Positions 1 through 64,000 of a stretch of 64,000 bases of DNA are shown here, in pieces; the stretch's first letter is position 1; each line of letters begins with the position of its first letter. The notes beneath the pieces are model-generated. The model had not been told where the DNA came from. It searched no databases and saw only the letters and a list, made by a program, of their open reading frames with translations. Where the stretch lies: the IMG/VR virus record IMGVR_UViG_3300027749_002876, positions 186,001 to 250,000 of that record; one strand, written 5' to 3'. A program made the position numbers and the translations under genes.

Positions 1-26
1 ACTAGTTAAGAGGTGCCGAAATATTT

Positions 27-1502
27 TTATTTTTCGTCTAAGTAATCTTCATTTAGTCCTAAATCGCTATGAGGGAAAGCTATATAGCTATCGCCGTGCT
101 CATCACCTATTCTAATGACAAATACTCCCGCATCGTCATCCCCGGATTCATTTTGTCCTATTTCCCAGCCCATTGAGTGTAATGTTTGTTGGGCTTGCCT
201 CATTTGTTGCTCAGTACCATTCCACCACATTGCGGCTAACTTACGTAGTATTTCTTCATCAGGCTCTCTATCATCACTGCCGTTAGGGGCAAACTCTGTC
301 AAATCAGTTATACGCATTGGCCCTCTACGTTTGAACTTATTGTTCTCTTGTTCATATGTAGTGGGGTAAGGAATACCTAAGCTCTCATCAACTTCACTGC
401 CTGTAATAGCTTGCAACAAAGCACGTGCAACTACACGATCCTTTTCCTTTTCATCTTCAGGAAGTTGACTATAAGATTGCATAGCTAACTTAGCACGTTT
501 TAATTTCTTCTCATCTGGTGTGGGAGTATCTAACTGTAGTTGGCCTTTATAGTCAGCTGCCGCTGTTACATTCCAACCTTTGTGAATAGCATCACTGATA
601 GCTTCAATATCGGTTACACCTGCATCAATTAGTCGCTTTGCGGCTTTTGCTGATTGCATATTTGCCATCCAACCAAAGTTTGCACCCGGTGTACTACGAC
701 CATAATGGTAGGCGTCATCTAACGCTTTATCGCTGATATGTGCAAGTTGTTCTACTGATAGACTTGCACCCTCTTTTACTTCTCGCGGTTTAATATGATT
801 TATAACTGCTGGGGTTTTCTTCTCAGGAGGAATATATACATGTTGTTTAGGCTGTGTTACTGTTTTTTGGATAGGCACTGATTTTACTACTGGATCAACT
901 TTGATATTCTCTGCTAACTCATTACCCATACCCATGTCTAACATTTTAACAACATTGGCAGCAAGCTTAGGGTTCTTTTGAGTGACTGGATATAAACTCA
1001 TAACCATTGCAGTCTTACGTTTATCATTCAATGTAGGCCAAGCATCACGTATCTCACTTGCACTTGTGATACCAGGACCAAACTCTACTGTAGGTAGATA
1101 TGTAATATATGCATGTTTGCTGAATGGTTGTAACCTTTTAGGTGGCCATGGTTGGAAGTAAGCCGGACTGCCATCTTTCTTCGTCCCACCTGGCTTAGGT
1201 TGTTCATTCTTATCTTTCTCACTACGAACAAAGATTAATACATCTTCGTTAGGATTGTAATGACTTGTGATTTCTTCTGCTTTGAAAGGACTTTTAACTT
1301 GTACAAAGTGTTTGTCAGCAACACCTGCAAGTTTTGCTAGTTTCTCTTTGATACTAAAAGGAAATGGTCTTGTTTTTGTATCATTGGTGGCGGCTACGTA
1401 TACATCAGCATCAGGAAAAGCCTTGATAGCACTTTGATACAGTGAAGCATGTCCTGCGTGAAACGGATGAAAGCCTCCCGGCATGACTACAATTTGTCTC
1501 AT
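27..1502 (-). CDS. HIGH-family (cytidylyltransferase-like) nucleotidyltransferase fused to a RyR-like domain and further small domains; probable head-packaged protein
   Basis: N-terminal PGGFHPFHAGH (HxGH) and SASEIR; central DAIHKGW...SYSQLPEDEKEKDR matches the RyR-repeat pattern; several hydrophobic-x-E sites between modules. Confidence 0.7.
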   Translation of the reverse strand: MRQIVVMPGGFHPFHAGHASLYQSAIKAFPDADVYVAATNDTKTRPFPFSIKEKLAKLAGVADKHFVQVKSPFKAEEITSHYNPNEDVLIFVRSEKDKNEQPKPGGTKKDGSPAYFQPWPPKRLQPFSKHAYITYLPTVEFGPGITSASEIRDAWPTLNDKRKTAMVMSLYPVTQKNPKLAANVVKMLDMGMGNELAENIKVDPVVKSVPIQKTVTQPKQHVYIPPEKKTPAVINHIKPREVKEGASLSVEQLAHISDKALDDAYHYGRSTPGANFGWMANMQSAKAAKRLIDAGVTDIEAISDAIHKGWNVTAAADYKGQLQLDTPTPDEKKLKRAKLAMQSYSQLPEDEKEKDRVVARALLQAITGSEVDESLGIPYPTTYEQENNKFKRRGPMRITDLTEFAPNGSDDREPDEEILRKLAAMWWNGTEQQMRQAQQTLHSMGWEIGQNESGDDDAGVFVIRIGDEHGDSYIAFPHSDLGLNEDYLDEK

Positions 1503-1503
1503 A

Positions 1504-1869
1504 TCAATAACTTAACTTTACGAAATTAACTACACCTTGTGAAAAATCTTCAACTTTGGCTCTCATATAAACATAGCTACCTTCAATGTTAGTATACGTT
1601 GAAGCATTGGAATTTGCATTGCCATCAGCTACTAATTCATATACTTTGAACCAATCATTTTCAGTCGGAGTTGTAGCTAATGTAGCTTGTATAATGATAT
1701 TACCATTAACTTCTGTTAGGTTAATGTTAACAGTTTGCAATGCTCTAGGTGTTATGATATATGATGCGGCTGGTTGTTCATCACCTACTACTGTATAAGC
1801 ATTACCGTTATCTACGGTTGCACTCCATGCAGTTTGTGGCAATAAAATGAGTGTAGTTGTTTGGCTCAT
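1504..1869 (-). CDS. hypothetical beta-rich protein, probably virion structural
   Basis: 121-aa ORF coupled to neighbours; IIIQATL...WF and YVYMRAKV resemble the C-terminal half of 53724..54491. Confidence 0.6.
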   Translation of the reverse strand: MSQTTTLILLPQTAWSATVDNGNAYTVVGDEQPAASYIITPRALQTVNINLTEVNGNIIIQATLATTPTENDWFKVYELVADGNANSNASTYTNIEGSYVYMRAKVEDFSQGVVNFVKLSY

Positions 1870-2033
1870 TATGCTTTTACAACCTCAACAACAACACTGT
1901 CGCCAATTAATTCTTGGGCAACTTGTTCTAAAGCCGTTTCTATTTCAGGACTAGTGATACTAGTACCTGAATCATTGTCTTTTACTATTTTACTAAAAGT
2001 GATTACGATTGATTCTGTTACAATCTTTGCCAT
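1869..2033 (-). CDS. small hypothetical protein, 54 aa (MAKIVTESIVITFSKIVKD...VVVEVVKA), absent from the ORF track
   Basis: ATG at 2033 preceded by GGAG and a late promoter; its TAA overlaps the next ATG (TAATG). Confidence 0.8.
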   Translation of the reverse strand: MAKIVTESIVITFSKIVKDNDSGTSITSPEIETALEQVAQELIGDSVVVEVVKA

Positions 2034-2035
2034 GG

Positions 2036-2065
2036 TAAATACTCCATTTTATTAGAGTATTTATC
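2036..2065 (-). promoter_or_regulatory. late promoter GATAAATA within a 9-bp hairpin that covers the SD
   Basis: TAAATACTC (2036-2044) / GAGTATTTA (2055-2063); promoter at 2058-2065. Confidence 0.7.
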
Positions 2066-2068
2066 ATT

Positions 2069-2800
2069 TTAAACAGCTTCTGGTCGTTTTTCTAATTTAT
2101 AGCGTTTTCCAAGCATATCCCCGTAAATCAATGCTAGATAGCTTAACGTGCTTTCATCATCGTAATCAATAAAATGACTAGCATTACTAAAACGATATCT
2201 CCAACTATGCTGATTTGTGTGAACCGAGCCTTTAGCCCAATGTTTTAGTGCAGGACTAGGGTATAGTGACTTGTTTTTCTTAAACATATCGTTCAGGTCT
2301 ATTGCAAATGTCCCCTCAACTCTCCTAGATTTTAGATAAACTCTAAATTTATGATTAGGATTACGCACAAAATGCTTAATCCCAATAAAGTTAGATATAT
2401 GTGATTGAGTTACATCTATTTCAATGCCTGGCATATAATTTACAATATCTTTTAACTCTTGTAAATCATTACTGAATACCCCTACAGTATTATGTTCAAT
2501 TCTAATTGTAGAATTTTTCTTCTTTTTTAAGTCATTACGCCACTTAAGAAATGATGCTAATATTGCCAAATTCTCACGCACTTCATCCCGTTCATATGAG
2601 ATAGTATTATGACTGTAGCCTACTGCAGGTGCTTCTAATCTATCAACTAATTCCTGAATGTCATGTTTAATGTACCATGTATAACGAACACCTACTAGAT
2701 TAAATCTAGCTCGGTATTCGTATTTGTTATAGTAATGCTGGTCCCGATATTCATAAAAATCAACACCCGGTACGTCTTCAACTGATTTCAATAATCCCAT
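2069..2800 (-). CDS. hypothetical protein
   Basis: 243-aa ORF overlapping the clpA end; C-terminal FIDYDDESTLSYLALIYG loosely resembles the 56-57 kb paralog motif. Confidence 0.7.
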   Translation of the reverse strand: MGLLKSVEDVPGVDFYEYRDQHYYNKYEYRARFNLVGVRYTWYIKHDIQELVDRLEAPAVGYSHNTISYERDEVRENLAILASFLKWRNDLKKKKNSTIRIEHNTVGVFSNDLQELKDIVNYMPGIEIDVTQSHISNFIGIKHFVRNPNHKFRVYLKSRRVEGTFAIDLNDMFKKNKSLYPSPALKHWAKGSVHTNQHSWRYRFSNASHFIDYDDESTLSYLALIYGDMLGKRYKLEKRPEAV

Positions 2801-5051
2801 CTTCGCCTACTCTTGCTGTTGATTTTTGTACAACGTTGTACTCAATACTATCTTCATTCATAACCGCTGTGATAACACTATTCTTAATGCGTTCAAAAAG
2901 AATCTTCTTACTCAATGGTACACGAATCAATTCATCGATCTTACGTGCTAGTGGTCTTGCACCCATCTTCTTATCATAACCCTGTTCAGCTAGATATTCA
3001 ATAACAGGTTCTGATAAGTTTAATGTAATATCGTGCTTGTCCAATAGTGATTCTTTAAGCTGTTCAGTAAACTTAATAACAATTTTCTTAATTGAAAGCA
3101 TGTCAAGTTTGTTAAACTTACATACTAAATCTAAACGATTTCTAAACTCGGGTTTAAAGAATTCTTTCAATGCTTTGTCATCTTCGCCAGTCTTTTCTTG
3201 ACTACCGAAGCCAATGTTGTTTCGTTCACTGTCACTACTACCTAAATTACTTGTTAAGATAATAACACAGTTCTTACAGTTAACTTCTTTACCATTAGAC
3301 CCAGTGACACGACCTTCATCTAACATCTGTAAAAAGATGTTAAAAATATCAGGGTGTGCTTTCTCTACTTCATCAAACAACAAGATACTGTGTGGGTTCT
3401 TGCTCAAGTCATTAACTAATCGTCCGCCACCGACTTGACTATCACCAAAGCCAACATAACCAGGGGGAGGACCAATCAAACTTGATACAGAATGTTTCTC
3501 ACCGTATTCACTCATATCATATTTGAGTAATGTCATGTCGAGGTTTTTACTTAATAACTTAGCCAATTCTGTTTTACCTGTACCTGTTGGGCCTAAGAAT
3601 AAGAAACTTGCTGTAGGCTTAGTTTCACTACCGATGCCTGCAAAACTAACATAGATACGTTCTAATACTTTGTCAATTGTTTCATCCTGACCATACAGTT
3701 TACCCTTGACGTTAACTTCAAGTGTTTGAATAAGATTCATATTATCACCACTAAGTTTGTCAGCAGGTACACCTGTAAAGCGTTCAACCTGTTGAAAAAT
3801 CATATCTTTGGTGATTTGAATTCCCTTATTGCCATCAACACGTTGACGGGCACAAGCCGCATCAAGTAAATCAATACTTTTGTCAGGGTTTTTACGGTCA
3901 TGAATATATCGTAAAGCTGATTCAACTGAGGCAATAACTGCTTCACTTGTAATTTCAACGTCATGGAAGTCATTTAATCGTGTGCTTAATCCAGTAAGAA
4001 TACTAATTGTACTTTCTTTACTTGGCTCATCAATAGAGACACGATAGAATCTACGCATTAATGCACGATCCTTCTCAAACGATTCGTAATATTCTTCCCA
4101 AGTAGTACTGGCGATAACTTTCAATGTACCTTTAGTGATAGCTGGTTTAATTAAGTTAGCAAAGTCAACCGCACCACCATTTGCATTACCACTACCACTC
4201 ATTGTATGAGCCTCATCAATGAATAATATTGCTTTCTTTTTTGTGTTAAGTGCTTCTAATACACCTTTAACTTTTTCTTCAAAGTCACCGCGATATTTAC
4301 TTCCAGCAAGTAGTGAACCTACTTCAAGACTATATACTTCATGTCCAACAATAAATTCAGGACAATCACCTAGTGCAATTGAATTAGCAAGACCTTCAGC
4401 GATAGCAGTTTTACCTACACCCGGATCACCTACCATCAATACATTTGCTTTAAATCGTTTAGCAAGAACATTAATGATTTCATCTAATTCTTTTGTTCTT
4501 CCAATTAGAGGTTCTAATTTATTTTGACGGGCAAGTTCACTTAGATTAGTAGTATATTCTTCTAAGATTTCATCTGCTTGACCTTCACTTAATTTACTGG
4601 TAAATTCAGCACCCTTGTATGTTTTTTGCCAGTGATTTACAAACTCTTGTTTATTGACACCATATTTCAATAAGAAATAATGTGCATGACTATTACCTTC
4701 ACTTGCCATACTTAAGTACAAGTCAATTGTAGTAACTTGTCTACGACCGGTAAATAACACTTGTGTTACACTACGATTCATAACACGTTCTAAACTGTTT
4801 GTTTTACGTGGTTGAACTTGGTCAACTGTAACGTTACTTAGTTCAATTGCATGTAGTCCATCAAGATAGCTAGTTACTTCCTGAACCATTAAATTAACAT
4901 CAGCTCCAAAACTATCCAGACATTTATTAAATGGTGTATGGGTAATTAATGCTAACAATAAATGCTCAACTGTGCAATATTGATGTTTTCTTTCTTTTGC
5001 AAAAGAAATAGCCTGTTCAATAATGTTTTCGATTTCGGGTGAATTGGTCAA
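2778..5051 (-). CDS. clpA: ClpA-like Hsp100 AAA+ unfoldase
   Basis: Clp N-domain (EHLLLAL); Walker A motifs GDPGVGKT and GPTGTGKT; pore loops KYRG and GYVG; IGF loop (NNIGFG); GARPL; no ClpB middle coiled coil; TTG start after AAGGA. Confidence 0.92.
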   Translation of the reverse strand: MTNSPEIENIIEQAISFAKERKHQYCTVEHLLLALITHTPFNKCLDSFGADVNLMVQEVTSYLDGLHAIELSNVTVDQVQPRKTNSLERVMNRSVTQVLFTGRRQVTTIDLYLSMASEGNSHAHYFLLKYGVNKQEFVNHWQKTYKGAEFTSKLSEGQADEILEEYTTNLSELARQNKLEPLIGRTKELDEIINVLAKRFKANVLMVGDPGVGKTAIAEGLANSIALGDCPEFIVGHEVYSLEVGSLLAGSKYRGDFEEKVKGVLEALNTKKKAILFIDEAHTMSGSGNANGGAVDFANLIKPAITKGTLKVIASTTWEEYYESFEKDRALMRRFYRVSIDEPSKESTISILTGLSTRLNDFHDVEITSEAVIASVESALRYIHDRKNPDKSIDLLDAACARQRVDGNKGIQITKDMIFQQVERFTGVPADKLSGDNMNLIQTLEVNVKGKLYGQDETIDKVLERIYVSFAGIGSETKPTASFLFLGPTGTGKTELAKLLSKNLDMTLLKYDMSEYGEKHSVSSLIGPPPGYVGFGDSQVGGGRLVNDLSKNPHSILLFDEVEKAHPDIFNIFLQMLDEGRVTGSNGKEVNCKNCVIILTSNLGSSDSERNNIGFGSQEKTGEDDKALKEFFKPEFRNRLDLVCKFNKLDMLSIKKIVIKFTEQLKESLLDKHDITLNLSEPVIEYLAEQGYDKKMGARPLARKIDELIRVPLSKKILFERIKNSVITAVMNEDSIEYNVVQKSTARVGEDGIIEIS

Positions 5052-5074
5052 AGTTTTGTTTTCCTTTTGTTTAT

Positions 5075-5884
5075 TTACTTAGATTTAGCACGTATAATGC
5101 TATCAGTTATTTCTTTATCAATTATATCAGGTAAAATAGGTTTTATCAATATGATTTGGTCTCCGTAAATTGATGTAGATTGAATTGGCATACCTTCTTT
5201 GGCTATTTTTAAATGCATATGAGGCTGTGTTCTGGGTGGTACTGTAACCATTAATTTTTTACCAGAAAAAGTAGTGAATTCAATATCTGTTCCTACAATC
5301 AAATCTAATACCGATACAGGTTGTGTGCAGTATAAATCATTTCCTCTTCTTTCAAATTTTAAATGATTTTGAATAATAAATTCAACAATTAATATAGCCT
5401 GAGGAATAACATTCTCATAGCGTACCTGTGACCCGTGATTAACACCTTTGGGAATTTCAATAGTAATTGCATGGTTACCATGAGGTGTTTGTAATTGTAA
5501 ATTTTGACTATCACCATGGTATGCTTGTTCTAATGTAATATTAACCTGTGTCCTAAATGCATGTGGAGTGTTTGGACGTCTAGCATTATGTTGTTGAAAC
5601 ATTTGGCCAAACAAATCGTTTATATCATTATTGAAGTTAAAATTAAATCCACCTCCGCCCCCACCCGGAAATCCGAATGGATTACCTTGCGGCATTGGGT
5701 TATCATATTGTTTTCGTTGATTTGGGTCACTAAGAATGCGATATGCTTCTTCTATCTTTTGAAATGTAGCAGTATCACCACCTTTATCAGGGTGATGTTT
5801 ACCTGCTAGTTTTCTATATGCTTTTTTTATATCGTCTGGTGTAGATTTTTTACCTACACCTAGAATTGAGTAATAGTCTGTCAT
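5075..5884 (-). CDS. dnaJ: DnaJ/CbpA-type (class II) co-chaperone
   Basis: J domain DYYSILGV...HPDKGG, G/F-rich linker, C-terminal domain, no zinc finger. Confidence 0.92.
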   Translation of the reverse strand: MTDYYSILGVGKKSTPDDIKKAYRKLAGKHHPDKGGDTATFQKIEEAYRILSDPNQRKQYDNPMPQGNPFGFPGGGGGGFNFNFNNDINDLFGQMFQQHNARRPNTPHAFRTQVNITLEQAYHGDSQNLQLQTPHGNHAITIEIPKGVNHGSQVRYENVIPQAILIVEFIIQNHLKFERRGNDLYCTQPVSVLDLIVGTDIEFTTFSGKKLMVTVPPRTQPHMHLKIAKEGMPIQSTSIYGDQIILIKPILPDIIDKEITDSIIRAKSK

Positions 5885-5891
5885 AATATCA

Positions 5892-5920
5892 AGTATAACA
5901 CAGTTAGTGTGTTAAGTCAA
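5892..5920 (-). promoter_or_regulatory. sigma70-type promoter TTGACT-N17-TATACT, 7 nt before the dnaJ ATG
   Basis: direct motif match; TG one base upstream of -10; no SD. Confidence 0.75.
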
Positions 5921-5926
5921 TATTTA

Positions 5927-6532
5927 TTATGATTTGCCTTCAATTTTTTCTTTTGTTCGCCCATATGCGGCTATACCAAGAACAGCACCCATAGCTATGT
6001 GATAAAGACCAGCACCTTGCAATGTTAATGGTTGCCATTGCATAGTGACACTACCCTTACTCATTGCTTGTAATAAACTCCATAGTATGGGGAATACAAC
6101 AAAGTCCATTGTACAAGTTAACATATAGATCCAACCCATAACTGGACGCCATTTTTTGTTGATCCAATCTGTATTATCATTAGCTACTAATACATCTGCA
6201 CCACTGGCGGCATTTGTTGGAGCGGCTCCTGTGAGTACTGGTTGATTGCTGTTTGATTGATTAATGTTTTGTGTGCTTCCGAATCCTGAACTTGACTGTT
6301 GATTGAAGCCTGGACTTGAAAACGATCCTGATGAACCAAACGAACCACCACCGAAGCCTCCTGTCGAAGGTGAGCCAAATGCTGAACTCCCGCCAAATGA
6401 TGTGTTTGAACCATAACTACTACCTTGAGGAAATTGTTGAATTGACGGATCAGATGCTAGCATCTCATGGTGCTCATCATCTAACGCCATTGGTTGTTCA
6501 AAATTAGTTTTCTTAGGTAATATAGTTTCCAT
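5927..6532 (-). CDS. membrane protein resembling the GTA 3TM holin family, with an FG/S/G-rich N-terminal region
   Basis: WRPVMGWIY...LGIAAYGRTKEK with two clear hydrophobic segments. Confidence 0.6.
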   Translation of the reverse strand: METILPKKTNFEQPMALDDEHHEMLASDPSIQQFPQGSSYGSNTSFGGSSAFGSPSTGGFGGGSFGSSGSFSSPGFNQQSSSGFGSTQNINQSNSNQPVLTGAAPTNAASGADVLVANDNTDWINKKWRPVMGWIYMLTCTMDFVVFPILWSLLQAMSKGSVTMQWQPLTLQGAGLYHIAMGAVLGIAAYGRTKEKIEGKS

Positions 6533-7083
6533 TACAATCCTGCCATTGATTTGAATGCTCTTAAATCAGCATCTTGTTTACCGGAATGTATTGGTTTAAC
6601 ATCTAGTCCTGCTCTATGGCGCATCTCATTTAAATCTTCTTCACGTTCTTCTTCAACACGATAATTATGCGGTGATAAAACTAGTACTTGTTTTAGTACT
6701 TCTTCACTTGGTTCGTATTCTTCGTCATCTACCATGATAGTCCAATCAGTTAATTTCATGTCAGTTAGTGTTTTTAAATCTTCTAACAATTCAATGATAC
6801 GTGCCGGAACACTACTTCTACGATTCATTTCAACAAATACAAGATATCTACCGGGTGACACTTCACCTTCACTAACTTGTGCATCTAATACAAAATCATA
6901 TCCACGTTCAAACCAATCACACAAATCATCGCCGGCTTGTTTGTTTTTAATAGTAAATGCCAATGTAACAATCTCACTATCTTTACCCATATGTGCGGCA
7001 TATTCATCTATCGTAACTTCAGGTAACATTTGACCTTCTAAGTCGTGATAGTCTAACCCTTCATTGATTATAACTTTACTCAT
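6532..7083 (-). CDS. hypothetical protein, probable head-associated (start revised to MSKVIINE)
   Basis: ATG 1 nt after the upstream stop; INE/LNE sites; RHRAGL and KSMAGL motifs. Confidence 0.65.
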   Translation of the reverse strand: MSKVIINEGLDYHDLEGQMLPEVTIDEYAAHMGKDSEIVTLAFTIKNKQAGDDLCDWFERGYDFVLDAQVSEGEVSPGRYLVFVEMNRRSSVPARIIELLEDLKTLTDMKLTDWTIMVDDEEYEPSEEVLKQVLVLSPHNYRVEEEREEDLNEMRHRAGLDVKPIHSGKQDADLRAFKSMAGL

Positions 7084-7084
7084 A

Positions 7085-7711
7085 TTATATTGTTCCCATT
7101 GGAGGAGGTGCATTGGCGTCCATTGGCATATTGCCTGTCATACCGGGCATCTGTTGTTGGTCTTGTCCACCATCTTCACTACCATCACTATCTTCTTCGT
7201 CTAAATCGTCCTCATATGAATTATCTAACTCATTCAAATCAATATTTTGACCAGCTAAATCAATACTACCTTCACGGATATCATCCATGATTTCTTTAGG
7301 CATTTCTATGTAGACTAGCCATACTTGTTTTTTCTGCATTTTTGGATAACGTGTCCCGGGCACATAATCATCAGGATTTTCTACTTCAACCGGAACTTCA
7401 ATCTTAGTTTTTTTCCATTGTATTTTGCAACCTAATTTAACTAAACGTTTAGCCCCACTTGGGTCAGGCATTAGTTTATATGGCCACATGAACATACATC
7501 CCACTGAGTAGCGTTTAACTACCGGGCCTTGAACTAACTCACCTAGCTGCCAGTTTCTGAAGGCATATATATCAGCTTCATCTAAAACACGTTCAAAATC
7601 TAATAATACGGACATAGAACCATTGCTGGTATATATCCCTTTTATGGTGCTAATAATGCTGACATAATCAACATCATCAAAAAAATCGTCGGCGACAGGT
7701 AAAGTACTCAT
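7085..7711 (-). CDS. hypothetical late protein with acidic tail
   Basis: 208-aa ORF; GATAAATA 5 nt upstream of ATG. Confidence 0.7.
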   Translation of the reverse strand: MSTLPVADDFFDDVDYVSIISTIKGIYTSNGSMSVLLDFERVLDEADIYAFRNWQLGELVQGPVVKRYSVGCMFMWPYKLMPDPSGAKRLVKLGCKIQWKKTKIEVPVEVENPDDYVPGTRYPKMQKKQVWLVYIEMPKEIMDDIREGSIDLAGQNIDLNELDNSYEDDLDEEDSDGSEDGGQDQQQMPGMTGNMPMDANAPPPMGTI

Positions 7712-7716
7712 ATATG

Positions 7717-7724
7717 TATTTATC
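7717..7724 (-). promoter_or_regulatory. late promoter GATAAATA, 5 nt before ATG; second copy at 7772-7779
   Basis: T4 TATAAATA-like motif that recurs before many late genes in this window. Confidence 0.75.
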
Positions 7725-7879
7725 TTATTACAATATTATAGATAGATTTCAAAAGTTTGGGAATAGCCTAATATTTATCATTGGAACTTGTGTTAAAAGT
7801 ATGCTACTATGTACGTAAACATTGACCTTAAATAATATTGAGTGTTATGAGAACTCACGCTCTACAAAGGAGAATCAAC

Positions 7880-8662
7880 TTGAGCAAAAGAAAAACTAGC
7901 GCATTAAAGACTACAGACACACGTTTTTTACACAACAAAAAAGAAGGTAAAACATTTTATATAAATGAATCAAAGACGATAGATTTCACACAGGCAACTC
8001 AGAAACCAAGAGTACGTAAACCCGTAGAACTCATCCCAAAATCCATAAATCAAGAAAAATACATATTAGCATTACTTGATGATAAGACAGATATAGTCGT
8101 GGTTTCGGGACCTGCAGGGACAGGGAAAACGTATCTTGCCATGCAAGCCGCTATCAAAGCAATGCGAAACGGTGACTGTGACAGGATTATCTTAACTAGA
8201 CCTGCTGTAGGTGTTGATGATGAAAAACATGGTTTCTTACCGGGCGATATCAATCAAAAGATGGAACCTTGGACTAGACCATTATTAGATGTGTTACGTG
8301 AGTATTATTCAACTAAAGAAATTGCCGATATGCTAGAAGAACAAATAGTGGAGATAGCTCCGTTAGCGTTCTGTAGAGGTCGCAACTTTAAAAACAGTTG
8401 GGTTGTACTTGATGAGGCTCAAAACGCAACCCCAAGCCAGTTAAAAATGATTATGACACGTATCGGGATCGGTAGTAAGATTGTCATCACTGGTGATGTA
8501 GAACAAACAGATAGACGCACGCCTGAGAATGGGCTCCTAGACCTTTTAACAAAGCTAGATGGTGGAAAGGGGGTGATTCCAGGCTTAGCGTCTTGCAAGT
8601 TCGATATGCGTGACATACAACGTCACAAAATTATCGAACACATCCTAAAGATGTACGCATAA
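7880..8662 (+). CDS. phoH: PhoH-family ATPase (likely TTG start at 7880)
   Basis: GPAGTGKT, LTRPAV, GFLPG, RGR, DEAQN, TGD..QTD; AAGGAG just upstream of the TTG. Confidence 0.95.
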   Translation: MSKRKTSALKTTDTRFLHNKKEGKTFYINESKTIDFTQATQKPRVRKPVELIPKSINQEKYILALLDDKTDIVVVSGPAGTGKTYLAMQAAIKAMRNGDCDRIILTRPAVGVDDEKHGFLPGDINQKMEPWTRPLLDVLREYYSTKEIADMLEEQIVEIAPLAFCRGRNFKNSWVVLDEAQNATPSQLKMIMTRIGIGSKIVITGDVEQTDRRTPENGLLDLLTKLDGGKGVIPGLASCKFDMRDIQRHKIIEHILKMYA

Positions 8663-8685
8663 AAATGGGGCTTAGGCCCCATTTT
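8662..8685. terminator. bidirectional intrinsic terminator between convergent genes
   Basis: AAAATGGGGC-TTAG-GCCCCATTTT. Confidence 0.8.
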
Positions 8686-8944
8686 GTTTGGCAGTAATTC
8701 CTGCTTCTTTTTCTAACTGTTCAATAAGATTGGTATATATTTTCTTATAGTATTCATTCATCTTATCAAAATCAGTATCAACTATCTTACCTTCAATTAC
8801 GCACTTTTCTACTTTTTTCTTTGCGTAATCAATAATAACATTGCAGGTTTGTAAGTCTGCTTTTTTAATATTTTTACTTACAGCAACAGACTCATCAATC
8901 TGCCCGCCCGGTCTTCTCATAAATGTAATGAGTAAATATCTCAT
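8672..8944 (-). CDS. hypothetical protein
   Basis: 90 aa; ATGA overlap with the clamp-loader gene. Confidence 0.7.
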   Translation of the reverse strand: MRYLLITFMRRPGGQIDESVAVSKNIKKADLQTCNVIIDYAKKKVEKCVIEGKIVDTDFDKMNEYYKKIYTNLIEQLEKEAGITAKQNGA

Positions 8945-9864
8945 GCCGTCAATTCCGCCAGTGTTGCTGCCAGTGAAATTTCAGGAATCCCTACTAATGG
9001 CAGATTTGCTAAACCATTGCGAATTATAATGATACTTGCGTCTTTCTTCTCTGATGAGTTACCCCACAAGTCTAAGTTATCATACATCCATTTGTAAGTA
9101 TCTTCGACACGTGTAGGGTACATAGCAATGTATTGCATTAGTTGTTGTCTTGCTTCCATAATCTTACCTGCTTTAAACAACTGCGTTGCTTCTAACAATA
9201 GCTCATGTTCACTACTACCCTGTGCTTGTGGCTTCATCAACTTGTTACCACTACTATTAACCTGTAATTGATTTAAACATTTACGCAAATCTGGGTATGT
9301 TGCACGAACATAACTATCTAAATCATCTAAATCAAATTCAACATTCTCAGTAACCAATACTGTAGCGGCTCTTGCGGTGAACTCAGTTTGATCGGTCTTT
9401 GCAATGTGAAATTCATGGCATCGTGATTTTAATGCAGGGATAATTTTATGTTGATAGTTGCATGTGAGAATATATCTTACAGTATCAGCATATGCTTCCA
9501 TATCGTTACGCAATGCCGCTTGTGAAGCTTGTGTTAAGTAATCAGCTTCGTCTAGTAGAACAACCTTGAATTTACCAAACGGCATCGTTTGAACAAAACC
9601 ATTAATCTTATCACGCATATTATCAACACCGTTTTCTCTACTAGCATTGATTTCCAATACGTCATAATCTTCTACTCCAAGTTCGTGTATCAACACTTTT
9701 GCAAGAGTTGTCTTACCAGTACCCGGATCACCACTCAATAGTAAATGCGGTATAGTACCTTCACTTACCCAACCTTCAACTTGTTTCTTTTGTCGTTCAT
9801 TAACAAACACATAATCTTGTACTGTGTTCGGACGATACTTCTCAACCCAAAGTTTGTTCTTCAT
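8941..9864 (-). CDS. gp44: clamp loader AAA+ subunit (gp44/RFC-like)
   Basis: LWVEKYRP, GDPGTGKTT, INAS, DEAD, ALKSRC. Confidence 0.95.
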   Translation of the reverse strand: MKNKLWVEKYRPNTVQDYVFVNERQKKQVEGWVSEGTIPHLLLSGDPGTGKTTLAKVLIHELGVEDYDVLEINASRENGVDNMRDKINGFVQTMPFGKFKVVLLDEADYLTQASQAALRNDMEAYADTVRYILTCNYQHKIIPALKSRCHEFHIAKTDQTEFTARAATVLVTENVEFDLDDLDSYVRATYPDLRKCLNQLQVNSSGNKLMKPQAQGSSEHELLLEATQLFKAGKIMEARQQLMQYIAMYPTRVEDTYKWMYDNLDLWGNSSEKKDASIIIIRNGLANLPLVGIPEISLAATLAELTA

Positions 9865-10154
9865 TTTCTTAACATTTCTAGTGTGATAACGTGTGCGATG
9901 CCCTGACCCAAATCTTGCTCAGAGGGGATGATATGTAATGTGTTATCATGTCTATCAGTTTTTTCATTGTAACTTGAATATTCTAGCACATAACCACCAT
10001 TAGCCATATGTATTGTGAAATTCATACCTCTGCTATCAAGCTGTGACCCTCTAGTGATAGCAAGAGGACCTCTTCTATGAGGTTTTGATTCTACTACCTC
10101 ATTGTCTTGTGGGAATATAAAGTTGTGTAATTTTTGTCTAAACCAGTTTATCAT
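9861..10154 (-). CDS. hypothetical protein
   Basis: 97-aa ORF coupled to neighbours. Confidence 0.7.
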   Translation of the reverse strand: MINWFRQKLHNFIFPQDNEVVESKPHRRGPLAITRGSQLDSRGMNFTIHMANGGYVLEYSSYNEKTDRHDNTLHIIPSEQDLGQGIAHVITLEMLRK

Positions 10155-10520
10155 TTAAAATACCTTGTCGCCCATGGTCTCATCCGTCATTGGTTCGTCA
10201 CTGACCATAAGTATGTCGTTAGGATCAATCTTACGAATAACTCTTTCACCAGTGCCGTCATCTATTTTAATCCCTCTAGTCCAACGACCGTGACTAATTA
10301 GGATATACTGCCCAGCTTTCACGTCCAGTTGTGTTGGACCTACAGCATATACTTGTCCCCAACGTGGGCGAATACCAGCAGACTTCATATCATCATTAGG
10401 TAGTAAGATACCACCATTTGTAATACGTACATCAAACTTCATGTCACTAACAATGATAGTGTCACCTATCGCAGTTAATGATTTGATTTTGTGCGGTGCA
10501 AATGCTAATTTTGTTTCCAT
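10155..10520 (-). CDS. groES: co-chaperonin GroES-like protein
   Basis: DTIIV...TNGGILLP...GQVYAVGP...DILMV. Confidence 0.88.
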   Translation of the reverse strand: METKLAFAPHKIKSLTAIGDTIIVSDMKFDVRITNGGILLPNDDMKSAGIRPRWGQVYAVGPTQLDVKAGQYILISHGRWTRGIKIDDGTGERVIRKIDPNDILMVSDEPMTDETMGDKVF

Positions 10521-10521
10521 A

Positions 10522-10878
10522 TTATTTCTTTGATTCTTTGGCTTTAATTTTTTCTACTTCAATATCATCCTCAATTGATTCTTCTAACTCTAATTCTGCT
10601 ACAGTTAGTTCCTCAACTTTTGGTTGAACTGCTTCTACTTTATGCGGGATTGGTTTAGTTGTAACAGGTCTTTTAACCTGTGCTGATTTATTACCTACAG
10701 TTTTTCCATAAGCTTCATTTACTTTATCAGTAACCGGTCTAATTACTCGACCACTAGAATCAATTGTGTCGCCTCTAGCATTAACGCTCATATTACCAAC
10801 TGCCCTAGTATGCTCGTTTCTTGCAGCCAGTGCTCCCATATCTACTGATTTTCCCATTGCGGATTTATAATTTTTCAT
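10522..10878 (-). CDS. hypothetical protein
   Basis: 118 aa; AGGAG SD. Confidence 0.7.
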   Translation of the reverse strand: MKNYKSAMGKSVDMGALAARNEHTRAVGNMSVNARGDTIDSSGRVIRPVTDKVNEAYGKTVGNKSAQVKRPVTTKPIPHKVEAVQPKVEELTVAELELEESIEDDIEVEKIKAKESKK

Positions 10879-10888
10879 TTTGGTCTCC

Positions 10889-11395
10889 TTATTTTAAAAA
10901 CTCATCTATTGACAAATCATAGTACAAACTATTTATACGATGTATCTCAAGTAAAAACAATACAAAACTTGCTACACTACTACCTCGACCTACACCCCAA
11001 ACAATATTATGTTTACGCATAGTGTCAACCAAATACTTAAGATACTTTAATAGAATAAACATATCACGGTCTTGGAACTTAATTAACTCTTCACCTGCTC
11101 TTTGTAATTCTGCTTCAGTAGTACACTTGTCTAGTACATACTTAGCAATGTCCATATTTAAATATTCAGGTGGCAAGTGCCAAGATGATTGATTAGTGTT
11201 ATCAAATTCCTCTACTGATACTTTTGGGTCAACATACTCAATAAGTTTGGGTATATTTTCCAATTGCAATACATCATTAAAGTTAATAGCTTTCTCTACA
11301 AAAGCATATTTTATTGTACGTAACGGGTCTTGTAGATATAACAAACACAAGTCTGACTCAGTAAAAATAGATTGACCGTAAATATCTGATTTCAT
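10889..11395 (-). CDS. dnaE: DNA polymerase III alpha (DnaE)-like N-terminal palm fragment (start revised to MKSDIYG)
   Basis: QRAGEELIKF...YLVDTMRKHNIVWGVGRGSSVASFVLFLLEIHRINSL matches the DnaE GPGRGS region. Confidence 0.85.
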   Translation of the reverse strand: MKSDIYGQSIFTESDLCLLYLQDPLRTIKYAFVEKAINFNDVLQLENIPKLIEYVDPKVSVEEFDNTNQSSWHLPPEYLNMDIAKYVLDKCTTEAELQRAGEELIKFQDRDMFILLKYLKYLVDTMRKHNIVWGVGRGSSVASFVLFLLEIHRINSLYYDLSIDEFLK

Positions 11396-11401
11396 GTACC
11401 T

Positions 11402-11430
11402 ATTGTAACACAAAACAGATATGAAAACAA
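11402..11430 (-). promoter_or_regulatory. sigma70-type promoter TTGTTT-N17-TACAAT, 6 nt before ATG
   Basis: motif and spacing; no SD. Confidence 0.65.
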
Positions 11431-11443
11431 TATATTTGGATAC

Positions 11444-12040
11444 TTATTTTACCGTATCTAATGTAAAAATAATTTCAGTTGCTTCGGGTTTACATAAGTG
11501 TTTCCAACCCAAATCTAATTCAGCCCATTCATTGTCTTTATGTAATTTGACAATCTTATCTTTTTTGTTTGTTTTTTTGTTATTTGAAATGTTTGAACCA
11601 CTATCATTCCACCAACTAGTTTTGTCATTATATGGTTCAAAATCATCTTCAATGTCTACTAAATATTCAACATCATCACTTAATTGAGATTTAAATGACA
11701 TATGTGTAATGTTAAATTTACCTTCAGTAATAGCATTCATTTTTAGTAATAATGGAATTGCTAATGCTTGGTCATATGGTTCAACTGGAAGCACACATAC
11801 CTTCATTCCCAAATTAGTAAAAGTATCTATAACTTTTTTCTCAGTAGATTGAATAAAAACTGAATTGGTAATACATTCATCAACAAAGTATTTCATTCTT
11901 TCAAGTGCAATAGTTTGTTCATATGGTTCTTCAGTTAGTATATCAACAAACATTGTAAAGGAATACATTCCAATTTGATACTCATCATGTAACCATATTC
12001 CAGCGATGAAATTAAATTCTCGTTTAATTCTAGCGGTCAT
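11444..12040 (-). CDS. hypothetical protein
   Basis: 198 aa; ATGA coupling. Confidence 0.7.
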   Translation of the reverse strand: MTARIKREFNFIAGIWLHDEYQIGMYSFTMFVDILTEEPYEQTIALERMKYFVDECITNSVFIQSTEKKVIDTFTNLGMKVCVLPVEPYDQALAIPLLLKMNAITEGKFNITHMSFKSQLSDDVEYLVDIEDDFEPYNDKTSWWNDSGSNISNNKKTNKKDKIVKLHKDNEWAELDLGWKHLCKPEATEIIFTLDTVK

Positions 12041-12276
12041 TTTTTACCCTCTTTTTCTACACTGATAGATGATTGAATGTTTTGTTTTTTCATTATAGCA
12101 TCCATTTTGATGCCATATTCTTTTTTATAACTATCTAAGACCATGCAAAGCTGATGAATCATGGGTCCATTTTGCATTGAGTATGCAAAGTTAAGTTTTT
12201 TAGTTAAATCCGAAATAGACGTTTGAAGGTCTTCAAGCGACTTATCAGACAGTGATGTAATGAACGGATGTTCCAT
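12037..12276 (-). CDS. hypothetical small helical protein
   Basis: GATAAATA (12282-12289) 5 nt before ATG. Confidence 0.7.
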   Translation of the reverse strand: MEHPFITSLSDKSLEDLQTSISDLTKKLNFAYSMQNGPMIHQLCMVLDSYKKEYGIKMDAIMKKQNIQSSISVEKEGKK

Positions 12277-12311
12277 TCAAATATTTATCTAGTAATAACG
12301 TGTTGAAATTT

Positions 12312-13709
12312 TTATGCGTATGTAGAATTAAGGGTATACCAAATTCCACCTACGTTAGAGGCTGCGCTAGTAGAACAGAAATATTCTACTGCCGCTGAGT
12401 TACCCAGTGTTACTGATACGTTACTTGTTCCACCATTAATGTTAGCACCTGTATTTGGATATACACGTAAGGTATTTGCTGTATTGTTTCGTATGATTAT
12501 ACGATATCCAGCTACAGCAACAGGTAATTTTACACCAGAGTTAACAGGAACAGTAGTTACTATATTAATATTATTTGTTAATAATGTAGCATTTGCTTGT
12601 ACTGTGCCGGCAGCAATGACACTATCATTAGAACTTACTGCTAAGAATCCACCAACAGTTAAATTACCACTGATAGTTTGGTCAGCACTAGATGCGCCAG
12701 CTAATGCAATACTTTTCCATATAGCATTCCCGTTGTAGCTAGTTCCTACCATGTTGCCCGTACCTGCATTAATTGCAAATGTTGAACCGGCTGTACCATC
12801 AAATCCAGTTGCTGAAATTGTTATATTAGAACTATCTGGAATTGATTTAATATAATAAACAGTATTAGCAACAATATTTCCCCAAGTGTTGCCAGTAAAT
12901 ATAATAGGTGCATTTTGTACTAAACTTGTATTAGAACCACAATTTATTAAATTACCTGCGTAAGTTGCAGTAATAGATTTAACCACTGTGGTTGAACTAA
13001 ATGACCCCGTACATACATATACATAATTAGCATTTACTGCTATGTCACCGGCAACATCACCTTGAAAGCCAGTTGGGGCAGGTGTACGTTGTTGTACTTG
13101 TGTAGAAATTCTAGGTCTATTATATGGTTCAATTGTAATATTGTTACCGCAATCTGTTGTACTCAATCTATATTCTAGTTGATTAACACCATACGGTATA
13201 GTAACTGTGGGTACGTTAGCTACATTAGCAAAGTTTTCCAATGTTTCTACACCATAAGTACCTGTCATTGATACTTGTGATGGGAATGAAATAACCGATT
13301 GACTATTTGAAATATTGAGTATTAGTTGTACATTACTTTGTGTGCCGCTTGGCGCCCATCCTGCAAATTGAAGTGTTGTGTTGCCAGAAATACTACCATA
13401 TTGTACATCACCTAAACTAGCATTGATAACAACGGTATTAGAGATGTTATTGCCTAAATTATATGTACTAGCACGGAAACTACGGGTTAGTGCATTGCTA
13501 ATCAATGTGTTAGCCATGTTATTGTTTACAACTGTATTTGCTAATGCGGATTTAACCACGACATTATTTTGCAAATCTGTAATTTCAGTACTAGCTGTAT
13601 TAAGATTAGTTCTTATTGTGGCAAAGTTATCTCTGAACCCTTGGCTGTTATTATTAACTCCGGGTACAGGATAATTTACATTTATTCCATTTGTGTTTAT
13701 TTGACTCAT
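12312..13709 (-). CDS. virion structural protein, tail fibre/baseplate-associated
   Basis: N-terminal YPVPGVNNNSQGFRDNF; N/T/S/G-rich; C-terminal domain shared with 16844..19378. Confidence 0.7.
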   Translation of the reverse strand: MSQINTNGINVNYPVPGVNNNSQGFRDNFATIRTNLNTASTEITDLQNNVVVKSALANTVVNNNMANTLISNALTRSFRASTYNLGNNISNTVVINASLGDVQYGSISGNTTLQFAGWAPSGTQSNVQLILNISNSQSVISFPSQVSMTGTYGVETLENFANVANVPTVTIPYGVNQLEYRLSTTDCGNNITIEPYNRPRISTQVQQRTPAPTGFQGDVAGDIAVNANYVYVCTGSFSSTTVVKSITATYAGNLINCGSNTSLVQNAPIIFTGNTWGNIVANTVYYIKSIPDSSNITISATGFDGTAGSTFAINAGTGNMVGTSYNGNAIWKSIALAGASSADQTISGNLTVGGFLAVSSNDSVIAAGTVQANATLLTNNINIVTTVPVNSGVKLPVAVAGYRIIIRNNTANTLRVYPNTGANINGGTSNVSVTLGNSAAVEYFCSTSAASNVGGIWYTLNSTYA

Positions 13710-13729
13710 ATTAGTTTTCCGTCTAGTAT

Positions 13730-16210
13730 TTAGTATTGAGTTTTATTCGGCAAAATAGTTTTTCTCGGGAATAAAACGTAAAAATCTTCGCTATTTAATG
13801 GGTCAGGCGTAGGGGTCGCACTCGGCAAATCATCCCAACTTGGTGGTATTGTTGCGTTATTATAGTTGTAAGTAGCACTCTTATCCACACTAAATCTATC
13901 AATTTGGAAATTAATTAAATTTAGTGTGTAATCCCAATTATTTTCTATATTAGTTTTGATGATATCAGCAAATCCTGGTTTAGTGTAACATATAACCCAA
14001 GCTTGAGTATATCCCAAAGTACTACCATTACTTTGTTGACTAGTCATCCATAATGGTAACAGTGTACTATTGAATACTTGTCCTACAACTTGTCCTACAC
14101 GATTACGCATATTGTACAAGCTATTTGGATATAACCTTCTTGCATATCCCGGTGTTCTGCTTGTGTAATAGCCTGGTGGCAAGTCTTTATTATAACTTGT
14201 GTATATATCGGTTATGCTTGTGTACCATGGACCTAATCCTAAGTCAATTGGTCTTGGCCAATATATTTGTTGTTGAATACTTACACCTGATGGATTAACT
14301 AAATTGTCAATGACCTCACTGTATACAACTTCATAAATTATGTCACCTGCACTATTTTTTGCTACAGCAGTTTTAAGTTCACCTAAAGTAATATTTCTCC
14401 AATAGTGATTTTGTGTGACAGCTACTAAATATTCTTGTATATCACTGGCATATATTCCATATGCATGTTCATATATAACACTTGTTGCCTTGCCAAAGTA
14501 TTGGTCATTTTCTCTGTATAAACTTTCAGGTGGTATTAATGAATCATTATTTAATAATGATGCTAGTATCTGTCTATCATTAATAGAGGGTGTTGCTTGA
14601 ATATATAATGTATCAGTTGGTTGACTGAATTCTTGTAAAACAGTTATTGTGAATGACTTACTTGATTCCACAGCTGGGTATTCAGTTGAATAGGCTTGCA
14701 CAGTGAAAGAGAATGCAGTTGTTGCACCTTGTTCTAGTAATTCATTTGTAGGTTGATCGGCCACTCTACCTGTAATTTGTCCATTACTAGAAAGAGTTAG
14801 GTTAGGTGGTAGTACTGTATCATTTATTAATCTATAACTTAAAACAACGTCACTTGTTGCTTTAACAAACAATGTACTAATAGTTCCGTTAAATATTTGA
14901 CCTAAGTCAGTGTTACTATCCCATACAACATTACCAGTAATACCTTTTCGTAAATTATAAGTAAAGTTGAAGAAGGGACTTATATATGAGGGGCTATTTG
15001 ATTTATAAACACCTACGCTAAAGTTATAGCTACTTACACCATTACTTGCCAATGCAGGTGTACCTGTAATCCATCCAGTTTGAGTATCCCCGGTCAATTC
15101 ACTGGGCAAACCAGAGAATGCATAAGTTATAGGATTACCATCAAAGTCATATCCTATAATTTTAAATGCAAAGTATTCACCACTTTGAAAGTTTCCCATA
15201 AATGCTGATTGTGACGGGGCCACTGGTGGTAAAATATAATAACCATAGTACGGATCAGTATTGCTTAAATTGTATGTTAATGGTCTGGTATTTAATATTG
15301 TTGGTACTCTAGTATTAGGTGGTTTTCCAGGACCACCTTGAGTAGTAGGGGTGTTTTGATTAACAACAGTTATTGTATAGGAACCTGTATCACCACCCAA
15401 CGGGCTAGTAAGTTCAAGTATAAAACTATAAGTTCTTATTGTTGGTGTACCTGTAGATACTGCAGGTAATGTAACAACCATAGCACCAGAACCCTCAGTT
15501 AATAATAATTGAGATCCGTTTTGTGTTACACTAATCGAAAAGGTAGTTGATGATGGTATTGATTTGATATAATATTGTTGACCACTATTTAAATCACCAA
15601 ATATTGTTCCAGAAAATACAACAGGTCTTCCTACATAAAAACCAATTGTTGAAGTAACTGTAATTAAATTAGTTGAGCTAGATGTCTCTGATGAGTTTGT
15701 TATGACTGACGGAGTAGTTATTGTTACTACTGGTGGTCTAGGATAGCCACGTATATTACCTAATAAATCAATCTCTAAACCAGGTGGCAATGCACCCTCT
15801 TTAACTTGTACAATTACAGGATTACTTGTACTTGGATTAGTGTAGGTAACTGGTAAACTAATCCATAAGCTATCTTGTGTGTTTAATAAGCTACCGTTTG
15901 GAGTAGTGAATTGTGGAATTGCTGAACCGGATATATTTATTGAAAAAGTTCTATCTCTAATATTTCCTAAATTATCTGTAACCCTAACAGTGAATGCACT
16001 TACTGTATTTCTCGTAACTAGTGTTGGTGTACCTGATATTAACCCCATAGTAGATAAACTTAAACCATCAGGCAATGAACCACTTATTACTTGATAAGTT
16101 ATTGATGTTGCAGGACTTACTGGGTCCGCAGACAATTCAAAGGCCATTATTAATAATGCCGGATAACTACCTATAAGTCCTGCGCTTGTGTTCCAAACTG
16201 GTTGTGCCAT
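13730..16210 (-). CDS. virion structural protein with putative Ig-like repeats (baseplate/wedge-like)
   Basis: repeated G.LP.GL.L...G.I.G.P...FT(V/I) pattern. Confidence 0.7.
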   Translation of the reverse strand: MAQPVWNTSAGLIGSYPALLIMAFELSADPVSPATSITYQVISGSLPDGLSLSTMGLISGTPTLVTRNTVSAFTVRVTDNLGNIRDRTFSINISGSAIPQFTTPNGSLLNTQDSLWISLPVTYTNPSTSNPVIVQVKEGALPPGLEIDLLGNIRGYPRPPVVTITTPSVITNSSETSSSTNLITVTSTIGFYVGRPVVFSGTIFGDLNSGQQYYIKSIPSSTTFSISVTQNGSQLLLTEGSGAMVVTLPAVSTGTPTIRTYSFILELTSPLGGDTGSYTITVVNQNTPTTQGGPGKPPNTRVPTILNTRPLTYNLSNTDPYYGYYILPPVAPSQSAFMGNFQSGEYFAFKIIGYDFDGNPITYAFSGLPSELTGDTQTGWITGTPALASNGVSSYNFSVGVYKSNSPSYISPFFNFTYNLRKGITGNVVWDSNTDLGQIFNGTISTLFVKATSDVVLSYRLINDTVLPPNLTLSSNGQITGRVADQPTNELLEQGATTAFSFTVQAYSTEYPAVESSKSFTITVLQEFSQPTDTLYIQATPSINDRQILASLLNNDSLIPPESLYRENDQYFGKATSVIYEHAYGIYASDIQEYLVAVTQNHYWRNITLGELKTAVAKNSAGDIIYEVVYSEVIDNLVNPSGVSIQQQIYWPRPIDLGLGPWYTSITDIYTSYNKDLPPGYYTSRTPGYARRLYPNSLYNMRNRVGQVVGQVFNSTLLPLWMTSQQSNGSTLGYTQAWVICYTKPGFADIIKTNIENNWDYTLNLINFQIDRFSVDKSATYNYNNATIPPSWDDLPSATPTPDPLNSEDFYVLFPRKTILPNKTQY

Positions 16211-16211
16211 G

Positions 16212-16832
16212 TTATGCGCCTAAATATTCTAATGCAATATGATAGTGATGTTCTCTATCAGCTAATCCAATAGTACCGCCATTGATACGTTTTGTTAATG
16301 TTACAAAATCATCTCTATCACAATATTGATTTAGTTTGTTGTTATCCCAGAACCAACCAGCGCTGGCAACAGCACCATTGGGTGTTTCTAAATATCTTAC
16401 AGTATCTTCAATACTCATATCTAATGCTTCAGCAAACTTTGTATAGTTATCACGACCGGTCAATTGTATTAATCCGCGACCTCTAAATCTAAATCCATCG
16501 CCACTTGCTTCGTCACCGTTCTTCATACGATTAGCATATACACGATTAGCAATCATCTCTGGCTTGCGTTCATATGGTTTAGCAATATCTTCTGTAGGGA
16601 AATATTTTTTAAACGTTCCCACTAATCCTTTTGCACTGTAGTTTAAGTTTTCAATGACAGCATTAAAGCCACCGCTTTCATGTGCTACTTGTGCTAGAAA
16701 ACCTGCAACACGTTTGGGATTCTCAAACATTTCGTAGTATTCTGCTACAGTGTTTAGTGGCTCAACATAACCCTCTAGTATAGAGCGTGTTGTTTTTGTA
16801 CACATTGCTGTTAATAATTCTATTGTTACCAT
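16212..16832 (-). CDS. glycoside hydrolase family 19 endolysin
   Basis: FLAQVAHESGG, ENLNYS, FRGRGLIQLTGRDNY, SAGWFW, TKRINGG. Confidence 0.93.
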   Translation of the reverse strand: MVTIELLTAMCTKTTRSILEGYVEPLNTVAEYYEMFENPKRVAGFLAQVAHESGGFNAVIENLNYSAKGLVGTFKKYFPTEDIAKPYERKPEMIANRVYANRMKNGDEASGDGFRFRGRGLIQLTGRDNYTKFAEALDMSIEDTVRYLETPNGAVASAGWFWDNNKLNQYCDRDDFVTLTKRINGGTIGLADREHHYHIALEYLGA

Positions 16833-16843
16833 GTTTTACCTTT

Positions 16844-19378
16844 TTATACGTACACCGCTGTTAGAGTATACCATTGTGTTCCGGTTAATGTAATATATTG
16901 TAGTGTTCCGGCAGCTGGATGAGAATAACTAGCGTTAGTTGACAATGAGTTAATTACACCACCTGATGCTGGATATACTAACAAACTATTTGCACTAGAG
17001 TTTGTGATAGTAATAGACATACCAGCAACCCCGTTTGGCAACACAACACCTTGACCAGAAGAAACAGTTGAGACTTGATTAAACTCTTTAGTTAATATTG
17101 TACCATCACCCTGAGTAGAACCTGCGGCTAATATACCTGTACCAACCGAACGAATATGATAGTTAGTAGCAATAATATTAGCACTGGTTATATTGCCTGA
17201 CGCAGATAGTGAAGTCAGTGTACCAACACTTGTTATGTTAGGTTGAGCGTTAGTATATACTGTACCTGCAACTAATGCATTGCCTACTTGACCTGAAACA
17301 TTAGCACCGGCAAGACCAGTCAGTGCTTGTCCATTACCTATAATATTGCCAACATTAACATTACCCGTTGTAGTTATTGTATTACTACCATAGCTAGATA
17401 AGAAGGTTGCTACATTACTGTTAGAATACATTGTAGGTGTGGATGCAAATACGCCATTACCATATAATATATTACTTGCATTACCGTCTTTATTAATAGA
17501 TGCAATGTTACCAACACCAACTACATTTGCAAGTGCTACACTATTAGCTGATGCGGCTACTGTTGCACTAGATGCAAGACCTGTAAGTGCTCCTGTAAAT
17601 AATGTAGCAGACATATTACCTGCACTAATATTGCCAGTGACTGCTAAACTTGTTAGTGTACCTGTACTTGTAATGTTTGGTTGAGCCGCTGTTGTTACTG
17701 TACCTGCAGTTGCTGCCGTTATTCCGATCAATTGACTACCATTACCAAAATACACATTAGCAGTCATATTACCTAGTGTAGAAATATTAGCATTAACATT
17801 GTTTAATACAATATTAGAATCTGAATTTAAATTACCACTTAATGCTAGACTTGATAATGTACCCACTGCAGTGATGTTTGACTGTAACCCTGTTGTTAAT
17901 GTACCTGCTATATATGCACCAGTTATATTACCAGTGGCAGATAGATTGCCTGTAATATCTAATTGAGGATCATTGAATTTAATATTAGCACTAGCATCTA
18001 TACCATTAGCACCACTGCTTAATAAGATTGAATTAGCTGTACCAGGTATAACTTGTGTAATAACTGACACAAATGTTAAATTACCAGCTCCATCGTTTTG
18101 TAAATATCCAGCTGACCCTGTAATTTTAACATTGCCAACATTACCTAAATTACTATTACCATTTACTGATAATGAAGTTAGTGTACCTAAACTTGTAATG
18201 TTGGGCTGTGCATTAGTTGTTACAGTACCTGCTGTAGTTGCGCTAGTTGCCGCACCACTGAGTGCACCAGTGAATGTTGTTGCAGATACATTGCCTGCAT
18301 TGATATTACCACTAGCATTTAGTGTACCTGCAATATTTGCACCAGTGGTTGTAACAACTAATACATTAGCAACACCTGCAACACTCGTAATTACATTACC
18401 ACTAATACCAACAATATCAACGTTACTTGTACCATTTGAAATACTACCAACGGTGATATCACCTGCGCTCAATAATCCTGTGACAGAAAGATTACCTAAT
18501 GTAGTGTTACCGCCGGCGCTCAATGTACCAGTAGTTGCTAAATTACCACCAGTTATTGTATCGGTAGCAGTTATTATACCTGTACCAACGTTACCAATGT
18601 TTGCATTACCTGATACTGATAAACTTGTTAATGTACCTGTACTTGTAATATTAGGTTGTGCATTAGTTGTCACAGTACCGGCTGTATTCGCACTAGATAC
18701 AGTACCAGAAACATTTGCGCCTGCTATACTAAGATTAGTTAAATTGCTACCATCACCTTTAAGGTATTGTGCTTCTATAATCCCGGCATTAGCATATATG
18801 TTTCCTGCAATAATATTGCCCGATACTGATAGTGAAGCTAGTGTACCCAAACTTGTAATATTAGCTTGTGCATTTTGCGACACAGTGCCAGCCACATTAG
18901 CAACATTTGCAGTACTTGAAGTTATATTAGTTAATTGACTACCATCACCTATGAAATAATTTGCAACTACTGCATTTCCTAAACTAGCATTTAGACTAGT
19001 TAAATTACCGCCGGCTGATATATTACCTGATGTAACAAGATTAGAGATTGATAAAGTATTGGGAATTTCAACGTATAGTGTTTGACTGAAATTAGTATAA
19101 ATTGCAGAATTTGTTACTGGGTTGGGAGTTGTTCCTACTCTTAGTGTTACTGAGCTAATTGAAATTGAAGCAACATTGGCTTCAACAATAACATTACCGG
19201 TAGGAGAATTTACTGTTATGCCTCGTCCTGCTGTACGATTGATGGATAATACAGCGGCATTTGCAGTTGAAGAATAAACTTCATCAAAATTCTCTTGTAC
19301 TTTTTGAAAAGCTGTTCGTATAGCATCTGCTGACGGATCATCAGGAAACGTTCCGAAATCTATATTTTGTTGGCTCAT
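16844..19378 (-). CDS. long tail-fibre-like protein with AQPNITSxGTLxSL repeats
   Basis: N-terminal DFGTFPDD..ADAIRTAFQKV; about 6 copies of Q.NIT..GTL.SL. Confidence 0.75.
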   Translation of the reverse strand: MSQQNIDFGTFPDDPSADAIRTAFQKVQENFDEVYSSTANAAVLSINRTAGRGITVNSPTGNVIVEANVASISISSVTLRVGTTPNPVTNSAIYTNFSQTLYVEIPNTLSISNLVTSGNISAGGNLTSLNASLGNAVVANYFIGDGSQLTNITSSTANVANVAGTVSQNAQANITSLGTLASLSVSGNIIAGNIYANAGIIEAQYLKGDGSNLTNLSIAGANVSGTVSSANTAGTVTTNAQPNITSTGTLTSLSVSGNANIGNVGTGIITATDTITGGNLATTGTLSAGGNTTLGNLSVTGLLSAGDITVGSISNGTSNVDIVGISGNVITSVAGVANVLVVTTTGANIAGTLNASGNINAGNVSATTFTGALSGAATSATTAGTVTTNAQPNITSLGTLTSLSVNGNSNLGNVGNVKITGSAGYLQNDGAGNLTFVSVITQVIPGTANSILLSSGANGIDASANIKFNDPQLDITGNLSATGNITGAYIAGTLTTGLQSNITAVGTLSSLALSGNLNSDSNIVLNNVNANISTLGNMTANVYFGNGSQLIGITAATAGTVTTAAQPNITSTGTLTSLAVTGNISAGNMSATLFTGALTGLASSATVAASANSVALANVVGVGNIASINKDGNASNILYGNGVFASTPTMYSNSNVATFLSSYGSNTITTTGNVNVGNIIGNGQALTGLAGANVSGQVGNALVAGTVYTNAQPNITSVGTLTSLSASGNITSANIIATNYHIRSVGTGILAAGSTQGDGTILTKEFNQVSTVSSGQGVVLPNGVAGMSITITNSSANSLLVYPASGGVINSLSTNASYSHPAAGTLQYITLTGTQWYTLTAVYV

Positions 19379-19431
19379 ATCTATTTTACCTTATTTAGTA
19401 TTTATCGTTATTAATAAAACGGGTGCCCAAA

Positions 19432-19459
19432 AAAATACCCGACTAGTGCCGGGTATTTT
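19432..19459 (-). terminator. intrinsic terminator
   Basis: 10-bp inverted repeat AAAATACCCG / CGGGTATTTT with T-run on the minus strand; late promoter follows at 19399-19406. Confidence 0.8.
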
Positions 19460-19472
19460 ATAGTAATGTATA

Positions 19473-21815
19473 TTACTTAATGCCTGCTAGCTTTTTCCAA
19501 GCCGCTACGCTATTGCTAGATTCGTTGATATCTGTAGTACCCTTTGATACTGTACGATTTAATTGACTTGCTACAACAGGGATAGTTGTTTGACCAGTTG
19601 ATTTACGTTTGTTTAAACCACCACTGATAACATTCATCATAAAGTCAATGTCAGTTTCGAAGGATGTATCTGTACCGTTTTTACCAGCATCATTGGCCCA
19701 TTCGTCTATCTTCTTCTTGTCTTTCTTGTCATCATACTCAATGTCTTTTTTGACTTTCTTGCCAGCTTCTTCTGCTTTGTCGTCATCTTTACCTTTATGG
19801 TCTTCATCATATTCGATATCTTTGGCGACTTTCTTAGCGGCTTTTTCAGCTTTGTCATCTTTCTCACTAGTAGATTCTTCTGACAACATTGCTAATTTTT
19901 TGTAAAGATTAAAGAAACTTGATTCTGACATTGTTTCGCATTTGCAAGGTTTGCAATCACATTTCTTACAAGTGCCTTCCTCTAATTCTTCTTTACCGGC
20001 TTCTTCACCAGTTTCATCTTCAGCTTCATTCATTGATGCTTTCATTTCTTCTTCTGCATCACCGGCTTCAATACCTGCGTTTGCTACAGGAGATGCTTCG
20101 CTACCTTCATCAATGTCATCACTTGGGTTATATGCGGCTGCGGCTGCATTTGCGGCATCAACATCAGCATCTTCTGCGTCAACTTCTGCGGCACCACTGT
20201 CTGGAGGATTATCTTCAGCCATTTGATAAGTCATTTCATCTTCTGATTCAACTTCATCAACCATTTCTGTATCTTTACTACAAGAATGTCCTGCTTCCAT
20301 CATACCACCGCATGCTTCACATGTTTCTTCATCGTGTGAATGTGCATCTCCGCCACCAATGCCTGATAGTTTCTTCATCAAATTCATCATACCATCATGG
20401 TCATCAACTACTTCAATTGCGGCACCACCTGCGCCAATTTCAGCTGGTTCACCACCATTATCTACTGTCATTGGCTCTGCGTGTGACATTCCAGAACTAT
20501 CATCTCCACCAAATAGTCCTAGACCTGCTGATTTGATAACACTTAATAGTTGGTCAGCTTCACCGTCCTGTGCTGAAACACTTACTGAATCAGGACTACC
20601 TTGTTGACCTTTGCTAATAGATACAGTCATACCTTCAGTAACTTCACTATCTTCTAGTAAAGCATTCAATTGCTTTTCTAATGCTTCAAAAGCGAATGCA
20701 TCATTCTTTACAAACTCTTTACCACCAAGACTGAATTTACTTCCTTTTGGTGTGTTCTTTGCGGCCCAGCTGAATGGACTTTCTTCAATATCTGCTTCAC
20801 CTAGTTGACCTTCTTCAGCACCGTAGCCAGCCATTGTGCCTACTACATCAGCACCGGATTCTGTTTCACCAACATAACCTTGAATTGGTACTTGACCGTA
20901 ACACTCATCTAGGCCTTCTTTGTAACCTTCATGGTAGCAACGTCCTTCTTCTAAGTCATCGTAGTTCTTGCCACAGTGTGCGTGACCACGTAGACCGTGT
21001 GCTTTACCTTCTGCACGTGCGGCTTGTAATCTTTGATCCATACCTTCTTTAACTTTCTTTTTCTTCAAATCGTTCTTACCCTTACCATCTTCTGCGTAGT
21101 CAGGGATACCATTCTTGTTAGCATCTGGCTTTTTAGCTTTCTTAGCTTCTAATGTTAATGGGCTTGCCAATGCATCACGTGGAGGCTGATCTGCTTCTTT
21201 GATTTTCTTCATCTGTGCACCTGCAATTTTTGTTGCGGCTTCTTTACCATACTTAGGTGTTAGCTTACGCACTAATGCGTCAAAACCTGTAGTAGCATTG
21301 TTGTGCTTGCCAATGTCGCCCTCTTTCATTTCTTCATCACCACCAAGCTTAAGCGTACCTTTTTCGGAGGCGGCTTTAATTGTGTTAGCAGTTGCCGCAT
21401 CAGCAGTGCCCATTGGCTTACCATCTGCGCCAATAATTTGACTTGCACCTGGCATTGGCTTAACAGTAATACCCATTTCATTCAATGGTGCGTACATTTG
21501 CTCAAGATATTCTTTGATACTATGCTTTTTAGTTTTCTTTTTGTCGTGTTTAGGTAATTTAACATCTTTACCTTTAGTTACGCCAAACGCACTAAAGTCA
21601 TACTTCTTATCTTCACCTGATGTAGATGTAGCTTTCTTAGGACGGCCCTTGCCTTTTTTCTCGGCAGTTTTGTCTTTGATTTTATTGCCATCTTCATCTT
21701 CATCGTCTTTACGACCGTAACCACCTGGCTCAGCAGTGTGCTTTAAGCCAGTTTTAGTTTTCTCTGTTGCTTCGTTCAACTGGTCTAGTTGTGATAATAA
21801 ACTTTTGAAATTCAT
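19473..21815 (-). CDS. large acidic/basic low-complexity protein, probable prohead core or internal protein
   Basis: 780 aa; about 20 hydrophobic-x-E sites; KKLSGI, KKLAML, KKLAGI motifs. Confidence 0.6.
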   Translation of the reverse strand: MNFKSLLSQLDQLNEATEKTKTGLKHTAEPGGYGRKDDEDEDGNKIKDKTAEKKGKGRPKKATSTSGEDKKYDFSAFGVTKGKDVKLPKHDKKKTKKHSIKEYLEQMYAPLNEMGITVKPMPGASQIIGADGKPMGTADAATANTIKAASEKGTLKLGGDEEMKEGDIGKHNNATTGFDALVRKLTPKYGKEAATKIAGAQMKKIKEADQPPRDALASPLTLEAKKAKKPDANKNGIPDYAEDGKGKNDLKKKKVKEGMDQRLQAARAEGKAHGLRGHAHCGKNYDDLEEGRCYHEGYKEGLDECYGQVPIQGYVGETESGADVVGTMAGYGAEEGQLGEADIEESPFSWAAKNTPKGSKFSLGGKEFVKNDAFAFEALEKQLNALLEDSEVTEGMTVSISKGQQGSPDSVSVSAQDGEADQLLSVIKSAGLGLFGGDDSSGMSHAEPMTVDNGGEPAEIGAGGAAIEVVDDHDGMMNLMKKLSGIGGGDAHSHDEETCEACGGMMEAGHSCSKDTEMVDEVESEDEMTYQMAEDNPPDSGAAEVDAEDADVDAANAAAAAYNPSDDIDEGSEASPVANAGIEAGDAEEEMKASMNEAEDETGEEAGKEELEEGTCKKCDCKPCKCETMSESSFFNLYKKLAMLSEESTSEKDDKAEKAAKKVAKDIEYDEDHKGKDDDKAEEAGKKVKKDIEYDDKKDKKKIDEWANDAGKNGTDTSFETDIDFMMNVISGGLNKRKSTGQTTIPVVASQLNRTVSKGTTDINESSNSVAAWKKLAGIK

Positions 21816-21827
21816 TTTATATTCCTT

Positions 21828-22457
21828 TTATTTAGATGCTCTTGCACCAGTTGCTGGCAACGGTGGACGTTTTATTGTACTCATTGGGCTTTTCTCACCC
21901 ATCTGTTTGTCATCCAAGTATGGCTTGAATGGATCGAATGCGTCAGGTGTTTTTGTTCCTGCATAAGGAATATCAATCTCTGAATCCTTCATTTGGTCTT
22001 TAATACTCTTTAAGTATGAATCACCATAATTTTTACTAGCTTCTTTAGCGCCAGGCTGTTCTTCTAATTCAGTATGTAATAACAATGGATTATGACTCAT
22101 TTCATTGGCATAACCTACTTGTTCATTATCAATGCTGTCATTAAAATCAGTTCCAACAACACGAACCATATCAACTTGATAACCCAATAGTTGTGCAATC
22201 TGTTGAATCATTGGCTCTGTCGCTGGATAGCGAAAATCTGCTTTGATAATAGTGATAGACTGATTACTCAAGTTAGGAAATCCATATGGATTCTTTTGAA
22301 TAGGAGTCTTTACTGGATCACTAATTCTGATAGGATCGAATTTATTAAGATTGTACTTAAACAAATCTATAAAATTCTTATCCACATCGCCAGCAATTTT
22401 GATAGTGTAATTGTATGTATGTACACTTTCTGTTATATAATGTTTGAGGCTTTTCAT
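21828..22457 (-). CDS. hypothetical head-associated protein
   Basis: N-terminus MKSLKHYITE resembles the T4 capsid-targeting sequence; late promoter at 22477-22484. Confidence 0.6.
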   Translation of the reverse strand: MKSLKHYITESVHTYNYTIKIAGDVDKNFIDLFKYNLNKFDPIRISDPVKTPIQKNPYGFPNLSNQSITIIKADFRYPATEPMIQQIAQLLGYQVDMVRVVGTDFNDSIDNEQVGYANEMSHNPLLLHTELEEQPGAKEASKNYGDSYLKSIKDQMKDSEIDIPYAGTKTPDAFDPFKPYLDDKQMGEKSPMSTIKRPPLPATGARASK

Positions 22458-22482
22458 TTCTTATTCCTGTATTCTGTATTTA

Positions 22483-22968
22483 TCATTTATTATCTGTTTT
22501 TGATGCCGACAACATCTTCAGCAATGCATTACGGTCTAAACTTTTTCCTTCACCTAATGGGGTAGCATTTATTTCTTCTTCTTTACCCGCAGTTTTTTGG
22601 TCTAGTTGTGCTTTTTTAAGCTGTAAATCAAGCATTTTAAGCTTCTTGTTGATTTTGGCTGTCTTTGACGTAATTGCGTGACCTAAAAAACTACTGGCAC
22701 TGTTAAAGATTTCACTAGCAAAACGACTATCAACTTGCATACCTAAGTCCATTAAATCTTTATAGCTATCGGTTGCTAATCTAGCAAGCTCGTCCATTTC
22801 AGTATCGCTTGCTTCTAGTCCTCTAACTTGAGGCAATGCGGCTTCAATTTTATCTAATGCTTCTGCTGTATCAGTTGTGATTTCTTCCATAGTTTCAGGC
22901 AAGGAAATAGTAATACCCCTATCATTATTTTCTGGAAGCTCAAATAAATCTTCTAATTTTTTGGTCAT
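22483..22968 (-). CDS. probable terminase small subunit (gp16-like)
   Basis: helical protein; SRFASEIF and C-terminal LDRNALLKML loosely parallel gp16 patterns; next to gp4; late promoter 4 nt upstream. Confidence 0.5.
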   Translation of the reverse strand: MTKKLEDLFELPENNDRGITISLPETMEEITTDTAEALDKIEAALPQVRGLEASDTEMDELARLATDSYKDLMDLGMQVDSRFASEIFNSASSFLGHAITSKTAKINKKLKMLDLQLKKAQLDQKTAGKEEEINATPLGEGKSLDRNALLKMLSASKTDNK

Positions 22969-22979
22969 ACAGTATTTAT

Positions 22980-23417
22980 TTACCTTCCCTTACCCTGATG
23001 AAAAAGGTCATCTTCTGTTATAACTCTAAAGGTGTAACCATGTTGTTTACAGAAAGCCATAGCTGACTGCCATTTAGCGTGATTGATTGCTACAACCATA
23101 CGGTCTTTGGCACTTGCAACTTTGCTTTCAATTAAGCTTTGTTTCTTGGGTTTAATTTCTACTACTTCAGCTATTTGTTTGCCGTACTTGTTTTGATAAA
23201 CTACAAAGAAGTCAGGTATATATATGGTTGGCTTACCTGTAAATGGATGACGATACGGTACACTAAATGATTCACTAGCCCAATATAATACACTTTTATT
23301 ACTATCACAGAATGTCATAAATGTAAGTTCCCAACCACTGCGATATCTAGGTGCATGTTTACCTATATATTTTTTTGGGTTCTTGGGTGTGAATAAACCC
23401 TGTGCATACTTAGCCAT
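22980..23417 (-). CDS. gp4: head completion nuclease (T4 gp4-like, TnsA-type)
   Basis: PKNPKKYIG...YRSGWE...WASE...YIPDF...EIKPKKQ...NHAKW...FRVITE. Confidence 0.9.
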   Translation of the reverse strand: MAKYAQGLFTPKNPKKYIGKHAPRYRSGWELTFMTFCDSNKSVLYWASESFSVPYRHPFTGKPTIYIPDFFVVYQNKYGKQIAEVVEIKPKKQSLIESKVASAKDRMVVAINHAKWQSAMAFCKQHGYTFRVITEDDLFHQGKGR

Positions 23418-23779
23418 TACAGAACTATATTTCTAGCAACAGGTTGATTAGGTTGTGGAATTGTACCTATACCGTACAATGATGTTTTACTTTTAAAAGT
23501 GTTAAGATAGTATGTAATAACAGTATTCATTTCTAGTTTGTTATTAAGACCTTTGATATAGTTTAATAATTCCAATACTGATATTTGAGTTTGTTGTGAG
23601 ATTCTAAATAAGTTTGCTGTAAAATTGTTAGCTATTTGTTTAGTATCACATACTGATACAAAATACCCATGAACAATGTCATACTCATCACCGTTGACTA
23701 CTAAGTCAAATGAGTAAAAGTCATCAAATATTCTTACTGTCGAATCAAGTTGAGTTCGTGCGTCAAGTATTCTAGCCAT
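23417..23779 (-). CDS. hypothetical late protein
   Basis: 120 aa; GGAG SD; TATAAATA upstream. Confidence 0.7.
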   Translation of the reverse strand: MARILDARTQLDSTVRIFDDFYSFDLVVNGDEYDIVHGYFVSVCDTKQIANNFTANLFRISQQTQISVLELLNYIKGLNNKLEMNTVITYYLNTFKSKTSLYGIGTIPQPNQPVARNIVL

Positions 23780-23808
23780 GTATAAATCTCCTAAAAGTAT
23801 TTATACAT
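23778..23808 (-). promoter_or_regulatory. late promoter TATAAATA (23798-23805) within a 10-bp hairpin that covers the start codon
   Basis: ATGTATAAAT (23778-23787) / ATTTATACAT (23799-23808). Confidence 0.7.
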
Positions 23809-25011
23809 TTAACCTTGCTTGCCAGCAGATGTTGGACCAATCTGCTGTGGTGATGATAGTGCACCGATTGTTGGTGCACCTGCACTAGCTTTACCTGCAG
23901 GAGTAACACCGTAGCCTGGATAGTAAGTAGTACCTCTAACACTACCAGGTAATGCCTGTTGAGTCGCTTGTGTAAGTATTCCAGTAATATCTGACTTTGC
24001 AACTTGTTTTAAGTTTGTATTTTTAAATGTGTTATATGCAGTACCGGCAGTTCTGGCTGCACTTAGGAATCTTCCATTTGACAAATCAGATAATATACCA
24101 CCTGCACTGTCTACCAAACCACCTTGACCTAAGATAGTTTGATTAGATCCAAGGCGCGCTATAGGACTTAGTGTTCTATCATAATTTGAATCTGTACCAA
24201 ATCCTGGTACTGTGTTGCTTGGAGCTTTACCATCTAGTTTGCCTTCAGCATATTTTACAGTTTCATAATCAATAGTCATACTGTTTGTCATTGTGCCATT
24301 ACCTGCACTATAGTCATATGTGTCGTGGCTAAATCTAGTAAGAATAGGATTAATCAATGTATATGATACAAAACTATGCTGATTAAAACCGTATACTTGT
24401 ATGTTTTTGAAAAAAGGAATTTTACTATTTCCTATTGAAGAATTCAATGTAGTCTGTGATGGGGTTGATGTATCACCTATATATCCCCAATCTTCATCAC
24501 CTGTTATTGAATCCTTATATAAATTTCTACTATTATAATCTGAGGCTAAGTTTAGAGGTTCACTACTAGGTAACTGCGGGCCTACAGGACCTGTTGTAGT
24601 GAGAACAGGTTTATTTGCATCTTTGTAATAATATGTGTAGTAATTATACCACATGTTACGTATGCTATTTCCGTTATCATCATGGAATGTAATATCTATT
24701 GGATCATATTTTATTTTTGTTTGAACAATACGTTTACGATTATATTGATTCATTATATGTGTATCAAAACTATATGAAGGTAGTTTAACTGTTTTTACTG
24801 TTAGACCAAAGTTTGTTCCAGTGGACAATCCAACTGCATAAACAGCTGGATTTATTTCAAAATATACATGGAATAGAAACTTAAGCTTAGGTGCATATTG
24901 ATATGCATTAGGTCTAAATGTTTTTGCCGCGTGAGTGTAATCACGCAGGTATTCATTTCCAAAAAAACCTGCGGCAGTATCTTTAAGTAAATTTTGAAAG
25001 AATCCTGCCAT
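23809..25011 (-). CDS. tail tube-like baseplate-tube junction protein (gp48/gp54-like)
   Basis: KTVKLPS...YNRK...YDPIDITFHDD...TIDYE tube-fold pattern; directly downstream of the tube gene. Confidence 0.65.
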   Translation of the reverse strand: MAGFFQNLLKDTAAGFFGNEYLRDYTHAAKTFRPNAYQYAPKLKFLFHVYFEINPAVYAVGLSTGTNFGLTVKTVKLPSYSFDTHIMNQYNRKRIVQTKIKYDPIDITFHDDNGNSIRNMWYNYYTYYYKDANKPVLTTTGPVGPQLPSSEPLNLASDYNSRNLYKDSITGDEDWGYIGDTSTPSQTTLNSSIGNSKIPFFKNIQVYGFNQHSFVSYTLINPILTRFSHDTYDYSAGNGTMTNSMTIDYETVKYAEGKLDGKAPSNTVPGFGTDSNYDRTLSPIARLGSNQTILGQGGLVDSAGGILSDLSNGRFLSAARTAGTAYNTFKNTNLKQVAKSDITGILTQATQQALPGSVRGTTYYPGYGVTPAGKASAGAPTIGALSSPQQIGPTSAGKQG

Positions 25012-25032
25012 TTATAAGGCCTTTGTAGTCAA

Positions 25033-25668
25033 TTAACCTTGACCAGAACCAATACCGGTTACAGTTGAACCACCCAAGATTCTGCCAATGTTTGTACCAA
25101 TGCCACTTGTTAACGGAGACTGGACTGCGTTATCGTAACGAATTGTCAATGCAATAGTTGCGATTTCGTTTGATCCATAATTCAATGAACCATAGTTAGC
25201 TGTTTTTAGATAACAGCCATAGCATTCCCAAGTTTCTAATACTTGAGGAACAGCAGTACCATTACCACCGTCTAATACTTCAATGTTTGTTTGAAACTTA
25301 TAATCTTGACCAGTTGCGGCTGAAGCTTGTTCAACCATGTCTAATTGTTTCTGTACTTGTTGACCAACTAATTTAGAAACACTACCTTGAGCATCATCTC
25401 TAACATTAATTGTCAATTCATTCCAACTATGTTTACCTGCCAAATACAATGTTGAGTTGTAAATAGGTATAGTAATTTCTTCAAAACTGATTTGTGGTCT
25501 GTTAAGGTCTATTACTTGTTTAGTCAACTCAATAGTTGCTCCAGTACCGAAACTCAAAAAGTTAACTCTGAAACGGTATTGTAATTTGGGCATCAACAAG
25601 CCCTGGTTTCCACCAGCGTTGTCTGACGCTACTGTCATGTTGAACAATGATTGTGAGGCTGTTGCCAT
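25033..25668 (-). CDS. gp19: tail tube protein
   Basis: PKLQYRFRV...YLAGKHSW...WECYGC...LTIRYDNA; downstream of the sheath; late promoter at 25689-25696. Confidence 0.88.
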   Translation of the reverse strand: MATASQSLFNMTVASDNAGGNQGLLMPKLQYRFRVNFLSFGTGATIELTKQVIDLNRPQISFEEITIPIYNSTLYLAGKHSWNELTINVRDDAQGSVSKLVGQQVQKQLDMVEQASAATGQDYKFQTNIEVLDGGNGTAVPQVLETWECYGCYLKTANYGSLNYGSNEIATIALTIRYDNAVQSPLTSGIGTNIGRILGGSTVTGIGSGQG

Positions 25669-25704
25669 TTTTTAATCTCCTGTATACTTATTTATCTTTA
25701 ACAT

Positions 25705-25728
25705 TGAATACCCCTTTCAGGGTATTCA
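25705..25728 (-). promoter_or_regulatory. stem-loop after the sheath stop (3' stabiliser or weak terminator)
   Basis: TGAATACCC / GGGTATTCA 9-bp inverted repeat without a clear U-tract. Confidence 0.55.
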
Positions 25729-28700
25729 TTATGCTGTTGCTTGTATCTCACCTGTGTTTAGAACACGTACCGGGATGTAAATGAATTCAGCCGCTTTTAC
25801 TGGCTCAATTGCAACGTCAACCCATAATTCGTTTCTATCAATTCTTGCTGGTGTGTTGTTTTGGTCATCACATTGTACAAGATAATCATAGATACCACGT
25901 TTAGCTACCAAATCAACCATCAATGTTTGAACAACACCCGCAATTTGATTACGTGTTAATGCATCATTTGGCTCAAATACAAACGGTCTTGCTGCCAATG
26001 TTAATTGACGGCGTATGTAATTGACTAATCGTGCAACGTTTGTTCTATCTAATGCACTTTGACTATTATAGCTATTCTTGTTACCATAATTCAATAATCC
26101 TATACCAGTAAAGAATACTAGAGGATTGATGAAGTTAATATATAACACATCACGAATACCCAAACGTGTCTTGATCGCTACAAACTCACCGGTAGTACGA
26201 TCCAAGTAACCAATGTTCAATGCATTGTCAATGTTACCTCTACGTGTACCAGCTGCCGCTAACCAAGGATAAGCAATGTTATCATTACGTAAGAATGTTC
26301 GTAACATCATATGACTTGCTGGAACAACAACTTCATTACCATTCAAATCATTTGTAATTCCACTTGGATAGAATAGACCTAAATATGTATTACGTGTAAC
26401 TAATCCTGCTTCACCTGTAGATACAGCACCTGCATCGTTGTTAGCCCAGGCTTGAATTTCAGTCGCACCATCAACTAACCCTAATGGTGTATCACCGATA
26501 ATATAACCTGTCTCACCACGATCAGCATTCAATACAACCATGTTAGGTTGTAGTTCTGGATAGTTAGGTGTAGCTAATAAATTGAAGTAATTATCTTCAT
26601 CTCGTATATCCGTGTTCGTATCAATTGCTGAACGCAATGATTGAACAACCATAGCACGTTGTGCTTGACGACCCATATATGGACTACCGTCTGCTTTATT
26701 TCCACTAACTGTTACCCATGCATCTGTTTGTGTAGGCAATGTTTCGTCTGGGAAACTTGCGTTATTAAAATAGTTTACACGGAATTGTTTAACGTTATAA
26801 CCTGAACGTCTTGTGTTAAACAACAGCATACCTTGTGGATATAGTGCTGGATTAGGAGCATCTAAATCTAAGTAGTTGCTTGTTAACAAACTTTTGATTG
26901 TTGGTATAGGATCATCAACTGGACTTGTTGTACCATTTGTTGCCCAACGTGCATCTAAGAATGTAACACCTGTTGAACTTACTTGGTCTGTATTATTAAT
27001 CAAAATCCATTGAGCTACACCACCAACCAATTCCCAACGACTGATTACTGGATATACTTCTAAATTACTTGTATCAATCCATAAATCACCGTAACTTAGT
27101 GCATCGCCTGTACTTTGTGTAGTTGGCTTTGATGCAGATATAATCGGACCATTGATATCAGTTGTGTTTGATCCAGATGATGCTGGTGCACCAGTTGTAT
27201 CATAACTAGTATTTCTATAACCAATCCAAGCACCACCTTTTTGTACCATTATATCAACTTGGTCAACTACACTGTAGAACCAATTTGTATTATTTGCCGG
27301 TGCAACTGCAGGGGCACTATCATTACTGGTATAATAGAAATCAATCCAATTACTTAGTTGGGTTCTAAATCCAATAGCAGGTAAACCACTCTCATAAGTA
27401 ACTGCGGTAACTGGGCCAGTTGCTCCTCCACCTGAAATAGTAGCAACAATCACAGTTAAATCATTAACACTAGCTACTCCACCTAAACTTGAACCAGAAA
27501 CAGTAATTGTATCACCTATAGCATATCCGCTACCTCCGCTAGTTACACCATCACCATTTAAGAAATATGTACCAGGAACAGCTTTAACAGTTAATGTAGC
27601 GCCAGATCCAGATCCAGATGTAGAATTTTGCGGGGCTGTTGAGAATATAGCAAAACTATTAGGACCATACTTAACATTAGGCTGTGCATTTATTACAAAA
27701 CCGGCCTCAACTATAGCTCCATTTGATACACCAATACCGTCGAATGAACTATTTACAGTGTCATCTAATATAATTTCACCACCCTCAGTATGTTCTAATT
27801 GAATAGATCCTTCAGTTGTTACTGATGCCATTGTATAAGGAATTCCGGCTGCTGCCCAAGCTGTTACAAAATCAGTAGCATCACTATTGTCAGGAATAGT
27901 CACATTATAAGCAACACTTAAAGTAGTACTTCCGGGCACACTCACATAAACATTCATATAATATGGCCCAGCATTAAACATTGGTTCTGTATTATCACCT
28001 ACCACAATAGTAGCACCAATTGCGGCACGCTCCCAAATGTACAACGGAGAACTTGGCCATGATCCATCAAATCCATATTGTGCATATATACTGCCTGCGG
28101 GTATTGCTTTACCTCCGGTTGCATCAAGCACGTTAGTAACAGTCCAATCGCTAGTTGCTAATGTTACTGTTTTGTTAATCCAACTTGCTGTTGCTGAATT
28201 ATATCTAGACATAGAAGGTTGTAAACCATTACCAGCGGAACCTACTTTAATCCATACTGCTCCAGTTGGTTGTGGTTGAGATTGACTTGAAGTCCATAAT
28301 GGCATTTGAGCACTAGTCCCGTATTTAATAATAGGTTGATTAAATCTACTAGCTACAATACCCAAGTCAGACAATACACCATCAGTTGATGAAAGGGTAA
28401 TATAAGGTGAACTTGATGGTAAGAATTGATTTGAAAATATGCATAATTTACCATCACGTACTTCGGATGATAAAGAAGTCCAACCTAAATCATTAATTGC
28501 AGTAGCAACACCTTCAACTGTGGCATCTGCCGGAACAGTAATTGTTGCTGTATATAATCCACTCATGCTAATATTAAAAGTGTCACCGACACTTAATGAA
28601 GGGTTAGAATTTGAACCTTGAACACACGGAGTATCTAATCTCCAACCAGTTGTTCCTAACGAAACCCATTCATTTAATGTTGTTTTATAGAAATACGTTT

Positions 28701-29304
28701 TATTATTAAGGTCGTTTGGTGCACCATCGACAGCCATTGCATTTACTGCATAATCACCAATATTTCCTATACTATTTAATGGTATTCCATAAGCTAAATC
28801 CATAGAATCAGTAATAACTATAGGTTGCTGTAATACAAATCTACCAGTAGTTGCATTAAATTCATATATTCCCCATGTGCTTGTTGTAGTATCTAACCAA
28901 TATGTTCCATTGTCTGGATTACCAACTGGACGACCTGTTTGACCAACTAGACTAGCTAGGTCAATCTCACAACGTAGTACGTAGCAACGATTTGTAACTC
29001 CTAGTAATGAATAAGCGGCTAACAAACCATATTCGTTAAGTTCATATCCTTGAATAGGTGTACCATTTGTCGTTGTATAGAAGAACGGTGTACCATATAA
29101 GTTTACTAAATCACGTTGACTTGTTACTTGATATAATTTATTTGCATTAGCGGCTGTAGTTGCTACTGCTACCCCTGTTCCAGTTGCATTTGCTTTATTT
29201 TGAGCAGTTGCTAATAGAACTATTGGGACTGAATTGGTTGGGGCTGGTAAATATTGACTTTCATCAGTAATCGTTACCTGTACGCCAGGAGAAGTTAATG
29301 CCAT
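25729..29304 (-). CDS. gp18: contractile tail sheath protein with large insertions
   Basis: MALTSPGV.V...DES; C-terminal PWLAAAG.RRG, INP, ALDRTNVARL, FVFEPND, IEPVKAAEFI; late promoter at 29358-29365. Confidence 0.95.
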   Translation of the reverse strand: MALTSPGVQVTITDESQYLPAPTNSVPIVLLATAQNKANATGTGVAVATTAANANKLYQVTSQRDLVNLYGTPFFYTTTNGTPIQGYELNEYGLLAAYSLLGVTNRCYVLRCEIDLASLVGQTGRPVGNPDNGTYWLDTTTSTWGIYEFNATTGRFVLQQPIVITDSMDLAYGIPLNSIGNIGDYAVNAMAVDGAPNDLNNKTYFYKTTLNEWVSLGTTGWRLDTPCVQGSNSNPSLSVGDTFNISMSGLYTATITVPADATVEGVATAINDLGWTSLSSEVRDGKLCIFSNQFLPSSSPYITLSSTDGVLSDLGIVASRFNQPIIKYGTSAQMPLWTSSQSQPQPTGAVWIKVGSAGNGLQPSMSRYNSATASWINKTVTLATSDWTVTNVLDATGGKAIPAGSIYAQYGFDGSWPSSPLYIWERAAIGATIVVGDNTEPMFNAGPYYMNVYVSVPGSTTLSVAYNVTIPDNSDATDFVTAWAAAGIPYTMASVTTEGSIQLEHTEGGEIILDDTVNSSFDGIGVSNGAIVEAGFVINAQPNVKYGPNSFAIFSTAPQNSTSGSGSGATLTVKAVPGTYFLNGDGVTSGGSGYAIGDTITVSGSSLGGVASVNDLTVIVATISGGGATGPVTAVTYESGLPAIGFRTQLSNWIDFYYTSNDSAPAVAPANNTNWFYSVVDQVDIMVQKGGAWIGYRNTSYDTTGAPASSGSNTTDINGPIISASKPTTQSTGDALSYGDLWIDTSNLEVYPVISRWELVGGVAQWILINNTDQVSSTGVTFLDARWATNGTTSPVDDPIPTIKSLLTSNYLDLDAPNPALYPQGMLLFNTRRSGYNVKQFRVNYFNNASFPDETLPTQTDAWVTVSGNKADGSPYMGRQAQRAMVVQSLRSAIDTNTDIRDEDNYFNLLATPNYPELQPNMVVLNADRGETGYIIGDTPLGLVDGATEIQAWANNDAGAVSTGEAGLVTRNTYLGLFYPSGITNDLNGNEVVVPASHMMLRTFLRNDNIAYPWLAAAGTRRGNIDNALNIGYLDRTTGEFVAIKTRLGIRDVLYINFINPLVFFTGIGLLNYGNKNSYNSQSALDRTNVARLVNYIRRQLTLAARPFVFEPNDALTRNQIAGVVQTLMVDLVAKRGIYDYLVQCDDQNNTPARIDRNELWVDVAIEPVKAAEFIYIPVRVLNTGEIQATA

Positions 29305-29432
29305 TTTATTTTTCCTTTATGTAAAATTATGAGGTTTACTACCTTTTTGCATACTATTATTTATCTAATATCTTTAAAAAAACATAACTACTATGCTGTT
29401 TTGTGCCTTCGAAGGTTCCTGATAAATATATC

Positions 29433-29780
29433 ATGCTTAGACCTATATGCAAAACATGCGGAAAGAATCACTGTGCTGTGAATTATATCCGTGAGGGTAT
29501 TACACACTATCGCAGTGGATGTGATGAATGTGGACGTAAGAAAAAGAAGTTAAAGCCTAGAAAGGCTAACTGGACTAAGAGTGGTTATAAGAAAAAAGCC
29601 ACATGTGATTTGTGTGGCTTTAAGAGTTTGTTTCCTGCGCAAATGACAGTATATCACATTGACGGTAATTTAGAGAATATTGCTCTTACTAATTTACGAA
29701 CTGTTTGCTTATGCTGTATTGAGGTTGTTAAACGCAAGGAAGTAACTTGGCGTCGAGGTGATTTACAGGTTGACCACTGA
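29433..29780 (+). CDS. Cys-rich zinc-binding HNH-like protein (start revised to MLRPICK)
   Basis: three CxxC pairs plus YHIDGN...NLRTVCLCC; GATAAATA at 29421-29428. Confidence 0.7.
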   Translation: MLRPICKTCGKNHCAVNYIREGITHYRSGCDECGRKKKKLKPRKANWTKSGYKKKATCDLCGFKSLFPAQMTVYHIDGNLENIALTNLRTVCLCCIEVVKRKEVTWRRGDLQVDH

Positions 29781-30404
29781 GTTGACTTGTTTATGCAGTT
29801 CATCTATTGAACCATTGTTGTCGATATAATAATCATATAACAATCCTACACTACTATACTCACTAGCATGAACACTATAGTTACCTAATTCTACCATAGC
29901 TTTTAGTCTTTGTTCGCTACCTTCAGGTTCATTGTTATAGTCTACTGCCGAACTATACCAAACTGGACGTTCACCCCTGCTTACACGCATTGTAATGCCG
30001 CCTACACTTTTAATAGAATTAACTTCATTAACAAAACGACAATCTGTAATAACAATGTTTTCATCAGTCTGGCGTAACTTATTCTCTACACTTGCTACCC
30101 AAATATCAGTATGAAAGTTATTACGACACACTTCTGTTCCCCAGTATTGTAATACCCATCTTGGAGTAATATTCATACCCAATCGTTCACTCCACCATTC
30201 ATCACGTTGTTCGCGCCAAGCTCTACTGGTTTTAGTTGAACCCTCTAGATATTCTCTATTCCAACCAAAGACGGCTGCTACAGCGTCTTTTAAACTTGCC
30301 GCAAAACTAACACGCTTGAACCCGTGAAATGTGCAAAGATAGTCAGCAATCGTATCTTTCCCGCTCGAAATTAGCCCGGTTACACCAATAATTTTATTTT
30401 TCAT
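29763..30404 (-). CDS. deoxynucleoside monophosphate kinase (gp1-like)
   Basis: GLISSGKDT P-loop, SFAASLKD, PRWVLQYWGTE, TDCRF.NE, HASE. Confidence 0.9.
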   Translation of the reverse strand: MKNKIIGVTGLISSGKDTIADYLCTFHGFKRVSFAASLKDAVAAVFGWNREYLEGSTKTSRAWREQRDEWWSERLGMNITPRWVLQYWGTEVCRNNFHTDIWVASVENKLRQTDENIVITDCRFVNEVNSIKSVGGITMRVSRGERPVWYSSAVDYNNEPEGSEQRLKAMVELGNYSVHASEYSSVGLLYDYYIDNNGSIDELHKQVNSVVNL

Positions 30405-30410
30405 AAACTA

Positions 30411-30439
30411 AGTTTATCACATACTAATAGTAAAGTCAA
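30411..30439 (-). promoter_or_regulatory. sigma70-type promoter TTGACT-N17-TAAACT, 6 nt before ATG
   Basis: motif and spacing; no SD. Confidence 0.65.
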
Positions 30440-31272
30440 TTAGTATTTGCCCTATTATAATCCTCAAACAATTCTTCTATTGTTTTGTGACACTTAGCAC
30501 CCTTACTTGAATTTTCTATTTTTGGAATTAATCTTAGATTAGTCCAATGACCAATAACTTCTACAGAGATATTATTTTTGAATCCCTCGCTGATACTATA
30601 AATGTGGTCTAAATGTAATTGATTACTTCTTTCTAATTTATTTGGATTGATATCATAAAAATGTTCATACCAGTTTTTATTAGTAATCAATTTGACAGCG
30701 TTGTAATATTCTTCTACTAGAGTTCTATCTTTGGGATTGAGTGATTGCCATTCTTTGTTTCTATCTGAAAGTTTTTGTTTGATAGTAGGATGTTTGGATG
30801 GATTATCAACTCCGTACTTTTCCATCCAAGTTTTTCTTGCCGCCGCAAGGCTGGCTTTGTAGTCTCTATTGCGTTCATTCCATGGTTTATGATTACCTTC
30901 AATAAATCCAATTGAGAATTTTTTATTTGCTTGCATAGACTTATCGGGATCTTTTTGCCTCCAGTGATTCCCGGTAGTTGCTTTACTAACTATTTCTCCT
31001 ATTGCAGTATTTTTTATAGCTACAGATGAAAATTTGCGATAGGCTTTTTCATTCCATCTTAGAGGTTTTGCAGTAATCGGGCACACCTCAATAGAATATC
31101 GTTCGTTAAGTATATGCCATACTCGTTGTTTTGGTTTAGCATTAGGTGGTAGGAACGATGTAGCCTCTAAAATGTCAGACCATAATTCAGGGTGGGTTTT
31201 ACTCAAATATCTGGTTACAGATTTATTACAACTTGTATCTTCAGCAATAATGGTTGCAAGTATGTTTCTCAT
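30436..31272 (-). mobile_element. free-standing HNH homing endonuclease gene
   Basis: C-terminal HLDHIYS...IGHWTNLRLIPKIENSSKG; EKYGVDNPSK repeat-type motif; lies between gp13 and dNMP kinase. Confidence 0.8.
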
Positions 31273-31310
31273 ACTTGTATTTATGCCTTATCCTTATACT
31301 CATGTAAGAA

Positions 31311-32108
31311 TTAACCGGTGACCCAGGTCAGGGGTTGCGAATAGTCCACATATCGTTTCAACTCATCAATAAGTTGTTCCATTGCGGCTTTGCCTTCAGC
31401 TTTCATGGCTGTGCCGTTTAATGTTGTACCACCACCTGGGCCTGCAATAGTTCCAAACTTCTCACGTGCTTCACCAATGGTCAGTTTAAGATTAGCTAAT
31501 ATAAAGTCACCAATCCATACACCAGCACCCGGGTCTTGTAGTAATACTTCTTCTGGTCTTTGAACGTCTGCCCAAATAAGAACACGCTCACCACTACCTT
31601 TTGGATCACGCACAATACGTATAACTTTTGTTACTGGATCAAATGTGTAGATTACATATCCACCAAACATACGTGCGGCTAGTTCAACATAACCAGCATA
31701 GAAGTCATATGTTGCCATACCACCTGCATAGTTATAGTTGAGTAAATAAGTGTTTAATATAGCACTACTGAATGGATCAAAACTACTAGAACTTGGACCA
31801 GTTTCTAATCCAACTGTTCTGCGATAGATACAACGAACATTGATAAACTCTTGTGGAAGTGTGTAAATATCAACATTTTTTACAATCGTCATTAGTGTGT
31901 ATGATTCTGCCGTAGCATTTTGCGCTCTTTGACGATATACTTTAATTGCGTAGTTATATGCCGCTTCGTAGTGTTGAGGATCTAACTCTAGGTCAATGAT
32001 GCCATCACCCAATCTATAACGTAGATTACTGAATAATGCTTGTTTTAATTCATCCAGTGTTAGTCCAGATGGTGTAGAAAGCGGGTTAGCTGTTGCAGAT
32101 ATAGTCAT
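31311..32108 (-). CDS. gp13: neck protein (gp13-like)
   Basis: RLGDGIIDLELD...GEAREKF..IAGPGGGTTLNG..MKAEG. Confidence 0.85.
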   Translation of the reverse strand: MTISATANPLSTPSGLTLDELKQALFSNLRYRLGDGIIDLELDPQHYEAAYNYAIKVYRQRAQNATAESYTLMTIVKNVDIYTLPQEFINVRCIYRRTVGLETGPSSSSFDPFSSAILNTYLLNYNYAGGMATYDFYAGYVELAARMFGGYVIYTFDPVTKVIRIVRDPKGSGERVLIWADVQRPEEVLLQDPGAGVWIGDFILANLKLTIGEAREKFGTIAGPGGGTTLNGTAMKAEGKAAMEQLIDELKRYVDYSQPLTWVTG

Positions 32109-32110
32109 GG

Positions 32111-32143
32111 TAGTTTCCTGATATTGTATTTATCAGGAAACTA
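32111..32143 (-). promoter_or_regulatory. late promoter (32127-32134) within a perfect 13-bp hairpin that covers the gp13 SD
   Basis: TAGTTTCCTGATA / TATCAGGAAACTA. Confidence 0.8.
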
Positions 32144-32158
32144 TAGTCTTATAACCTA

Positions 32159-33112
32159 TTAGGCGTAACCATACCCTGCGGCGCCTAGATAACTTCTAGC
32201 AGTACCAACTCCTGTGGTATTTGTGGCAACAACACCTGCATTACTTACTAAATTGGTTATTGATGTTGCTGATCCGGTATCTCCATATCCAAATATAGCT
32301 TTATCAGCACCATAAATTGCGGCTGCTAGACCGGTTCTGGCAGTACCAACACCTGTAGTGTCACTGGCAATAGTACCGGTATTACTTACTAGATTAGTTA
32401 TTGCAGTAACTCCAATAGTACCACCATATCCATATCCAAATATAGCTGTATCAGTACCGTAGCCGGTTGCCGCCATATAACCTCTAGCAGTACCAACACA
32501 AGTAGTATTACTAGCAACTACTCCCGTATTGCTTACTAAGTTGATCGTTGACACTTGTGTACCACTGGAATTTTCACCAAATGCAAACATAGCTTTATCT
32601 GTTCCATATCCTACCGCCGCAATTTGATTCCTAGCAGTACCGGAACTCCCTACATCAGTAGCAACTACGCCCGTATTTGACACTAAGTTAGTCATCGATG
32701 CTCGGCTAGAATTATTAATCCATCCAAATCCAAATATAGCTTTATCTGTTCCATAACTTGCGGCTGCTAATCCATTTCTAGCAGTGCCTACACCAGTAGT
32801 ATCTGTAGCAACTACACCAGTATTTGATACTAGATTAGTTACTGCTGTTACAGCCACTGCTGGATAAACTGATCCAACATCACCGTATCCAAATATACCT
32901 TTGTCAGTACCATAAGTAGCGGCGGCTAAACTATTTCTAGCAGTGCCTACACCAGTAGTATCTGTAGCAACTACACCAGTATTTGATACTAGATTGGTCA
33001 TTGATACTAAAGTAGTTGAATAACCATATCCAAATATTGCCTTGCTTGAGGGGGGAGGTTGCTTTGTTACACTTACCCCGGCTCCAAATGAAATTCCTGC
33101 TCCAATATCCAT
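32159..33112 (-). CDS. six-repeat Kelch-like beta-propeller protein, paralog 2
   Basis: 6 x KAIFGYG-[variable]-TNLVSNTGVVATDTTGVGTAR-xx-LAAAGYGTD; own late promoter at 33132-33139 and AAGGA SD. Confidence 0.75.
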   Translation of the reverse strand: MDIGAGISFGAGVSVTKQPPPSSKAIFGYGYSTTLVSMTNLVSNTGVVATDTTGVGTARNSLAAATYGTDKGIFGYGDVGSVYPAVAVTAVTNLVSNTGVVATDTTGVGTARNGLAAASYGTDKAIFGFGWINNSSRASMTNLVSNTGVVATDVGSSGTARNQIAAVGYGTDKAMFAFGENSSGTQVSTINLVSNTGVVASNTTCVGTARGYMAATGYGTDTAIFGYGYGGTIGVTAITNLVSNTGTIASDTTGVGTARTGLAAAIYGADKAIFGYGDTGSATSITNLVSNAGVVATNTTGVGTARSYLGAAGYGYA

Positions 33113-33163
33113 AATATATCTTCCTTTATATTATTTATCAGGAAACTATAGTGTTGTAACCTA

Positions 33164-34108
33164 TTACACGGAACCATAACTTGCGGATGCGAGCCAACCT
33201 CTGGTAGTACCTACACCTGTAGTATCGGTAGCTACAACTCCTGTGTTTGATACTAGGTTGGTCATTGATAACTTAGTATTGGTAACATTTTGACCATATC
33301 CAAATATAGCCTTATCGGTACCATAACCTGCGGCTGCTAATGAATATCTAGCAGTGCCAACACCGGTAGTATCACTAGCAATAGTACCTGTATTACTTAC
33401 TAGATTAGTTATTGCTGTTACATCCCCGGATACTGTACCAAAACCAAATCCAAAAATAGCTTTATCAGTGCCGTAGCCTGCGGCTGCTAATGCATACCTA
33501 CTAGTACCGACACCTATCACATCATTACCAACTACACCTGTATTTGAAACTAGATTGGTGATTGAGTTTGGACCACCACCTGTTCCATATGAAAAAATAG
33601 CTTTATCAGTACCGTATCCTGCGGCTGCTAACGCATATCTAGCAGTGCCAACACCTGTTACATCATTACCAACTACACCTGTATTTGAAACTAGGTTAGT
33701 TAGTGAATAAGTTGTTGCTCCGATTCCATATCCAAATATAGCTTTATCAGTTCCATAGCCTGCGGCTGCTAACGAATATCTAGCAGTGCCAACACCCGTA
33801 GTATCTGTAGCAACTACACCTGCATTTGATACTAGATTGGTCACCGATACTGCCGCAAATGACCCATCTCGCCCAAATCCAAATATAGCTTTATCAGTAC
33901 CATAACCTGCGGCTGCAAGTTGTTGTCTAGCAGTGCCAACACCCGTAGTATCTGTAGCAACTACACCTGTGTTTGATACTAAGTTAGTTATCGAAATTTG
34001 TGTACCGGAATTATTAGTACCATATCCAAAAATTGCTTTATATGAGGGTGGGGGTTGTGGAGTTACACTTACTCCACCGCCAAATGAAATTCCTGCTCCA
34101 ATATCCAT
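33164..34108 (-). CDS. six-repeat Kelch-like beta-propeller protein, paralog 1
   Basis: same six-repeat architecture; own late promoter at 34128-34135. Confidence 0.75.
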   Translation of the reverse strand: MDIGAGISFGGGVSVTPQPPPSYKAIFGYGTNNSGTQISITNLVSNTGVVATDTTGVGTARQQLAAAGYGTDKAIFGFGRDGSFAAVSVTNLVSNAGVVATDTTGVGTARYSLAAAGYGTDKAIFGYGIGATTYSLTNLVSNTGVVGNDVTGVGTARYALAAAGYGTDKAIFSYGTGGGPNSITNLVSNTGVVGNDVIGVGTSRYALAAAGYGTDKAIFGFGFGTVSGDVTAITNLVSNTGTIASDTTGVGTARYSLAAAGYGTDKAIFGYGQNVTNTKLSMTNLVSNTGVVATDTTGVGTTRGWLASASYGSV

Positions 34109-34133
34109 AATATATCTTCCTTTATATTATTTA

Positions 34134-34583
34134 TCAGAGATCGCCCTCTTTTCGATTTTCACTATAAAATGCGTCAAAACTGCCACCGGGATAGCGACTT
34201 TCTAACTTCTTAACATTCTCAGCAATCACTTCATTTGGATCTAAATTCAATGCTCTACAAGCATTAATCCAATACCAAATTACATCTCCTAACTCACGTT
34301 TCATATGATAAACATTCTCATCTGTTAGTGCTTTTCCCTGAAAGAAAATCTTTTTGGGAATCTCAATAAACTCTCCAGACTCTGCGGCTAAACCCAAACA
34401 AGCGGTTAACAATAATGGAATATTAACATCTGGACCATGCTTTGTTAATCCATCATTTAAATCTATTTCACAATTACTATCTAATCGGTCTAGAGTGTCC
34501 ATAAATGTAGTCAAGTCATTACTTGGTTTACTTGTTACAGCCTTTACAAATTCACTATATTTGTTTAAATCAATGTTACTCAT
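34134..34583 (-). CDS. mazG: MazG-like nucleotide pyrophosphohydrolase
   Basis: GLAAESGEFIEIPKK...RELGDVIWY...NVKKLESRY. Confidence 0.9.
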   Translation of the reverse strand: MSNIDLNKYSEFVKAVTSKPSNDLTTFMDTLDRLDSNCEIDLNDGLTKHGPDVNIPLLLTACLGLAAESGEFIEIPKKIFFQGKALTDENVYHMKRELGDVIWYWINACRALNLDPNEVIAENVKKLESRYPGGSFDAFYSENRKEGDL

Positions 34584-35749
34584 TAAAATGCTTTCAGTAT
34601 AATCATGTTCTCATTAAAGCGTCCATTGGGTGCTGTAGCAACTGCTTTAATATCTTTAAAATACTTACGTGCCGCAGGCTTACTACCCATTACTTCTTTA
34701 ATCTGCTCAGCCGGTTTACGTAATGTCTTAACTTCACTTTGTGCGGTATCAAATCCGAGCAATGTATTACCTTTAACAGTAAATGCTTTACTGTAATCAT
34801 CAGCAATGTAATGATGTAACTTACGTTTTGCACTATCATAAATCCAAGCCTCACTAGCTCCATGTAATTTGATCGGACTAATGCTTGCCAAATCAAGTTT
34901 GCTTGCAGTATCTTTAAATACTTTTTGATATTTCAATTTAGCTACAATTTTCTCAACAGGCACAGCTTTACGTGCCCTAGGAGCTTTAGCGGCTTTCTTA
35001 ACACTAATGTAACTGTTCAAATCATTGATAACCAATTCAATGAACTTAACAATGTTCTTAACTTGCGTTTTAGTTAAATGGTCGTAACCTTGCACTAGTT
35101 GTGCATCGGTACCTTTGAGTAACTCCTCAAACTCATTTTGTTTCTTTTTCCATACTTCAGTTAAAATACTGATATGTTGTGGCATCACATTCTTTTTAGC
35201 GACTTCATCCATAGGACGTAGTGTGTGCTTTGTAGGTGCACCAGATGTAATGAACTCATCAAACAATCCTTCAAGTTCACCACCAGCTTCACGTGCTTTG
35301 TCACGCAAAATTTCCTGAATGTTGGGTCGTGATGGTGCCTCAACTTCAACTTTTTCTTCTTCCGGTTTGTGTACTAACTTTAGCAAACGATTGATTTCGT
35401 TTTCAAGTGTTAGTTCCTCATGCTCGGTTAATGATAGTCCACGCAATTGCATACGTGCTAACCAGCACAATGTTAGTAAGAATTCATTTTCATGTATCTT
35501 ACGCATAATCTTAGCATCAGTAGGACGTTTATTGTATTCCAAATATTGGGACAATAATTCTTTAGCGTCTTTCTTACCATAAAAACGATGATACCAAGTA
35601 AAACTACGCATCAATGCGACTCTACGTTTATCCTCATCTGGTTGTAGTACAAATAAGGGTTCATCCCCATAATGTTGTACATCTGCATCCCGAGGATTCA
35701 ATGCTTTAACTAGACTATGGTCCTCTGTATTACGCTTACGTGTTGCCAT
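34583..35749 (-). CDS. hypothetical early protein (start revised to MATRKR)
   Basis: AGGAG SD and a consensus sigma70 promoter upstream; C-terminal KTLRKP...NGRFNE. Confidence 0.75.
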   Translation of the reverse strand: MATRKRNTEDHSLVKALNPRDADVQHYGDEPLFVLQPDEDKRRVALMRSFTWYHRFYGKKDAKELLSQYLEYNKRPTDAKIMRKIHENEFLLTLCWLARMQLRGLSLTEHEELTLENEINRLLKLVHKPEEEKVEVEAPSRPNIQEILRDKAREAGGELEGLFDEFITSGAPTKHTLRPMDEVAKKNVMPQHISILTEVWKKKQNEFEELLKGTDAQLVQGYDHLTKTQVKNIVKFIELVINDLNSYISVKKAAKAPRARKAVPVEKIVAKLKYQKVFKDTASKLDLASISPIKLHGASEAWIYDSAKRKLHHYIADDYSKAFTVKGNTLLGFDTAQSEVKTLRKPAEQIKEVMGSKPAARKYFKDIKAVATAPNGRFNENMIILKAF

Positions 35750-35776
35750 TAGGCACTCCTTTGTATTGATTTTATT

Positions 35777-35805
35777 ATTATAACATAACCCATATTTATT
35801 GTCAA
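35777..35805 (-). promoter_or_regulatory. consensus sigma70 promoter TTGACA-N17-TATAAT
   Basis: exact consensus; divergent from the + strand late promoter at 35833-35840. Confidence 0.85.
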
Positions 35806-35845
35806 CCTTAGGATTCAAGCGTAGGACATTGCGATAAATACTATT

Positions 35846-37540
35846 ATGCCAAAACTGTCACTATACCGCCCAAATAAACAAAATGATTATCGTTTCTTCG
35901 ATAGGACAATATCCGAAGAATTACGTGTTGGCGGCACGGATTTATACATTCACAAGTATTTAGGTCCAACTAATCAAGGACCTAGTATTGATTATACTCA
36001 ACCAGAATATGATAGTTTAAATCCTACTAATATTCAGGATCTATTATTCCTAGAGAATAGAGATAGAACATACGATCCAAACATTTATAGATTACGTGGT
36101 CACTATAATGTACAGAATTTAGACTTTGATTTAAGTCAATTTGGTTTATTTTTAAATAACGATATTATCTTTATCAATGTACATTATAATGATATGATTG
36201 ATATTGTTGGTCGCAAGTTAATGGTGGGTGATGTATTAGAATTACCTCACTTATTAGATTATAATCCATTAAAAGAAACTATCCCAGTAGCATTAAAAAG
36301 ATTTTATAGTATTACTGATGCTAACTTTTCCAGTGAAGGATTTAGTCAAACATGGTATCCACATATGTGGCGTATTAAATGTGAACCATTAGTTGACAGT
36401 GAAGAATTTAGTCAAATATTAGCTGAACCAATTAACCAAGATAACTATTTAGGATTATGGGATAAAGATAAAACATATCCACCGGGTTATGTTATTACAT
36501 TTGGTGATAAGAATTATGTCAGTAAAATAGAAGTACCTATTGGCATTATGCCACCAAATCCAACATATTGGGAGTTAGATACGGCATCAAATCTTAAAGA
36601 TATTCTCGCTACTTATAATAAGAATATTGCAATTAATAATGCGGCATTGGAAGAGGCTAAACGTCTTGTACCTAAATCAGGATATGATAATAATAATTTA
36701 TATATTGTGCCTACATATGGTGTATTTGAAACTGATACACAATTATCAGGTAAATATAATCAACCTGCACCACCTGTTAATGTTATAATATCAAACTTTG
36801 GTCCGCCTACTGCTACTGTACAAATGATGCGTTCTTCACAATATAGAAACGCTAGCCCAGTATTACGTATACCTGCTAATTCAGTAAAAACAATTTGGGA
36901 TATGACACATGAAGGCGGTGCAATAGAACCTAGTGCAACGTTGTCATTACGATCAATGACCATTAAACCTACATTAACTGACACTGGTTCAGGTGCAGTA
37001 TCAGGTGATATTGTATTGACACTTGATAGTATTGGCGTCATTACAGGACCATATGGTACAGCAGATAATACATATGCAACGGCTGACCAGAATCCAGAAT
37101 TACCAGGATTTACCGATGAGATAACACCAGACATGGACTTTAGAGCAGATTGTGATCCACGATTCCAATTCATTGCACGTAGTAGTCCAAGAAGTTTTGG
37201 ATATACAACAGGTTACTTAGATGGTACAGGTGAAGCTCCAAATGGATTCCCAACAGGTGCTGGCATTAGTTTCCCGCAAAATCCTCAAGTAGGAGATTAT
37301 TTCTTACGTATAGATTATTTGCCACAATTACTATATCGTTGGGATGGTCAATTGTGGATAAGAATTTCACAAAATGTAAGAACAGATACCGGTATGACTA
37401 CAGGAGATTTGTCACAACAATCTAGCTTCATAAATAATAGCAATGTAACAGTATTAACTGATGGCACAACTACTACACAGAAACAGGCATTGAGTACAAT
37501 ACTTACAATTGCACCAGACACGATACCACCACAACCTTAA
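35846..37540 (+). CDS. neck/head-closure protein (gp14-like) with extensions
   Basis: upstream of gp15; LSQFGLFL..D and GDVLELP pattern; WDKDKTYPPGYVI...PPNPTYW insert; GATAAATA 5 nt before ATG. Confidence 0.65.
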   Translation: MPKLSLYRPNKQNDYRFFDRTISEELRVGGTDLYIHKYLGPTNQGPSIDYTQPEYDSLNPTNIQDLLFLENRDRTYDPNIYRLRGHYNVQNLDFDLSQFGLFLNNDIIFINVHYNDMIDIVGRKLMVGDVLELPHLLDYNPLKETIPVALKRFYSITDANFSSEGFSQTWYPHMWRIKCEPLVDSEEFSQILAEPINQDNYLGLWDKDKTYPPGYVITFGDKNYVSKIEVPIGIMPPNPTYWELDTASNLKDILATYNKNIAINNAALEEAKRLVPKSGYDNNNLYIVPTYGVFETDTQLSGKYNQPAPPVNVIISNFGPPTATVQMMRSSQYRNASPVLRIPANSVKTIWDMTHEGGAIEPSATLSLRSMTIKPTLTDTGSGAVSGDIVLTLDSIGVITGPYGTADNTYATADQNPELPGFTDEITPDMDFRADCDPRFQFIARSSPRSFGYTTGYLDGTGEAPNGFPTGAGISFPQNPQVGDYFLRIDYLPQLLYRWDGQLWIRISQNVRTDTGMTTGDLSQQSSFINNSNVTVLTDGTTTTQKQALSTILTIAPDTIPPQP

Positions 37541-37549
37541 AGAATATAT

Positions 37550-38926
37550 ATGGCAGCTTTCTTCTATGATAATCAGGTACGCAGATTTTTAATTCAATTT
37601 GCGAAAATTTTTTCCAATTGGGAAGTTACCAAAGGTAAAGATCCTGCAGGTAATGAGATATTTGTTCGTGTTCCTATTATGTATGGTGATAGTAGTAGAC
37701 AAGCTAGCACTATCATAGCTAATAACAGTGCAAGTAATTTGCCGAGTGCACCACTGATGACTTATTATATCAGTGGATTAGAATACGATCAAAAACGTAC
37801 ACAGGACCCTACGTTCATTGATAAGATACAAGTTCGTCAACGTGCATACAATAATGACACACAAAATTATGAGCAAGTACAGGGGCAAGCATTTACAGTT
37901 GAAAGATTAATGCCCGTACCTTATACATTAAGAATAACAGTTGATTTATGGACTACTAATTATCAACAGAAATTGGAATTAGTTGAACAATTAGGCACAT
38001 TGTTTAATCCATCATTAGAAATACAAAGTACTGATAACTTCATTGATTGGACAAGTTTAAGTGTTGTATATCAAGATGGTATAACATTTACCAGTCGCAG
38101 TATACCACAGGGTACAGGTAATCCTATTGATGTATTAAGTTGGAAATTTTATATGCCCATCTGGTTAAGCAATGCCGCTAAACTTAAAAAGATGGGTGTT
38201 ATCGAAAAAGTTATTGCCAGTATCTTTAAAGGTCAAGCACTACAAGATATACAAGATGATGATTTGTTATTGGGTACTCGACAAAAGATTACACCATATG
38301 GATACAAACTATTGTTGATAGGTAATAGACTTCAACTATTACCTGCTGATGAAGCATTTTATCCAAGCAATGAAAGTTTAGAATACCCTCCTCCACCTGA
38401 CACAAGTTTATATTGGAGTAGTTTATTAAATGTATATGGAACATTACGTCCGGGTATCAGTCAAATATGGTTACAAAATCCATTTATGACCACTGATATC
38501 GTAGGTACTATTGTTCCTGATCCATTAGATGATAGATTATTAATATATGATATCGATGCCGACACCCTGCCACAAAACACATTGGATCCTGTAGACAGTG
38601 TAATTAATCCAACAGTCACAGGACCAAACGCAGGGTTGCCTAGTCCTATTAACGGGCGTAGATATCTTATTGTAGAAGATATTGGTAGTCCAGACAATAC
38701 TACCATAGCTTGGGGAAATTTAGTAGCCAATGCAAATGATATCATTGAATATGATGGTACATCAAGTGAATGGTTTGTATCATTTGATAGTCAACTGGCT
38801 ACTACCATTGAATATGTAACTAACCTTACTACTGCCTTACAATATAGATTTGATTATATCAACAACGTATGGATGAAATCATTTGAAGGCTGGTACGACC
38901 AGGGATCGTATTCAATTGTGATTTAA
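37550..38926 (+). CDS. gp15: tail terminator / sheath stabiliser (gp15-like)
   Basis: FFYDNQVRRFLIQF...VPIMYG...MPVPY.L...LELVEQL..LFNP. Confidence 0.85.
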   Translation: MAAFFYDNQVRRFLIQFAKIFSNWEVTKGKDPAGNEIFVRVPIMYGDSSRQASTIIANNSASNLPSAPLMTYYISGLEYDQKRTQDPTFIDKIQVRQRAYNNDTQNYEQVQGQAFTVERLMPVPYTLRITVDLWTTNYQQKLELVEQLGTLFNPSLEIQSTDNFIDWTSLSVVYQDGITFTSRSIPQGTGNPIDVLSWKFYMPIWLSNAAKLKKMGVIEKVIASIFKGQALQDIQDDDLLLGTRQKITPYGYKLLLIGNRLQLLPADEAFYPSNESLEYPPPPDTSLYWSSLLNVYGTLRPGISQIWLQNPFMTTDIVGTIVPDPLDDRLLIYDIDADTLPQNTLDPVDSVINPTVTGPNAGLPSPINGRRYLIVEDIGSPDNTTIAWGNLVANANDIIEYDGTSSEWFVSFDSQLATTIEYVTNLTTALQYRFDYINNVWMKSFEGWYDQGSYSIVI

Positions 38927-39742
38927 TATAACTTCCCATCCAGCTAATGATTTAGTTTGCTTTCTAACCAAATTAGATGCTTGTGCATATTGTATACCCA
39001 ATGTCCTGAGAAATAATGTCATTTCATAACAGGTTTCTTGTTTTATTTCTCCGGTAATCTTATTACGAAAGGTGAATGTCTCTTTAATTGCCCTAGCATT
39101 GTTCAACCCTGAATTTTTTTCTTTGTTAATTTTCATTACTTTGGGCCTACTGTTTATTTCAATACTTATTCTACTTCTTTTTTCTTTTATTTCAGGAAGT
39201 TGATTTGTAATTGCAAGTGATTTTTTTCTTTTATCTATTGCATCCTGACTGAATGCTTTAATGAGCCTATTATGTTTTTTAACAGGATCGGCCTCTCTTT
39301 TTAGAGCAGCCATTCTACGTTTTTCTTTTGTTTCTGACAATAAATCTGTATTTTTTCTTTTTTCTTTTGCGGCTGAAAGATTAATAGCTTTTTTCATATT
39401 TTCATTTCTTTTTATTGACACTGCAGGATCACTATAATTAATACCTTTACTATTTTTCTTATTAAGGTAATCATTGCGCTTAGCGGCATTAAGTCTATCT
39501 AATACTCTTTTTTCCCAGTTCAACGCTTCATTAATTCTATTTTCATTAGTGAATGTATTTCTTATTTCTATAATACTAGGTACACCATTTTCTTTAACAT
39601 AAGCGTTAACGTAATCACTGGATGTAAAATATGTTACGAATAGATCGGATGGGTGACAGTTTTTTGCGTATCTAACCCCATAATATTTCATTCCAGTAGA
39701 CCACTCTAGATAATAGGTATATGGTACATTATAATATTGCAT
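38912..39742 (-). mobile_element. free-standing GIY-YIG (Seg-like) homing endonuclease gene
   Basis: YTYYLEWSTGMKYYGVR...ALNWEKRVL...YLNK; basic helical linker; opposite orientation to the host operon; late promoter at 39759-39766. Confidence 0.8.
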
Positions 39743-39832
39743 GATTGATCCTTTTATATATTTATCATTAAGGTGATTATTCTATAAAAAGTAATTATTC
39801 TATCGTCATCTAATACTGTGATAAATCATAGT

Positions 39833-40249
39833 ATGAGTAATATTTCTGCAGGTGTCTTTTTTTATTCCGGTACTACTAACCGTTTCTTATATCTATTAAG
39901 AAATGATAATAGAAACCCGGGTAACTGGGGAATACCTGGTGGTAAGATAGAAAGTGATGAAACATTACTTGAAGGACTACAACGTGAATGTATGGAAGAA
40001 ATAAATTACTTTCCAAATCATGCTAAACTTGTGCCCATTCAAAAGTTTGTAAATAATACATTTACCTATCATACATTTTTTTGTAAAGTGTCAGAAGAAT
40101 TTACACCTATATTAAATGAAGAACATTGCGGTTATGCATGGGTAGGTGAGAAACAATATCCTAAACCATTACATCCGGGATTATTCAATACTGTTAATTT
40201 TGATATTGTTCAATCTAAGTTAAATGCACTTACAAAAAAAGAGACCTAA
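39833..40249 (+). CDS. NUDIX hydrolase (start revised to MSNISAG)
   Basis: WGIPGGKIESDETLLEGLQRECMEE Nudix box; GATAAATC 5 nt before ATG. Confidence 0.9.
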   Translation: MSNISAGVFFYSGTTNRFLYLLRNDNRNPGNWGIPGGKIESDETLLEGLQRECMEEINYFPNHAKLVPIQKFVNNTFTYHTFFCKVSEEFTPILNEEHCGYAWVGEKQYPKPLHPGLFNTVNFDIVQSKLNALTKKET

Positions 40250-40260
40250 GTCTCTTTTTT
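40234..40260. terminator. bidirectional intrinsic terminator
   Basis: A7-GAGAC-CTAA-GTCTC-T6 between convergent genes. Confidence 0.8.
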
Positions 40261-40571
40261 TATTTTAGCAATTTTGCTATCGTATCGAATCCCAGTGATC
40301 CTATTACAACACCAGCACCCATCATCATCCAGCGCCATTTTTCAAGTGCAGAAACTTTGTCAGACATAGACTTATGGGCGTTAGCACTAGCTTCTTTCAT
40401 TTCTTTTAGAAGCTGGTGTGTATCTTCGTTATTCTTCGCCATACAAACATTAACATCTTTGATATCAGCTTTGATTTCACTGATATCATTTGTGATGTTT
40501 TGTACTTGTACTTGAAGAACTGCGATTTCCGTTTCAGTCTTTGGCATTTTAATAGTTCTACCAGTTACCAT
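40260..40571 (-). CDS. coiled-coil protein with C-terminal transmembrane helix (XhlA/holin-like)
   Basis: heptad region followed by WRWMMMGAGVVIGSLGF. Confidence 0.6.
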   Translation of the reverse strand: MVTGRTIKMPKTETEIAVLQVQVQNITNDISEIKADIKDVNVCMAKNNEDTHQLLKEMKEASANAHKSMSDKVSALEKWRWMMMGAGVVIGSLGFDTIAKLLK

Positions 40572-40573
40572 GA

Positions 40574-41962
40574 TTAAGCACTAGCAATAACTACGATTGG
40601 GTTAGGCTGACCTTCATATGTATTAGCGGCGTATGCTGTATTGAATGTAGCGATAACATCAGGATTAACACTATTAACAACAGCAGTACCTGTACCAGTA
40701 CCTGTAGCTGTAGCAATAAATGTAACACCTGTCATATTACTTGCTGAACCACATAATGTCCAATTTGTCGTACCAGTACTATAAATTGTATACACTGTAC
40801 CTACACTTAATGAACCGGCTGCAACTTGCGTTGGGAACACTTCAGTGTTGTAATCATTAACACTTGAAACATATGCTGTAGCAGAGGCTGCATCAGTAGA
40901 CAATATATTCATTGTATTTGGTGTCAATGCTGTGTTAGCAACATTGGCTGTATAGCATTGTGCAATTAAACCAGTTGTACCACCTTGTACTAGATACTTT
41001 GTCTTACCTTTTTGACGTAAGATGAAACCAGCTTCGTCATTTGCATATACAAAAGATGTGCCTGCATAATTTGCAGTAGAATTTGCAGCCAACACAGTAA
41101 CGTCAATAGTAGCATTTGCCGCTGTTGTGCCGGTAGTAACTGCTTTCTGTGGACCATATTGTGAGGTTGAAACAGTAAATGCAGATGCGTTAGCAATAGC
41201 ATCAACAAAGTATGTTGAACCTGCAATTAATCCGCCGGTAGTTGTATCAAACACAACTGGTGCACCCACAAACAATGTTTGTGCGTTTCCTGAAGTGCGA
41301 ATAACGTTACCTGTAGCATTTGTGTTAGCAACAGCAACAGTAATATAACCTGTATTTGTATCAACAAAACCAACATTAATTGGTGTTGTCTGACCTGGAA
41401 TACCAGTTGGTTGAAGAATTTGAACTGCTGATCCAACTGATAATGTATTTGCAAAATCAGTGCCGGCACCGTAGACATTCAAATTAGCTGTGTCACCATA
41501 GATGATACCTGTACCAGAGATACCAATAGCTACTTGTGGTAGAACTTGTGATCCAACGATAGCTGTGTTACCACCAACTACACCATATGTGTTAGCGTTG
41601 TTTGACGGAAAGCCTGCACCACCTTCTGGGTTGTTGAAATATGCATCAACAACTTCAAATGATGCTTTAACAGTGCCACCAGTTGAATTAGACAATGAAG
41701 CCATTACACGTGGTTGAACACTTAGTTGTGTCGTTGAAACACTGAATGTAGTGTTTGATAGTATAGTATCAACATAATATAATGTGTTGGTTACTAAACC
41801 ACTAATGGCACCTGCGACTACAAATGACATACCAGATGCTATGCCAACAGTTGGACTAGTTGTTAGATTTCCACCTGAGATTGTAACGATACTGCCTGTT
41901 GTTGCTGTATCAGTGATTGTTAAGACTGCTTGAGCCTTTGCGATTTTTAGAGGACGTCCCAT
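40574..41962 (-). CDS. virion structural protein (MGRPLK...)
   Basis: T/A/G/N-rich; two GL....YYV..I....F.VST modules; ILRQKGKTKYLV; AAGGA SD. Confidence 0.7.
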   Translation of the reverse strand: MGRPLKIAKAQAVLTITDTATTGSIVTISGGNLTTSPTVGIASGMSFVVAGAISGLVTNTLYYVDTILSNTTFSVSTTQLSVQPRVMASLSNSTGGTVKASFEVVDAYFNNPEGGAGFPSNNANTYGVVGGNTAIVGSQVLPQVAIGISGTGIIYGDTANLNVYGAGTDFANTLSVGSAVQILQPTGIPGQTTPINVGFVDTNTGYITVAVANTNATGNVIRTSGNAQTLFVGAPVVFDTTTGGLIAGSTYFVDAIANASAFTVSTSQYGPQKAVTTGTTAANATIDVTVLAANSTANYAGTSFVYANDEAGFILRQKGKTKYLVQGGTTGLIAQCYTANVANTALTPNTMNILSTDAASATAYVSSVNDYNTEVFPTQVAAGSLSVGTVYTIYSTGTTNWTLCGSASNMTGVTFIATATGTGTGTAVVNSVNPDVIATFNTAYAANTYEGQPNPIVVIASA

Positions 41963-41983
41963 TTGTTTTTCCTTTGATAAAAT

Positions 41984-42039
41984 TAGCGGGTTCTAGCCGC
42001 TACGCAGTGGGTAACTGCATAAACTCTCAGAATGAGAGT
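41984..42039 (-). ncRNA. candidate structured 5' leader RNA with three abutting hairpins
   Basis: ACUCUCA-UUC-UGAGAGU; UAUGCAGU-UACCC-ACUGCGUA (one U.G pair); UAGCGG-CUAGAAC-CCGCUA; lies between the late promoter at 42048-42055 and the SD. Confidence 0.6.
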
Positions 42040-42069
42040 GTATGATGTATTTATCAAATAAGGGTAAAA

Positions 42070-42621
42070 TTAACCAGTAAAGCTACCAGTTGGGCTGGTG
42101 TAACCACTTGTTCCTGTATTAGGATGAGGTGCGCCCAATTCAGTTATAGTAAACAATGTATTAGCTCCCGCTGTGGTTAGATAAGAAACAATGTTTCCTT
42201 GTCCAACTATGATACTGTTATTAACTGTGTTAGGAGGAATCAACTCACTATTTGCAGTAGCTATCGTATAAGGAACTCCGTAAGGATTGTATCTTGCAGT
42301 TGTGTTAGCAATGGCAACTGCGGAATTTGCAGTCAATGTTAAACTTGTGTTATTTGCAATGGCTGCTACAATACCTACATTTGCGCCTGTTGTATTACCA
42401 ATCCAACTACCAACAGCTAATTCAGTACTGAATGATGTACCTGCTCCGGTAACTGTTGCACTATTAGTTGCACAAGTTACATTTCCAGTCAATGCAACGT
42501 TTGGGAAGCTTGTGGTAAACTGAATACCTACATTAGATGTAGCTATTCTAATTTTATCTGTCGCAATATTTGCGGAAGCTGCCGCTGTTGCGCTGTTTGC
42601 TGTATATGCGTATGATGCCAT
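42070..42621 (-). CDS. virion structural protein
   Basis: 183 aa, A/T/N-rich; VTGAGTSF.TEL.VG module; AATAAATA upstream. Confidence 0.65.
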   Translation of the reverse strand: MASYAYTANSATAAASANIATDKIRIATSNVGIQFTTSFPNVALTGNVTCATNSATVTGAGTSFSTELAVGSWIGNTTGANVGIVAAIANNTSLTLTANSAVAIANTTARYNPYGVPYTIATANSELIPPNTVNNSIIVGQGNIVSYLTTAGANTLFTITELGAPHPNTGTSGYTSPTGSFTG

Positions 42622-42647
42622 TTTAAATTCCTATATCTTATTTATTC

Positions 42648-44657
42648 TTATAGTCTGCCTACGGCGACCTCTATTATACCTTCACCGTCAAAGTTTTCTA
42701 ATGCTTTGCCGATAACTGTTCCCATTTGTGGTGATGCACTATGTTTAGCATAACCATCACCAGCTGACACTAACATGTCACCTTTACTTATTGTTCCACG
42801 AACTTTAGTTGGCACACGACCTTGTAATGCAAGTGCTACAATATGTTCACCTTTGCATTTCATATTCATTACATATGCTGGATCAGTAGAAACAACACCG
42901 GCTACTTTGTTAGTTCCATCTTCAGCTAATGTTACTTCTTTATCACCACCAAATGCTAGTACTGTGCCAGGTTTATATTTTTTATCTGCTTCGTAATATT
43001 CTGCTAAGTCAGCATATGTTGCACTAAGTCTTGATCCTGCACTCAAACTGAAGTTACCAGTTATAGTACCTACTGTAGTATTTGCTCCGGTTGTTAAGAC
43101 TGTAGTAATAATATTACCTGCAGTTATGTTACCTGTTGTAGATATAGTATTACTTCCATATGAGTTCAATAATGTAACAACATTACTATCACCGTATGTT
43201 CCATTACCTCCACCTGTAGCGGCTGCAAATACACCATTACCATATAATACATTACTAGAATTACCATCTTTATTAATAGTAGCAATATTTCCTATACCAC
43301 TAACATTTGCTACAGCTACACTGTTGGCTATATTAGCGTAAGCTACTGTACCTGATACATTGGCACCCGGAATAGAAGTTAATCCAGTTGCGGCTCCATA
43401 ATATGTGCCTGTTATATTTGCACCAGTAATGTTTCCACTTGATGACAATGATGTAAGAGTACCTACACTTGTAATATTAGGTTGAGCATTGGTTGTAACA
43501 GTACCTGCAGTTGACGAATTACCTGTTACATTGCCTGTAATATTAGCAACAAGGTCTCCGGAAATAGAAACACTTGTTGTATTGGCACTAATTGTTTGTG
43601 TGCCTATATAGATAGTACTATTAGCCAAATACAAATCATTAAATCTATTTGTATTATTACCTAAATTATATGTTATGTTTGCATTAGGTATAATATTACC
43701 TGCAACAACAAGACCAGATAGTGTACCTACGCTTGTAATATTTGGTTGTGATCCGGTTGTTAATGATCCGGCAATGGTAGTTGCACTGAAATTACCTGTC
43801 AATGTTACAATATTTCCATTTGTGATTGTAAAGTTAGCAGAACCATTTAAAATACCATTATTATTATATTGTAGTGTATTAGCAGAACCACCTGGATTGG
43901 CTACTCCACTACCAGTAATAGAAGTTGCAATAGCGTTTGGACTGTTAGTGTAACTTAAGCCAGTACCAACTGAATTTGCTGTTAAATCTATATCAGTGAA
44001 TAATGAAACGTTACCTGATGTTGGATAATCATTTGCCAACTTGGTATAAAAAGTACGACTGTTAACAATAGCATTAGCGTTACTATTGGCACCTGAGTTA
44101 GACCCAGATACGCCTGAAATAGTAATTTTTGTACTATTTGTGTATGGTGTGGTGTTTGCAACGGTCATCACAATTGGAGTAGCATTTGATAGTGCTACAA
44201 TATTTGTGTACAGAGTACCTTTAGTTGTCCAATTTAAATTACCTTGACCATCAGTTTCTAATATATATCCAGTTGCACCACCACCAATTTTAACATTAGA
44301 AATAGTGCCTAAATGTATGGGTATACCTTCATATTCAGCAGTGTTGTCAGGGCTCTCGGCATTTCCACCAGTATTAATCCACGAATTAGTATTGATATCA
44401 TATGCTAATATTTGACCGGGCAGTACATTAGTAATGTTAACATTACTACCATTACTACCTTCAACTTGACTAAAACTAATAGTTGAATAAGAAGTAAGTA
44501 CTTCAACATTTTCAACATTGGTTACTGCTACGTTGCTAGCACCTATAAACAATTGTTTAGCATCATTAGCCCAACCGAATTGAGCCTCATCAAGCTGTGG
44601 CAGGTCTACAAGATTGCCTGAACGTTGTTGTATCTTCGAGATTTGGATGATTGCCAT
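42648..44657 (-). CDS. tail fibre/spike protein with C-terminal intramolecular-chaperone-like domain
   Basis: N-terminal ISKIQQRSG..LPQL...FGWA.D..LFIG; QPNITSVGTL repeats; C-terminal ADLAEYY...GRVPTKV.G...KGD.LV...VIGKALE. Confidence 0.78.
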   Translation of the reverse strand: MAIIQISKIQQRSGNLVDLPQLDEAQFGWANDAKQLFIGASNVAVTNVENVEVLTSYSTISFSQVEGSNGSNVNITNVLPGQILAYDINTNSWINTGGNAESPDNTAEYEGIPIHLGTISNVKIGGGATGYILETDGQGNLNWTTKGTLYTNIVALSNATPIVMTVANTTPYTNSTKITISGVSGSNSGANSNANAIVNSRTFYTKLANDYPTSGNVSLFTDIDLTANSVGTGLSYTNSPNAIATSITGSGVANPGGSANTLQYNNNGILNGSANFTITNGNIVTLTGNFSATTIAGSLTTGSQPNITSVGTLSGLVVAGNIIPNANITYNLGNNTNRFNDLYLANSTIYIGTQTISANTTSVSISGDLVANITGNVTGNSSTAGTVTTNAQPNITSVGTLTSLSSSGNITGANITGTYYGAATGLTSIPGANVSGTVAYANIANSVAVANVSGIGNIATINKDGNSSNVLYGNGVFAAATGGGNGTYGDSNVVTLLNSYGSNTISTTGNITAGNIITTVLTTGANTTVGTITGNFSLSAGSRLSATYADLAEYYEADKKYKPGTVLAFGGDKEVTLAEDGTNKVAGVVSTDPAYVMNMKCKGEHIVALALQGRVPTKVRGTISKGDMLVSAGDGYAKHSASPQMGTVIGKALENFDGEGIIEVAVGRL

Positions 44658-44692
44658 AAGTGTGATTCTTTACAGATTTACACTTATTTATC
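44656..44692 (-). promoter_or_regulatory. late promoter (44685-44692) overlapping an 8-bp hairpin that covers the start codon
   Basis: ATAAGTGT (44656-44663) / ACACTTAT (44680-44687). Confidence 0.65.
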
Positions 44693-44700
44693 TTAAATCA

Positions 44701-45387
44701 TTATAAGAACTTCATGTAATATTGTTCAACACGACTGAACCAAATGTCAGTGTATTTGTCAAATTCAGTACCTTCTAGGATGAATTCCTGATATAGATTG
44801 TCAGCAGAACACATGAAAATGACACCCTTACGTATCTTTGTACCGTGTACTTCATTGTGGGCATTTGCATAAGCGGCTAATTGAACAAAGTAATCATCAA
44901 TCCACTCACGTTTTTTAGGCTTGTTTGTTTGCTTGTGATCCATAATAGATTCACTACCATCATGAATACCTGCTAAGTCTGTCGTCCCTGCATAAATCTT
45001 CGGATAATACAACGGAACTTCTGTACCCCAATATTCACTGCATTTAACAAGACCTTGATTAATGATTGATTGGGCCATCTGATGGCTTTGCAAGCTATAC
45101 GGATTGCTTCCGGGCTCATTGAGTACTCCTGTCTTAATATAATCTTCTAGCCACTTGTGCATTCGTGTACCACGACCTGCGGCTTCTGTTGTGATTTCTT
45201 GTGCTTTTTGAACGCCAACTCGTTTACGCCAATTATTAAGTGCTTGTTTAGATTCTTCACTTTTAGTAGCATCTAGTATTGTAGTAACACTGGGAAGTTT
45301 CTCACCATCGGGTGTAGCGTATTTGCGTGACCCGTTTATTGTTTCTCTAAGTAAAGGAACATAATTATATTTGTTTGGAATGTACAT
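44701..45387 (-). CDS. PD-(D/E)XK exonuclease
   Basis: LPSVTTIL, RGTRMH, AGTTD...IMDHKQ, QLAAYA. Confidence 0.88.
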   Translation of the reverse strand: MYIPNKYNYVPLLRETINGSRKYATPDGEKLPSVTTILDATKSEESKQALNNWRKRVGVQKAQEITTEAAGRGTRMHKWLEDYIKTGVLNEPGSNPYSLQSHQMAQSIINQGLVKCSEYWGTEVPLYYPKIYAGTTDLAGIHDGSESIMDHKQTNKPKKREWIDDYFVQLAAYANAHNEVHGTKIRKGVIFMCSADNLYQEFILEGTEFDKYTDIWFSRVEQYYMKFL

Positions 45388-45393
45388 TAGACT

Positions 45394-45422
45394 ATTATAA
45401 TATATTTTATAATTTAATGCAA
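45394..45422 (-). promoter_or_regulatory. sigma70-type promoter TTGCAT-N17-TATAAT, 6 nt before ATG
   Basis: motif and spacing; no SD. Confidence 0.7.
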
Positions 45423-45431
45423 GAGTTTAGG

Positions 45432-45758
45432 TTAAACTCTAAAACTCTCTCCACACCCGCATCGGTCACGCTCGTTCGGGTTGGTGAACTCAAAACCCTC
45501 ATTTAACCCATTACGCACATAATCTACGACCATGTTCTTTAAATACACATCATGTTTTTTATCTACTAAAATAATAAAACTTGGTTGTGCATAATTTATT
45601 ATTGATTCATCATATTTGTATTCATCAACATATTCTAATACATAAGCAAGACCAGAGCACCCGGTCGTTTTTACACCTATACGAATACCAAGGCCTTTAC
45701 CTCGTTTTGATATTATTTGTTGAATTTTGTTTGATGCTTTTTCTGTTAAGCTTATCAT
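45432..45758 (-). CDS. iscA: A-type Fe-S cluster carrier (IscA/HesB)
   Basis: TTGCSGLAY and C-terminal CGCGESF. Confidence 0.95.
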   Translation of the reverse strand: MISLTEKASNKIQQIISKRGKGLGIRIGVKTTGCSGLAYVLEYVDEYKYDESIINYAQPSFIILVDKKHDVYLKNMVVDYVRNGLNEGFEFTNPNERDRCGCGESFRV

Positions 45759-46084
45759 TGCGGTTGTTGCATTGCATTTTGAGCCATCTGTGCTACTATT
45801 TTTTGATTCTCATCGGGCTGTGCTGCCGGAGCAGGCTCATTGCCTTTAAAAATAACATTGTCACCCTGAATGTTTGCTATGCTCTTGTTTAGTGGAGCTT
45901 TCTTAATCATATCATACAAATCAGATTTGTCAATAACTATATCATTGTCTCTATAATATTGCAATAATTCTGGAACTGTCCAATCACTATGTACTTCTCC
46001 GGAGTCAATCTCACTCTTTAGTTGACTAGTACTTGCAACCAGTCTAACTAATAGAGGACTGCCTTCAAATTCATACAATCGCAT
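45755..46084 (-). CDS. hypothetical late protein
   Basis: 109 aa; N-terminus MRLYEF. Confidence 0.7.
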   Translation of the reverse strand: MRLYEFEGSPLLVRLVASTSQLKSEIDSGEVHSDWTVPELLQYYRDNDIVIDKSDLYDMIKKAPLNKSIANIQGDNVIFKGNEPAPAAQPDENQKIVAQMAQNAMQQPQ

Positions 46085-46086
46085 GG

Positions 46087-46800
46087 TTATCTCTTAGGAC
46101 GACCTGCACCGCCTAGAGGTTCTTCTTCTGGAGTTTCAAGGTCAACGTTCATTTCTTCTTCACCGCCACCGGGTAGTGGTTCTTCCATGCCAACGTCAGT
46201 ATTCATCTCGCCACCGGGTGCAGGAACACCCATATCACCGCCTGCATCAAAAGCTTCAGCACCTCCTTGACCAGTAATACCGTTCAATGCTGTTTTTAAT
46301 GTTGCTTGACTTTGTGTCAATGCGGCTTGTAATGAAGTCAATGCTTCAGATACTTGTTGATTAAATGTCTCACTTTCGTTAACACCAATCTCAGATTGAA
46401 CCGAATCAGTTAATGCCGGTAATTCTTTTACCAACATATCACTAACTTCTTCAACCATTTTTTGTACTTGGTCTACCAAGTCTTGTGCAGCCAAAACTAC
46501 TTGTGACTTTTCAACTTCTTCATTTTCTACAACAATACGTGGTTTACGTAAGCTGATTTCAGCAAAATGCTTACTCAATGCTTGTTCCATAAACACAAGT
46601 TTTAGATATGAAGAATTCTGCTGGCTTTCATAGAAATCGTTAGATTTCTTTGTTTCGCTCATTAGGCCACGAACTCTTGTAAGCATATCTCTTGCTTGAG
46701 CATAAGACATTTTACGAACATTAAACGGAACGTTATAATGCTCTTTTAACGCTTTAGTGGCGTTTTCGATTGGGTTTTTGTCAAAATCAGTTAATTTCAT
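46087..46800 (-). CDS. probable prohead core/scaffold-like protein
   Basis: long acidic coiled coil; P/G/E-rich tail; late promoter at 46827-46834. Confidence 0.5.
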   Translation of the reverse strand: MKLTDFDKNPIENATKALKEHYNVPFNVRKMSYAQARDMLTRVRGLMSETKKSNDFYESQQNSSYLKLVFMEQALSKHFAEISLRKPRIVVENEEVEKSQVVLAAQDLVDQVQKMVEEVSDMLVKELPALTDSVQSEIGVNESETFNQQVSEALTSLQAALTQSQATLKTALNGITGQGGAEAFDAGGDMGVPAPGGEMNTDVGMEEPLPGGGEEEMNVDLETPEEEPLGGAGRPKR

Positions 46801-46849
46801 AGTTGTATTCCAAGACTAATATAAAGTATTTATCTTTTTTCATTTATTG

Positions 46850-47332
46850 TTAGGATTTTAAGCCAAATCTTTTCTGTTGCCAAGCATATGAATTTGCTAT
46901 ATATTTGTTCAATTCATCACTCATAGATTTTTTTTGAAATTTATCTTCATTCAATTTAGCAAGATAGATTAGTTTATCCTCTGTTTTTTTAGCTTTTTTA
47001 AACAATTTAGAATGAATAGAAATGTGTACTTCTACACTACTTAAATACATATCCAAATCAATTACTCGATTTGCTAGTTGATACTTTCCTATTTTGTCCA
47101 ATACACACCAACATACTGCGTTTTTCATACTAAAAAAAGAATTAACATCATCTCCGTTATTTAATGATACTGTTATGTTATTTACATCTTTCTTTTTAAT
47201 ATGATACTTGTTAAACAAACTGTATGTACCATCGGTATCTTGGAAGATGACAACATCTTGTAATTTGGCAAATTCTGATGTTGATATCATGTTGTCCAAT
47301 TTTCTATCAATCTTTGCAATATCAACTTTCAT
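46850..47332 (-). CDS. hypothetical protein
   Basis: 160-aa ORF in operon. Confidence 0.65.
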   Translation of the reverse strand: MKVDIAKIDRKLDNMISTSEFAKLQDVVIFQDTDGTYSLFNKYHIKKKDVNNITVSLNNGDDVNSFFSMKNAVCWCVLDKIGKYQLANRVIDLDMYLSSVEVHISIHSKLFKKAKKTEDKLIYLAKLNEDKFQKKSMSDELNKYIANSYAWQQKRFGLKS

Positions 47333-47783
47333 TGTTTACCACCTTAAAGTAAATGTTTCGTAATTCGTCAGATGTATCTAAAAATCCAGGAAGTTTAGAC
47401 CATGCTGTGTCAGTTTTAATCATAGGAACACTATCACAATCTGAATACAATGATCCTAATTCTGTTATCCCATCATCAAATACACTAGGATGCTGTATCT
47501 CAAAATCAAATGTCCAACATATATATTCTTCATTATCATGTTGTTCAAACAAGAATCCAAAATTATCAAACTCATCAAATTTAATGTTTATTTGTTTAGG
47601 ATAATTTAGTATCTCGGGTTGACTACGTAATGATATAGCCTGTAATATAGTATCAAAATTACATTGTGTGTTACGTTTATGTAACCAAATGTTTTCATCC
47701 TCATCAAGTGCAGGTTTATTCCTGTTAACAGTACCAGTCTGTGTAATATCAAATAACGTATAACAACTTAATGTGAAACTCAT
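47322..47783 (-). CDS. hypothetical late protein (start revised to MSFTLS)
   Basis: CTAAATA 5 nt before ATG. Confidence 0.7.
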   Translation of the reverse strand: MSFTLSCYTLFDITQTGTVNRNKPALDEDENIWLHKRNTQCNFDTILQAISLRSQPEILNYPKQINIKFDEFDNFGFLFEQHDNEEYICWTFDFEIQHPSVFDDGITELGSLYSDCDSVPMIKTDTAWSKLPGFLDTSDELRNIYFKVVNNES

Positions 47784-47799
47784 ACATGTATTTAGAGGC

Positions 47800-47829
47800 A
47801 AAAAAAATCCGAGAATAAATCTCGGATTT
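47800..47829 (-). terminator. intrinsic terminator
   Basis: AAATCCGAGA / TCTCGGATTT with T-run on the minus strand. Confidence 0.85.
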
Positions 47830-47849
47830 CTTTGAAGTTAAACTTCTAA

Positions 47850-48272
47850 TTAGCTTGCGCTTGTAGCTGTAGAAGCTAGGCGGAAACCAACGTTAGTAAC
47901 AACAGCGCCACTTAGGTCATAACCATTAACTGTACCTAAAGCACGAACTTGTGTTTGTAGTGCAGCCGCAGTGTATGCGCCAACTGGGTAAACAGCAACA
48001 GACATGTTAGTTGTGTTTGAAGTAGCTTGAACAGCGTACATCATAACTGTTGATAACTGCTCAATTGAAACCATAACTTGTGCAACCATCTCGTCAACAC
48101 CTAATTGGTCTGTAGGAGCTGCACCTAGATCGAAACCAAAGAAGTCCATTGCTGGACCGATAAAGTTTGTAGTTGTGCCGTTAGCCGCAGTATTTGGTGC
48201 TACTGGGCCGTTTTGTACGTCCATTGCGAATACTGGTTGTGCATCGCCGTGTGTTCTTGTAAATTGTGCCAT
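47850..48272 (-). CDS. small virion protein, possibly capsid decoration
   Basis: own late promoter (48318-48325), 5' hairpin TGAATC/GATTCA, AAGGA SD and terminator. Confidence 0.55.
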   Translation of the reverse strand: MAQFTRTHGDAQPVFAMDVQNGPVAPNTAANGTTTNFIGPAMDFFGFDLGAAPTDQLGVDEMVAQVMVSIEQLSTVMMYAVQATSNTTNMSVAVYPVGAYTAAALQTQVRALGTVNGYDLSGAVVTNVGFRLASTATSAS

Positions 48273-48354
48273 GATAAAAATCCTTTAAAAGTTTTGAATC
48301 ATATAGATTCATACACTTATTTATGCCTGGCAATGAAAAAAGTTGGTTTTGGGC

Positions 48355-49506
48355 TTATCTTCCAGCAAGATTTTGACGACTAAAGCCCATTCTATCTACA
48401 AATTTAAGCCCGTGACTTACAAAACCCTCTTGAGTTTGTGTGCCATTATCTAAATAACCTTTGACAGGGGCTGTCATTGCGGCTTTATTAAGCTGATCCA
48501 CAATGTTCATTTTGAGATTATAGATGGCTACCCATATAGTAAATGCACCCACTACTCCATTTTTGTTAACTTCTAAATGCTGATTAATCTTCTCACGCAT
48601 CTTATCAGTCATTGGTCTTGACTGAACATACTCAATAAATCCTGCATACAAATCATTCAAGTCACCCGCTACAATACGCTTATTAATATATGTAGTAAAT
48701 AATTGATTGAATGTATTTCTAGCCTGGGGCGCAGTGGTCATTAATTGCTCTACTGCTTCTCCATATTTTTGTATAGTTGCTTGTGCTTTTTTAAATAATG
48801 TTGAATTAATTTTCAAGTTAGGTGTGATTGGCATTTTAGCAGGCAATATAGCTACATCACTGTTATTCTTAAGATTACCAATAGTTCCATCTAATGGGGA
48901 TGATTGGTCGGTTGTTAATGCGGTCGGTGGAATAAATCCGTGTACTACAATACCAGAATTTTTACCATCTAAAAATTTACCCAAGTCGCTGTTTGCATCT
49001 ACTGTATATGTAATACCTTTAGGGTTTGCTTTGAATGTGTATAGCCCGTTCTTTTCTGCTAATGGTTTACTGAATAACAAATCACCCCAATAATAACCCT
49101 TGCTTCTATCGGACTTCTCTAAGCCAGGCCATATCTGTGCAATTAACTGATGCAAATCTGAACGATTTACTCCACGTGCCATATCATACTGAGCAAACTG
49201 TTCCGGGCTGAATACTTGACGACCACTACCATCTTTCTTGTTGAACATATGTTTGTCTAATATAGTGAACTTACCATTACTGTTACGTCCAAATATCAAT
49301 GCAGGGTAACCATCCCATTTGATTGTTACTTTTTCTGGATTAGCTACTGTATCGGCCATTGCTTGTATGGCTTGATTAGCACCCTGTGTGCCACGCAAAA
49401 ATATCAAATCTTCAGGATGATCTAAGTGACCCTTATCTTCGGCTATGACATTGGTGATATTATCTACTTTATTTCTAAGTAGTGCTAATGCTTCGGATAG
49501 ATTCAT
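48355..49506 (-). CDS. ligase/capping-enzyme superfamily nucleotidyltransferase-like protein (DUF6267-like)
   Basis: TIKWDG (KxDG motif I), WGDLLF, QEGFV, LKFVDR. Confidence 0.6.
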   Translation of the reverse strand: MNLSEALALLRNKVDNITNVIAEDKGHLDHPEDLIFLRGTQGANQAIQAMADTVANPEKVTIKWDGYPALIFGRNSNGKFTILDKHMFNKKDGSGRQVFSPEQFAQYDMARGVNRSDLHQLIAQIWPGLEKSDRSKGYYWGDLLFSKPLAEKNGLYTFKANPKGITYTVDANSDLGKFLDGKNSGIVVHGFIPPTALTTDQSSPLDGTIGNLKNNSDVAILPAKMPITPNLKINSTLFKKAQATIQKYGEAVEQLMTTAPQARNTFNQLFTTYINKRIVAGDLNDLYAGFIEYVQSRPMTDKMREKINQHLEVNKNGVVGAFTIWVAIYNLKMNIVDQLNKAAMTAPVKGYLDNGTQTQEGFVSHGLKFVDRMGFSRQNLAGR

Positions 49507-51006
49507 TTACAGCTTGCCTTGCTTTTTTAACATGTCTAACATTTTAGCATCGTCAGGATTGTTCGGATCTAATTTATTACCACCAACCGATAGGTCAGAA
49601 CTGCTTGCTAATTCTTTTTGTAGGGCTGCCAATATTTTTTGTTTGTTTGCAGGAGTCAAATCTTTTAATAAACCCTGAATCTGTTGATATGCTGTTTTAG
49701 TTTTTTGACCTGATGCATTATTGGATGTAGTGTTAGGTGCAGTTGTATTAGGTGGAGTTGTATTATTAGGTGGAGTTGTATTATTAGGTGGAGTATTTTT
49801 TGGTTGTTCTTCAGCTTGAGCATGTTGTACAGCCCATGCCAAATCAGCTAATTTAGGTAATACTGATTTACCTTTATCTTTATTATAAGTTTGTTCTAGC
49901 TCTTTAGCCAATTCTTTTAATCTAGAAACTACTGCCCTATCACTTATAGTGACACCCTTCATAAACTGTGTGAAGAAGTTAGTGATATATTGACTAATAG
50001 ATTGTTTAGACCTTGAAGCTTCAGATAAGATATTTTCAAACAAAAAGTTTAGTTTATCAAATTTAGAATCTTCAGCAACCCTATCACCACCTAAGTTTTG
50101 AGCCATCTGTCCAAATGCATTTTTTCCTGAATTTTTAAGTCTGGAATTGCGCTTAAACTGATTTTCAGGTTTTGTAACAGGTTCCATAATATCTGCTTGT
50201 TTTTTCTGTCTGACATTAGCCGCACTTTTATTAAACTGATCTGCAGGTAATTTACTCATTGGAGACATTTGGTCTTGAGCAGTTTGTGTTGCACTTGTTT
50301 GTTTCTGTTGTCTTGTACTAGTAGCTGTTTTATTAAACTGGTCTGCAGGTAATTTACTCATTGGAGACATTTGGTCTTGAGCGTTCTGAGTAGCAACACC
50401 CTGTTTTTGTTGTCTTGTACTAGTAGCTGTTTTATTGAATTGGTCTGTAGGTAGCTTACTGAATTGACCATTCTGAGACATTTGGTCTTGAGCTACACCG
50501 GCTGCGGCAGCTTGTTTTTCTTGTCTGATTTGCTCTGGAGATTTTTTAGTAGTTGCCAACTGATTAGCCATCTGACCAAAAGCATTTGCTCCTGTTTCTG
50601 GAGATTGTTTAGGAGTTGTTAACTGATTAGCCATCTGACCAAAAGCATTTGCTCCTGCTGTAGGTGCACCTGCAGGTGTCGTAACTGGTGTCGTAACTGG
50701 TGTAACTTTTGGATTAGCAATAGGAGTATTAACTTTTGTTGTTACAGGCTTAGTTACGGCAGAAGAATTACCGGAAGTGTTAAGGTCAATCAATCCACTA
50801 CTAATGCCACTTTGTAATCCACTATACGCACGACTGGTGAAATTCTTAATGAATTCATCTTTAACCATCTGGTCTTGTGTACTTAATACATTCTTGCGAC
50901 CCAATGAGCCTAATCCAGTTCTAAGAGCGGCGGATCCATAATCGCCTATAAATGAGCTTAGGTCTATTTCATTTAGTTTGGGTTTTTTAAATTCAGTCAG
51001 CTTCAC
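49507..51006 (-). CDS. low-complexity repeat protein, probable head-internal
   Basis: MKLTEF...LNE start; internal Q/T/A-rich repeats. Confidence 0.65.
   Translation of the reverse strand: MKLTEFKKPKLNEIDLSSFIGDYGSAALRTGLGSLGRKNVLSTQDQMVKDEFIKNFTSRAYSGLQSGISSGLIDLNTSGNSSAVTKPVTTKVNTPIANPKVTPVTTPVTTPAGAPTAGANAFGQMANQLTTPKQSPETGANAFGQMANQLATTKKSPEQIRQEKQAAAAGVAQDQMSQNGQFSKLPTDQFNKTATSTRQQKQGVATQNAQDQMSPMSKLPADQFNKTATSTRQQKQTSATQTAQDQMSPMSKLPADQFNKSAANVRQKKQADIMEPVTKPENQFKRNSRLKNSGKNAFGQMAQNLGGDRVAEDSKFDKLNFLFENILSEASRSKQSISQYITNFFTQFMKGVTISDRAVVSRLKELAKELEQTYNKDKGKSVLPKLADLAWAVQHAQAEEQPKNTPPNNTTPPNNTTPPNTTAPNTTSNNASGQKTKTAYQQIQGLLKDLTPANKQKILAALQKELASSSDLSVGGNKLDPNNPDDAKMLDMLKKQGKL
50195..50655 (-). 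repeat. intragenic repeats: about 3 x 102-111 bp (QDQMS..SKLP.DQFNK) and 2 x GANAFGQMANQL
   Basis: near-identical DNA copies; an additional 18-bp PPNNTT tandem near 49745-49796; boundaries approximate. Confidence 0.85.
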
Positions 51007-51241
51007 GGTTTTTCCTTAATGATTTGGAAAACTTTGCCTGATCCTTGCTCTTTATAGCACCTAACAGTTTACGCTCTAAAATGGCGGCTTGTTCAGGACT
51101 ATAGTTACGATTAATCATCTCTATTAGATTAATAGCACTTGTGATAATATTGTGGCCACGACTCTCAATAATGTGGGTCGTGTCCCTATTATTACCAATA
51201 GCTTCTAATTCCTCTAGTAGACTGCGAGTTTGTTTTTGCAT
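50993..51241 (-). CDS. hypothetical late protein
   Basis: 82 aa; late promoter at 51258-51265; AGGA SD. Confidence 0.75.
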   Translation of the reverse strand: MQKQTRSLLEELEAIGNNRDTTHIIESRGHNIITSAINLIEMINRNYSPEQAAILERKLLGAIKSKDQAKFSKSLRKNREAD

Positions 51242-51249
51242 ATTAGTTT

Positions 51250-51275
51250 CCTAATAGTATTTATCTACTCTTAGG
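51250..51275 (-). promoter_or_regulatory. late promoter in the loop of a hairpin overlapping the SD
   Basis: minus strand CCTAA-G-AGTA-GATAAA-TACT-A-TTAGG. Confidence 0.6.
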
Positions 51276-51277
51276 TT

Positions 51278-52720
51278 TTATTTCTTTAAACTATTAAGCA
51301 TTGCCTTCAATTTTGACCCCTGCACATCTGCTATAATACGCTTGTTTTCAGGCTCAAGTATCTCTCCTGTAGCTTGGTCTATGATAGGTTCAGTTGATAA
51401 TAACACAGATTGTGGCTTTAAGCTACTCATAATATCATTAGCACTGGGTTTGGGAGTATAACTATTCTCATTGTCAGGATCGCTATCGCTGATACGCATT
51501 GTCTCAATATCATAATCTAAGTCAATCTTTTGACCTACACCAGTTGAACTACGTGACTTCATACACTGAATTTGATACTTTCCACGCTCTCGCATACTGC
51601 GACTTGTAAAGATACCAAACACGTTATCTGCTGTATTAATCTTACTGATACCACCAGCAATATGACTATGGTCAAACTCAATCTCATCAACTGCACTACG
51701 ATTTAACTGACTTGCAGTAACCATCAATATGCCTAATTCTTTTGCTAAGTTACGCAATTCTTCTGCTACATACTTGTCTTTGATAAACTGGTCGTTAGGA
51801 TTAACTTTAACAGAAACTGGCATAACCAAATCTAAGTAGTCAACCATTACAAAGTCAATCTTAATACCTGTTTGAATTTGTACTTCTTTTAAATAAGCAC
51901 GAATGTCATTTACGTTACTTTGTGCAGGTAATCCTTTAACACGATACTGCCCAGACTTCTTTCCGACCATCTTAACTTTAAGACTAGTAGTATCAATGTC
52001 TTTACGAATTGCTTTAGTTCCCATCATAGTCAACATAGCATCTGTTCTTAATGATGTTAGTTCTTCACTCAGTTCTAGTGTTACATATACACCACTCATT
52101 CCCTGTTTCAACCAGTTCAAAGCAATATTCATCATAACCAAACTTTTACCTGAACCACTGCCACCTGCAAAGATGTTGAGTTCACCACGACTAAATCCAC
52201 CATATAAGATACGATCCATTTGTGGCCAGCCTGTACTTACTTGTCCACCATTGTTAAAGTATTTGTTGATACGTGCTGCCGGGTCATAGAAGTAATCAGT
52301 TCCCATGTCTTTTTGTAAACTAATTTGTACCGCATCTTTAATCAATTTCTCAACAGGATCAAAGTCACCCTTCTCAAGTAAGTCTGCCGCTTTAAGAATA
52401 GCACGTTCTAATTCTTGTCGTTTAGTAAATGATTCAAACTCATCCAAGAACCAATCAAATTGATTAGGACTGAAGTTGGGTATAATATCAATGTCTTGCC
52501 CTGTAATAGCTTTGATTTGTGCAGGATCGGGCAAAATACTATATTTTGTTGAATGCTCTTTGTACAAATTTGCAACCGGGCGCAATGACCTATCAAAATT
52601 ATCACTGTTCAATATGTTCATAACTCTGGTATAGAGTTCTGCTTCAGTAATCATTATACGCAAAAATATCTTTTGCACTTCTATACCATACTCTTTTTTA
52701 TTTTCGTAATCTTTTTTCAA
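51278..52720 (-). CDS. gp41: replicative DnaB-family helicase (gp41-like); start uncertain
   Basis: GGSGSGKS, TLEL, VDYLD, TASQLNR, KSRSS. Confidence 0.92.
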   Translation of the reverse strand: MKKDYENKKEYGIEVQKIFLRIMITEAELYTRVMNILNSDNFDRSLRPVANLYKEHSTKYSILPDPAQIKAITGQDIDIIPNFSPNQFDWFLDEFESFTKRQELERAILKAADLLEKGDFDPVEKLIKDAVQISLQKDMGTDYFYDPAARINKYFNNGGQVSTGWPQMDRILYGGFSRGELNIFAGGSGSGKSLVMMNIALNWLKQGMSGVYVTLELSEELTSLRTDAMLTMMGTKAIRKDIDTTSLKVKMVGKKSGQYRVKGLPAQSNVNDIRAYLKEVQIQTGIKIDFVMVDYLDLVMPVSVKVNPNDQFIKDKYVAEELRNLAKELGILMVTASQLNRSAVDEIEFDHSHIAGGISKINTADNVFGIFTSRSMRERGKYQIQCMKSRSSTGVGQKIDLDYDIETMRISDSDPDNENSYTPKPSANDIMSSLKPQSVLLSTEPIIDQATGEILEPENKRIIADVQGSKLKAMLNSLKK

Positions 52721-53675
52721 TTTTTTTCCTTTGTAGTTCTATTTTGATTTTGCTTGCCGTTGCACTACTCAATATACTGAGCAATGTAGGCAACTTACCA
52801 TACTTAACTACCGCGTCATTCACATCTTTAACATCATCTTCCCAATTGGGAATACTAATACTATAACCTAATTCTAATGCTCTATCACATGTTTCTAAAC
52901 CAGTTTCATCTCTATCGGGAATAAAAATAATTTGTTTATTTAATTGTGCTAGTAATTGTACTTGAGTATCATTGATTGTATTATGTGTTAACGCACAAGC
53001 ATTTAAACTTAATGCATCAAAAATACCTTCAACTAACAAACATACTTCCCAATTAGGTTTCTGAAAGTCATAACCAAATACATAGCCAGGTTGTTGCTCG
53101 TTAATATATTTTGGGATTTTGTTATCTAAGAATCTACTTGTATGACCTACAATTTTGTTCTTGTAAGTATAGGGGATAATAATTCTGTTTGACTGTCTGC
53201 CAGTGTCATTAGGTGTAACTAAGAACGGGTAGTCATTATAATTTATCAGTCTTGCAGACAAGTAATCAACGTATACTTTGTGTAATGGATTACTTACATC
53301 TAATATTTCAGCTTCAGGGAGTTTATGTTCTTCAAATTTTATTTTTGTTTTTTGTTTCTTAAGATGAGCAAAATCTAACAGATCCCTATATTGCAGACTT
53401 TCTAAACTCCATCGTTGAATTTGAATATCATCTATACCACACCATTTTAATAAACTTTTAGTAATCTCACTAATTTGTTTACCTAAGGTGAACCCACATT
53501 TAAACCCACAATTGAAACAGGCATATGACCAGTTTTCTCCGTCTTTTTTAACACCACCTCTACCTCTAGTGTCAGATTTGTGCCCACGATGATGACAGCA
53601 TATAGCATTAAAGCTATGCCATCCACCTTGTGTTATTTTTTTCTTTCCGGGAATTACTGACAGTATATCAAACAT
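52698..53675 (-). CDS. gp61: DNA primase (gp61-like)
   Basis: N-terminal zinc ribbon (CC...CFNC), RIIIP, TOPRIM EGIFD, DRDETG, KDVND. Confidence 0.88.
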   Translation of the reverse strand: MFDILSVIPGKKKITQGGWHSFNAICCHHRGHKSDTRGRGGVKKDGENWSYACFNCGFKCGFTLGKQISEITKSLLKWCGIDDIQIQRWSLESLQYRDLLDFAHLKKQKTKIKFEEHKLPEAEILDVSNPLHKVYVDYLSARLINYNDYPFLVTPNDTGRQSNRIIIPYTYKNKIVGHTSRFLDNKIPKYINEQQPGYVFGYDFQKPNWEVCLLVEGIFDALSLNACALTHNTINDTQVQLLAQLNKQIIFIPDRDETGLETCDRALELGYSISIPNWEDDVKDVNDAVVKYGKLPTLLSILSSATASKIKIELQRKKIEKRLRK

Positions 53676-53681
53676 CTATGT

Positions 53682-53710
53682 AGTATAACATATCTGTCAC
53701 AGATAAACAA
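53682..53710 (-). promoter_or_regulatory. sigma70-type promoter TTGTTT-N17-TATACT, 6 nt before the primase ATG
   Basis: motif and spacing; spacer contains the inverted repeat TATCTGT-C-ACAGATA (53691-53705). Confidence 0.65.
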
Positions 53711-53723
53711 CAGTTTAGGTTGA

Positions 53724-54491
53724 TTATCTTGACAAAATATTGGTTACTGCCCCGTTATTACTTTCAAATTGCATTCTAATATACGGGTGATAACCTTGAA
53801 CCACGTATCCTATTGTATCAGTTTCAGCAGTATAAGTATCGGTTAATATGGGATACCAATCACCGTCTACAATAGTAGAACCTTCAATAACAATATTGCC
53901 ATAGAAGTCACTATATTGTGCTTGTAGTGTTAATATAGGACTATCATTTGTATCTATAACACTGGTATAATATGTTAGGTCACTATCACTATTACCTTCA
54001 GGGTTAGTATTTGGGAATACTTGTCCAGTAGGAATACTGATTGGCATTGAAGGAATAAAGCTAGGTAATACACTGTTAACAATATTCATATCGCCGCGGG
54101 CACCTGCATTGCTATCAACAAATACAGGATAGTCAAACTCTCCTACAGGAATTTCTAATGAGTAATAACATTTTTGTGCGTCAATACCTGCAAGGTCTGC
54201 TGGATTTAAAAATAATGCGGCAATACCGGTTGCAGGTAATTGTAGTGTTAATGCTTTTTGTAATAGGACCACGTTACCTTCATAATTGATAATTCTACAG
54301 GTTATTGATTTACCAGTAATATCTACGGGTTTTTGTTCTTGGTTTAAGAACTGAAACTGAATCTGGTTGTCTACACCCTTATTAAGAGTTAGAGGTTTGG
54401 CATACTGAGGCATATAGCTCCTTGGGGAAAATCCTGTTAAAAGTATAACGATTTGTCTTTGTGTATAGACGAAAACTTGAGTTGAGTACAT
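53724..54491 (-). CDS. virion structural protein (start revised to MYSTQV)
   Basis: GATAAATA 5 nt before ATG; beta-rich; KGVDN.IQFQFLNQEQKPVD. Confidence 0.6.
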   Translation of the reverse strand: MYSTQVFVYTQRQIVILLTGFSPRSYMPQYAKPLTLNKGVDNQIQFQFLNQEQKPVDITGKSITCRIINYEGNVVLLQKALTLQLPATGIAALFLNPADLAGIDAQKCYYSLEIPVGEFDYPVFVDSNAGARGDMNIVNSVLPSFIPSMPISIPTGQVFPNTNPEGNSDSDLTYYTSVIDTNDSPILTLQAQYSDFYGNIVIEGSTIVDGDWYPILTDTYTAETDTIGYVVQGYHPYIRMQFESNNGAVTNILSR

Positions 54492-54558
54492 AATGATATT
54501 TATCAAAATATATTGCCAGGCATTCCTGTGATAAATATTTCGGTCAATAATTATAATA

Positions 54559-54939
54559 ATGATTCAAAACGAATTTTTTAACAAACTATCTCAAAATCAC
54601 CCGTTCATAACCATATGTTCATACGCCAACCAAGATTATGTTGGAATAGTACAAAATAGAGATGATATAGTCACCACTATATATGACTATGGAGCTATTA
54701 TTGATAATATAGCTAGAGAAAAATTCTTAGAATTAGGTGATATTTGGTGGTGGGAAAGTAATAGACTTATCCCTATTAACCTGTTCTTAAAAGACGAATG
54801 GACTATCTTTAAACCATATCTTAGAACATTCAATAACAAAAGCTTAACAGTCATACACGGCCCAACGTGTAGTATGTCTGAACTAAACAAACGTAGAAGT
54901 AAACGCCGTAGTATTACCCTTGTTAAACGGATTTTGTAA
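54559..54939 (+). CDS. hypothetical late protein
   Basis: 126 aa; GATAAATA at 54530-54537. Confidence 0.75.
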   Translation: MIQNEFFNKLSQNHPFITICSYANQDYVGIVQNRDDIVTTIYDYGAIIDNIAREKFLELGDIWWWESNRLIPINLFLKDEWTIFKPYLRTFNNKSLTVIHGPTCSMSELNKRRSKRRSITLVKRIL

Positions 54940-55495
54940 GTAAGTTCATATGTACTACTACTAGTTGGCTATAGGATAAGCTGTGACTTTTTTTGAAACT
55001 ATACCCATCGTCTCCTTTGTCCCAGATAGTCATACTGACTTCTTTCCAACTCTTACCAATTAAATGTCTTTTAGCTGGGCGAATCAATGCTAAAAACATT
55101 GCTAATCTAGGAATACTATCAATAGGTTCAGGCATTTTTTTAATAGATTGATAATGATTTCCTAAATGAATTAGTTTCTCAACAAATTCTCTGTCATTTA
55201 ACTTAGACCAATCAGGGTCTGCCATCAATTCAACTAAATGTTTTTCATTTTGTACTTGTGAGTATACATGAACATTCAATAAATCTAATTTAAAATATCC
55301 ACGACTTTCTGCCACAACATAATCAATTGCTGCCATATCATTTACAGGATCATAAGGAATATCAGTAACATATACACCAGTAGCATGTTTACGCATAGGT
55401 TTAGCATTACGCATAGCGGCAGGCGTGTGTTTAATAAGTTGTAATAACTTGTCTCTATCACCAAAATCAATGTCAATGTCTGATTCTATTCTCAT
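54923..55495 (-). CDS. dnaE: DnaE-like minimal catalytic fragment
   Basis: DIDIDF, HATGVYV, YFKLDLL, LALIRP, GYSFKKSH..Y in canonical order within 190 aa. Confidence 0.85.
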   Translation of the reverse strand: MRIESDIDIDFGDRDKLLQLIKHTPAAMRNAKPMRKHATGVYVTDIPYDPVNDMAAIDYVVAESRGYFKLDLLNVHVYSQVQNEKHLVELMADPDWSKLNDREFVEKLIHLGNHYQSIKKMPEPIDSIPRLAMFLALIRPAKRHLIGKSWKEVSMTIWDKGDDGYSFKKSHSLSYSQLVVVHMNLLTKSV

Positions 55496-56046
55496 CTTGG
55501 AGGTGCTACCAATTCTGCTTTCATTAATTTAGTATACGCTTTTTGTACAACAATAGCTTGTCTTTCGGCATCTTCTACTGCTTTGTGACTAGTCACGTGA
55601 CCACCGTCTTTAAGACTTACGCCGGTTATCTCGTACAAGGTACGTGTATCTCTAACGGTGTAGAAAGGCCAAGGGATTCGCATTTCAAGGTTTCGCCAGG
55701 CCGACTCTGCCACAACCACATCGAATGATGCACCGTTACTCCAAACAGCACGGCGATTCCAACAAAACTTATAAAGTATTTCCATACATTCTCTAAACGG
55801 AATTCTGCCGTGTTCTCCCATAGCCTCTTCAAGTGCTGCCGGGCTTTGCTCACTCCACCATCGTAATGTATCTTCATTTATACTCCTATTATAAATTTCT
55901 GTTTGTTCTTCAATCGTTGGTCGTAACTCTAATCTTTCAACAACACCACTACCTTTAGGATCAAATCTTACTGCGCCAATGGTTAGTATAACACAATCAG
56001 GACTTGTGTCAAGTGTTTCCATATCAATCATTATATCTTGTGCCAT
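55492..56046 (-). CDS. DEDDh 3'-5' exonuclease
   Basis: IDMETL, WSNGASFD, RDTRT, HKAVEDA. Confidence 0.88.
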   Translation of the reverse strand: MAQDIMIDMETLDTSPDCVILTIGAVRFDPKGSGVVERLELRPTIEEQTEIYNRSINEDTLRWWSEQSPAALEEAMGEHGRIPFRECMEILYKFCWNRRAVWSNGASFDVVVAESAWRNLEMRIPWPFYTVRDTRTLYEITGVSLKDGGHVTSHKAVEDAERQAIVVQKAYTKLMKAELVAPPR

Positions 56047-56047
56047 A

Positions 56048-56398
56048 TTATGCCTGTAATGTTTTCCAAATATATTTCTTCTCTAAGTAATCTTGTAGCT
56101 TCAATGCTTCATCTTCACTATTGAATGCCACACCTTTAATCTCATACATATCTTCTAGGTATCTAGCATATTCTCCATTAATGTCTTGTGCCCAAGTGTT
56201 TAATGTAATCCACATAATATCAAGTTCGTCTTTTACAATCGACATGCTAATACCAACTTCATCACTACCGATATCTTCAAATAGTACATCTAACAGTTTT
56301 TTCTTAATAGCAAACGTTTGAATGTTACCCCATTTAGGCCATGATACTAGGAATTTACCTTTTTGTAAAGAGGTTATGGGAAAAGGTTTATTGTTCAT
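56048..56398 (-). CDS. hypothetical protein (possible divergent array member)
   Basis: VAFNSEDEA motif; ATGA coupling. Confidence 0.65.
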   Translation of the reverse strand: MNNKPFPITSLQKGKFLVSWPKWGNIQTFAIKKKLLDVLFEDIGSDEVGISMSIVKDELDIMWITLNTWAQDINGEYARYLEDMYEIKGVAFNSEDEALKLQDYLEKKYIWKTLQA

Positions 56399-56661
56399 TG
56401 GAATTTTAATAAAAATATTAGGTACTTCTTTTCGTCAACAATCTCATAACCATCTGTTATATTACCATTAACTATGTTCATCTTTAAGCCATATTGTCCA
56501 GTAAGATAATCTTCAAAATCATATGCGTCAAACTCTTTGTTCTGTGCCATATATTCTTTACGAACTTTCTTCAATGCTTCCCAATAGTTCCAACGATTTC
56601 TACGTTGGTCTATACTTGGATCATCGTCATCGTAGTCCTGTATGTGAGGTATTGATGCCAT
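56395..56661 (-). CDS. small hypothetical protein, 'LRW'-type family (start revised to MASIPH)
   Basis: ends EIVDEKKYLIFLLKFQ; TGATG overlap. Confidence 0.7.
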   Translation of the reverse strand: MASIPHIQDYDDDDPSIDQRRNRWNYWEALKKVRKEYMAQNKEFDAYDFEDYLTGQYGLKMNIVNGNITDGYEIVDEKKYLIFLLKFQ

Positions 56662-56897
56662 CAACTCCACCTTAACGTGAACAAAATGTAATCTTTTTCA
56701 TATCTAAACTTGAAACTGATTAGGTCATCGTCAGTTATACCCCATCTACAATGTCTTTCGTGTTTACCAATATTGGTTTCTAACCATTTAACTATTTCGT
56801 TATATTTGTCAAGATGTTTAGCATGTACTGAACATTCATGCCAACCGGGTTTGGTGTTTTCCCATCCAGCATCATAGTCATAATGTTCATATATCAT
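56661..56897 (-). CDS. small hypothetical protein, 'LRW' family (start likely MIYEHY)
   Basis: ends FKFRYEKDYILFTLRWS; ATGA overlap. Confidence 0.7.
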   Translation of the reverse strand: MIYEHYDYDAGWENTKPGWHECSVHAKHLDKYNEIVKWLETNIGKHERHCRWGITDDDLISFKFRYEKDYILFTLRWS

Positions 56898-57106
56898 TGC
56901 CATCTCAGCGAAAACCAAAAAGCATCTTTTTCATTTCTAAAATGCCAGCTATAACTTTTAGGATCATCTCTTCCTACCCAAAAACATGTCCAATTGCCTG
57001 TCTTTCTACCAACAGCAAACCATCGTTCTCCTATGTTATCTCTGCACCATTCTTCTACTTCGTATCCAAGTTTCTTAGTAATTACAGTGTATGGCAATTC
57101 TTTCAT
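56894..57106 (-). CDS. small hypothetical protein, 'LRW' family (start revised to MKELPY)
   Basis: ends WHFRNEKDAFWFSLRWQ; ATGA overlap. Confidence 0.7.
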   Translation of the reverse strand: MKELPYTVITKKLGYEVEEWCRDNIGERWFAVGRKTGNWTCFWVGRDDPKSYSWHFRNEKDAFWFSLRWQ

Positions 57107-57321
57107 CCCCACCTCAACATAAAATAACTTGCATTACTATCATTGTAAAAAGTAAAAACTGTATGTTGTTCCATAATAGGTTCAGAACTAAAATCATCCC
57201 ACATTTCTTTGTAATAAGCAAAGTCAAAATCAACTCCTTGAACCCAACCCATTTTTCTTACCTCTGATACTATATCTAAAACTCTAGTTACGTTTATTTC
57301 CTTGATAATTATATTAGCCAC
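57103..57321 (-). CDS. small hypothetical protein, 'LRW' family
   Basis: ends FTFYNDSNASYFMLRWG; GTG start. Confidence 0.7.
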   Translation of the reverse strand: MANIIIKEINVTRVLDIVSEVRKMGWVQGVDFDFAYYKEMWDDFSSEPIMEQHTVFTFYNDSNASYFMLRWG

Positions 57322-57511
57322 AGATCAACTCAAATAATATAGCATCACGCTCATCCTTAAAGTAAAAATCCATATAATCTTCAGTCACATGTGTTTCATA
57401 TTTGTCTCCGGGTAAACCAAACTTTTCTACCGCTATTGCACAAGTTTCATTCCATATAGGATGTTTGTGATGTGTTTGCCATGTTATACGAACTCTAGTA
57501 CCCGCCGGCAT
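57314..57511 (-). CDS. small hypothetical protein, 'LRW'-type family
   Basis: ends FYFKDERDAILFELICG. Confidence 0.7.
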   Translation of the reverse strand: MPAGTRVRITWQTHHKHPIWNETCAIAVEKFGLPGDKYETHVTEDYMDFYFKDERDAILFELICG

Positions 57512-58217
57512 TCAATAATTCCTTAACTTGTTTCACATTATCTGTTTCACGGTTAAACTTAATCTTCCATAGTTCTGGATTAATATAATCAATGACCATC
57601 TTTACATGTGATTCATTTAAACTATCTAAGAACTTTACACCACTGTCACTTTGATATAACATCCATGGACTAATCTTACCATTGGTAATACTATGACATA
57701 TCTTGTTAATATTACCATAACACAAATAGTCTTTAGCTAGTATCCCTTCTTTTTCTGCTAAATCTATGGTAGTTTGGACACTACGTGCAATCGCATCAAA
57801 CGGATCTTCACTACGTAAATACTCAATTAAATATTTTGTATATACAGTATCAGTTGCCCATGTGTCAACTTTAATTTGATTCTTTAATAACCAATCTACA
57901 TATCTACTAACGTTGATTGCATTAATGTTTGCACAATGACTACCAAACTTAACAAAGGCTGTATAATAAGCACTGCGAATAAATTCTTCGTATGTTTTTG
58001 CTTTTTTAGTTGAAGTATTCTTCTTATAAAATTGTATCCAAGCTTGAAACCCAATACGATTACCCTGCAATTCTTTGTTCATCCAACGTTGTTTATTTTC
58101 ACATAGGTGTTTAGCCATAGTAGATTCACGTAGGAACTCTCTATTGCAAAAATCACAACCATACTTGATTGTGTTATCAGTTGCCTCTGTCTTTTTCGTA
58201 TTGAGTGATATCTTCAT
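57495..58217 (-). CDS. hypothetical protein with N-terminal zinc-finger-like motif
   Basis: YGCDFCNREFLRESTMAKHLC. Confidence 0.7.
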   Translation of the reverse strand: MKISLNTKKTEATDNTIKYGCDFCNREFLRESTMAKHLCENKQRWMNKELQGNRIGFQAWIQFYKKNTSTKKAKTYEEFIRSAYYTAFVKFGSHCANINAINVSRYVDWLLKNQIKVDTWATDTVYTKYLIEYLRSEDPFDAIARSVQTTIDLAEKEGILAKDYLCYGNINKICHSITNGKISPWMLYQSDSGVKFLDSLNESHVKMVIDYINPELWKIKFNRETDNVKQVKELLNAGGY

Positions 58218-58770
58218 CTGTAACCGTTTGACTTAATACTTCTATATCTGCTATTTTTAAATGGGGATATATTTCTGCAAGATGCATTTTCTTTCTTTGC
58301 TCTTGCACGAATGCTTTTGAATATTCTGTTAAATCTTCACTACTTGCTTTAGGATAAATCTTTGTAAAATATTCTTTTATTTCTTTTACTTGTGCAGGTT
58401 CTTTTAATAAACTTACACGTTCTTTGATTTGCGGTAACCATTGATGATATTGTTTACCTAATCCGGGACTAGCCGCACATAACATGTACCATTGTAGTTT
58501 AGGATGCTTACTAACACTTTCATTAAAGAAGTATTTGTTAGCATTGTATTCTGTACTCATCACATAATAACCTGCAATATCTCCTGAACCTTTCACGTAG
58601 CTTAACCACTTGATTAACATGAATGGCACAAACTTGCGCTGTTGTTCAGGGGTCAGTCTATCGTAATAACCATAATCTTTCTTGTCTAGTGCCGCAATGG
58701 CTTCGAACAAGTTAAAATCTTGATTCTCTAACTTTTCATCAGTAGGGATAATCTTTTTTGTTGCCATCAA
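58177..58770 (-). CDS. probable clamp loader small subunit (gp62-like)
   Basis: FVPFMLIKWLS...N...KLQW...HQWL pattern and size. Confidence 0.6.
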   Translation of the reverse strand: MMATKKIIPTDEKLENQDFNLFEAIAALDKKDYGYYDRLTPEQQRKFVPFMLIKWLSYVKGSGDIAGYYVMSTEYNANKYFFNESVSKHPKLQWYMLCAASPGLGKQYHQWLPQIKERVSLLKEPAQVKEIKEYFTKIYPKASSEDLTEYSKAFVQEQRKKMHLAEIYPHLKIADIEVLSQTVTDEDITQYEKDRGN

Positions 58771-59267
58771 AAAGCCTGACTATAATCCACAATCTCACAG
58801 TTACGACTAATTTCTTTTACAAAGTAAACACATCTAGGCTTAGGACCATCATCTAATGGTACACACAAAAATTGTCCGTTCTTTAATCGAGGTGCATACC
58901 ATGTTACATCGTGATATATATCTACAATCTCAATTGAAACAAAACTTGGACTAAAACTAGTTAGTGGATTAAACTCAAACGCATTGAACCCTCTATCATT
59001 GATACTTGTTAACGGTAATGTTTCTAAGTCCCCGTGTTCTTGTTCACCAATTAGTATTTGCCAATCAATAGGCATCTTAATAGTGCTATCACCAATCTTT
59101 AATACAAGTGCAGGACTATTAAATGATTCTAAAAAGATAAGTGGTATGTAATGATAGTCTACGTTTTGTGGATTACTATTGTCTAGTATGGCAAATCGAA
59201 GGTCATCAATTTCGTCCGGGAGTGTTTCTAAGTTATAGAATTCGTTTTCTAGTGTGAGTATACGCAT
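58767..59267 (-). CDS. hypothetical beta-rich protein, possibly a degenerate Hint fold
   Basis: 166 aa; own consensus promoter. Confidence 0.65.
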   Translation of the reverse strand: MRILTLENEFYNLETLPDEIDDLRFAILDNSNPQNVDYHYIPLIFLESFNSPALVLKIGDSTIKMPIDWQILIGEQEHGDLETLPLTSINDRGFNAFEFNPLTSFSPSFVSIEIVDIYHDVTWYAPRLKNGQFLCVPLDDGPKPRCVYFVKEISRNCEIVDYSQAF

Positions 59268-59273
59268 TTTGTT

Positions 59274-59302
59274 ATTATAACACTTTCTTATCTGTATGTC
59301 AA
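59274..59302 (-). promoter_or_regulatory. consensus sigma70 promoter TTGACA-N17-TATAAT, 6 nt before ATG
   Basis: exact consensus; no SD. Confidence 0.85.
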
Positions 59303-60739
59303 CTTTTCTAAGTCAAACGGGTAGTTTGCTTCTTTATAAAAAGCCTTACGTTGGGTTAAATGTCTTTTGGCAAACTTACAACTGCTTGTTACATCCCAAA
59401 TTTGTACAAAGTCTTTATCTTCTGCTTTACGAATGCCTCGACCGATGCTTTGGATAACACGGACGAAGGATTTTCCAGGTTCAATGAGAACCAGATTAAA
59501 AATCCTAGGTATGTTGATACCAACAGCGGCGACACCATAAGTCGCAACAATAATTTTATTTGTACTGGTTGCAATTTCATCATATTCTTCTTTCCTTTCA
59601 ACCATATTAGTAGCACCACTCACAAATACACTATCGGGTAATCTACTAACAATTTCTTTACCTGCATTAACTCTATCAACTAGAATCAATACATTGCCTG
59701 TTTCTTTAATCTTTAATATTAGTTGTGCAATAGCATCTAGTCTATTTGTATCCTCAAGCAAGTGTTTCAACTCACTTTGGTAATTACTAAACTCTACATC
59801 ATCTTTTAATTGAACAATATTAACGTGACATTGTGCTAGTACACCTTGATCCTGTAACTCACTTGCACTTAGTTTACTGATAACAGGACCTAAACTAACA
59901 AACAATGATTGTGCTTCAAACTTAGCTTTAGGGATAGTTCCGGTCAATCCCCAGCGAATCGGAACCTTAGCAAAGGCCCCAGTCAGTAATGTCTTTAGTG
60001 CATCTGCTTTGGCCATGTGAACCTCATCTACCATGACACAAACAACACCTTCAATGAAGTCCATAATATCTGCTTCACCTGCTTTTGTTTTCTTAAGCAT
60101 ATTGTTAAGACTCTGCCAAGTACAAATAGTATGTGTTTTATTGTACTCTTTGCGATCACCAAAGTATACACCAACATCTAATCCAAGATTAATGTAATCT
60201 GCTTCTGTTTGTGTTACTAAACTCTTGTTCGGAACGATAACAATACTACGACCATATTGTTCTATACTATAACTTAGTGCGGCAGTCATCAATGTTTTAC
60301 CCGCACCTGTAGCAATCTCTTGTAGTGATTGCGGGTTCTTTAGAAAGTTATTAACAATAGTAATTTGATAATCACGTAGCTCTACGGGGGTGCCTTCTTT
60401 GGGATGACCTTTAGGCCAGTTCTTATGAGCGAACGTTGATTCGGACACTTCAGCGAATTCAAAGGTTGTTGTATAATCCCTAGTATCATCCAACTCAATA
60501 TCATATCCTGCTCTGTCTAATACGGGAAGTATTTCTTCCAATAGATTAATATATGTACTACCAGCAAGACTGAAATAACTTACTTTGCCATTCCATCTTC
60601 CTAGTCGTACTGCAGGTAGATATCGTGCACCGGGAACTTCATACTCAAACATTTTCATTAGTGCTTTACGCTCTGCTAATTCAAGACCTTCTATCTTTAC
60701 ATTAACTTCATCTTTAACGATTATTTTACATTGTTTCAT
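59288..60739 (-). CDS. uvsW: SF2 DNA helicase UvsW
   Basis: LRDYQ, ATGAGKT, DEVH, GLTGT, QSIGRGIR. Confidence 0.92.
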   Translation of the reverse strand: MKQCKIIVKDEVNVKIEGLELAERKALMKMFEYEVPGARYLPAVRLGRWNGKVSYFSLAGSTYINLLEEILPVLDRAGYDIELDDTRDYTTTFEFAEVSESTFAHKNWPKGHPKEGTPVELRDYQITIVNNFLKNPQSLQEIATGAGKTLMTAALSYSIEQYGRSIVIVPNKSLVTQTEADYINLGLDVGVYFGDRKEYNKTHTICTWQSLNNMLKKTKAGEADIMDFIEGVVCVMVDEVHMAKADALKTLLTGAFAKVPIRWGLTGTIPKAKFEAQSLFVSLGPVISKLSASELQDQGVLAQCHVNIVQLKDDVEFSNYQSELKHLLEDTNRLDAIAQLILKIKETGNVLILVDRVNAGKEIVSRLPDSVFVSGATNMVERKEEYDEIATSTNKIIVATYGVAAVGINIPRIFNLVLIEPGKSFVRVIQSIGRGIRKAEDKDFVQIWDVTSSCKFAKRHLTQRKAFYKEANYPFDLEKLTYR

Positions 60740-61764
60740 TTAATTCCCAAATTTACAGGTTCCGAATTTACACATTTTATAATTTTAAATAGATTTGTAG
60801 GAATATCCATAAACCCGTAATTTCTATATTGTATCATAACAGGTTTCTCATATGATTTCAAGTTAGATTGGTCTCTTATTATATCAATGTTCAATTTATT
60901 TAACAAGTTATCCGAATGTTCCCCTAACAAAAACAATTGTTTAGAACTAATTTTTGATGATTCTGTTATACCATCGCAACCCAATTCACTTAACCATTTA
61001 ACAGCAATATCCAAATCTCTAATCTCAAATTCACTTTGAAAATTAATAGCAAGATTTACTTTTAGCGGATCTTCAATATTAGAAAAATGTTCTACAACCG
61101 AATCACTGATATAAATTCCATATTGAACGTAATCCGATATCATTCGTAAATCATTGGTTAAAGTAATATCTTTAATATTGTTATACAGAACTTCATTCAA
61201 TGCGGCTACATAGTAATAACCGTTATTATAAACAAGTGTTGGTTCCCAATATTTAACTGATTCATAATCACTAAGAACATCAATAATTTCTTTAGTAATA
61301 GGACAATAATCTATTGTAGTAAAATAATCTGCACTTAAGGACACTAGTGATTTTAGTGTAGAAGGTCCGTACTCCATTTCATATTGTCTTTTATCTTTAT
61401 GCCATTCCATTGAATATACAGGATTCTTTTTTAGTGCAGTTAAAAAACTTTTACTGAAAGGAGATTTGAATATGATTTTATCCTTTATTACACTAATAGA
61501 TGCATTTGTATATTGTGGAGAACTTTCTATCATATTGCATTTCCATGGCAATAATAATACATCATCAACATTAAGTTTGTGTTGAATAAACTGTTTTCGA
61601 TATTTAAATGATATCTTTCTAAAAAGAGAGTCCTGATTTGATGTGATTGTATTATTTCTAATAATTAATGTAGTTAAGTTATTAACAAATTGTAGGTCAT
61701 ACCTGCTTAGTCTAATATTGACAAGCATAAAGGTCGCAACATCTTCAAGTGTTTTTAAATCCAT
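60736..61764 (-). CDS. hypothetical protein
   Basis: 342 aa; ATGA coupling to uvsW. Confidence 0.7.
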   Translation of the reverse strand: MDLKTLEDVATFMLVNIRLSRYDLQFVNNLTTLIIRNNTITSNQDSLFRKISFKYRKQFIQHKLNVDDVLLLPWKCNMIESSPQYTNASISVIKDKIIFKSPFSKSFLTALKKNPVYSMEWHKDKRQYEMEYGPSTLKSLVSLSADYFTTIDYCPITKEIIDVLSDYESVKYWEPTLVYNNGYYYVAALNEVLYNNIKDITLTNDLRMISDYVQYGIYISDSVVEHFSNIEDPLKVNLAINFQSEFEIRDLDIAVKWLSELGCDGITESSKISSKQLFLLGEHSDNLLNKLNIDIIRDQSNLKSYEKPVMIQYRNYGFMDIPTNLFKIIKCVNSEPVNLGIK

Positions 61765-61779
61765 TTACTATCCTAAGGT

Positions 61780-61805
61780 AAAAAAAAGGGGAACCGAAGT
61801 TCCCC
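61780..61805 (-). terminator. intrinsic terminator with UUCG tetraloop
   Basis: minus strand GGGGAAC-TTCG-GTTCCCC-T8. Confidence 0.92.
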
Positions 61806-61824
61806 AAAAGTTCTATTAAACAAT

Positions 61825-62853
61825 TTACACAGACTTCATACATGTAGTACGTGCAAGATTCTTCCAGTTGCCGGGGCTAATCTTTACTAAGTCAGCAATC
61901 TTCAAGCACATACGCAAGGACACTTCACGCAATTTCGTATGATTGTCCCACATAAAGTCAATCACAATTTGTGATTGTTCTTCATTAAAATCATAGTCTT
62001 TGAACAAACCACCATCAGCATCACGATGGACCTGCTTGATACGCAACATCTTATCACGATCACCATCAATAGTCAGGTCCAGAAAGTGACAACGTGATTG
62101 CAATGCTTCTAAGTGATCCTGTAATTTCTTAGACTTCAAGTTGCCGAATTTCAAGTTAGTGATAAAGATAGCACTACCATTGAAGTTGAAAGTATTCGGG
62201 ATACCTTCTTCACGCAACAAACGTGAATCACTGTTCCAGCAAATTCTACGTGTCTTACCTGAATCAAGTGCGGCCTTCAAAATGTTCAAACTCAAGTCAT
62301 CAGTAAAAACACTATCACAATCATCAAAAATTAACACATTCTTTGTGTCAGAATATTTGTACAGTTGACTATACAAACCCAATGCTGTCATCGCACCTTT
62401 CACAATTTGAAAGCGAACTTTCTTACCTGCAAGCTTGTCAAACATACTTGCTTTTTCCATTTGTGTCTCAACACCATAACTTTTGCCGACACCGGGCGGG
62501 CCTGAAACAATCATAGCACGGATATCACCATTGATACAAGCACGTGACATTTCATCAAGGACCTCGAAACGAGTAGCAATACGGTCCATTGCTTCTGTTT
62601 CAGTTTCTTTCACAACTTCTTTTGCAAATTTTACTGTATTTTCTATCACATTATCTCCATTCAAAAATTCAATTTGATTAATATTATCAACAAGTACCTT
62701 AACTGCAGGGATATTGATTGCGAATTGACCGTCATTTTTTACAGTCACATAACTACCTTTTTTACTTGTCTGAAAACCCTTGACTAGTGTAAACTCAGTA
62801 TTGACTACTGCTTGTTTACGATAAGAGCCAGAGAGAATGCGAATAGTAGACAT
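61825..62853 (-). CDS. AAA+ family ATPase
   Basis: SGPPGVGKS, LIFDDCD, FITN, ALQSRC. Confidence 0.85.
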   Translation of the reverse strand: MSTIRILSGSYRKQAVVNTEFTLVKGFQTSKKGSYVTVKNDGQFAINIPAVKVLVDNINQIEFLNGDNVIENTVKFAKEVVKETETEAMDRIATRFEVLDEMSRACINGDIRAMIVSGPPGVGKSYGVETQMEKASMFDKLAGKKVRFQIVKGAMTALGLYSQLYKYSDTKNVLIFDDCDSVFTDDLSLNILKAALDSGKTRRICWNSDSRLLREEGIPNTFNFNGSAIFITNLKFGNLKSKKLQDHLEALQSRCHFLDLTIDGDRDKMLRIKQVHRDADGGLFKDYDFNEEQSQIVIDFMWDNHTKLREVSLRMCLKIADLVKISPGNWKNLARTTCMKSV

Positions 62854-62884
62854 TTGTTTCCTTTATTTCAGTGTCAATACAAGT

Positions 62885-62913
62885 ATTGTATCACGTTATC
62901 CATTTATTGTCAA
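62885..62913 (-). promoter_or_regulatory. early sigma70 promoter TTGACA-N17-TACAAT
   Basis: shares AAATTTGACAATAAATGG with the next two promoters. Confidence 0.85.
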
Positions 62914-62923
62914 ATTTTGTGCC

Positions 62924-63301
62924 TTATGCGGCCTTACGAAAATACATATAAGGCAAGCCCAATGTATAGCACAAGTACTCATCATCGCTTTGAGTATCCT
63001 CAGCTTCGTGGATCCAGCGCATTGCTGTTGTACGGTCCTTAGCACCAGCATCAACCAATGACTGAATCCGTTGCTCAAAAACAACAGTTGCAGTAGCTTC
63101 TGCCTCTTTGCGGGCCTTATCTTCGGCTTCAATAGCTACACCAAGTCCTTCAAACTCAGCTTCAAACTGTTCCAAAGTCCAAGTTGAAGTGTCAACACCG
63201 CGAGGGCGAACACCGTAAGCGTCCTTGTACATATCCCAGTAAAGTTCCCGGGCTTGTTCCAATTGTGTCAACTCTTCCCAAGATTTAAATTCTGTAGTCA
63301 T
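62924..63301 (-). CDS. hypothetical early protein
   Basis: YWDMYKDAYGVRPRG; GAGGA SD; own promoter. Confidence 0.8.
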   Translation of the reverse strand: MTTEFKSWEELTQLEQARELYWDMYKDAYGVRPRGVDTSTWTLEQFEAEFEGLGVAIEAEDKARKEAEATATVVFEQRIQSLVDAGAKDRTTAMRWIHEAEDTQSDDEYLCYTLGLPYMYFRKAA

Positions 63302-63334
63302 TTTGTAGTCCTCTTCTTTACTGTCTAAGATTCT

Positions 63335-63363
63335 ATTATAGCAGAAAGCCCATTTATTGTCAA
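63335..63363 (-). promoter_or_regulatory. early sigma70 promoter TTGACA-N17-TATAAT
   Basis: exact consensus with extended TG. Confidence 0.9.
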
Positions 63364-63572
63364 ATTTTGGCTATCAAACTAGCATGAATTTCATTCATTT
63401 CCGACTGTTCTACGTAGAAATCGGACCTAGGATCATAGTACTGGCCTTCACTGTTGTCATAATACAACACTCTTCCGGAGAAATTGAACGGGCCTTCTAG
63501 TCCGTTTCTAGGACCATATTTGGTACGCATTTCATCCATCTGATACTTGTCAGCAACAACACGATATCCCAT
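63360..63572 (-). CDS. hypothetical early protein
   Basis: GLEGPF...LYYD..EGQYYDP; own promoter and SD. Confidence 0.8.
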   Translation of the reverse strand: MGYRVVADKYQMDEMRTKYGPRNGLEGPFNFSGRVLYYDNSEGQYYDPRSDFYVEQSEMNEIHASLIAKI

Positions 63573-63599
63573 AAATCCCTTTCAACTGAATAAGACTCT

Positions 63600-63628
63600 A
63601 TTATATAGCCAAATCCATTTATTGTCAA
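63600..63628 (-). promoter_or_regulatory. early sigma70 promoter TTGACA-N17-TATAAT
   Basis: exact consensus. Confidence 0.9.
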
Positions 63629-63630
63629 AT

Positions 63631-63999
63631 TTAACCTATTGTGATATCTTCCATACCGGCAGCCCTCAAGCGAACAATATGACCTAACATAAAATTCTTA
63701 GATTCTAAGGCCTTCATAATACCAAGCCAACGATTTCTAAGTAATGCAATTTCATTAATCAATACTTCCATATCAATTACTTCATCTTCACCTTCAGCAT
63801 ACTTTTCAGCATCACGGCTTGTCAATGCTCTATTATATGCTTCTAAATACTTTTGAAAATGTTTTCGGCGAATTTTACGTAATTGGATATTGAGATAATT
63901 CAATACGGCTTCTATCTCTTGTAGTTGATTAAATCTATGCTCAGTAACTCCGGGTATTGCGGCAATGTTCTTTTCAACATTGCCATATACCTTTACTTC
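63631..63999 (-). CDS. uvsY: recombination mediator UvsY (5' end beyond the window)
   Basis: frame open to the window edge (EVKVYGNVEK...); KY..GEDEV...LGIMKALESKNFML..IVRLR..G. Confidence 0.75.
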   Translation of the reverse strand, partial: EVKVYGNVEKNIAAIPGVTEHRFNQLQEIEAVLNYLNIQLRKIRRKHFQKYLEAYNRALTSRDAEKYAEGEDEVIDMEVLINEIALLRNRWLGIMKALESKNFMLGHIVRLRAAGMEDITIG

Positions 64000-64000
64000 T

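What the first reader, a model, noticed from the sequence alone, without database searches (positions are those of the whole stretch)
10889..11395. DnaE split through the palm, with the halves about 43 kb apart
Seen: this 168-aa ORF ends ...GVGRGSS...YDLSIDEFLK, equivalent to DnaE ...LLFERFLN. The ORF at 54923-55495 begins MRIESDIDIDF, equivalent to the immediately following SMPD.D.DF. The two are collinear and complementary, and neither carries intein residues, unlike cyanobacterial split DnaE. No PHP domain is present. Inference: a non-covalent heterodimeric family-C polymerase of only about 360 aa. I recall similar fragments in Rak2-like jumbo phages but know of no established function.
Basis: partly seen in the sequence, partly recalled or inferred. 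Interest (0 to 1): 0.7.

Follow-up and report, generated by a model that had tools for sequence, protein, structure and literature searches.

The report
Two-piece mini DNA polymerase III
This uncultivated freshwater jumbo phage carries, as two genes 43.5 kb apart, the two halves of a stripped-down bacterial-type (family C) DNA polymerase core; the halves almost certainly reassemble into one enzyme, but the arrangement was already described for this phage group in 2021 and its job is still untested.

Summary
ORF 10889-11395 (minus strand, 168 aa) ends at the equivalent of E. coli Pol III alpha N393. ORF 54923-55495 (minus strand, 190 aa) starts at the equivalent of R396. So the cut lies in the loop between the GS-motif helix and the DxD strand of the palm. 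There is no intein and no PHP domain.

The halves are under strong purifying selection (dN/dS about 0.05-0.14). They co-occur in about 95 cultured jumbo phages and in near-complete relatives. They are predicted to bind (ipSAE 0.88, best control 0.47). They also occur naturally fused in a 375-aa protein whose model matches only family C polymerases (Z 15-22).

Residues that contact the dNTP, the primer end and the templating base are conserved, including the base-stacking Tyr and the steric-gate His. The thumb, the index finger and everything after the middle finger are missing. All 9 relatives tested also encode a T4-type family B polymerase.

The best reading is a non-covalent, two-chain, dNTP-specific auxiliary DNA polymerase.

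It is not new. Iyer et al. 2021 (PMC7824862) described exactly this "minimal, split Pol III alpha" in group 2.2 jumbo phages. New here are the residue map, the fused forms and the conserved 40-46 kb spacing.

The parts
10889..11395 (-). N-half of the minimal family C polymerase (168 aa). Residues 1-72 form a phage-specific alpha/beta module. [quoted passage not shown]
   Evidence: Pfam PF07733 positions 20-94, E 2e-8. PHROG 11127, E 4e-39. Profile versus PDB: residues 95-167 equal E. coli alpha 320-392. AF2 model pLDDT 85.8, with residues 73-168 matching E. coli 279-393 at Z 9.3. R137, G138 and S139 are invariant in 43 of 43 sequences. dN/dS is 0.05-0.08.
54923..55495 (-). C-half (190 aa). It carries the catalytic strand D6-x-D8-x-D10, the K69/D71 strand, the middle-finger R139-P140 and the helix-loop-helix Y165-x-F167-K-K169-S-H171. 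The thumb and index finger are deleted.
   Evidence: PHROG 11778, E 7e-56. Profile versus 2HNH, E 1.5e-5, in three collinear pieces. Invariant D6, D8, K69, D71 and P140 in 77 of 77 sequences. dN/dS is 0.08-0.14.
55492..56046 (-). DEDD 3'-5' exonuclease (Rv2179c-like, T4 DexA-like), translationally coupled to the C-half by an ATGA overlap. It is a facultative neighbour, not a defining part.
   Evidence: Pfam PF16473, E 2.5e-31. ATGA overlap read directly. It lies within 3 kb upstream of the C-half in 51 of 83 related loci that have enough upstream DNA, directly adjacent in some and up to 1.25 kb away in others. It is absent there in PA5oct and Atu_ph07. The family occurs in 508 phage records of many kinds.
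54559..54939 (+). Context: a conserved 126-aa gene on the opposite strand whose end overlaps the 3' end of the C-half gene.
   Evidence: PHROG 11637, E 9e-31. Present in 83 of 87 C-half loci. The same architecture is seen in PA5oct, Atu_ph07 and the fused-gene contigs.
51278..53675 (-). Context: DNA primase (52698-53675) and DnaB-like helicase (51278-52720), downstream of the C-half.
   Evidence: PHROG 47 and PHROG 19. A primase sits in the same position in PA5oct and Atu_ph07.
8941..10878 (-). Context: the conserved block downstream of the N-half. It holds a 118-aa protein (10522-10878, SD GGAG about 5 nt after the N-half stop, start 11 nt after it), a GroES/gp31-like co-chaperonin (10155-10520), a 97-aa ORF, and a clamp-loader gp44-like protein (8941-9864).
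   Evidence: PHROG 14844, 931/3188 and 168. The junction was read. The block is conserved in 155-160 of 162 N-half loci and in 7 cultured phages.

Best explanation
The two ORFs encode the two chains of one enzyme, a minimal family C (Pol III alpha-type) DNA polymerase core.

The N-half supplies the first palm strand and the GS motif, which grips the sugar and the beta/gamma phosphates of the incoming dNTP. The C-half supplies the strand with the two metal-binding aspartates, the strand with the third aspartate and the primer-phosphate lysine, the Arg-Pro that contacts the templating base, and the Tyr/His loop that stacks on the incoming base and excludes ribonucleotides. After translation the chains associate non-covalently by completing one beta-sheet (N-half strand 132-135 against C-half strand 9-11), and the N-half's extra N-terminal module packs onto the C-half.

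The enzyme lacks the thumb, index finger, clamp-binding, OB and PHP parts, and the phage group carries a T4-type family B replicase. The enzyme is therefore most likely a distributive, open-pocket, dNTP-specific auxiliary polymerase (gap filling, repair or a lagging-strand task) that depends on other replisome proteins to hold DNA.

Shown: homology, collinearity, conservation, co-occurrence, the existence of fused forms, and a predicted interface. Inferred: heterodimer formation in vivo, template-directed DNA synthesis, and the auxiliary role.
For: - **Collinear, complementary homology to DnaE.** N-half 95-167 equals E. coli 320-392. C-half equals 399-418, 539-641 and 739-769.
- **Fold.** The model of the natural fusion P0279 (pLDDT 82.5) matches only family C polymerases. 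Residues 69-375 equal E. coli 266-773 at Z 15 and Taq at Z 21.7. The next folds score Z below 4.
- **Active-site and pocket residues are conserved.** This was mapped against the E. coli ternary-complex contacts listed in preprint 10.64898/2026.06.29.735100. R362/G363/S364 are 43 of 43. D401/D403 are 77 of 77. D405 is 76 of 77. K553/D555 are 77 of 77. R639/P640 are 76 and 77 of 77. Y754 is Y or F in 61 of 77. F756 is F or Y in 73 of 77. H760 is 75 of 77.
- **Purifying selection on both halves.** dN/dS is 0.05-0.14.
- **Predicted binding.** ipSAE 0.88, best of 3 controls 0.47. The mark was reached by 58 of 80 solved complexes and 2 of 110 mismatched pairs. The runs agree in at least 97% of contacts, and partner pLDDT is at least 88.
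- **Rosetta-stone fusions.** Three clusters of 375-376 aa occur on 4 contigs from 4 samples, continuous with bacterial DnaE through the junction.
- **Co-occurrence.** 95 and 96 phage records carry the N-half and the C-half. Both halves are present in 4 of 5 large IMG/VR relatives. The fifth contig ends about 3.7 kb short of the expected site.
- **Family B polymerase.** Present in 9 of 9 relatives tested.
- **No other DnaE parts.** No PHP, finger or HhH family was detected in three near-complete relatives.
Against: - No biochemical or genetic data exist in the literature I could search.
- The thumb and the index finger are missing. [quoted passage not shown]
- R390 contacts the dNTP in E. coli, and R390A costs 27-fold in catalytic efficiency. 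Here it is an invariant Glu.
- No clamp-binding or DNA-binding domain is detectable, so it is unclear how primer-template is held.
- The complex score may partly reflect the model's memory of the intact Pol III alpha fold, and my own alignments were used.
- Expression of the two genes could not be shown.
- The window's own record is only about 22% complete. The family B polymerase was seen in a 524-kb record whose two halves are 100% identical to the window's, not in the window's record itself.
Confidence: 0.6

Rival explanations
1. The reassembled enzyme is a nucleotidyltransferase of another kind. It could be template-independent tailing, primer synthesis, or synthesis of a signalling nucleotide. 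In this reading the Pol-beta-like core has been re-used after the DNA-gripping domains were lost.
For: The thumb, the index finger and all C-terminal DNA- and clamp-binding domains are absent. R390 is replaced by an invariant Glu. Weak structural similarity to minimal Pol-beta-fold transferases such as MenT, ANT and Cid1 appears at Z 3-4.
Against: The residues that touch the templating base (R639, P640) are conserved. So are the Tyr that stacks on the incoming base and the His that excludes ribose 2'-OH. These would be dispensable for untemplated or ribonucleotide chemistry. Similarity to family C polymerases (Z 15-22) dwarfs that to other transferases. Both genes sit in replication gene clusters.
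Confidence: 0.2
2. The halves do not work together. Each has its own role, or one or both are decaying remnants of a captured dnaE gene.
For: They lie 43.5 kb apart, in different gene blocks, with the C-half gene first. No operon links them.
Against: Each half lacks what the other has: the GS motif on one, the catalytic aspartates on the other. dN/dS is 0.05-0.14 for both. More than 7,900 homologous clusters of constant length were found for each half. Co-occurrence is near-perfect. Fused forms exist. The predicted interface passes its controls.
Confidence: 0.04
3. The halves are joined covalently, by split inteins as in cyanobacterial DnaE or at the RNA level.
For: Split-intein DnaE genes are the best-known split family C polymerases.
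Against: The N-half stops two DnaE residues before the C-half begins, so there is no room for about 100 plus 35 intein residues. No intein family hit was found. The split point is the same in all split N-halves aligned. They all end at the same EF[LI]x position; a few, such as Atu_ph07, end one residue earlier in the profile. The genes are 30-224 kb apart, with the C-half upstream wherever the spacing is short.
Confidence: 0.01

Closest known systems
Minimal split DNA polymerase III alpha of group 2.2 jumbo phages (Iyer, Anantharaman, Krishnan, Burroughs, Aravind 2021, Viruses 13:63, PMC7824862)
   Same: This is the same thing. The paper describes two stand-alone proteins from distantly located genes, an N-terminal NTP-binding part and a C-terminal Mg2+- and template-binding part. 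No other Pol III domains are present, and a family B polymerase accompanies them. PHROGs 11127 and 11778 already label both halves 'DNA polymerase'.
   Different: This copy comes from an uncultivated freshwater phage (an IMG/VR contig). The points added here were not found in my keyword search of the paper's text, which I did not read in full: single-chain fused relatives, the residue-level map onto the 2026 E. coli ternary complex, the R390-to-Glu change, and the conserved 40-46 kb spacing.
Bacterial DnaE / PolC (family C replicative polymerases; PDB 2HNH, 2HPI, 3E0D, 3F2B)
   Same: They share the Pol-beta-like palm, the GS motif, three catalytic Asp, K553, R639-P640 and the Y754/H760 helix-loop-helix. 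Structural Z is 15-22 over about 295 residues.
   Different: The phage enzyme is 358 aa in two chains, against 1,160 aa in one. It has no PHP domain, thumb, index, ring or little finger, beta-clamp-binding HhH domain, OB fold or tau-binding tail. R390 is Glu. The N-half has a 72-residue N-terminal module with no DnaE counterpart.
Cyanobacterial split-intein DnaE
   Same: It is a family C polymerase encoded by two distant genes.
   Different: There the halves carry split-intein fragments and are ligated into one full-length chain. From memory, the break lies much further downstream, after the fingers. Here there are no intein residues, the break is inside the palm, and the product must stay non-covalent.
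Genes-in-pieces polymerases: split gp43 of some T4-related phages and the two-gene family B polymerase of Methanothermobacter (recalled from the literature, not tested here)
   Same: A polymerase catalytic domain is divided into two polypeptides that reassemble without ligation.
   Different: Those belong to family B. In the phage cases the pieces are adjacent, separated by a mobile endonuclease gene. Here the pieces are 30-224 kb apart, and this separation is conserved across a whole phage group.

Membership tests
Family C DNA polymerase (Pol III alpha / DnaE / PolC) | Pol-beta-like nucleotidyltransferase palm with the GS motif | tested here: met
   PF07733 hit above the cut-off. R137-G138-S139 equal R362-G363-S364 and are invariant in 43 of 43 sequences.
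Family C DNA polymerase (Pol III alpha / DnaE / PolC) | Three catalytic aspartates (E. coli D401, D403, D555) | tested here: met
   C-half D6, D8 and D71 are invariant in 77 of 77 sequences.
Family C DNA polymerase (Pol III alpha / DnaE / PolC) | Overall fold of the palm plus middle finger | tested here: met
   The fused-form model matches only family C polymerases, at Z 15-22 with about 295 residues aligned. The N-half model scores Z 9-10.6.
Family C DNA polymerase (Pol III alpha / DnaE / PolC) | N-terminal PHP domain | tested here: not met
   No PF02811 hit in either half or anywhere in three near-complete relatives. N-half residues 1-72 match nothing in Pol III alpha.
Family C DNA polymerase (Pol III alpha / DnaE / PolC) | Thumb, index/ring/little fingers, clamp-binding HhH domain, OB fold | tested here: not met
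   The profile alignment skips E. coli 419-538 and 642-738 and ends at about 770. The structural alignment ends at 773. No PF17657 or PF14579 was found in relatives' genomes.
Family C DNA polymerase (Pol III alpha / DnaE / PolC) | Template-directed dNTP polymerisation | not testable with these tools
   Only indirect evidence: the template-contact, base-stacking and steric-gate residues are conserved.
Minimal split Pol III alpha of group 2.2 jumbo phages (Iyer et al. 2021) | Two stand-alone proteins from distantly located genes, an NTP-binding N-part and a metal- and template-binding C-part | tested here: met
   The ORFs lie 43.5 kb apart. The domain content is as described.
Minimal split Pol III alpha of group 2.2 jumbo phages (Iyer et al. 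2021) | Carried by a T4-like (gp23-type) jumbo phage that also has a family B polymerase | tested here: met
   The window's record is a 91-kb fragment, about 22% complete, without PolB. A 524-kb record carries both halves at 100% identity plus PolB. T4-type clamp loader, primase, helicase and tail sheath genes are in the window.
Split-intein DnaE | Intein N- and C-fragments at the break | tested here: not met
   No intein family hit. The junction leaves only two DnaE residues unaccounted for.

The most novel reading that the evidence does not exclude
The fission is functional rather than accidental. The C-half is expressed with the primase/helicase cluster, and the N-half with the clamp-loader/co-chaperonin block on the far side of the tail module. 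An active, open-pocket family C polymerase would then exist only when both transcription units are on, which acts as a temporal AND gate. The arrangement is also evolutionarily reversible, because one low-GC phage lineage from metagenomes appears to have re-fused the halves. If the two-chain 358-aa enzyme really performs templated DNA synthesis without a thumb and index finger, it would be the smallest known polymerase of a replicative family.
Probability: 0.12. Interest if true: 0.7.

Novelty: new member of a known kind. Interest (0 to 1): 0.4.

Why it matters
Family C polymerases are the bacterial replicases and have been treated as large, single-chain, multi-domain machines. A conserved and abundant 358-aa two-chain version (more than 7,900 sequence clusters per half in metagenomes) defines the minimal catalytic core. 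It offers a natural split-enzyme system, and it has been proposed as a model of the ancestral form (Iyer et al. 2021).

The residue map made here gives concrete expectations: dNTP specificity through the retained steric-gate His, templating through R-P and Tyr, and probably low processivity and fidelity because the index finger and thumb are missing. It also identifies a natural fused form that should be easier to express and crystallise.

For the genome scan itself the result is mostly confirmatory. The finding is real and the interpretation right, but it is already in the literature.

Tried and rejected
- **Single-sequence searches.** Searches of the two halves against PDB sequences found nothing relevant. 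Profiles were needed.
- **Nucleotide search.** Megablast against cultured phages found nothing, so the phage has no close cultured relative.
- **Exonuclease as a dedicated proofreader.** I rejected this as a general feature. The neighbouring DEDD exonuclease lies within 3 kb upstream in only 51 of 83 related loci. It is absent at that site in PA5oct and Atu_ph07, and it belongs to a DexA-like family found in 508 unrelated phage records.
- **Further DnaE pieces elsewhere in the genome.** Searches for PHP, finger and HhH families found none in three near-complete relatives.
- **Apparent absence of the C-half in one 349-kb relative (G003).** This is an artefact. Synteny shows that the contig ends about 3.7 kb before the expected position.
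- **Expression.** No RNA run was listed for the C-half region. Two runs listed for the N-half contain only short fragments of relatives that are 85-95% alike, so transcription is not shown. The PA5oct RNA-seq paper gives no per-gene values in its text and no supplement is held.
- **Mixed alignment for the fused protein.** MAFFT repeatedly mis-placed the N-halves onto the C-part (A5, A6, A7, A9). Only A8, with few C-halves, was usable.
- Those rows were left out and not sent elsewhere.
- **Rooting the C-half tree.** Bacterial DnaE fragments (P0404, P0405) were considered as an outgroup. I dropped the idea because they are ordinary truncated DnaE proteins that overlap only the first part of the C-half.

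Full report
**1. The observation**

Both ORFs are real and lie on the minus strand: 10889-11395 (168 aa) and 54923-55495 (190 aa). The first hits Pfam DNA_pol3_alpha (PF07733) at profile positions 20-94 of 260, with E 2e-8, above the curated cut-off. The second has no Pfam hit. Both belong to PHROG families labelled DNA polymerase (11127 at E 4e-39 and 11778 at E 7e-56).

Homologues of the N-half are almost all 168-170 aa, which fixes the start at ATG 11395 rather than the upstream in-frame TTG. The window is part of a 91-kb IMG/VR virus record estimated at about 22% complete, so it is a fragment of a jumbo phage. The metagenome labels of related runs point to fresh water.

**2. Homology and the exact split point**

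A profile of 43 N-halves aligns residues 95-167 to E. coli Pol III alpha 320-392 without a gap, and to Taq alpha 380-454. A profile of 77 diverse C-halves hits E. coli alpha (2HNH) at E 1.5e-5 in three collinear pieces:
- profile 4-21 equals 399-418 (the DxD strand);
- profile 55-140 equals 539-641;
- profile 151-180 equals 739-769.

With these offsets N-half K168 corresponds to N393 and C-half M1 to R396. The cut therefore falls in the loop between the helix that follows the GS motif and the strand that carries the two metal-binding aspartates. That places it inside the Pol-beta-like nucleotidyltransferase core of the palm.

The N-halves of PA5oct, Atu_ph07 and the window all end at Pfam profile position 94, and every split N-half I aligned ends at the same EF[LI]x position. 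No intein or PHP family is detected, and there is no room for intein fragments.

**3. What is kept and what is lost**

The natural fused form (see section 5) was modelled with AlphaFold2 (pLDDT 82.5, pTM 0.79). Its 19 best Foldseek matches in the PDB are all family C polymerases: Taq, E. coli and M. tuberculosis alpha, and PolC, with E down to 2.4e-8. The next folds have E above 0.7.

VIA-align puts model residues 69-375 on E. coli alpha 266-773 (Z 15, 298 residues aligned) and on Taq 282-830 (Z 21.7). Other Pol-beta-fold transferases reach only Z 3-4. The model of the window's own N-half (pLDDT 85.8) matches E. coli 279-393 with residues 73-168 (Z 9.3). Residues 1-72 match nothing in Pol III alpha.

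So the enzyme keeps the palm and the middle finger. It lacks the PHP domain, the thumb (about 433-510), the index finger (about 642-738) and everything after about residue 773. No PHP, finger or HhH family is found elsewhere in three near-complete relatives, so there is no sign of further pieces.

**4. Residue map**

A 2026 preprint on E. coli Pol III ternary complexes (10.64898/2026.06.29.735100) lists the residues within 4 Å of the incoming dGTP and of the templating base.

| E. coli residue | Phage residue | Conservation |
|---|---|---|
| R362, G363, S364 | N-half R137, G138, S139 | 43 of 43 each |
| D401, D403 | C-half D6, D8 | 77 of 77 each |
| D405 | C-half D10 | 76 of 77 |
| K553, D555 | C-half K69, D71 | 77 of 77 each |
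| R639, P640 (templating base) | C-half R139, P140 | 76 and 77 of 77 |
| Y754 (stacks on the incoming base) | C-half Y165 | Y or F in 61 of 77 |
| F756 | C-half F167 | F or Y in 73 of 77 |
| K758 | C-half K169 | K or R in 75 of 77 |
| H760 (steric gate against ribonucleotides) | C-half H171 | 75 of 77 |

Two things differ. R390 contacts the dNTP in E. coli, and R390A costs 27-fold in efficiency according to that preprint. Here it is an invariant Glu (43 of 43). The index-finger residues R709, K714 and K715, which form the front wall of the pocket, are absent together with the finger.

Keeping the template-contact, base-stacking and sugar-gate residues argues for templated, dNTP-specific synthesis rather than another transferase chemistry. 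The missing wall and thumb suggest an open and poorly processive enzyme. This step is inference.

**5. Do the halves work together?**

- **Complementarity.** Each half lacks the essential motifs of the other.
- **Selection.** Against orthologues of 74-88% identity, Nei-Gojobori dN/dS is 0.05-0.08 for the closest N-half pairs (up to 0.14 for more distant ones) and 0.08-0.15 for the C-half. dS is near 1 or above, so the values are approximate.
- **Abundance.** Lengths are near-constant.
- **Co-occurrence.** tblastn finds the N-half in 95 and the C-half in 96 cultured-phage records of the same groups: Rak2-like, PA5oct-like, Atu_ph07, Phosso, SCTP-2, Xoo-sp13, RsoM2USA and a Vibrio phage. Four of five large IMG/VR relatives have both. 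In the fifth, synteny shows that the contig ends about 3.7 kb short of the expected C-half site.
- **Predicted complex.** The score is 0.88 against 0.47 for the best of 3 controls. The mark was reached by 58 of 80 solved complexes and 2 of 110 mismatched pairs. These counts hold only roughly, because my own alignments were used. The three runs agree in at least 97% of contacts, and partner pLDDT is at least 88. The tightest contacts pair N-half 132-135 with C-half 9-11, completing the palm sheet. N-half residues 1-31 and 61-74 pack on C-half 43-51 and 65-68. Because intact Pol III alpha structures are known, the pass may partly reflect memory of that fold.
- **Natural fusions.** P0279 (375 aa), P0391 and P0392 (376 aa, 78-81% identical to P0279) carry both parts in one chain, joined by about ten residues. 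They lie on four contigs from four samples. BLASTP aligns the fusion continuously with a bacterial DnaE through the junction.

**6. Fused forms: ancestral or secondary?**

In a maximum-likelihood tree of 92 C-parts, the fused clade (SH-aLRT 100) sits inside a 12-member clade (SH-aLRT 96). The other nine members of that clade are C-half-only proteins. For three of them I read the contigs, and no N-half lies within the available flanks, which reach up to 10 kb upstream but only 0.9-8.5 kb downstream.

This favours a secondary re-fusion in one low-GC lineage (25-27% GC). The tree is unrooted, however, and a root on the fused stem cannot be excluded. I leave the question open.

**7. Genomic setting**

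On the coding strand the order is:
- helicase (59288-60739);
- DexA-like exonuclease;
- C-half;
- an opposite-strand 126-aa gene;
- a 260-aa protein;
- primase and DnaB-like helicase (51278-53675);
- a block of roughly 30 kb with tail fibre, sheath and tube genes;
- N-half;
- a 118-aa protein, a GroES/gp31-like co-chaperonin and a clamp loader (8941-9864).

Each half thus sits at the edge of a replication cluster, and the tail module lies between them. The N-half block (N-half, a small protein, co-chaperonin, clamp loader) is conserved from this phage to PA5oct, Atu_ph07, Phosso, SCTP-2, PHA46, XbC2 and a Vibrio phage. The C-half block (C-half, opposite-strand gene, structural protein, primase) is conserved in PA5oct and Atu_ph07.

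Spacing between the halves:
- 40-46 kb in the freshwater clade, including 43.5 kb in a 524-kb record whose two halves are 100% identical to the window's;
- 43.7 kb in PA5oct-like phages;
- 30-34 kb in Rak2-like phages;
- 116-224 kb in the largest phages.

Wherever the spacing is short, the C-half gene is upstream on the same strand. The exonuclease overlaps the C-half start by ATGA, but it is only a facultative neighbour.

**8. Relation to the main replicase**

The window's own record holds no family B polymerase. All five large IMG/VR relatives hold a gp43-like ORF of about 915 aa, including the 524-kb record with the identical halves. All five cultured phages tested also hold one. The mini enzyme is therefore an addition to a T4-type replisome, not a replacement for it.

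**9. Prior knowledge**

Iyer et al. [quoted passage not shown] Attai et al. 2018 had annotated the N-half of Atu_ph07 as a Pol III alpha subunit. I found no experimental work on it in the library searched.

**10. Verdict**

This analysis adds:
- the precise junction;
- the residue-level argument for templated dNTP chemistry with an open pocket;
- the invariant R390-to-Glu change;
- the natural fused relatives and their nested position in the tree;
- the selection figures;
- the conserved spacing and gene order.

Heterodimer formation and activity remain predictions.

Noticed in passing
window 55492-56046 (-): A DexA-like DEDD 3'-5' exonuclease (PF16473) overlaps the C-half start by ATGA, which suggests translational coupling. 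It lies within 3 kb upstream of the C-half in 51 of 83 related loci but not in PA5oct or Atu_ph07. Whether it proofreads for the mini polymerase in this lineage is open.
   Followed up: partly
P0279, P0391, P0392; loci L097, L263, L264, L265: Single-chain (fused) versions of the mini polymerase, 375-376 aa, occur on four low-GC (25-27%) metagenome contigs from four samples. They are nested among split forms in the C-part tree. An overlapping opposite-strand gene follows them, as at the C-half locus.
   Followed up: partly
N-half residue 165 (window about 10898-10900): The position of E. coli R390, a dNTP-contacting residue, is an invariant Glu in all 43 N-halves aligned. This is a charge reversal of unknown consequence.
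   Followed up: no
G001 (IMG/VR record of 524,565 bp that contains sequence identical to the window's two halves): The record has two family B polymerase ORFs, of 1117 aa near 20 kb and 917 aa near 509 kb. It is larger than its relatives (335-352 kb). It may be a chimeric or concatenated assembly, or it may hold a real duplication.
   Followed up: no
PA5oct MK797984.1 217.6-221.4 kb; Atu_ph07 NC_042013.1 212.3-213.7 kb: The family B polymerase of these phages appears in two ORFs: 825 + 379 aa about 2.5 kb apart in PA5oct, and 578 + 418 aa adjacent in Atu_ph07. The main replicase may be in pieces as well.
   Followed up: no
window 54559-54939 (+): A conserved 126-aa gene of unknown function (PHROG 11637) lies on the opposite strand. 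Its end overlaps the last 17 nt of the C-half gene. It is present in 83 of 87 related loci and at the same place in PA5oct and Atu_ph07.
   Followed up: partly
window 10522-10878 (-): A 118-aa Lys/Glu-rich protein (PHROG 14844, unknown function) starts 11 nt after the N-half stop, behind a GGAG. A small gene at this position is conserved in all relatives examined. It could be an accessory factor of the polymerase or of the co-chaperonin that follows.
   Followed up: no
window 2778-5051 (-): A 757-aa AAA+ ATP-dependent protease (PHROG 4871, E 5e-229) is present. PA5oct-like phages are reported to carry a host-like FtsH.
   Followed up: no
P0323 (233 aa, metagenome): This protein has the first roughly 107 residues of a C-half followed by unrelated sequence. 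It may be a chimeric or frameshifted gene call.
   Followed up: no

What the first reader, a model, noticed from the sequence alone, without database searches (positions are those of the whole stretch)
32127..34137. Propeller genes form self-contained cassettes joined at the late promoter
Each unit runs CTGATAAATA-ATATAAAGGAAGATATATT-ATG...TAA-TAGGTTA(T/C)AA(G/C)ACTATAGTTTC and is followed by the next CTGATAAATA. The first copy overlaps the mazG stop and the last is the gp13 promoter. The non-coding ends are near-identical while the coding loops have diverged. Excising units between these repeats would leave an intact mazG-promoter-gp13 junction. Inference: an expandable array whose copy number varies by recombination.
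Basis: partly seen in the sequence, partly recalled or inferred. Interest (0 to 1): 0.65.

Follow-up and report, generated by a model that had tools for sequence, protein, structure and literature searches.

The report
Duplicated late-promoter propeller genes before neck gene
Two tandem, fast-diverging lectin-like beta-propeller genes, each with its own copy of the phage's late promoter, sit in a recurrently rearranged gap between mazG and the neck gene of a 525-kb freshwater phage; the repeats mark an old duplication, and I found no sign of an actively shuffling array.

Summary
CTGATAAATA occurs at 34137, 33141 and 32136. Each of the first two copies heads a 996/1005-nt unit holding a 314/317-aa ORF. 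The units match at 59 of their first 60 nt and 22 of 24 nt after the stop, but at only 72% overall.

- **The proteins.** They model as six-bladed Kelch-like propellers, distantly related to Photorhabdus PLL lectins. Conserved blades carry hypervariable loops. The complete 524,565-bp genome has 17 paralogs.
- **The motif.** GATAAATA is a late-type promoter motif: 20 copies against 5.7 expected, upstream of sheath, tube and neck genes. At gp13 it lies inside a covarying 13-bp hairpin that pairs the Shine-Dalgarno sequence, as in T4 gene e.
- **Relatives.** The mazG-gp13 gap holds 0 (most), 1 or 2 propeller units, or unrelated ORFs. This needs at least 5 gains or losses on the gp13 tree.
- **Origin of the pair.** The A|B joint is the chimera expected from unequal recombination across the promoter repeat. 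A and B share a derived UTR and a rare blade-5 signature, so they are in-lineage duplicates.
- **Against an active array.**
  - No relative or metagenome contig carries the predicted excision joint.
  - That excision would cut the gp13 hairpin from -17.8 to -7.3 kcal/mol.
  - The pair is old (38% four-fold-site divergence).
  - The pair is identical in every assembly record of this phage.

The parts
34134..34583 (-). mazG-like pyrophosphatase gene. Its TGA stop lies inside the first CTGATAAATA.
   Evidence: Pfam PF03819 E 4.7e-9; phrog_229 E 6e-45. The allele is mosaic among relatives.
34128..34137 (-). Promoter copy 1: CTGATAAATA, containing the late-type GATAAATA core and overlapping the mazG stop.
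34109..34127 (-). Leader of unit A (ATATAAAGGAAGATATATT) with the Shine-Dalgarno AAGGA. It is identical to the leader of unit B.
   Evidence: Relatives carry the variant TGTTAAAGGATAACATATT.
33164..34108 (-). Propeller gene A, 314 aa: six-bladed Kelch-like / PLL-like beta-propeller.
   Evidence: AF2 pLDDT 88.8, pTM 0.83. Foldseek KLHL12 kelch domain TM 0.77/0.85. Profile hits to PLL2 and PHL lectins. More than 2400 homologues.
33142..33163 (-). 3' flank of unit A (TAGGTTACAACACTATAGTTTC). It duplicates the spacer and 5' arm of the gp13 hairpin.
33132..33141 (-). Promoter copy 2 (CTGATAAATA) at the chimeric A|B joint.
   Evidence: This joint is found only in this phage's own records.
33113..33131 (-). 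Leader of unit B, identical to the leader of unit A.
32159..33112 (-). Propeller gene B, 317 aa, 70% identical to A. It shares the rare blade-5 signature GTIAS with A.
32137..32158 (-). 3' flank of unit B (TAGGTTATAAGACTATAGTTTC).
32111..32143 (-). gp13 regulatory hairpin with a 13-bp stem: TAGTTTCCTGATA / TATCAGGAAACTA. GATAAATA (promoter copy 3, 32127-32136) lies in the 5' arm and loop. The Shine-Dalgarno AGGAAAC lies in the 3' arm.
   Evidence: -16.5 kcal/mol, z -5.5. 10 consensus pairs, 6 with compensatory changes, across 46 distinct relatives.
31311..32108 (-). gp13-like neck protein (head-tail adaptor Ad2).
   Evidence: phrog_211 E 1.1e-22. 38% identity to jumbo-phage neck proteins of Atu_ph07 and PA5oct.

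Best explanation
The window comes from a freshwater phage of about 525 kb with T4-type virion genes.

**The site.** The short gap between mazG and the neck gene gp13 is a recurrent insertion site.

**Acquisition (inferred).** An ancestor acquired one late-expressed gene there. The gene encodes a six-bladed, lectin-like (PLL/Kelch-type) beta-propeller and brought its own late-type promoter (TGATAAATA) and Shine-Dalgarno leader. The promoter's TGA became the mazG stop codon. The original spacer and the promoter-bearing hairpin of gp13 were left downstream of the insert.

**Duplication (shown by junction anatomy and shared derived characters).** This arrangement put a 10-nt direct repeat, CTGATAAATA, on both sides of the unit. 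In this phage's lineage, unequal recombination or slippage across that repeat duplicated the unit once. The result is the chimeric A|B joint.

**Divergence.** The two copies then diverged quickly at the loops between blades, while the blade scaffold stayed conserved. The non-coding ends stayed nearly identical. I infer they are held by function. They carry the late promoter, the ribosome-binding leader and the 5' arm of the gp13 hairpin.

**The gp13 hairpin (inferred by analogy with T4 gene e and I-TevI).** The hairpin probably blocks translation of gp13 from read-through early transcripts. Transcripts started at the internal late promoter would lack the 5' arm and be translated.

**Copy-number differences among relatives (inferred).** The states of 0, 1 and 2 units reflect rare gain, duplication and whole-block exchange between related phages. 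They do not reflect rapid excision and reintegration.

**Function (inferred).** The propellers are probably late, possibly virion-associated, glycan- or surface-binding modules under diversifying selection.
For: **Anatomy**
- Anatomy and repeats.

**State of the site in relatives**
- 46 loci are empty, with a 37-51-nt gap.
- One unit is present, with conserved flanks TGATAAATATGTTAAAGGATAACATATT-ATG ... TAATAGGTTACAA(C/G)ACTATAGTTTCCTGATAAATAC, in L011, L084, L144, L020, L195, L196 and L202 (and probably L198, whose contig ends inside the unit).
- Two units are present in this phage and in L106.
- Unrelated ORFs sit there in 17 loci.
- At least 5 changes of state are needed on the gp13 tree.

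**In-lineage duplication**
- The A|B joint equals the 3' flank, then CTGATAAATA, then the unit leader.
- A and B alone share the derived leader AATAATATAAAGGAAGATATATT.
- A and B both carry GTIAS in blade 5. Outside this phage's own records it was seen once in the 120 listed homologues (P0028) and once each in L130, L131 and L133, whose context I did not check.

**Age and stability**
- Four-fold-site divergence is 0.38 for A-B, against 0.23-0.26 for gp13 between this phage and its nearest relatives.
- The pair is identical (100%) in this phage's other assembly records.

**Conserved scaffold, variable loops**
-.

**Promoter motif**
- GATAAATA occurs 20 times against 5.7 expected, with 0 of 100 shuffles reaching 20.
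- It sits 4-60 nt upstream of tail sheath, tail tube, neck and virion-protein genes.

**Hairpin**
-. The T4 precedent is in PMC3014915.

**Fold and family**
-.
- Fusions of homologues to Mtd_N, Laminin_G_3 and cadherin domains.
Against: - The protein tree of units and paralogs is star-like and does not recover A and B as sisters. A is as close to the units of other phages (72-74%) as to B (70%). Sisterhood therefore rests on three shared derived characters, which gene conversion could also produce.
- A-B four-fold divergence (0.38) is somewhat higher than flank divergence to the one-unit relatives (0.23-0.32). A duplication after that split fits only if the propellers also accumulate silent changes faster.
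- No transcript, protein or binding data exist. The promoter timing, the hairpin's function and the lectin activity are all inferred.
Confidence: 0.6

Rival explanations
1. The units are self-contained mobile cassettes in an actively expandable array. Recombination between the promoter repeats frequently excises units (perhaps as circles) and reinserts them, as with PeSL cassettes of T4-type phages. Copy number would then vary within populations.
For: - Direct repeats flank every unit.
- The site holds 0, 1 or 2 units among relatives, with at least 5 changes on the gp13 tree.
- In L108 a propeller gene is flanked on both sides by full hairpin-promoters.
- The single unit of L011 groups with a paralog from another locus of this genome, G001_453154, with support 96/91.
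- PeSL precedent: PMC2839356 and PMC4122927.
Against: - The predicted excision joint (mazG-TGA fused to TAAATAC and the hairpin 3' arm) is absent from all 46 empty relatives and from the whole of IMG/VR and the JGI metagenome contigs.
- Excision would cut hairpin stability from -17.8 to -7.3 kcal/mol.
- The A|B joint occurs only in this phage.
- There are never more than two units here, and the unit's 3' flank occurs once per contig elsewhere.
- The shared homology is 10 nt, and the 10-mer occurs 9 times in 524 kb. PeSLs are about 100 bp and number about 50 per genome.
- A and B are deeply diverged.
Confidence: 0.2
2. Two independent insertions. B did not arise from A; it came from another propeller locus or another phage and landed next to A. 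The shared ends would reflect common regulatory signals of the family, or later gene conversion.
For: - The tree is star-like, and A and B are no closer to each other than to other units.
- Different kinds of propeller unit have landed at the same site in relatives. L083 has a unit with its own terminator. L106 has a second unit with no promoter at the joint. L013 has a divergent second gene behind TATAAATA.
Against: - Only A and B share the derived leader, which differs by several substitutions and an indel from the leader conserved in six other lineages.
- Only A and B share the blade-5 GTIAS signature and 97% DNA identity there.
- A's 3' flank is a copy of B's 3' flank, including the hairpin's 5' arm, as a tandem duplication predicts.
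Confidence: 0.12
3. Nuclease-driven turnover. The mazG-gp13-dn213 stretch is a target for free-standing homing-type endonuclease genes. Propeller units are gained, lost or replaced as collateral of double-strand-break repair between co-infecting relatives. The promoter repeats would play no part in the recombination.
For: - A 278-aa ORF just downstream of gp13 (30436-31272) has weak homing-endonuclease similarity (phrog_3339, E 8e-5). It is present in only a few relatives.
- The insert in L135 has a weak NUMOD3 match (E 1.3e-3, below the Pfam cut-off).
- mazG alleles are mosaic relative to gp13, which shows recombination breakpoints in the region.
Against: - The nuclease assignments are weak.
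- Presence of the 278-aa ORF does not track the presence of units. L123 and L125 have the ORF and no unit.
- This model does not explain the exact chimeric A|B joint.
Confidence: 0.08

Closest known systems
PeSL (promoter-early stem-loop) mobile regulatory cassettes of T4-type phages (Arbiol et al. 2010, PMC2839356; Comeau et al. 2014, PMC4122927)
   Same: - A composite promoter and stem-loop element lies at the borders of accessory ORFs that are present or absent between close relatives.
- Recombination between the flanking elements is the proposed source of insertions, deletions and duplications.
- The inserted gene brings its own promoter.
   Different: - The promoter here is late-type (GATAAATA, no -35 element), not a sigma-70 early promoter.
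- The stem-loop pairs the ribosome-binding site and is not a G/C-rich terminator.
- The repeat shared by all three copies is 10 nt, against about 100 bp for PeSLs.
- The 10-mer occurs 9 times in 524 kb, against about 50 PeSLs in 170 kb.
- Empty sites in relatives are not the single chimeric element the PeSL model predicts.
- The site is inside the virion module, not in a hyperplastic region.
T4 gene e (lysozyme) and I-TevI: a late promoter embedded in an RBS-sequestering hairpin (reviewed in PMC3014915)
   Same: - An A/T-rich -10-only late motif lies in the 5' strand and loop of a hairpin.
- The 3' strand pairs the Shine-Dalgarno sequence just before the start codon.
- Only transcripts started at the internal late promoter should be translatable.
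- The gp13 hairpin shows compensatory changes in 46 distinct relatives.
   Different: - The core is GATAAATA, not TATAAATA.
- The gene controlled is the neck gene gp13, in a roughly 525-kb phage only distantly related to T4.
- No transcript mapping exists.
- The hairpin's 5' arm has been copied along with the propeller units.
PLL-family beta-propeller lectins of Photorhabdus (PLL2 6rfz, PHL 5mxe; Pfam PF26607 Beta-prop_PLL) and Kelch propellers
   Same: - All-beta propeller built of repeats of about 47 aa, with a shared GTD(K/N)A(I/L)(F/W) motif in register.
- The profile of this family hits PLL2 and PHL.
- Atlas neighbours carry PF26607.
- The best structural matches are six-bladed Kelch domains.
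   Different: - Six blades, not the seven of PLL and PHL.
- The sequence relation is weak (E 5e-4 to 3e-3).
- No Pfam-A Kelch or other hit.
- Sugar-binding residues were not checked.
- The family is viral, with 17 paralogs in one genome and hypervariable inter-blade loops.
Phage morons (accessory genes inserted between conserved genes with their own promoter)
   Same: An accessory gene with its own promoter sits between two conserved genes and is absent from most relatives.
   Different: Classical morons occur in temperate phages and usually carry their own terminator. These units have none and were duplicated together with part of the neighbouring gene's regulatory hairpin.

Membership tests
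PeSL mobile regulatory cassettes | Sigma-70-like early promoter (-35 and -10 boxes) | tested here: not met
   The repeated element is CTGATAAATA, with the late-type core GATAAATA and no conserved -35 element. The same core precedes sheath, tube and neck genes.
PeSL mobile regulatory cassettes | Stem-loop joined to or overlapping the promoter | tested here: inconclusive
   Copy 3 lies in a strong 13-bp hairpin (-16.5 kcal/mol, z -5.5). Copy 2 carries only the 5' arm in a weak fold (-5.8 kcal/mol, z -0.5). The fold around copy 1 was not computed.
PeSL mobile regulatory cassettes | Conserved element of about 100 bp repeated tens of times per genome | tested here: not met
   Only 10 nt are shared by all three copies (29 nt by copies 1 and 2). 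CTGATAAATA occurs 9 times in the 524,565-bp genome.
PeSL mobile regulatory cassettes | Flanks ORFs that are present or absent between close relatives | tested here: met
   0, 1 or 2 units at the same site in relatives with 86-98% gp13 identity.
PeSL mobile regulatory cassettes | The empty site in relatives is one chimeric element left by recombination between the flanking elements | tested here: not met
   Empty sites keep the mazG stop, about 13 nt and the full hairpin. The predicted joint is absent from IMG/VR and the JGI metagenome contigs.
PeSL mobile regulatory cassettes | Excised mini-circles | not testable with these tools
PCR or long reads are needed.
T4-type late promoter inside an RBS-sequestering hairpin (gene e / I-TevI type) | -10-only A/T-rich late motif, enriched and placed upstream of virion genes | tested here: met
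   GATAAATA occurs 20 times against 5.7 expected. It lies upstream of sheath, tube, neck and virion-protein genes.
T4-type late promoter inside an RBS-sequestering hairpin (gene e / I-TevI type) | Motif in the 5' strand of a hairpin whose 3' strand pairs the Shine-Dalgarno sequence | tested here: met
   TAGTTTCCTGATA-AATACAA-TATCAGGAAACTA, then CC-ATG. 6 of 10 consensus pairs show compensatory changes.
T4-type late promoter inside an RBS-sequestering hairpin (gene e / I-TevI type) | Late transcripts start inside the hairpin; early read-through transcripts are not translated | not testable with these tools
   No host or RNA data are available.
T4-type late promoter inside an RBS-sequestering hairpin (gene e / I-TevI type) | Phage-encoded late sigma and co-activator (gp55/gp33 type) | not tested
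   Not searched for in the 524-kb genome.
PLL-like beta-propeller lectins (PF26607) | Beta-propeller fold built of repeats of about 47 aa | tested here: met
   AF2 pLDDT 88.8, pTM 0.83. Six-bladed Kelch matches with TM 0.77/0.85. Six-fold repeat consensus.
PLL-like beta-propeller lectins (PF26607) | Sequence match to the family | tested here: inconclusive
   The family profile hits PLL2 at E 4.7e-4 and PHL at E 3.1e-3. Atlas neighbour clusters carry PF26607 in 30% of members. PF26607 is not in the local Pfam copy, and there is no Pfam-A hit.
PLL-like beta-propeller lectins (PF26607) | Seven blades | tested here: not met
   Six repeats and six blades.
PLL-like beta-propeller lectins (PF26607) | Sugar-binding pockets between blades, and sugar binding itself | not tested
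   Needs residue-level comparison with the solved complexes and a glycan-binding assay.
Kelch repeat proteins (PF01344) | Match to the Kelch sequence profile | tested here: not met
   No Pfam hit at E <= 0.01. The similarity is of fold only, with 10-16% identity.

The most novel reading that the evidence does not exclude
Late-promoter/RBS-hairpin modules could be the late-gene counterpart of PeSLs. On this reading they act as portable recombination joints through which hypervariable lectin-like propeller genes are inserted, duplicated, swapped and lost next to virion genes. That would give populations of huge freshwater phages a rapidly changeable repertoire of surface-binding modules (17 paralogs in this genome). 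Each new copy would be wired automatically for late-only expression, because it carries the promoter and half of the translational gate with it.
Probability: 0.15. Interest if true: 0.65.

Novelty: new variant of a known kind. Interest (0 to 1): 0.42.

Why it matters
- **A dated example of gene-family growth.** The locus shows how an accessory gene family grows inside the conserved virion module of a huge phage. A gene that carries its own late promoter creates a short direct repeat with the neighbour's promoter, and that repeat then seeds a tandem duplication.
- **An uncharacterised protein family.** It points to a very large viral family with more than 2,400 detectable homologues and 17 copies in one 525-kb genome. 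The members are six-bladed, PLL/Kelch-like propellers with rigid blades and hypervariable loops. The family has no match in the Pfam-A copy used here (PF26607 is missing from that copy) and none in PHROGs. Its members are candidate glycan or host-surface binders.
- **A T4-type regulatory device far from T4.** It extends the T4 gene e device, a late promoter inside an RBS-masking hairpin, to the neck gene of a distant group of jumbo phages, with covariation support.
- **Limits.** None of this overturns current ideas. It refines how promoter-linked modular shuffling may operate among late genes.

Tried and rejected
- **Nucleotide and protein BLAST against cultured-phage records.** The locus and propeller A gave no match. 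Only gp13 found distant jumbo-phage relatives.
- **Pfam and PHROGs on the propellers.** No hit. PF26607 is not in the local Pfam copy.
- **Protein phylogeny of units and paralogs.** The tree is star-like and uninformative on orthology, so I used shared derived characters and four-fold sites instead.
- **Hairpins in the unit leaders.** The folds are no better than shuffled sequence: z -0.5 for this phage's A|B joint and z -0.7 for L084. I make no claim for them, although the L084-type leader can form a 9-bp stem with the Shine-Dalgarno sequence in the loop.
- **Sequencing runs and read laying.** This was meant to test copy-number heterogeneity.
- **Search for the predicted excision joint.** No match in viral or metagenome contigs.
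- **Search for further promoter-type unit|unit joints.** Only this phage's own records matched.
- **Pfam scan of the unrelated inserts at the site.** The only match was a sub-threshold NUMOD3 in L135.
- **Literature search for this propeller family in jumbo phages.** Nothing relevant.
- **Not done.** The large representative-protein search, complex prediction and alternative genetic codes were not needed.
Full report
**1. What is there**

All genes of the finding are on the minus strand. In order they are:
- a mazG-like pyrophosphatase gene (34583..34134; PF03819, phrog_229);
- propeller gene A (34108..33164, 314 aa);
- propeller gene B (33112..32159, 317 aa);
- a gp13-like neck gene (32108..31311; phrog_211 head-tail adaptor Ad2, E 1e-22).

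CTGATAAATA starts at 34137, 33141 and 32136. The only other copy in the window is at 29419 on the + strand, also just before an ATG. The first copy contains the mazG TGA stop.

Copies 1 and 2 are followed by the identical leader ATATAAAGGAAGATATATT-ATG. Both ORFs end in TAA followed by TAGGTTA(C/T)AA(C/G)ACTATAGTTTC and then the next CTGATAAATA.

The two units (996 and 1005 nt) are identical at 59 of the first 60 nt and at 22 of the 24 nt from the stop on. They are 72% identical overall and 70% identical as proteins.

**2. Where the window comes from**

The window is part of a 91-kb IMG/VR contig. The same phage is present as a complete 524,565-bp record, G001, which CheckV rates 100% complete. 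Its gp13 is about 38% identical to neck proteins of jumbo phages such as Atu_ph07 and PA5oct. It is a huge freshwater phage with T4-type virion genes, not a cyanophage.

**3. The proteins**

Propeller A has more than 2,400 detectable homologues, almost all unnamed, and 380 viral loci.

A 44-sequence alignment shows six repeats of about 47 aa with the consensus SxTNLVSNTGVVATDTTGVGTARxxLAAAGYGTDKAIFGYG. Each repeat is followed by 8-9 positions with no consensus. The blades are rigid and the inter-blade loops are hypervariable.

AlphaFold2 gives an all-beta model (pLDDT 88.8, pTM 0.83). Its best matches are six-bladed Kelch domains (KLHL12, TM 0.77/0.85, 15% identity).

Pfam-A and PHROGs give no hit. 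The family profile does hit the Photorhabdus lectins PLL2 (E 4.7e-4) and PHL (E 3.1e-3) in repeat register. Atlas neighbour clusters carry PF26607, Beta-prop_PLL. Some homologues are fused to Mtd_N, Laminin_G_3 or cadherin domains.

The reading that these are late, possibly virion-associated, glycan-binding modules under diversifying selection is an inference.

**4. The repeated motif is a late-type promoter, and at gp13 it sits in a hairpin**

GATAAATA occurs 20 times in the window against 5.7 expected, and none of 100 shuffles reaches 20. It lies almost always on the coding strand, 4-60 nt upstream of an ATG. The genes it precedes include tail sheath, tail tube, neck and other virion proteins.

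At gp13 the motif lies in the 5' arm and loop of a 13-bp hairpin, TAGTTTCCTGATA-AATACAA-TATCAGGAAACTA (32143..32111). The fold is -16.5 kcal/mol with z -5.5. The 3' arm contains the Shine-Dalgarno AGGAAAC, two bases before the ATG.

In 46 distinct relatives the hairpin is kept, and 6 of its 10 consensus pairs show compensatory changes. Examples are TTTCCTG/CAGGAAA, TTACCTG/TAGGTAA and ACTCCAG/CTGGAGT.

This is the design documented for T4 gene e and I-TevI. There, early read-through transcripts mask the ribosome-binding site, while transcripts begun at the late promoter inside the 5' strand are translated (PMC3014915). The function of the hairpin in this phage is inferred from that precedent.

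**5.

Eighty gp13-anchored loci and further loci found through the propeller and through the unit's 3' flank were scanned with tblastn. Their junctions were then read.

| State of the mazG-gp13 gap | Loci |
|---|---|
| Empty: 37-51 nt = mazG stop, about 13 nt, full hairpin | 46 |
| One propeller unit | L011, L084, L144/L147, L020, L195, L196, L202; L198 probably (contig ends inside the unit) |
| Two units | this phage; the L106/L103/L105 lineage |
| One unit plus a divergent 325-aa gene behind TATAAATA | L013 |
| A 198-aa ORF plus a propeller flanked by two full hairpin-promoters | L108 |
| Unrelated ORFs (gap 219-907 nt) | 17 |

- L011 has 97% gp13 identity and 92% mazG identity to this phage. 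L084 has 97% gp13 identity.
- The internal joint of the L106 lineage has no promoter.
- The one-unit loci share conserved flanks: TGATAAATATGTTAAAGGATAACATATT-ATG ... TAATAGGTTACAA(C/G)ACTATAGTTTCCTGATAAATAC.
- L083, another close relative, has a propeller with its own terminator at the site.

On a gp13 DNA tree of 73 loci, presence of a propeller needs at least 5 changes. mazG alleles are mosaic relative to gp13: this phage, L011 and L106 share a 149-aa allele although their gp13 genes lie in different clades.

**6. How the two-unit state arose**

In a one-unit genome, CTGATAAATA occurs on both sides of the unit: once at the mazG stop and once in the gp13 hairpin. Unequal recombination or slippage across this 10-nt repeat predicts exactly the A|B joint seen here. 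That joint is the unit's 3' flank with the hairpin's 5' arm, then CTGATAAATA, then the unit leader.

Two further shared derived characters tie A to B.
- **Leader.** Only A and B have the leader AATAATATAAAGGAAGATATATT. Six other lineages keep AATATGTTAAAGGATAACATATT.
- **Blade 5.** Only A and B have GTIAS in blade 5, with 97% DNA identity there. Outside this phage's own records, GTIAS was seen once among the 120 listed homologues and once each in three related loci whose context I did not check.

So A and B are in-lineage duplicates, or at least have exchanged sequence. This holds even though the protein tree is star-like and does not resolve them.

**7. Why this is not shown to be an active array**

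It also occurs nowhere in IMG/VR or the JGI metagenome contigs. Empty sites look ancestral, not excised.
- Excision would remove the hairpin's 5' arm and weaken the fold from -17.8 to -7.3 kcal/mol. The junction would not be functionally intact.
- The promoter-type unit|unit joint exists only in this phage's own records. No locus has three units. The unit's 3' flank occurs once per contig elsewhere.
- A and B differ at 38% of four-fold sites. That equals the A-L011 and A-L084 values and exceeds the gp13 value for this phage against its nearest relatives, 0.23-0.26. Amino-acid divergence is about ten times that of the flanks, which points to fast loop evolution on an old duplication.
- The two-unit structure is 100% identical in this phage's other assembly records.
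- The homology available is only 10 nt, and that 10-mer occurs 9 times in 524 kb.
- The other paralogs of the genome, 17 in all in arrays of 1-4, are ordinary operons. Each has one terminator-plus-GATAAATA promoter in front, conserved promoter-less linkers (TAATCTCACAAACAAAACAAAAGGATAATATATT-ATG) inside, and a terminator behind. Conserved non-coding ends with diverged loops are thus a family-wide property. They are better explained by constraint on expression signals together with diversifying selection than by a dedicated recombination role.

**8. Comparison with known systems**

The nearest concept is PeSL-mediated modular shuffling in T4-type phages (PMC2839356, PMC4122927).
- **Same:** a promoter and stem-loop at the borders of variable ORFs, and recombination between the repeats.
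- **Different:** the promoter class (late, not sigma-70 early), the role of the stem-loop (RBS masking, not termination), the repeat length and copy number, and the form of the empty sites.

Membership is therefore not claimed. The regulatory hairpin matches the T4 gene e / I-TevI design at the sequence, structure and covariation levels. The proteins are a six-bladed viral offshoot near the PLL lectin and Kelch propellers.

**9. Limits**

- There are no transcript or protein data.
- Orthology among units cannot be resolved by trees.
- The late-sigma genes were not searched for.

**Verdict**

This is a lineage-specific, promoter-bounded tandem duplication of a hypervariable lectin-like propeller gene at a recurrent insertion site. 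It is of moderate interest and is a new variant of known kinds.

Noticed in passing
window 30436-31272 (-): A 278-aa ORF lies between gp13 and the next conserved gene (29763-30404). It has weak homing-endonuclease similarity (phrog_3339, E 8e-5). Among about 90 relatives it is present only in L123/L125 and L013. The gp13-to-next-gene gap is itself very variable in length (66 nt to over 2 kb), so it is a second plastic junction.
   Followed up: partly
G001 (524,565-bp record): 269.7-272.6 kb, 276.4-278.3 kb, 287.5-288.5 kb, 357.9-361.7 kb, 452.0-455.3 kb, 512.2-513.1 kb, 518.2-519.1 kb: There are fifteen further propeller paralogs, 17 in all, in arrays of 1-4. These arrays are operons: a terminator plus GATAAATA promoter in front, near-identical promoter-less linkers inside (TAATCTCACAAACAAAACAAAAGGATAATATATT), and a terminator at the end. 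One copy (454912-455283) is a 123-aa remnant.
   Followed up: partly
window 32141-34008: The blades are repeated at the DNA level within and between the two genes: 12 copies of a 137-nt core at 141-159-nt spacing within each gene, 61-84% identical. This suggests recent blade amplification or ongoing conversion between blades.
   Followed up: no
window 34134-34583 (-) and relatives: mazG is mosaic. This phage, L011 and L106 share a 149-aa allele with a 10-aa insertion (86-92% identity). The nearest gp13 relatives (97-98%) carry a 139-aa allele only 74-76% identical.
   Followed up: partly
L135:400-1014, L137:3072-3770, L108:6339-6935, L110:3258-4130, L109:7675-7965, L154:848-1063: Unrelated genes occupy the same mazG-gp13 gap in other relatives.
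- A 204-aa ORF with NUMOD3-like repeats, a possible homing endonuclease (sub-threshold).
- A 198-232-aa family with no annotation.
- A 290-aa ORF.
- A small WFAWYPVK-motif family (63-96 aa).
- A Cys-rich family of 64-71 aa.
   Followed up: partly
window 29358-29428: Back-to-back GATAAATA motifs lie on opposite strands, at 29365 (-) upstream of the tail-sheath gene and at 29421 (+) four bases before a 115-aa ORF. This looks like a divergent late-promoter pair. Several other motifs lie only 4-5 nt before the ATG (7724, 12289, 35833, 54504), which would give nearly leaderless mRNAs.
   Followed up: no
L013:6985-7962: The second gene at the site in L013 is a very divergent 325-aa protein. It has an N-terminal motif like that of the propellers but none of the blade consensus. 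It is preceded by the canonical T4 late motif TATAAATA, not GATAAATA.
   Followed up: no
window 34043-34108 and 33047-33112 (-), N-termini of A and B: A segment of about 22 aa in front of the propeller, MDIGAGISFGxGVSVTxQPPPS, is conserved across paralogs as (I/L)(T/S)FxGG..(T)..PP. It has lower model confidence (pLDDT about 70). It could be a docking or assembly tag.
   Followed up: no

What the first reader, a model, noticed from the sequence alone, without database searches (positions are those of the whole stretch)
38888..39813. GIY-YIG insertion leaves a synonymously recoded ghost of the gp15 3' end
gp15 ends TAT TCA ATT GTG ATT TAA (YSIVI*, 38909-38926), overlapping the endonuclease's own 3' end. 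Beyond the endonuclease, 39796-39813 reads TAT TCT ATC GTC ATC TAA, also YSIVI*, differing only at four third positions. A second partial copy, GGT GAT TAT TCT AT (GDYSI), lies at 39772-39785. Inference: the element inserted inside the last codons of an essential gene, supplied a recoded replacement terminus and stranded the original. The preceding TAC GAC CAG GGA TCG codons are atypically GC-ending. This pinpoints the insertion site and likely target without any intron.
Basis: partly seen in the sequence, partly recalled or inferred. Interest (0 to 1): 0.62.

Follow-up and report, generated by a model that had tools for sequence, protein, structure and literature searches.

The report
Homing endonuclease cassette strands gp15 terminus
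A selfish DNA-cutting-enzyme gene sits inside the last codons of a giant phage's tail gene, supplying a replacement gene end and leaving the original end as a dead 20-base relic; relatives without the insert confirm this, and the layout is known from fungal mitochondria but I found no description of it in phages.

Summary
Of about 155 related metagenomic loci that lack the endonuclease, gp15 stops 2-17 nt before NUDIX. The closest of them (L004: gp15 core 100% identical in protein) ends with exactly the 'ghost' sequence and the same downstream bases.

The insert is a 276-aa free-standing GIY-YIG (Seg/I-TevI-like) endonuclease gene on the minus strand. The last 48 nt of gp15 (38879-38926) are a replacement tract. 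They hold 17 of the 44 differences from L004, including three amino-acid changes, so the tract is not purely synonymous. It resembles gp15 ends of more distant lineages and was probably imported.

The 'second partial copy' (39770-39785) belongs to the cassette. Window 39424-39785 is 98.3% identical to a cassette in a phage whose flanks are only about 70% identical, and identity stops exactly at 39785. An 8-nt filler follows, then 20 nt of the resident native end.

Endonuclease homologues of 43-84% identity occupy the same site in at least 11 other lineages, each with an altered gp15 end and a ghost. Insert-bearing alleles carry Ser or Asn where empty alleles carry Asp (9/12 versus 3/97).

Cleavage specificity and immunity are inferred, not shown. 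The closest precedent is the fungal mitochondrial mORF 'gene hybrid'.

The parts
37550..38926 (+). gp15-like tail sheath stabiliser / tail completion gene, now a hybrid: resident body plus replacement 3' end
   Evidence: Pfam T4-gp15_tss E 2.6e-20; PHROG 11196 E 2.8e-73. The first 438 aa are 100% identical to insert-free L004.
38879..38926 (+). Replacement terminus: 15 sense codons plus stop. 17 nt and 3 aa differ from the nearest empty allele.
   Evidence: 17 of the 44 gp15 differences from L004 fall here, and none in 38750-38878; nearest natural ends are in more distant lineages (8-9/48 differences). The left border can lie anywhere in 38750-38879.
38912..39742 (-). Free-standing GIY-YIG (Seg/I-TevI-like) homing endonuclease gene, 276 aa. 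Catalytic domain about aa 1-105 (39428-39742); helical NUMOD3-like linker about aa 106-210; C-terminal DNA-binding domain about aa 211-276.
   Evidence: Model pLDDT 93.7. Best PDB match is the I-TevI catalytic domain 1ln0, Z 7.9, rmsd 3.1, 86 aligned residues of the 94-residue chain; the next nine rows are other GIY-YIG domains; the C-terminus matches the I-HmuI DNA-binding part at Z 4.6. Homologues hit SegE_GIY-YIG, NUMOD3 and I-TevI_DNA-bd. Phage homologues are annotated GIY-YIG/Seg-like. E77 and N94 are invariant; Y20, Y21, G22 and R24 are at least 90% conserved.
39424..39785 (-). Recently shared cassette segment: catalytic half of the endonuclease gene, its 5' region and the ghost stub
   Evidence: 6 mismatches in 362 nt against L086, whose gp15 and NUDIX flanks are about 70% identical. 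Identity drops sharply at 39423 and at 39786.
39743..39769 (-). Endonuclease 5' region: Shine-Dalgarno-like AAGGA (39750-39754) and GATAAAT-like box (39760-39767)
   Evidence: Read; conserved in 8 lineages. Promoter function is not shown: the consensus scan is not above chance, and TGATAAAT occurs 13 times against 7.6 expected.
39770..39785 (+). Cassette-borne ghost stub AAGGTGATTATTCTAT (native codons -9 to -4, starting at base 2 of CAA)
   Evidence: The same stub follows the endonuclease 5' region in L086-89, where it continues as an uninterrupted GDYSIVI-stop ghost. It is also present in L090, L262/263, L094, L098, L264 and L093 in increasingly decayed form. Its GGTGA core is invariant in 8 lineages.
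39786..39793 (.). 8-nt junction filler AAAAAGTA between the stub and the resident remnant
   Evidence: Absent from native alleles. An A-run also follows the stub in L262/263, L094 and L098. Alternative reading: part of an 18-nt tandem duplication (repeat D5).
39794..39813 (+).
   Evidence: 20/20 identical to L004, L005 and L006, and the match continues into NUDIX. No start codon follows the in-frame stop at 39766-39768.
39818..40249 (+). NUDIX hydrolase gene (the ATG at 39833 is the more likely start), preceded by an extended -10-like TGTGATAAAT at 39817-39826
   Evidence: Pfam NUDIX E 2.6e-16. It directly follows gp15 in all empty alleles and in PA5oct-like jumbo phages.

Best explanation
A free-standing GIY-YIG homing endonuclease cassette occupies the gp15/NUDIX junction of a giant phage with a genome of at least 524 kb. 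The cassette has three parts. The first is a replacement copy of the last codons of gp15, fused in frame to the resident gene. The second is the endonuclease gene, antisense, with its stop codon inside the replacement end. The third is the endonuclease's 5' region ending in a 16-nt stub of a native gp15 end. In this lineage the cassette arrived recently by recombination. The left junction is a homologous crossover inside gp15, at or before 38879. The right junction is an illegitimate join (8-nt filler) that left the last 20 nt of the resident gp15 stranded in front of NUDIX. Inferred, not shown: the enzyme cuts the well-conserved native gp15 end of empty genomes, and repair from a cassette-bearing co-infecting genome copies the cassette in. 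Also inferred: the altered end protects the carrier, through Gly GGK to GGA/GGC and Asp GAT to Ser or Asn, and through the split of the site at CA|AGGTGAT.
For: The empty site is proven. 77 of 80 loci and 78 of 78 further loci lack the insert and have gp15 abutting NUDIX; L004-L006 match the ghost exactly. The acquisition is recent and horizontal. The gp15 core is 100% identical to insert-free L004 and nested in a 20-row insert-free clade with support 99. The divergence boundary at 38879 is sharp. Window 39424-39785 is 98.3% identical to L086 against flanks of about 70%. The site is specific. Homologues of 43-84% identity sit at the same junction in L086-99, L103, L104, L107/108 and L262-267, while more distant ones sit elsewhere. 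Every insert-bearing lineage has an altered gp15 end and a ghost or ghost remnant. There is an allele association: non-Asp in 9/12 insert-bearing lineages against 3/97 empty alleles (p 1e-8), and Gly codon GGA/GGC in 12/12 against 26/97 (p 9e-7). The native end is unusually conserved at third positions, 96-100% for GAT TAT TCT. Signs of the homing life cycle are present: a frameshifted endonuclease in L094/95, and hybrid empty alleles in L227, L233, L235 and L243 that look like loss by recombination between the two copies. Endonuclease identity is supported.
Against: No cleavage data exist, so the target, the cut position and immunity are all inferred. The protein itself has no Pfam or NCBIfam hit and no sequence hit in the PDB; the fold Z of 7.9 is just under the tool's own caution line of 8. 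The association tests are not corrected for phylogeny. Three insert-bearing lineages keep Asp (L093, L096, L104). L086 and the window share the catalytic half but not the C-terminal DNA-binding domain, so the two enzymes may not read the same sequence. The donor of the window's replacement end was not found. The stub still carries the 'sensitive' GGTGAT, so a site confined to the last codons cannot be the whole target.
Confidence: 0.8

Rival explanations
1. Pure hitch-hiking. The cassette is an ordinary homing endonuclease, and the altered gp15 end is just donor polymorphism co-converted with it. It plays no part in immunity; protection comes only from the insertion splitting the site.
For: In its last 27 nt the replacement tract differs from natural ends of L241, L014 and L184 at only two codons, GAT to TCG and TCT to TCA. 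TCA is explained by the antisense endonuclease stop codon. Co-conversion of flanks is standard for phage homing (PMC2988022).
Against: Ser or Asn at the Asp position recurs in 9 of 12 insert-bearing lineages with different cassettes and backgrounds, against 3 of 97 empty alleles. GAT to TCG changes all three bases.
Confidence: 0.3
2. The two partial copies at 39770-39813 arose by an 18-nt tandem duplication within a single ghost after insertion, not by joining a cassette-borne stub to a resident remnant.
For: the repeat finder reports 39770-39785 and 39788-39803 as 14/16 identical at a spacing of 18 nt, which keeps the frame.
Against: Identity to L086 ends exactly at 39785. L262/263 also have the stub followed by an A-run, but with different filler and a different truncation of the native end. 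The tandem model needs four extra substitutions within 18 nt, although the neighbouring DNA shows none.
Confidence: 0.2
3. The relic is kept because it is regulatory DNA, not because it is neutral debris. The resident remnant would be part of the NUDIX upstream signal, and the stub part of the endonuclease's own promoter or operator.
For: The last codons of gp15 and the spacer are conserved at nucleotide level across lineages with 76-93% gp15 identity. The GGTGA core of the stub and the adjacent GATAAAT-like box are invariant in 8 cassettes whose proteins are only 55-84% identical, while the rest of the ghost decays. I-TevI represses its own promoter through an operator resembling its homing site (PMC2988022).
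Against: Promoter-like matches are not above chance. The length of the resident remnant varies: 20 nt here and about 7 clean nt in L262/263. No binding data exist.
Confidence: 0.3
4. Assembly chimera or mis-join of two strain variants created an apparent duplication.
For: Metagenome assemblies of mixed strains can collapse or duplicate short repeats.
Against: An identical structure occurs in four contigs from four samples, one of them 524,565 bp. The same architecture occurs in many diverged lineages from ENA, JGI and Logan assemblies.
Confidence: 0.01

Closest known systems
Fungal mitochondrial mORF 'gene hybrids' (Allomyces macrogynus atp6, Paquin, Laforest and Lang 1994; Glomus atp6/atp9/cox2/nad3, Beaudet et al. 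2013, PMC3630166)
   Same: An endonuclease ORF enters the 3' part of a host gene together with a foreign in-phase C-terminal coding piece. The native C-terminus stays downstream unexpressed. The native piece matches close relatives while the in-frame piece is divergent, mostly at synonymous sites. This is the same anatomy and the same reasoning as here.
   Different: That host is a mitochondrial genome; this one is a phage. There the ORF is usually co-oriented and often in phase with the host gene, whereas here it is antisense and overlaps the gene end by 15 nt. The duplicated piece here is very short (about 25 nt, against 50-300 nt there). Here the cassette also carries a ghost stub of its own, giving nested relics.
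T4 Seg endonucleases (SegE, SegF, SegG): free-standing GIY-YIG homing endonucleases with 'intronless homing' and marker exclusion
   Same: Free-standing GIY-YIG plus NUMOD3-type architecture. Sporadic presence at a fixed junction between conserved genes. Polymorphic flank next to the gene, consistent with co-conversion. Homologues match Pfam SegE_GIY-YIG (PMC2988022).
   Different: The review I read describes T4 seg genes lying between genes or overlapping an upstream ORF at their start. It mentions no duplication or stranded copy of the target gene's end (zero occurrences of 'duplicat'). The window's protein has no direct Pfam hit, and activity is untested.
I-TevI (td intron endonuclease of T4)
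   Same: Best structural match of the catalytic domain (1ln0, Z 7.9). I-TevI binds an operator similar to its homing site over its own promoter, which is a precedent for a retained half-site upstream of the gene.
   Different: I-TevI is intron-encoded; no intron is present here. About 13-14% sequence identity. The operator role of the stub is only a hypothesis.
mobE insertion in nrdA of Aeromonas phage Aeh1 (PMC3045599; PMC2988022)
   Same: A phage homing endonuclease gene inserted inside an essential coding region, with the host gene product adapted around the insertion (abstract seen).
   Different: There the gene is split into two polypeptides that reassemble. Here the gene stays whole because the cassette supplies a new end. 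mobE is an HNH enzyme, not GIY-YIG.

Membership tests
GIY-YIG homing endonucleases (Seg / I-TevI type) | GIY-YIG catalytic fold at the N-terminus | tested here: met
   AlphaFold model pLDDT 93.7. The top ten VIA-align rows are all GIY-YIG domains: I-TevI at Z 7.9 over 86 aligned residues of the 94-residue chain, then UvrC and PD-T4-3 at Z 5.2-5.4. Foldseek E-values alone were weak, and Z is just under the tool's caution level of 8.
GIY-YIG homing endonucleases (Seg / I-TevI type) | Conserved motif residues (two Tyr-containing strands, Arg, Glu, Asn) | tested here: met
   In 54 homologues E77 and N94 are invariant, and Y20, Y21, G22 and R24 are at least 90% conserved; the protein reads YTY...YYGVR. 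Equivalence to I-TevI R27, E75 and N90 was not checked residue by residue.
GIY-YIG homing endonucleases (Seg / I-TevI type) | Match to a curated GIY-YIG sequence profile | tested here: inconclusive
   The window protein has no Pfam, NCBIfam or PDB sequence hit. Of 54 homologues, 4 match PF19835 SegE_GIY-YIG (best E 3.6e-5), 5 match NUMOD3 and 2 match I-TevI_DNA-bd.
GIY-YIG homing endonucleases (Seg / I-TevI type) | Sporadic presence at one fixed site among close relatives, with an intact empty site | tested here: met
GIY-YIG homing endonucleases (Seg / I-TevI type) | Site-specific double-strand cleavage of the empty allele and gene conversion | not testable with these tools
   Needs the protein and substrates. 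Only indirect signs are available: the divergence boundary, allele association and cassette mosaicism.
mORF-type gene hybrid (foreign C-terminus plus stranded native C-terminus) | In-phase replacement C-terminal coding piece next to the endonuclease ORF | tested here: met
   38879-38926 is in frame with gp15, and the gene length is unchanged at 458 aa.
mORF-type gene hybrid (foreign C-terminus plus stranded native C-terminus) | Native terminus retained downstream and closer to relatives than the in-frame copy | tested here: met
   The remnant is 20/20 identical to L004, whereas the in-frame copy differs from it at 6/20 positions.
mORF-type gene hybrid (foreign C-terminus plus stranded native C-terminus) | Resides in a fungal mitochondrial genome, with the ORF usually co-oriented with the host gene | tested here: not met
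   The context is a phage: gp15, virion genes, a 524-kb viral contig. The ORF is antisense. So this works like a mORF hybrid but is not a member of that set.
Intron- or intein-borne homing endonuclease | Group I/II intron RNA or intein splicing domains around the ORF | tested here: not met
   No Rfam match at E up to 1 in 38000-40600. The ORF is on the opposite strand to gp15, and gp15 is uninterrupted.

The most novel reading that the evidence does not exclude
The cassette is a self-contained 'patch-and-cut' module, a third way beside introns and inteins for a homing endonuclease to live inside an essential phage gene. It carries an immune replacement for the end of the gene it destroys. The half-site it strands has been co-opted: the invariant GGTGA stub next to the endonuclease's start signals would serve as an operator for autorepression, as in I-TevI, and/or as the right-hand homology arm that lets the whole module move between phages only about 70% identical.
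Probability: 0.25. Interest if true: 0.7.

Novelty: new variant of a known kind. Interest (0 to 1): 0.55.

Why it matters
This locus gives a base-precise natural experiment for a phage homing endonuclease. It provides the empty site, the filled site, both junctions, about a dozen independent filled lineages, candidate loss alleles and a decaying copy. From sequence alone it predicts the target region (the last roughly 10 codons of gp15) and the immunity changes (Gly GGK to GGA/GGC, Asp to Ser or Asn), and both predictions can be tested in a simple cleavage assay. It shows that the 'foreign C-terminus plus stranded native C-terminus' route described for fungal mitochondria also operates in giant phages. 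It also shows such cassettes moving, and swapping catalytic and DNA-binding halves, between phages that are far apart in sequence. That makes them markers of recombination boundaries in uncultured megaphage populations.

Tried and rejected
(1) Direct family assignment of the endonuclease failed: Pfam at E up to 10, NCBIfam, PHROGs, and PDB sequence searches with the protein and with the profile gave nothing meaningful. The only hits were spurious Lys/Glu-rich eL24 matches. Assignment rests on homologues and fold.

(2) Megablast of the region against GenBank phages found no match. The nearest named phages share only about 30-34% gp15 identity.

(3) I tested whether the stub is the 5' arm of an RBS-sequestering hairpin, as in T4 late-gene control. 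There is no consensus structure in 8 lineages, and the single-sequence fold has z -0.87. Rejected.

(4) Sigma-70-like promoter and terminator scans gave 7 promoter-like sites against 9.5 expected, and no terminators. TGATAAAT is only mildly enriched, 13 against 7.6. No promoter claim is made.

(5) The search for close insert-free relatives of the L086 lineage found nothing above 84% gp15 identity, so the window-versus-L004 boundary analysis could not be repeated there.

(6) An exact-pattern scan of metagenome contigs for the 5'-region/stub junction returned only the window's own 524-kb contig.

(8) The other GIY-YIG paralogue in the 524-kb genome (L260) was only identified. It was not examined for a ghost.
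Full report
THE OBSERVATION. The gp15 homologue (37550-38926, plus strand; Pfam T4-gp15_tss E 2.6e-20; PHROG 11196 E 2.8e-73) ends TAT TCA ATT GTG ATT TAA at 38909-38926. A 276-aa ORF on the minus strand (38912-39742) converges on it and overlaps it by 15 nt; the antisense of the Ser codon TCA is the ORF's stop codon TGA. Beyond the ORF, 39796-39813 reads TAT TCT ATC GTC ATC TAA. A partial copy lies at 39772-39785, and its similarity to native sequence really starts at 39770. NUDIX (Pfam E 2.6e-16) follows, with a GTG at 39818 and an ATG at 39833.

RELATIVES SETTLE THE MAIN QUESTION. The window is part of a 91-kb IMG/VR record. It is 100% identical over the region to a 524,565-bp viral contig that CheckV rates complete. 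A gp15-based scan of viral contigs returned 80 loci. Only three of them, all 100% identical to the window, carry the ORF. In the other 77, the gp15 stop lies a few bases before NUDIX. A second scan added 78 more loci, all empty, with gaps of 2-17 nt.

The nearest empty alleles end with GG(G/A) GAT TAT TCT ATC GTC ATC TAA followed by TACTGTGATAAATCATAGTATGAG. They are L004 (99% gp15 identity) and L005/L006 (96%). That is letter for letter the window's 39794-39813 and what follows it, with the same 4-nt distance to the NUDIX GTG. Four independent assemblies share the arrangement, so it is not an artefact.

BOUNDARIES IN THIS GENOME. Against L004, gp15 has 44 nucleotide differences. Seventeen of them lie in the last 48 nt (38879-38923), and none lie in the 129 nt before that. 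The tract changes three residues (Y to F, G to D, D to S) besides synonymous sites, so 'synonymously recoded' holds only for the last five codons.

The tract is nearer to the natural gp15 ends of more distant lineages than to L004. It differs from L241, L240, L014 and L184 at 8-9 of 48 positions, and from L004 at 17 of 48. In the last 27 nt, all four differences from those distant ends lie in GAT to TCG and TCT to TCA. I therefore read the tract as imported with the cassette, not as recoded in place. The 'GC-ending' codons TAC GAC CAG are normal variants elsewhere, although GC3 is 0.44 in the tract against 0.23 in gp15 overall.

On the right, homology to L004 resumes at 39794. Net effect: 915 nt (38879-39793) stand where an empty allele has 28 nt, and 20 nt of native end are stranded.

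WHAT THE SECOND PARTIAL COPY IS. Endonuclease homologues of 84%, 78%, 74%, 67%, 61%, 60%, 59%, 55%, 49% and 43-53% identity were found. All sit at the same gp15/NUDIX junction in other lineages, antisense and abutting or overlapping the gp15 end. More distant family members sit at other sites in other phages.

In L086-89 the endonuclease 5' region is followed directly by an uninterrupted ghost, AAGGTGATTATTCTATCGTAATTTAA, which encodes GDYSIVI plus stop. L090 has a synonymous variant of it. L264 has a full ghost with four substitutions. L262/263 have the same 16-nt stub, an A-rich 25-nt filler, and then the native tail CATCTAA plus spacer. L094, L098 and L093 have decayed stubs.

Window 39424-39785 is 98.3% identical to L086 (6 mismatches in 362 nt), although the flanking genes are only about 70% identical. 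The identity ends exactly at 39785, the last base of the stub. So 39770-39785 is carried by the cassette, 39786-39793 is a junction filler, and 39794-39813 is the resident relic.

The alternative is an 18-nt tandem duplication. It is less parsimonious, because L262/263 share the stub plus A-run without any duplication.

HORIZONTAL MOVEMENT AND MODULARITY. On a tree of gp15 without its last 20 residues, the window is identical to insert-free L004. It is nested in a well-supported clade of 20 rows that otherwise lack the insert. The other insert-bearing lineages are scattered, and the label needs at least 5 changes on the tree.

L086 and L090 share gp15 and upstream DNA at 98.5% identity. From the endonuclease onward they are only 89% identical, and the endonuclease C-terminal part does not align. 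The window shares the catalytic half with L086 but not the DNA-binding half. The cassette therefore moves as a unit and also recombines internally at the domain border.

Three observations fit the gain, decay and loss cycle of homing genes. The endonuclease in L094/95 is frameshifted. A 405-nt internal fragment lies in an unrelated context in L261. The empty alleles of L227, L233, L235 and L243 combine an insert-type left part (GGA AAT TAT TCA GTG) with a native right part.

WHAT THE ENZYME IS. The protein has no direct profile hit. Its phage homologues are annotated as GIY-YIG, Seg-like or NUMOD3 proteins. Among 54 homologues, 4 match SegE_GIY-YIG, 5 match NUMOD3 and 2 match the I-TevI DNA-binding domain. 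The alignment has invariant Glu77 and Asn94 and a near-invariant YYG-x-R.

A high-confidence model (pLDDT 93.7) aligns best with the I-TevI catalytic domain (Z 7.9, rmsd 3.1 A, 86 aligned residues of the 94-residue chain), then with UvrC and PD-T4-3 GIY-YIG domains. Its C-terminus aligns with the DNA-binding part of I-HmuI. I accept the GIY-YIG assignment at the fold and homologue level. Catalysis is untested.

LIKELY MECHANISM (INFERRED). The native gp15 end is conserved even at third codon positions: 96-100% for GAT TAT TCT, against about 50-70% upstream. Such sequences are typical homing targets. Insert-bearing alleles differ from it in a consistent way. The Gly codon is GGA or GGC in 12 of 12 insert-bearing lineages against 26 of 97 empty alleles. 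The Asp codon is replaced by Ser or Asn in 9 of 12 against 3 of 97 (Fisher p 9e-7 and 1e-8, not phylogeny-corrected).

All ghosts begin at the same base, the second base of the CAA/CAG codon. That points to one ancestral insertion point, or to one cut position. The simplest reading has four steps. The enzyme cuts empty alleles in or near these codons. Repair copies the cassette from a co-infecting carrier. The carrier is protected by the altered end and by the split site. Where downstream homology is poor, the right end is joined illegitimately and a piece of the resident end is stranded.

The GGTGA core of the stub, next to a GATAAAT-like box and the ribosome-binding site, is invariant in eight cassettes while the rest of the ghost decays. 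This suggests a regulatory role. The precedent is I-TevI autorepression through an operator resembling its homing site (PMC2988022). An RNA-hairpin alternative was tested and rejected.

COMPARISON WITH WHAT IS KNOWN. The anatomy matches the fungal mitochondrial mORF 'gene hybrids'. There a foreign in-phase C-terminus arrives with an endonuclease ORF, and the native C-terminus, identical to that of the sister species, stays downstream (Allomyces atp6; Glomus atp6, atp9, cox2, nad3; PMC3630166).

Free-standing GIY-YIG genes, co-conversion and marker exclusion are textbook for T4 (PMC2988022). Gene-splitting insertions are also known in phages (mobE in Aeh1 nrdA). In the searches I could run I found no phage case described with a replacement terminus and a stranded native terminus. 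The held library is incomplete, so this absence is weak evidence. I rate the finding a new variant of a known kind: it is well supported and tidy, but not a new principle.

LIMITS. The donor of the left part was not sampled. The association statistics treat lineages as independent.

Noticed in passing
L085 / L268 (IMGVR_UViG_3300027749_002876 = Ga0209084_1000001, 524,565 bp): The window's phage is a megaphage. A 524.6-kb contig rated 100% complete by CheckV is 100% identical over window 35915-42742. The nearest named phages (Atu_ph07, Phosso, PA5oct group) share only about 30-34% gp15 identity.
   Followed up: partly
window 33206-34041 (inside minus-strand ORF 33164-34108): A tandem array of 141-nt (47-aa) units, 5.7 copies at about 71% match, lies inside a 314-aa ORF next to virion genes. 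It is probably a repeat-built structural or fibre protein.
   Followed up: no
L094:2856-3627 and L095: The endonuclease at the same gp15/NUDIX site is frameshifted after about 29 codons of the catalytic domain, in contigs from two sources. It is a decaying copy.
   Followed up: partly
L261 (1308-nt contig), positions 808-1212 of its reverse complement: A 405-nt internal piece of the endonuclease gene (96% identical to window 39178-39582, linker region only) sits in an unrelated context, without the catalytic or DNA-binding ends.
   Followed up: partly
L227, L233, L235, L243 (gp15 3' ends): These insert-free alleles end CAG GGA AAT TAT TCA GTG GTC ATC TAA followed by the native spacer. The left half is insert-type and the right half native, as expected if the endonuclease was lost by recombination between the replacement end and the ghost.
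   Followed up: partly
L086 versus L090 (whole loci): gp15 and upstream DNA are 98.5% identical, but from the endonuclease onward identity is 89%, and the endonuclease C-terminal domain does not align. A recombination boundary sits exactly at the gp15 end.
   Followed up: partly
window 34570-38926 versus L004: gp15 is about 2% divergent from L004 outside its last 48 nt, while the upstream 3 kb is about 7% divergent. This may reflect a recent conversion tract covering gp15.
   Followed up: no
window 39814-39835 and equivalent positions in L004-L080: NUDIX is preceded by an extended -10-like TGTGATAAAT about 7 nt before the ATG at 39833; another clade has TGCTATAAT about 10 nt before its ATG. 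No clear Shine-Dalgarno sequence is present, so the transcript may be leaderless.
   Followed up: no
G001:C1:175405-175614 and 522958-523167; G001:C1:426853-427275 (L258-L260): The 524-kb genome has two identical 203-aa frames that share only the endonuclease's C-terminal DNA-binding domain. One lies near the contig end, which may indicate a long repeat. There is also a distant 214-aa SegE-like GIY-YIG ORF (Pfam E 0.004).
   Followed up: partly
L098:5253-5918 (+): An extra 221-aa ORF with no Pfam match lies between gp15 and the upstream virion gene in one insert-bearing lineage. It is absent from the window.
   Followed up: no
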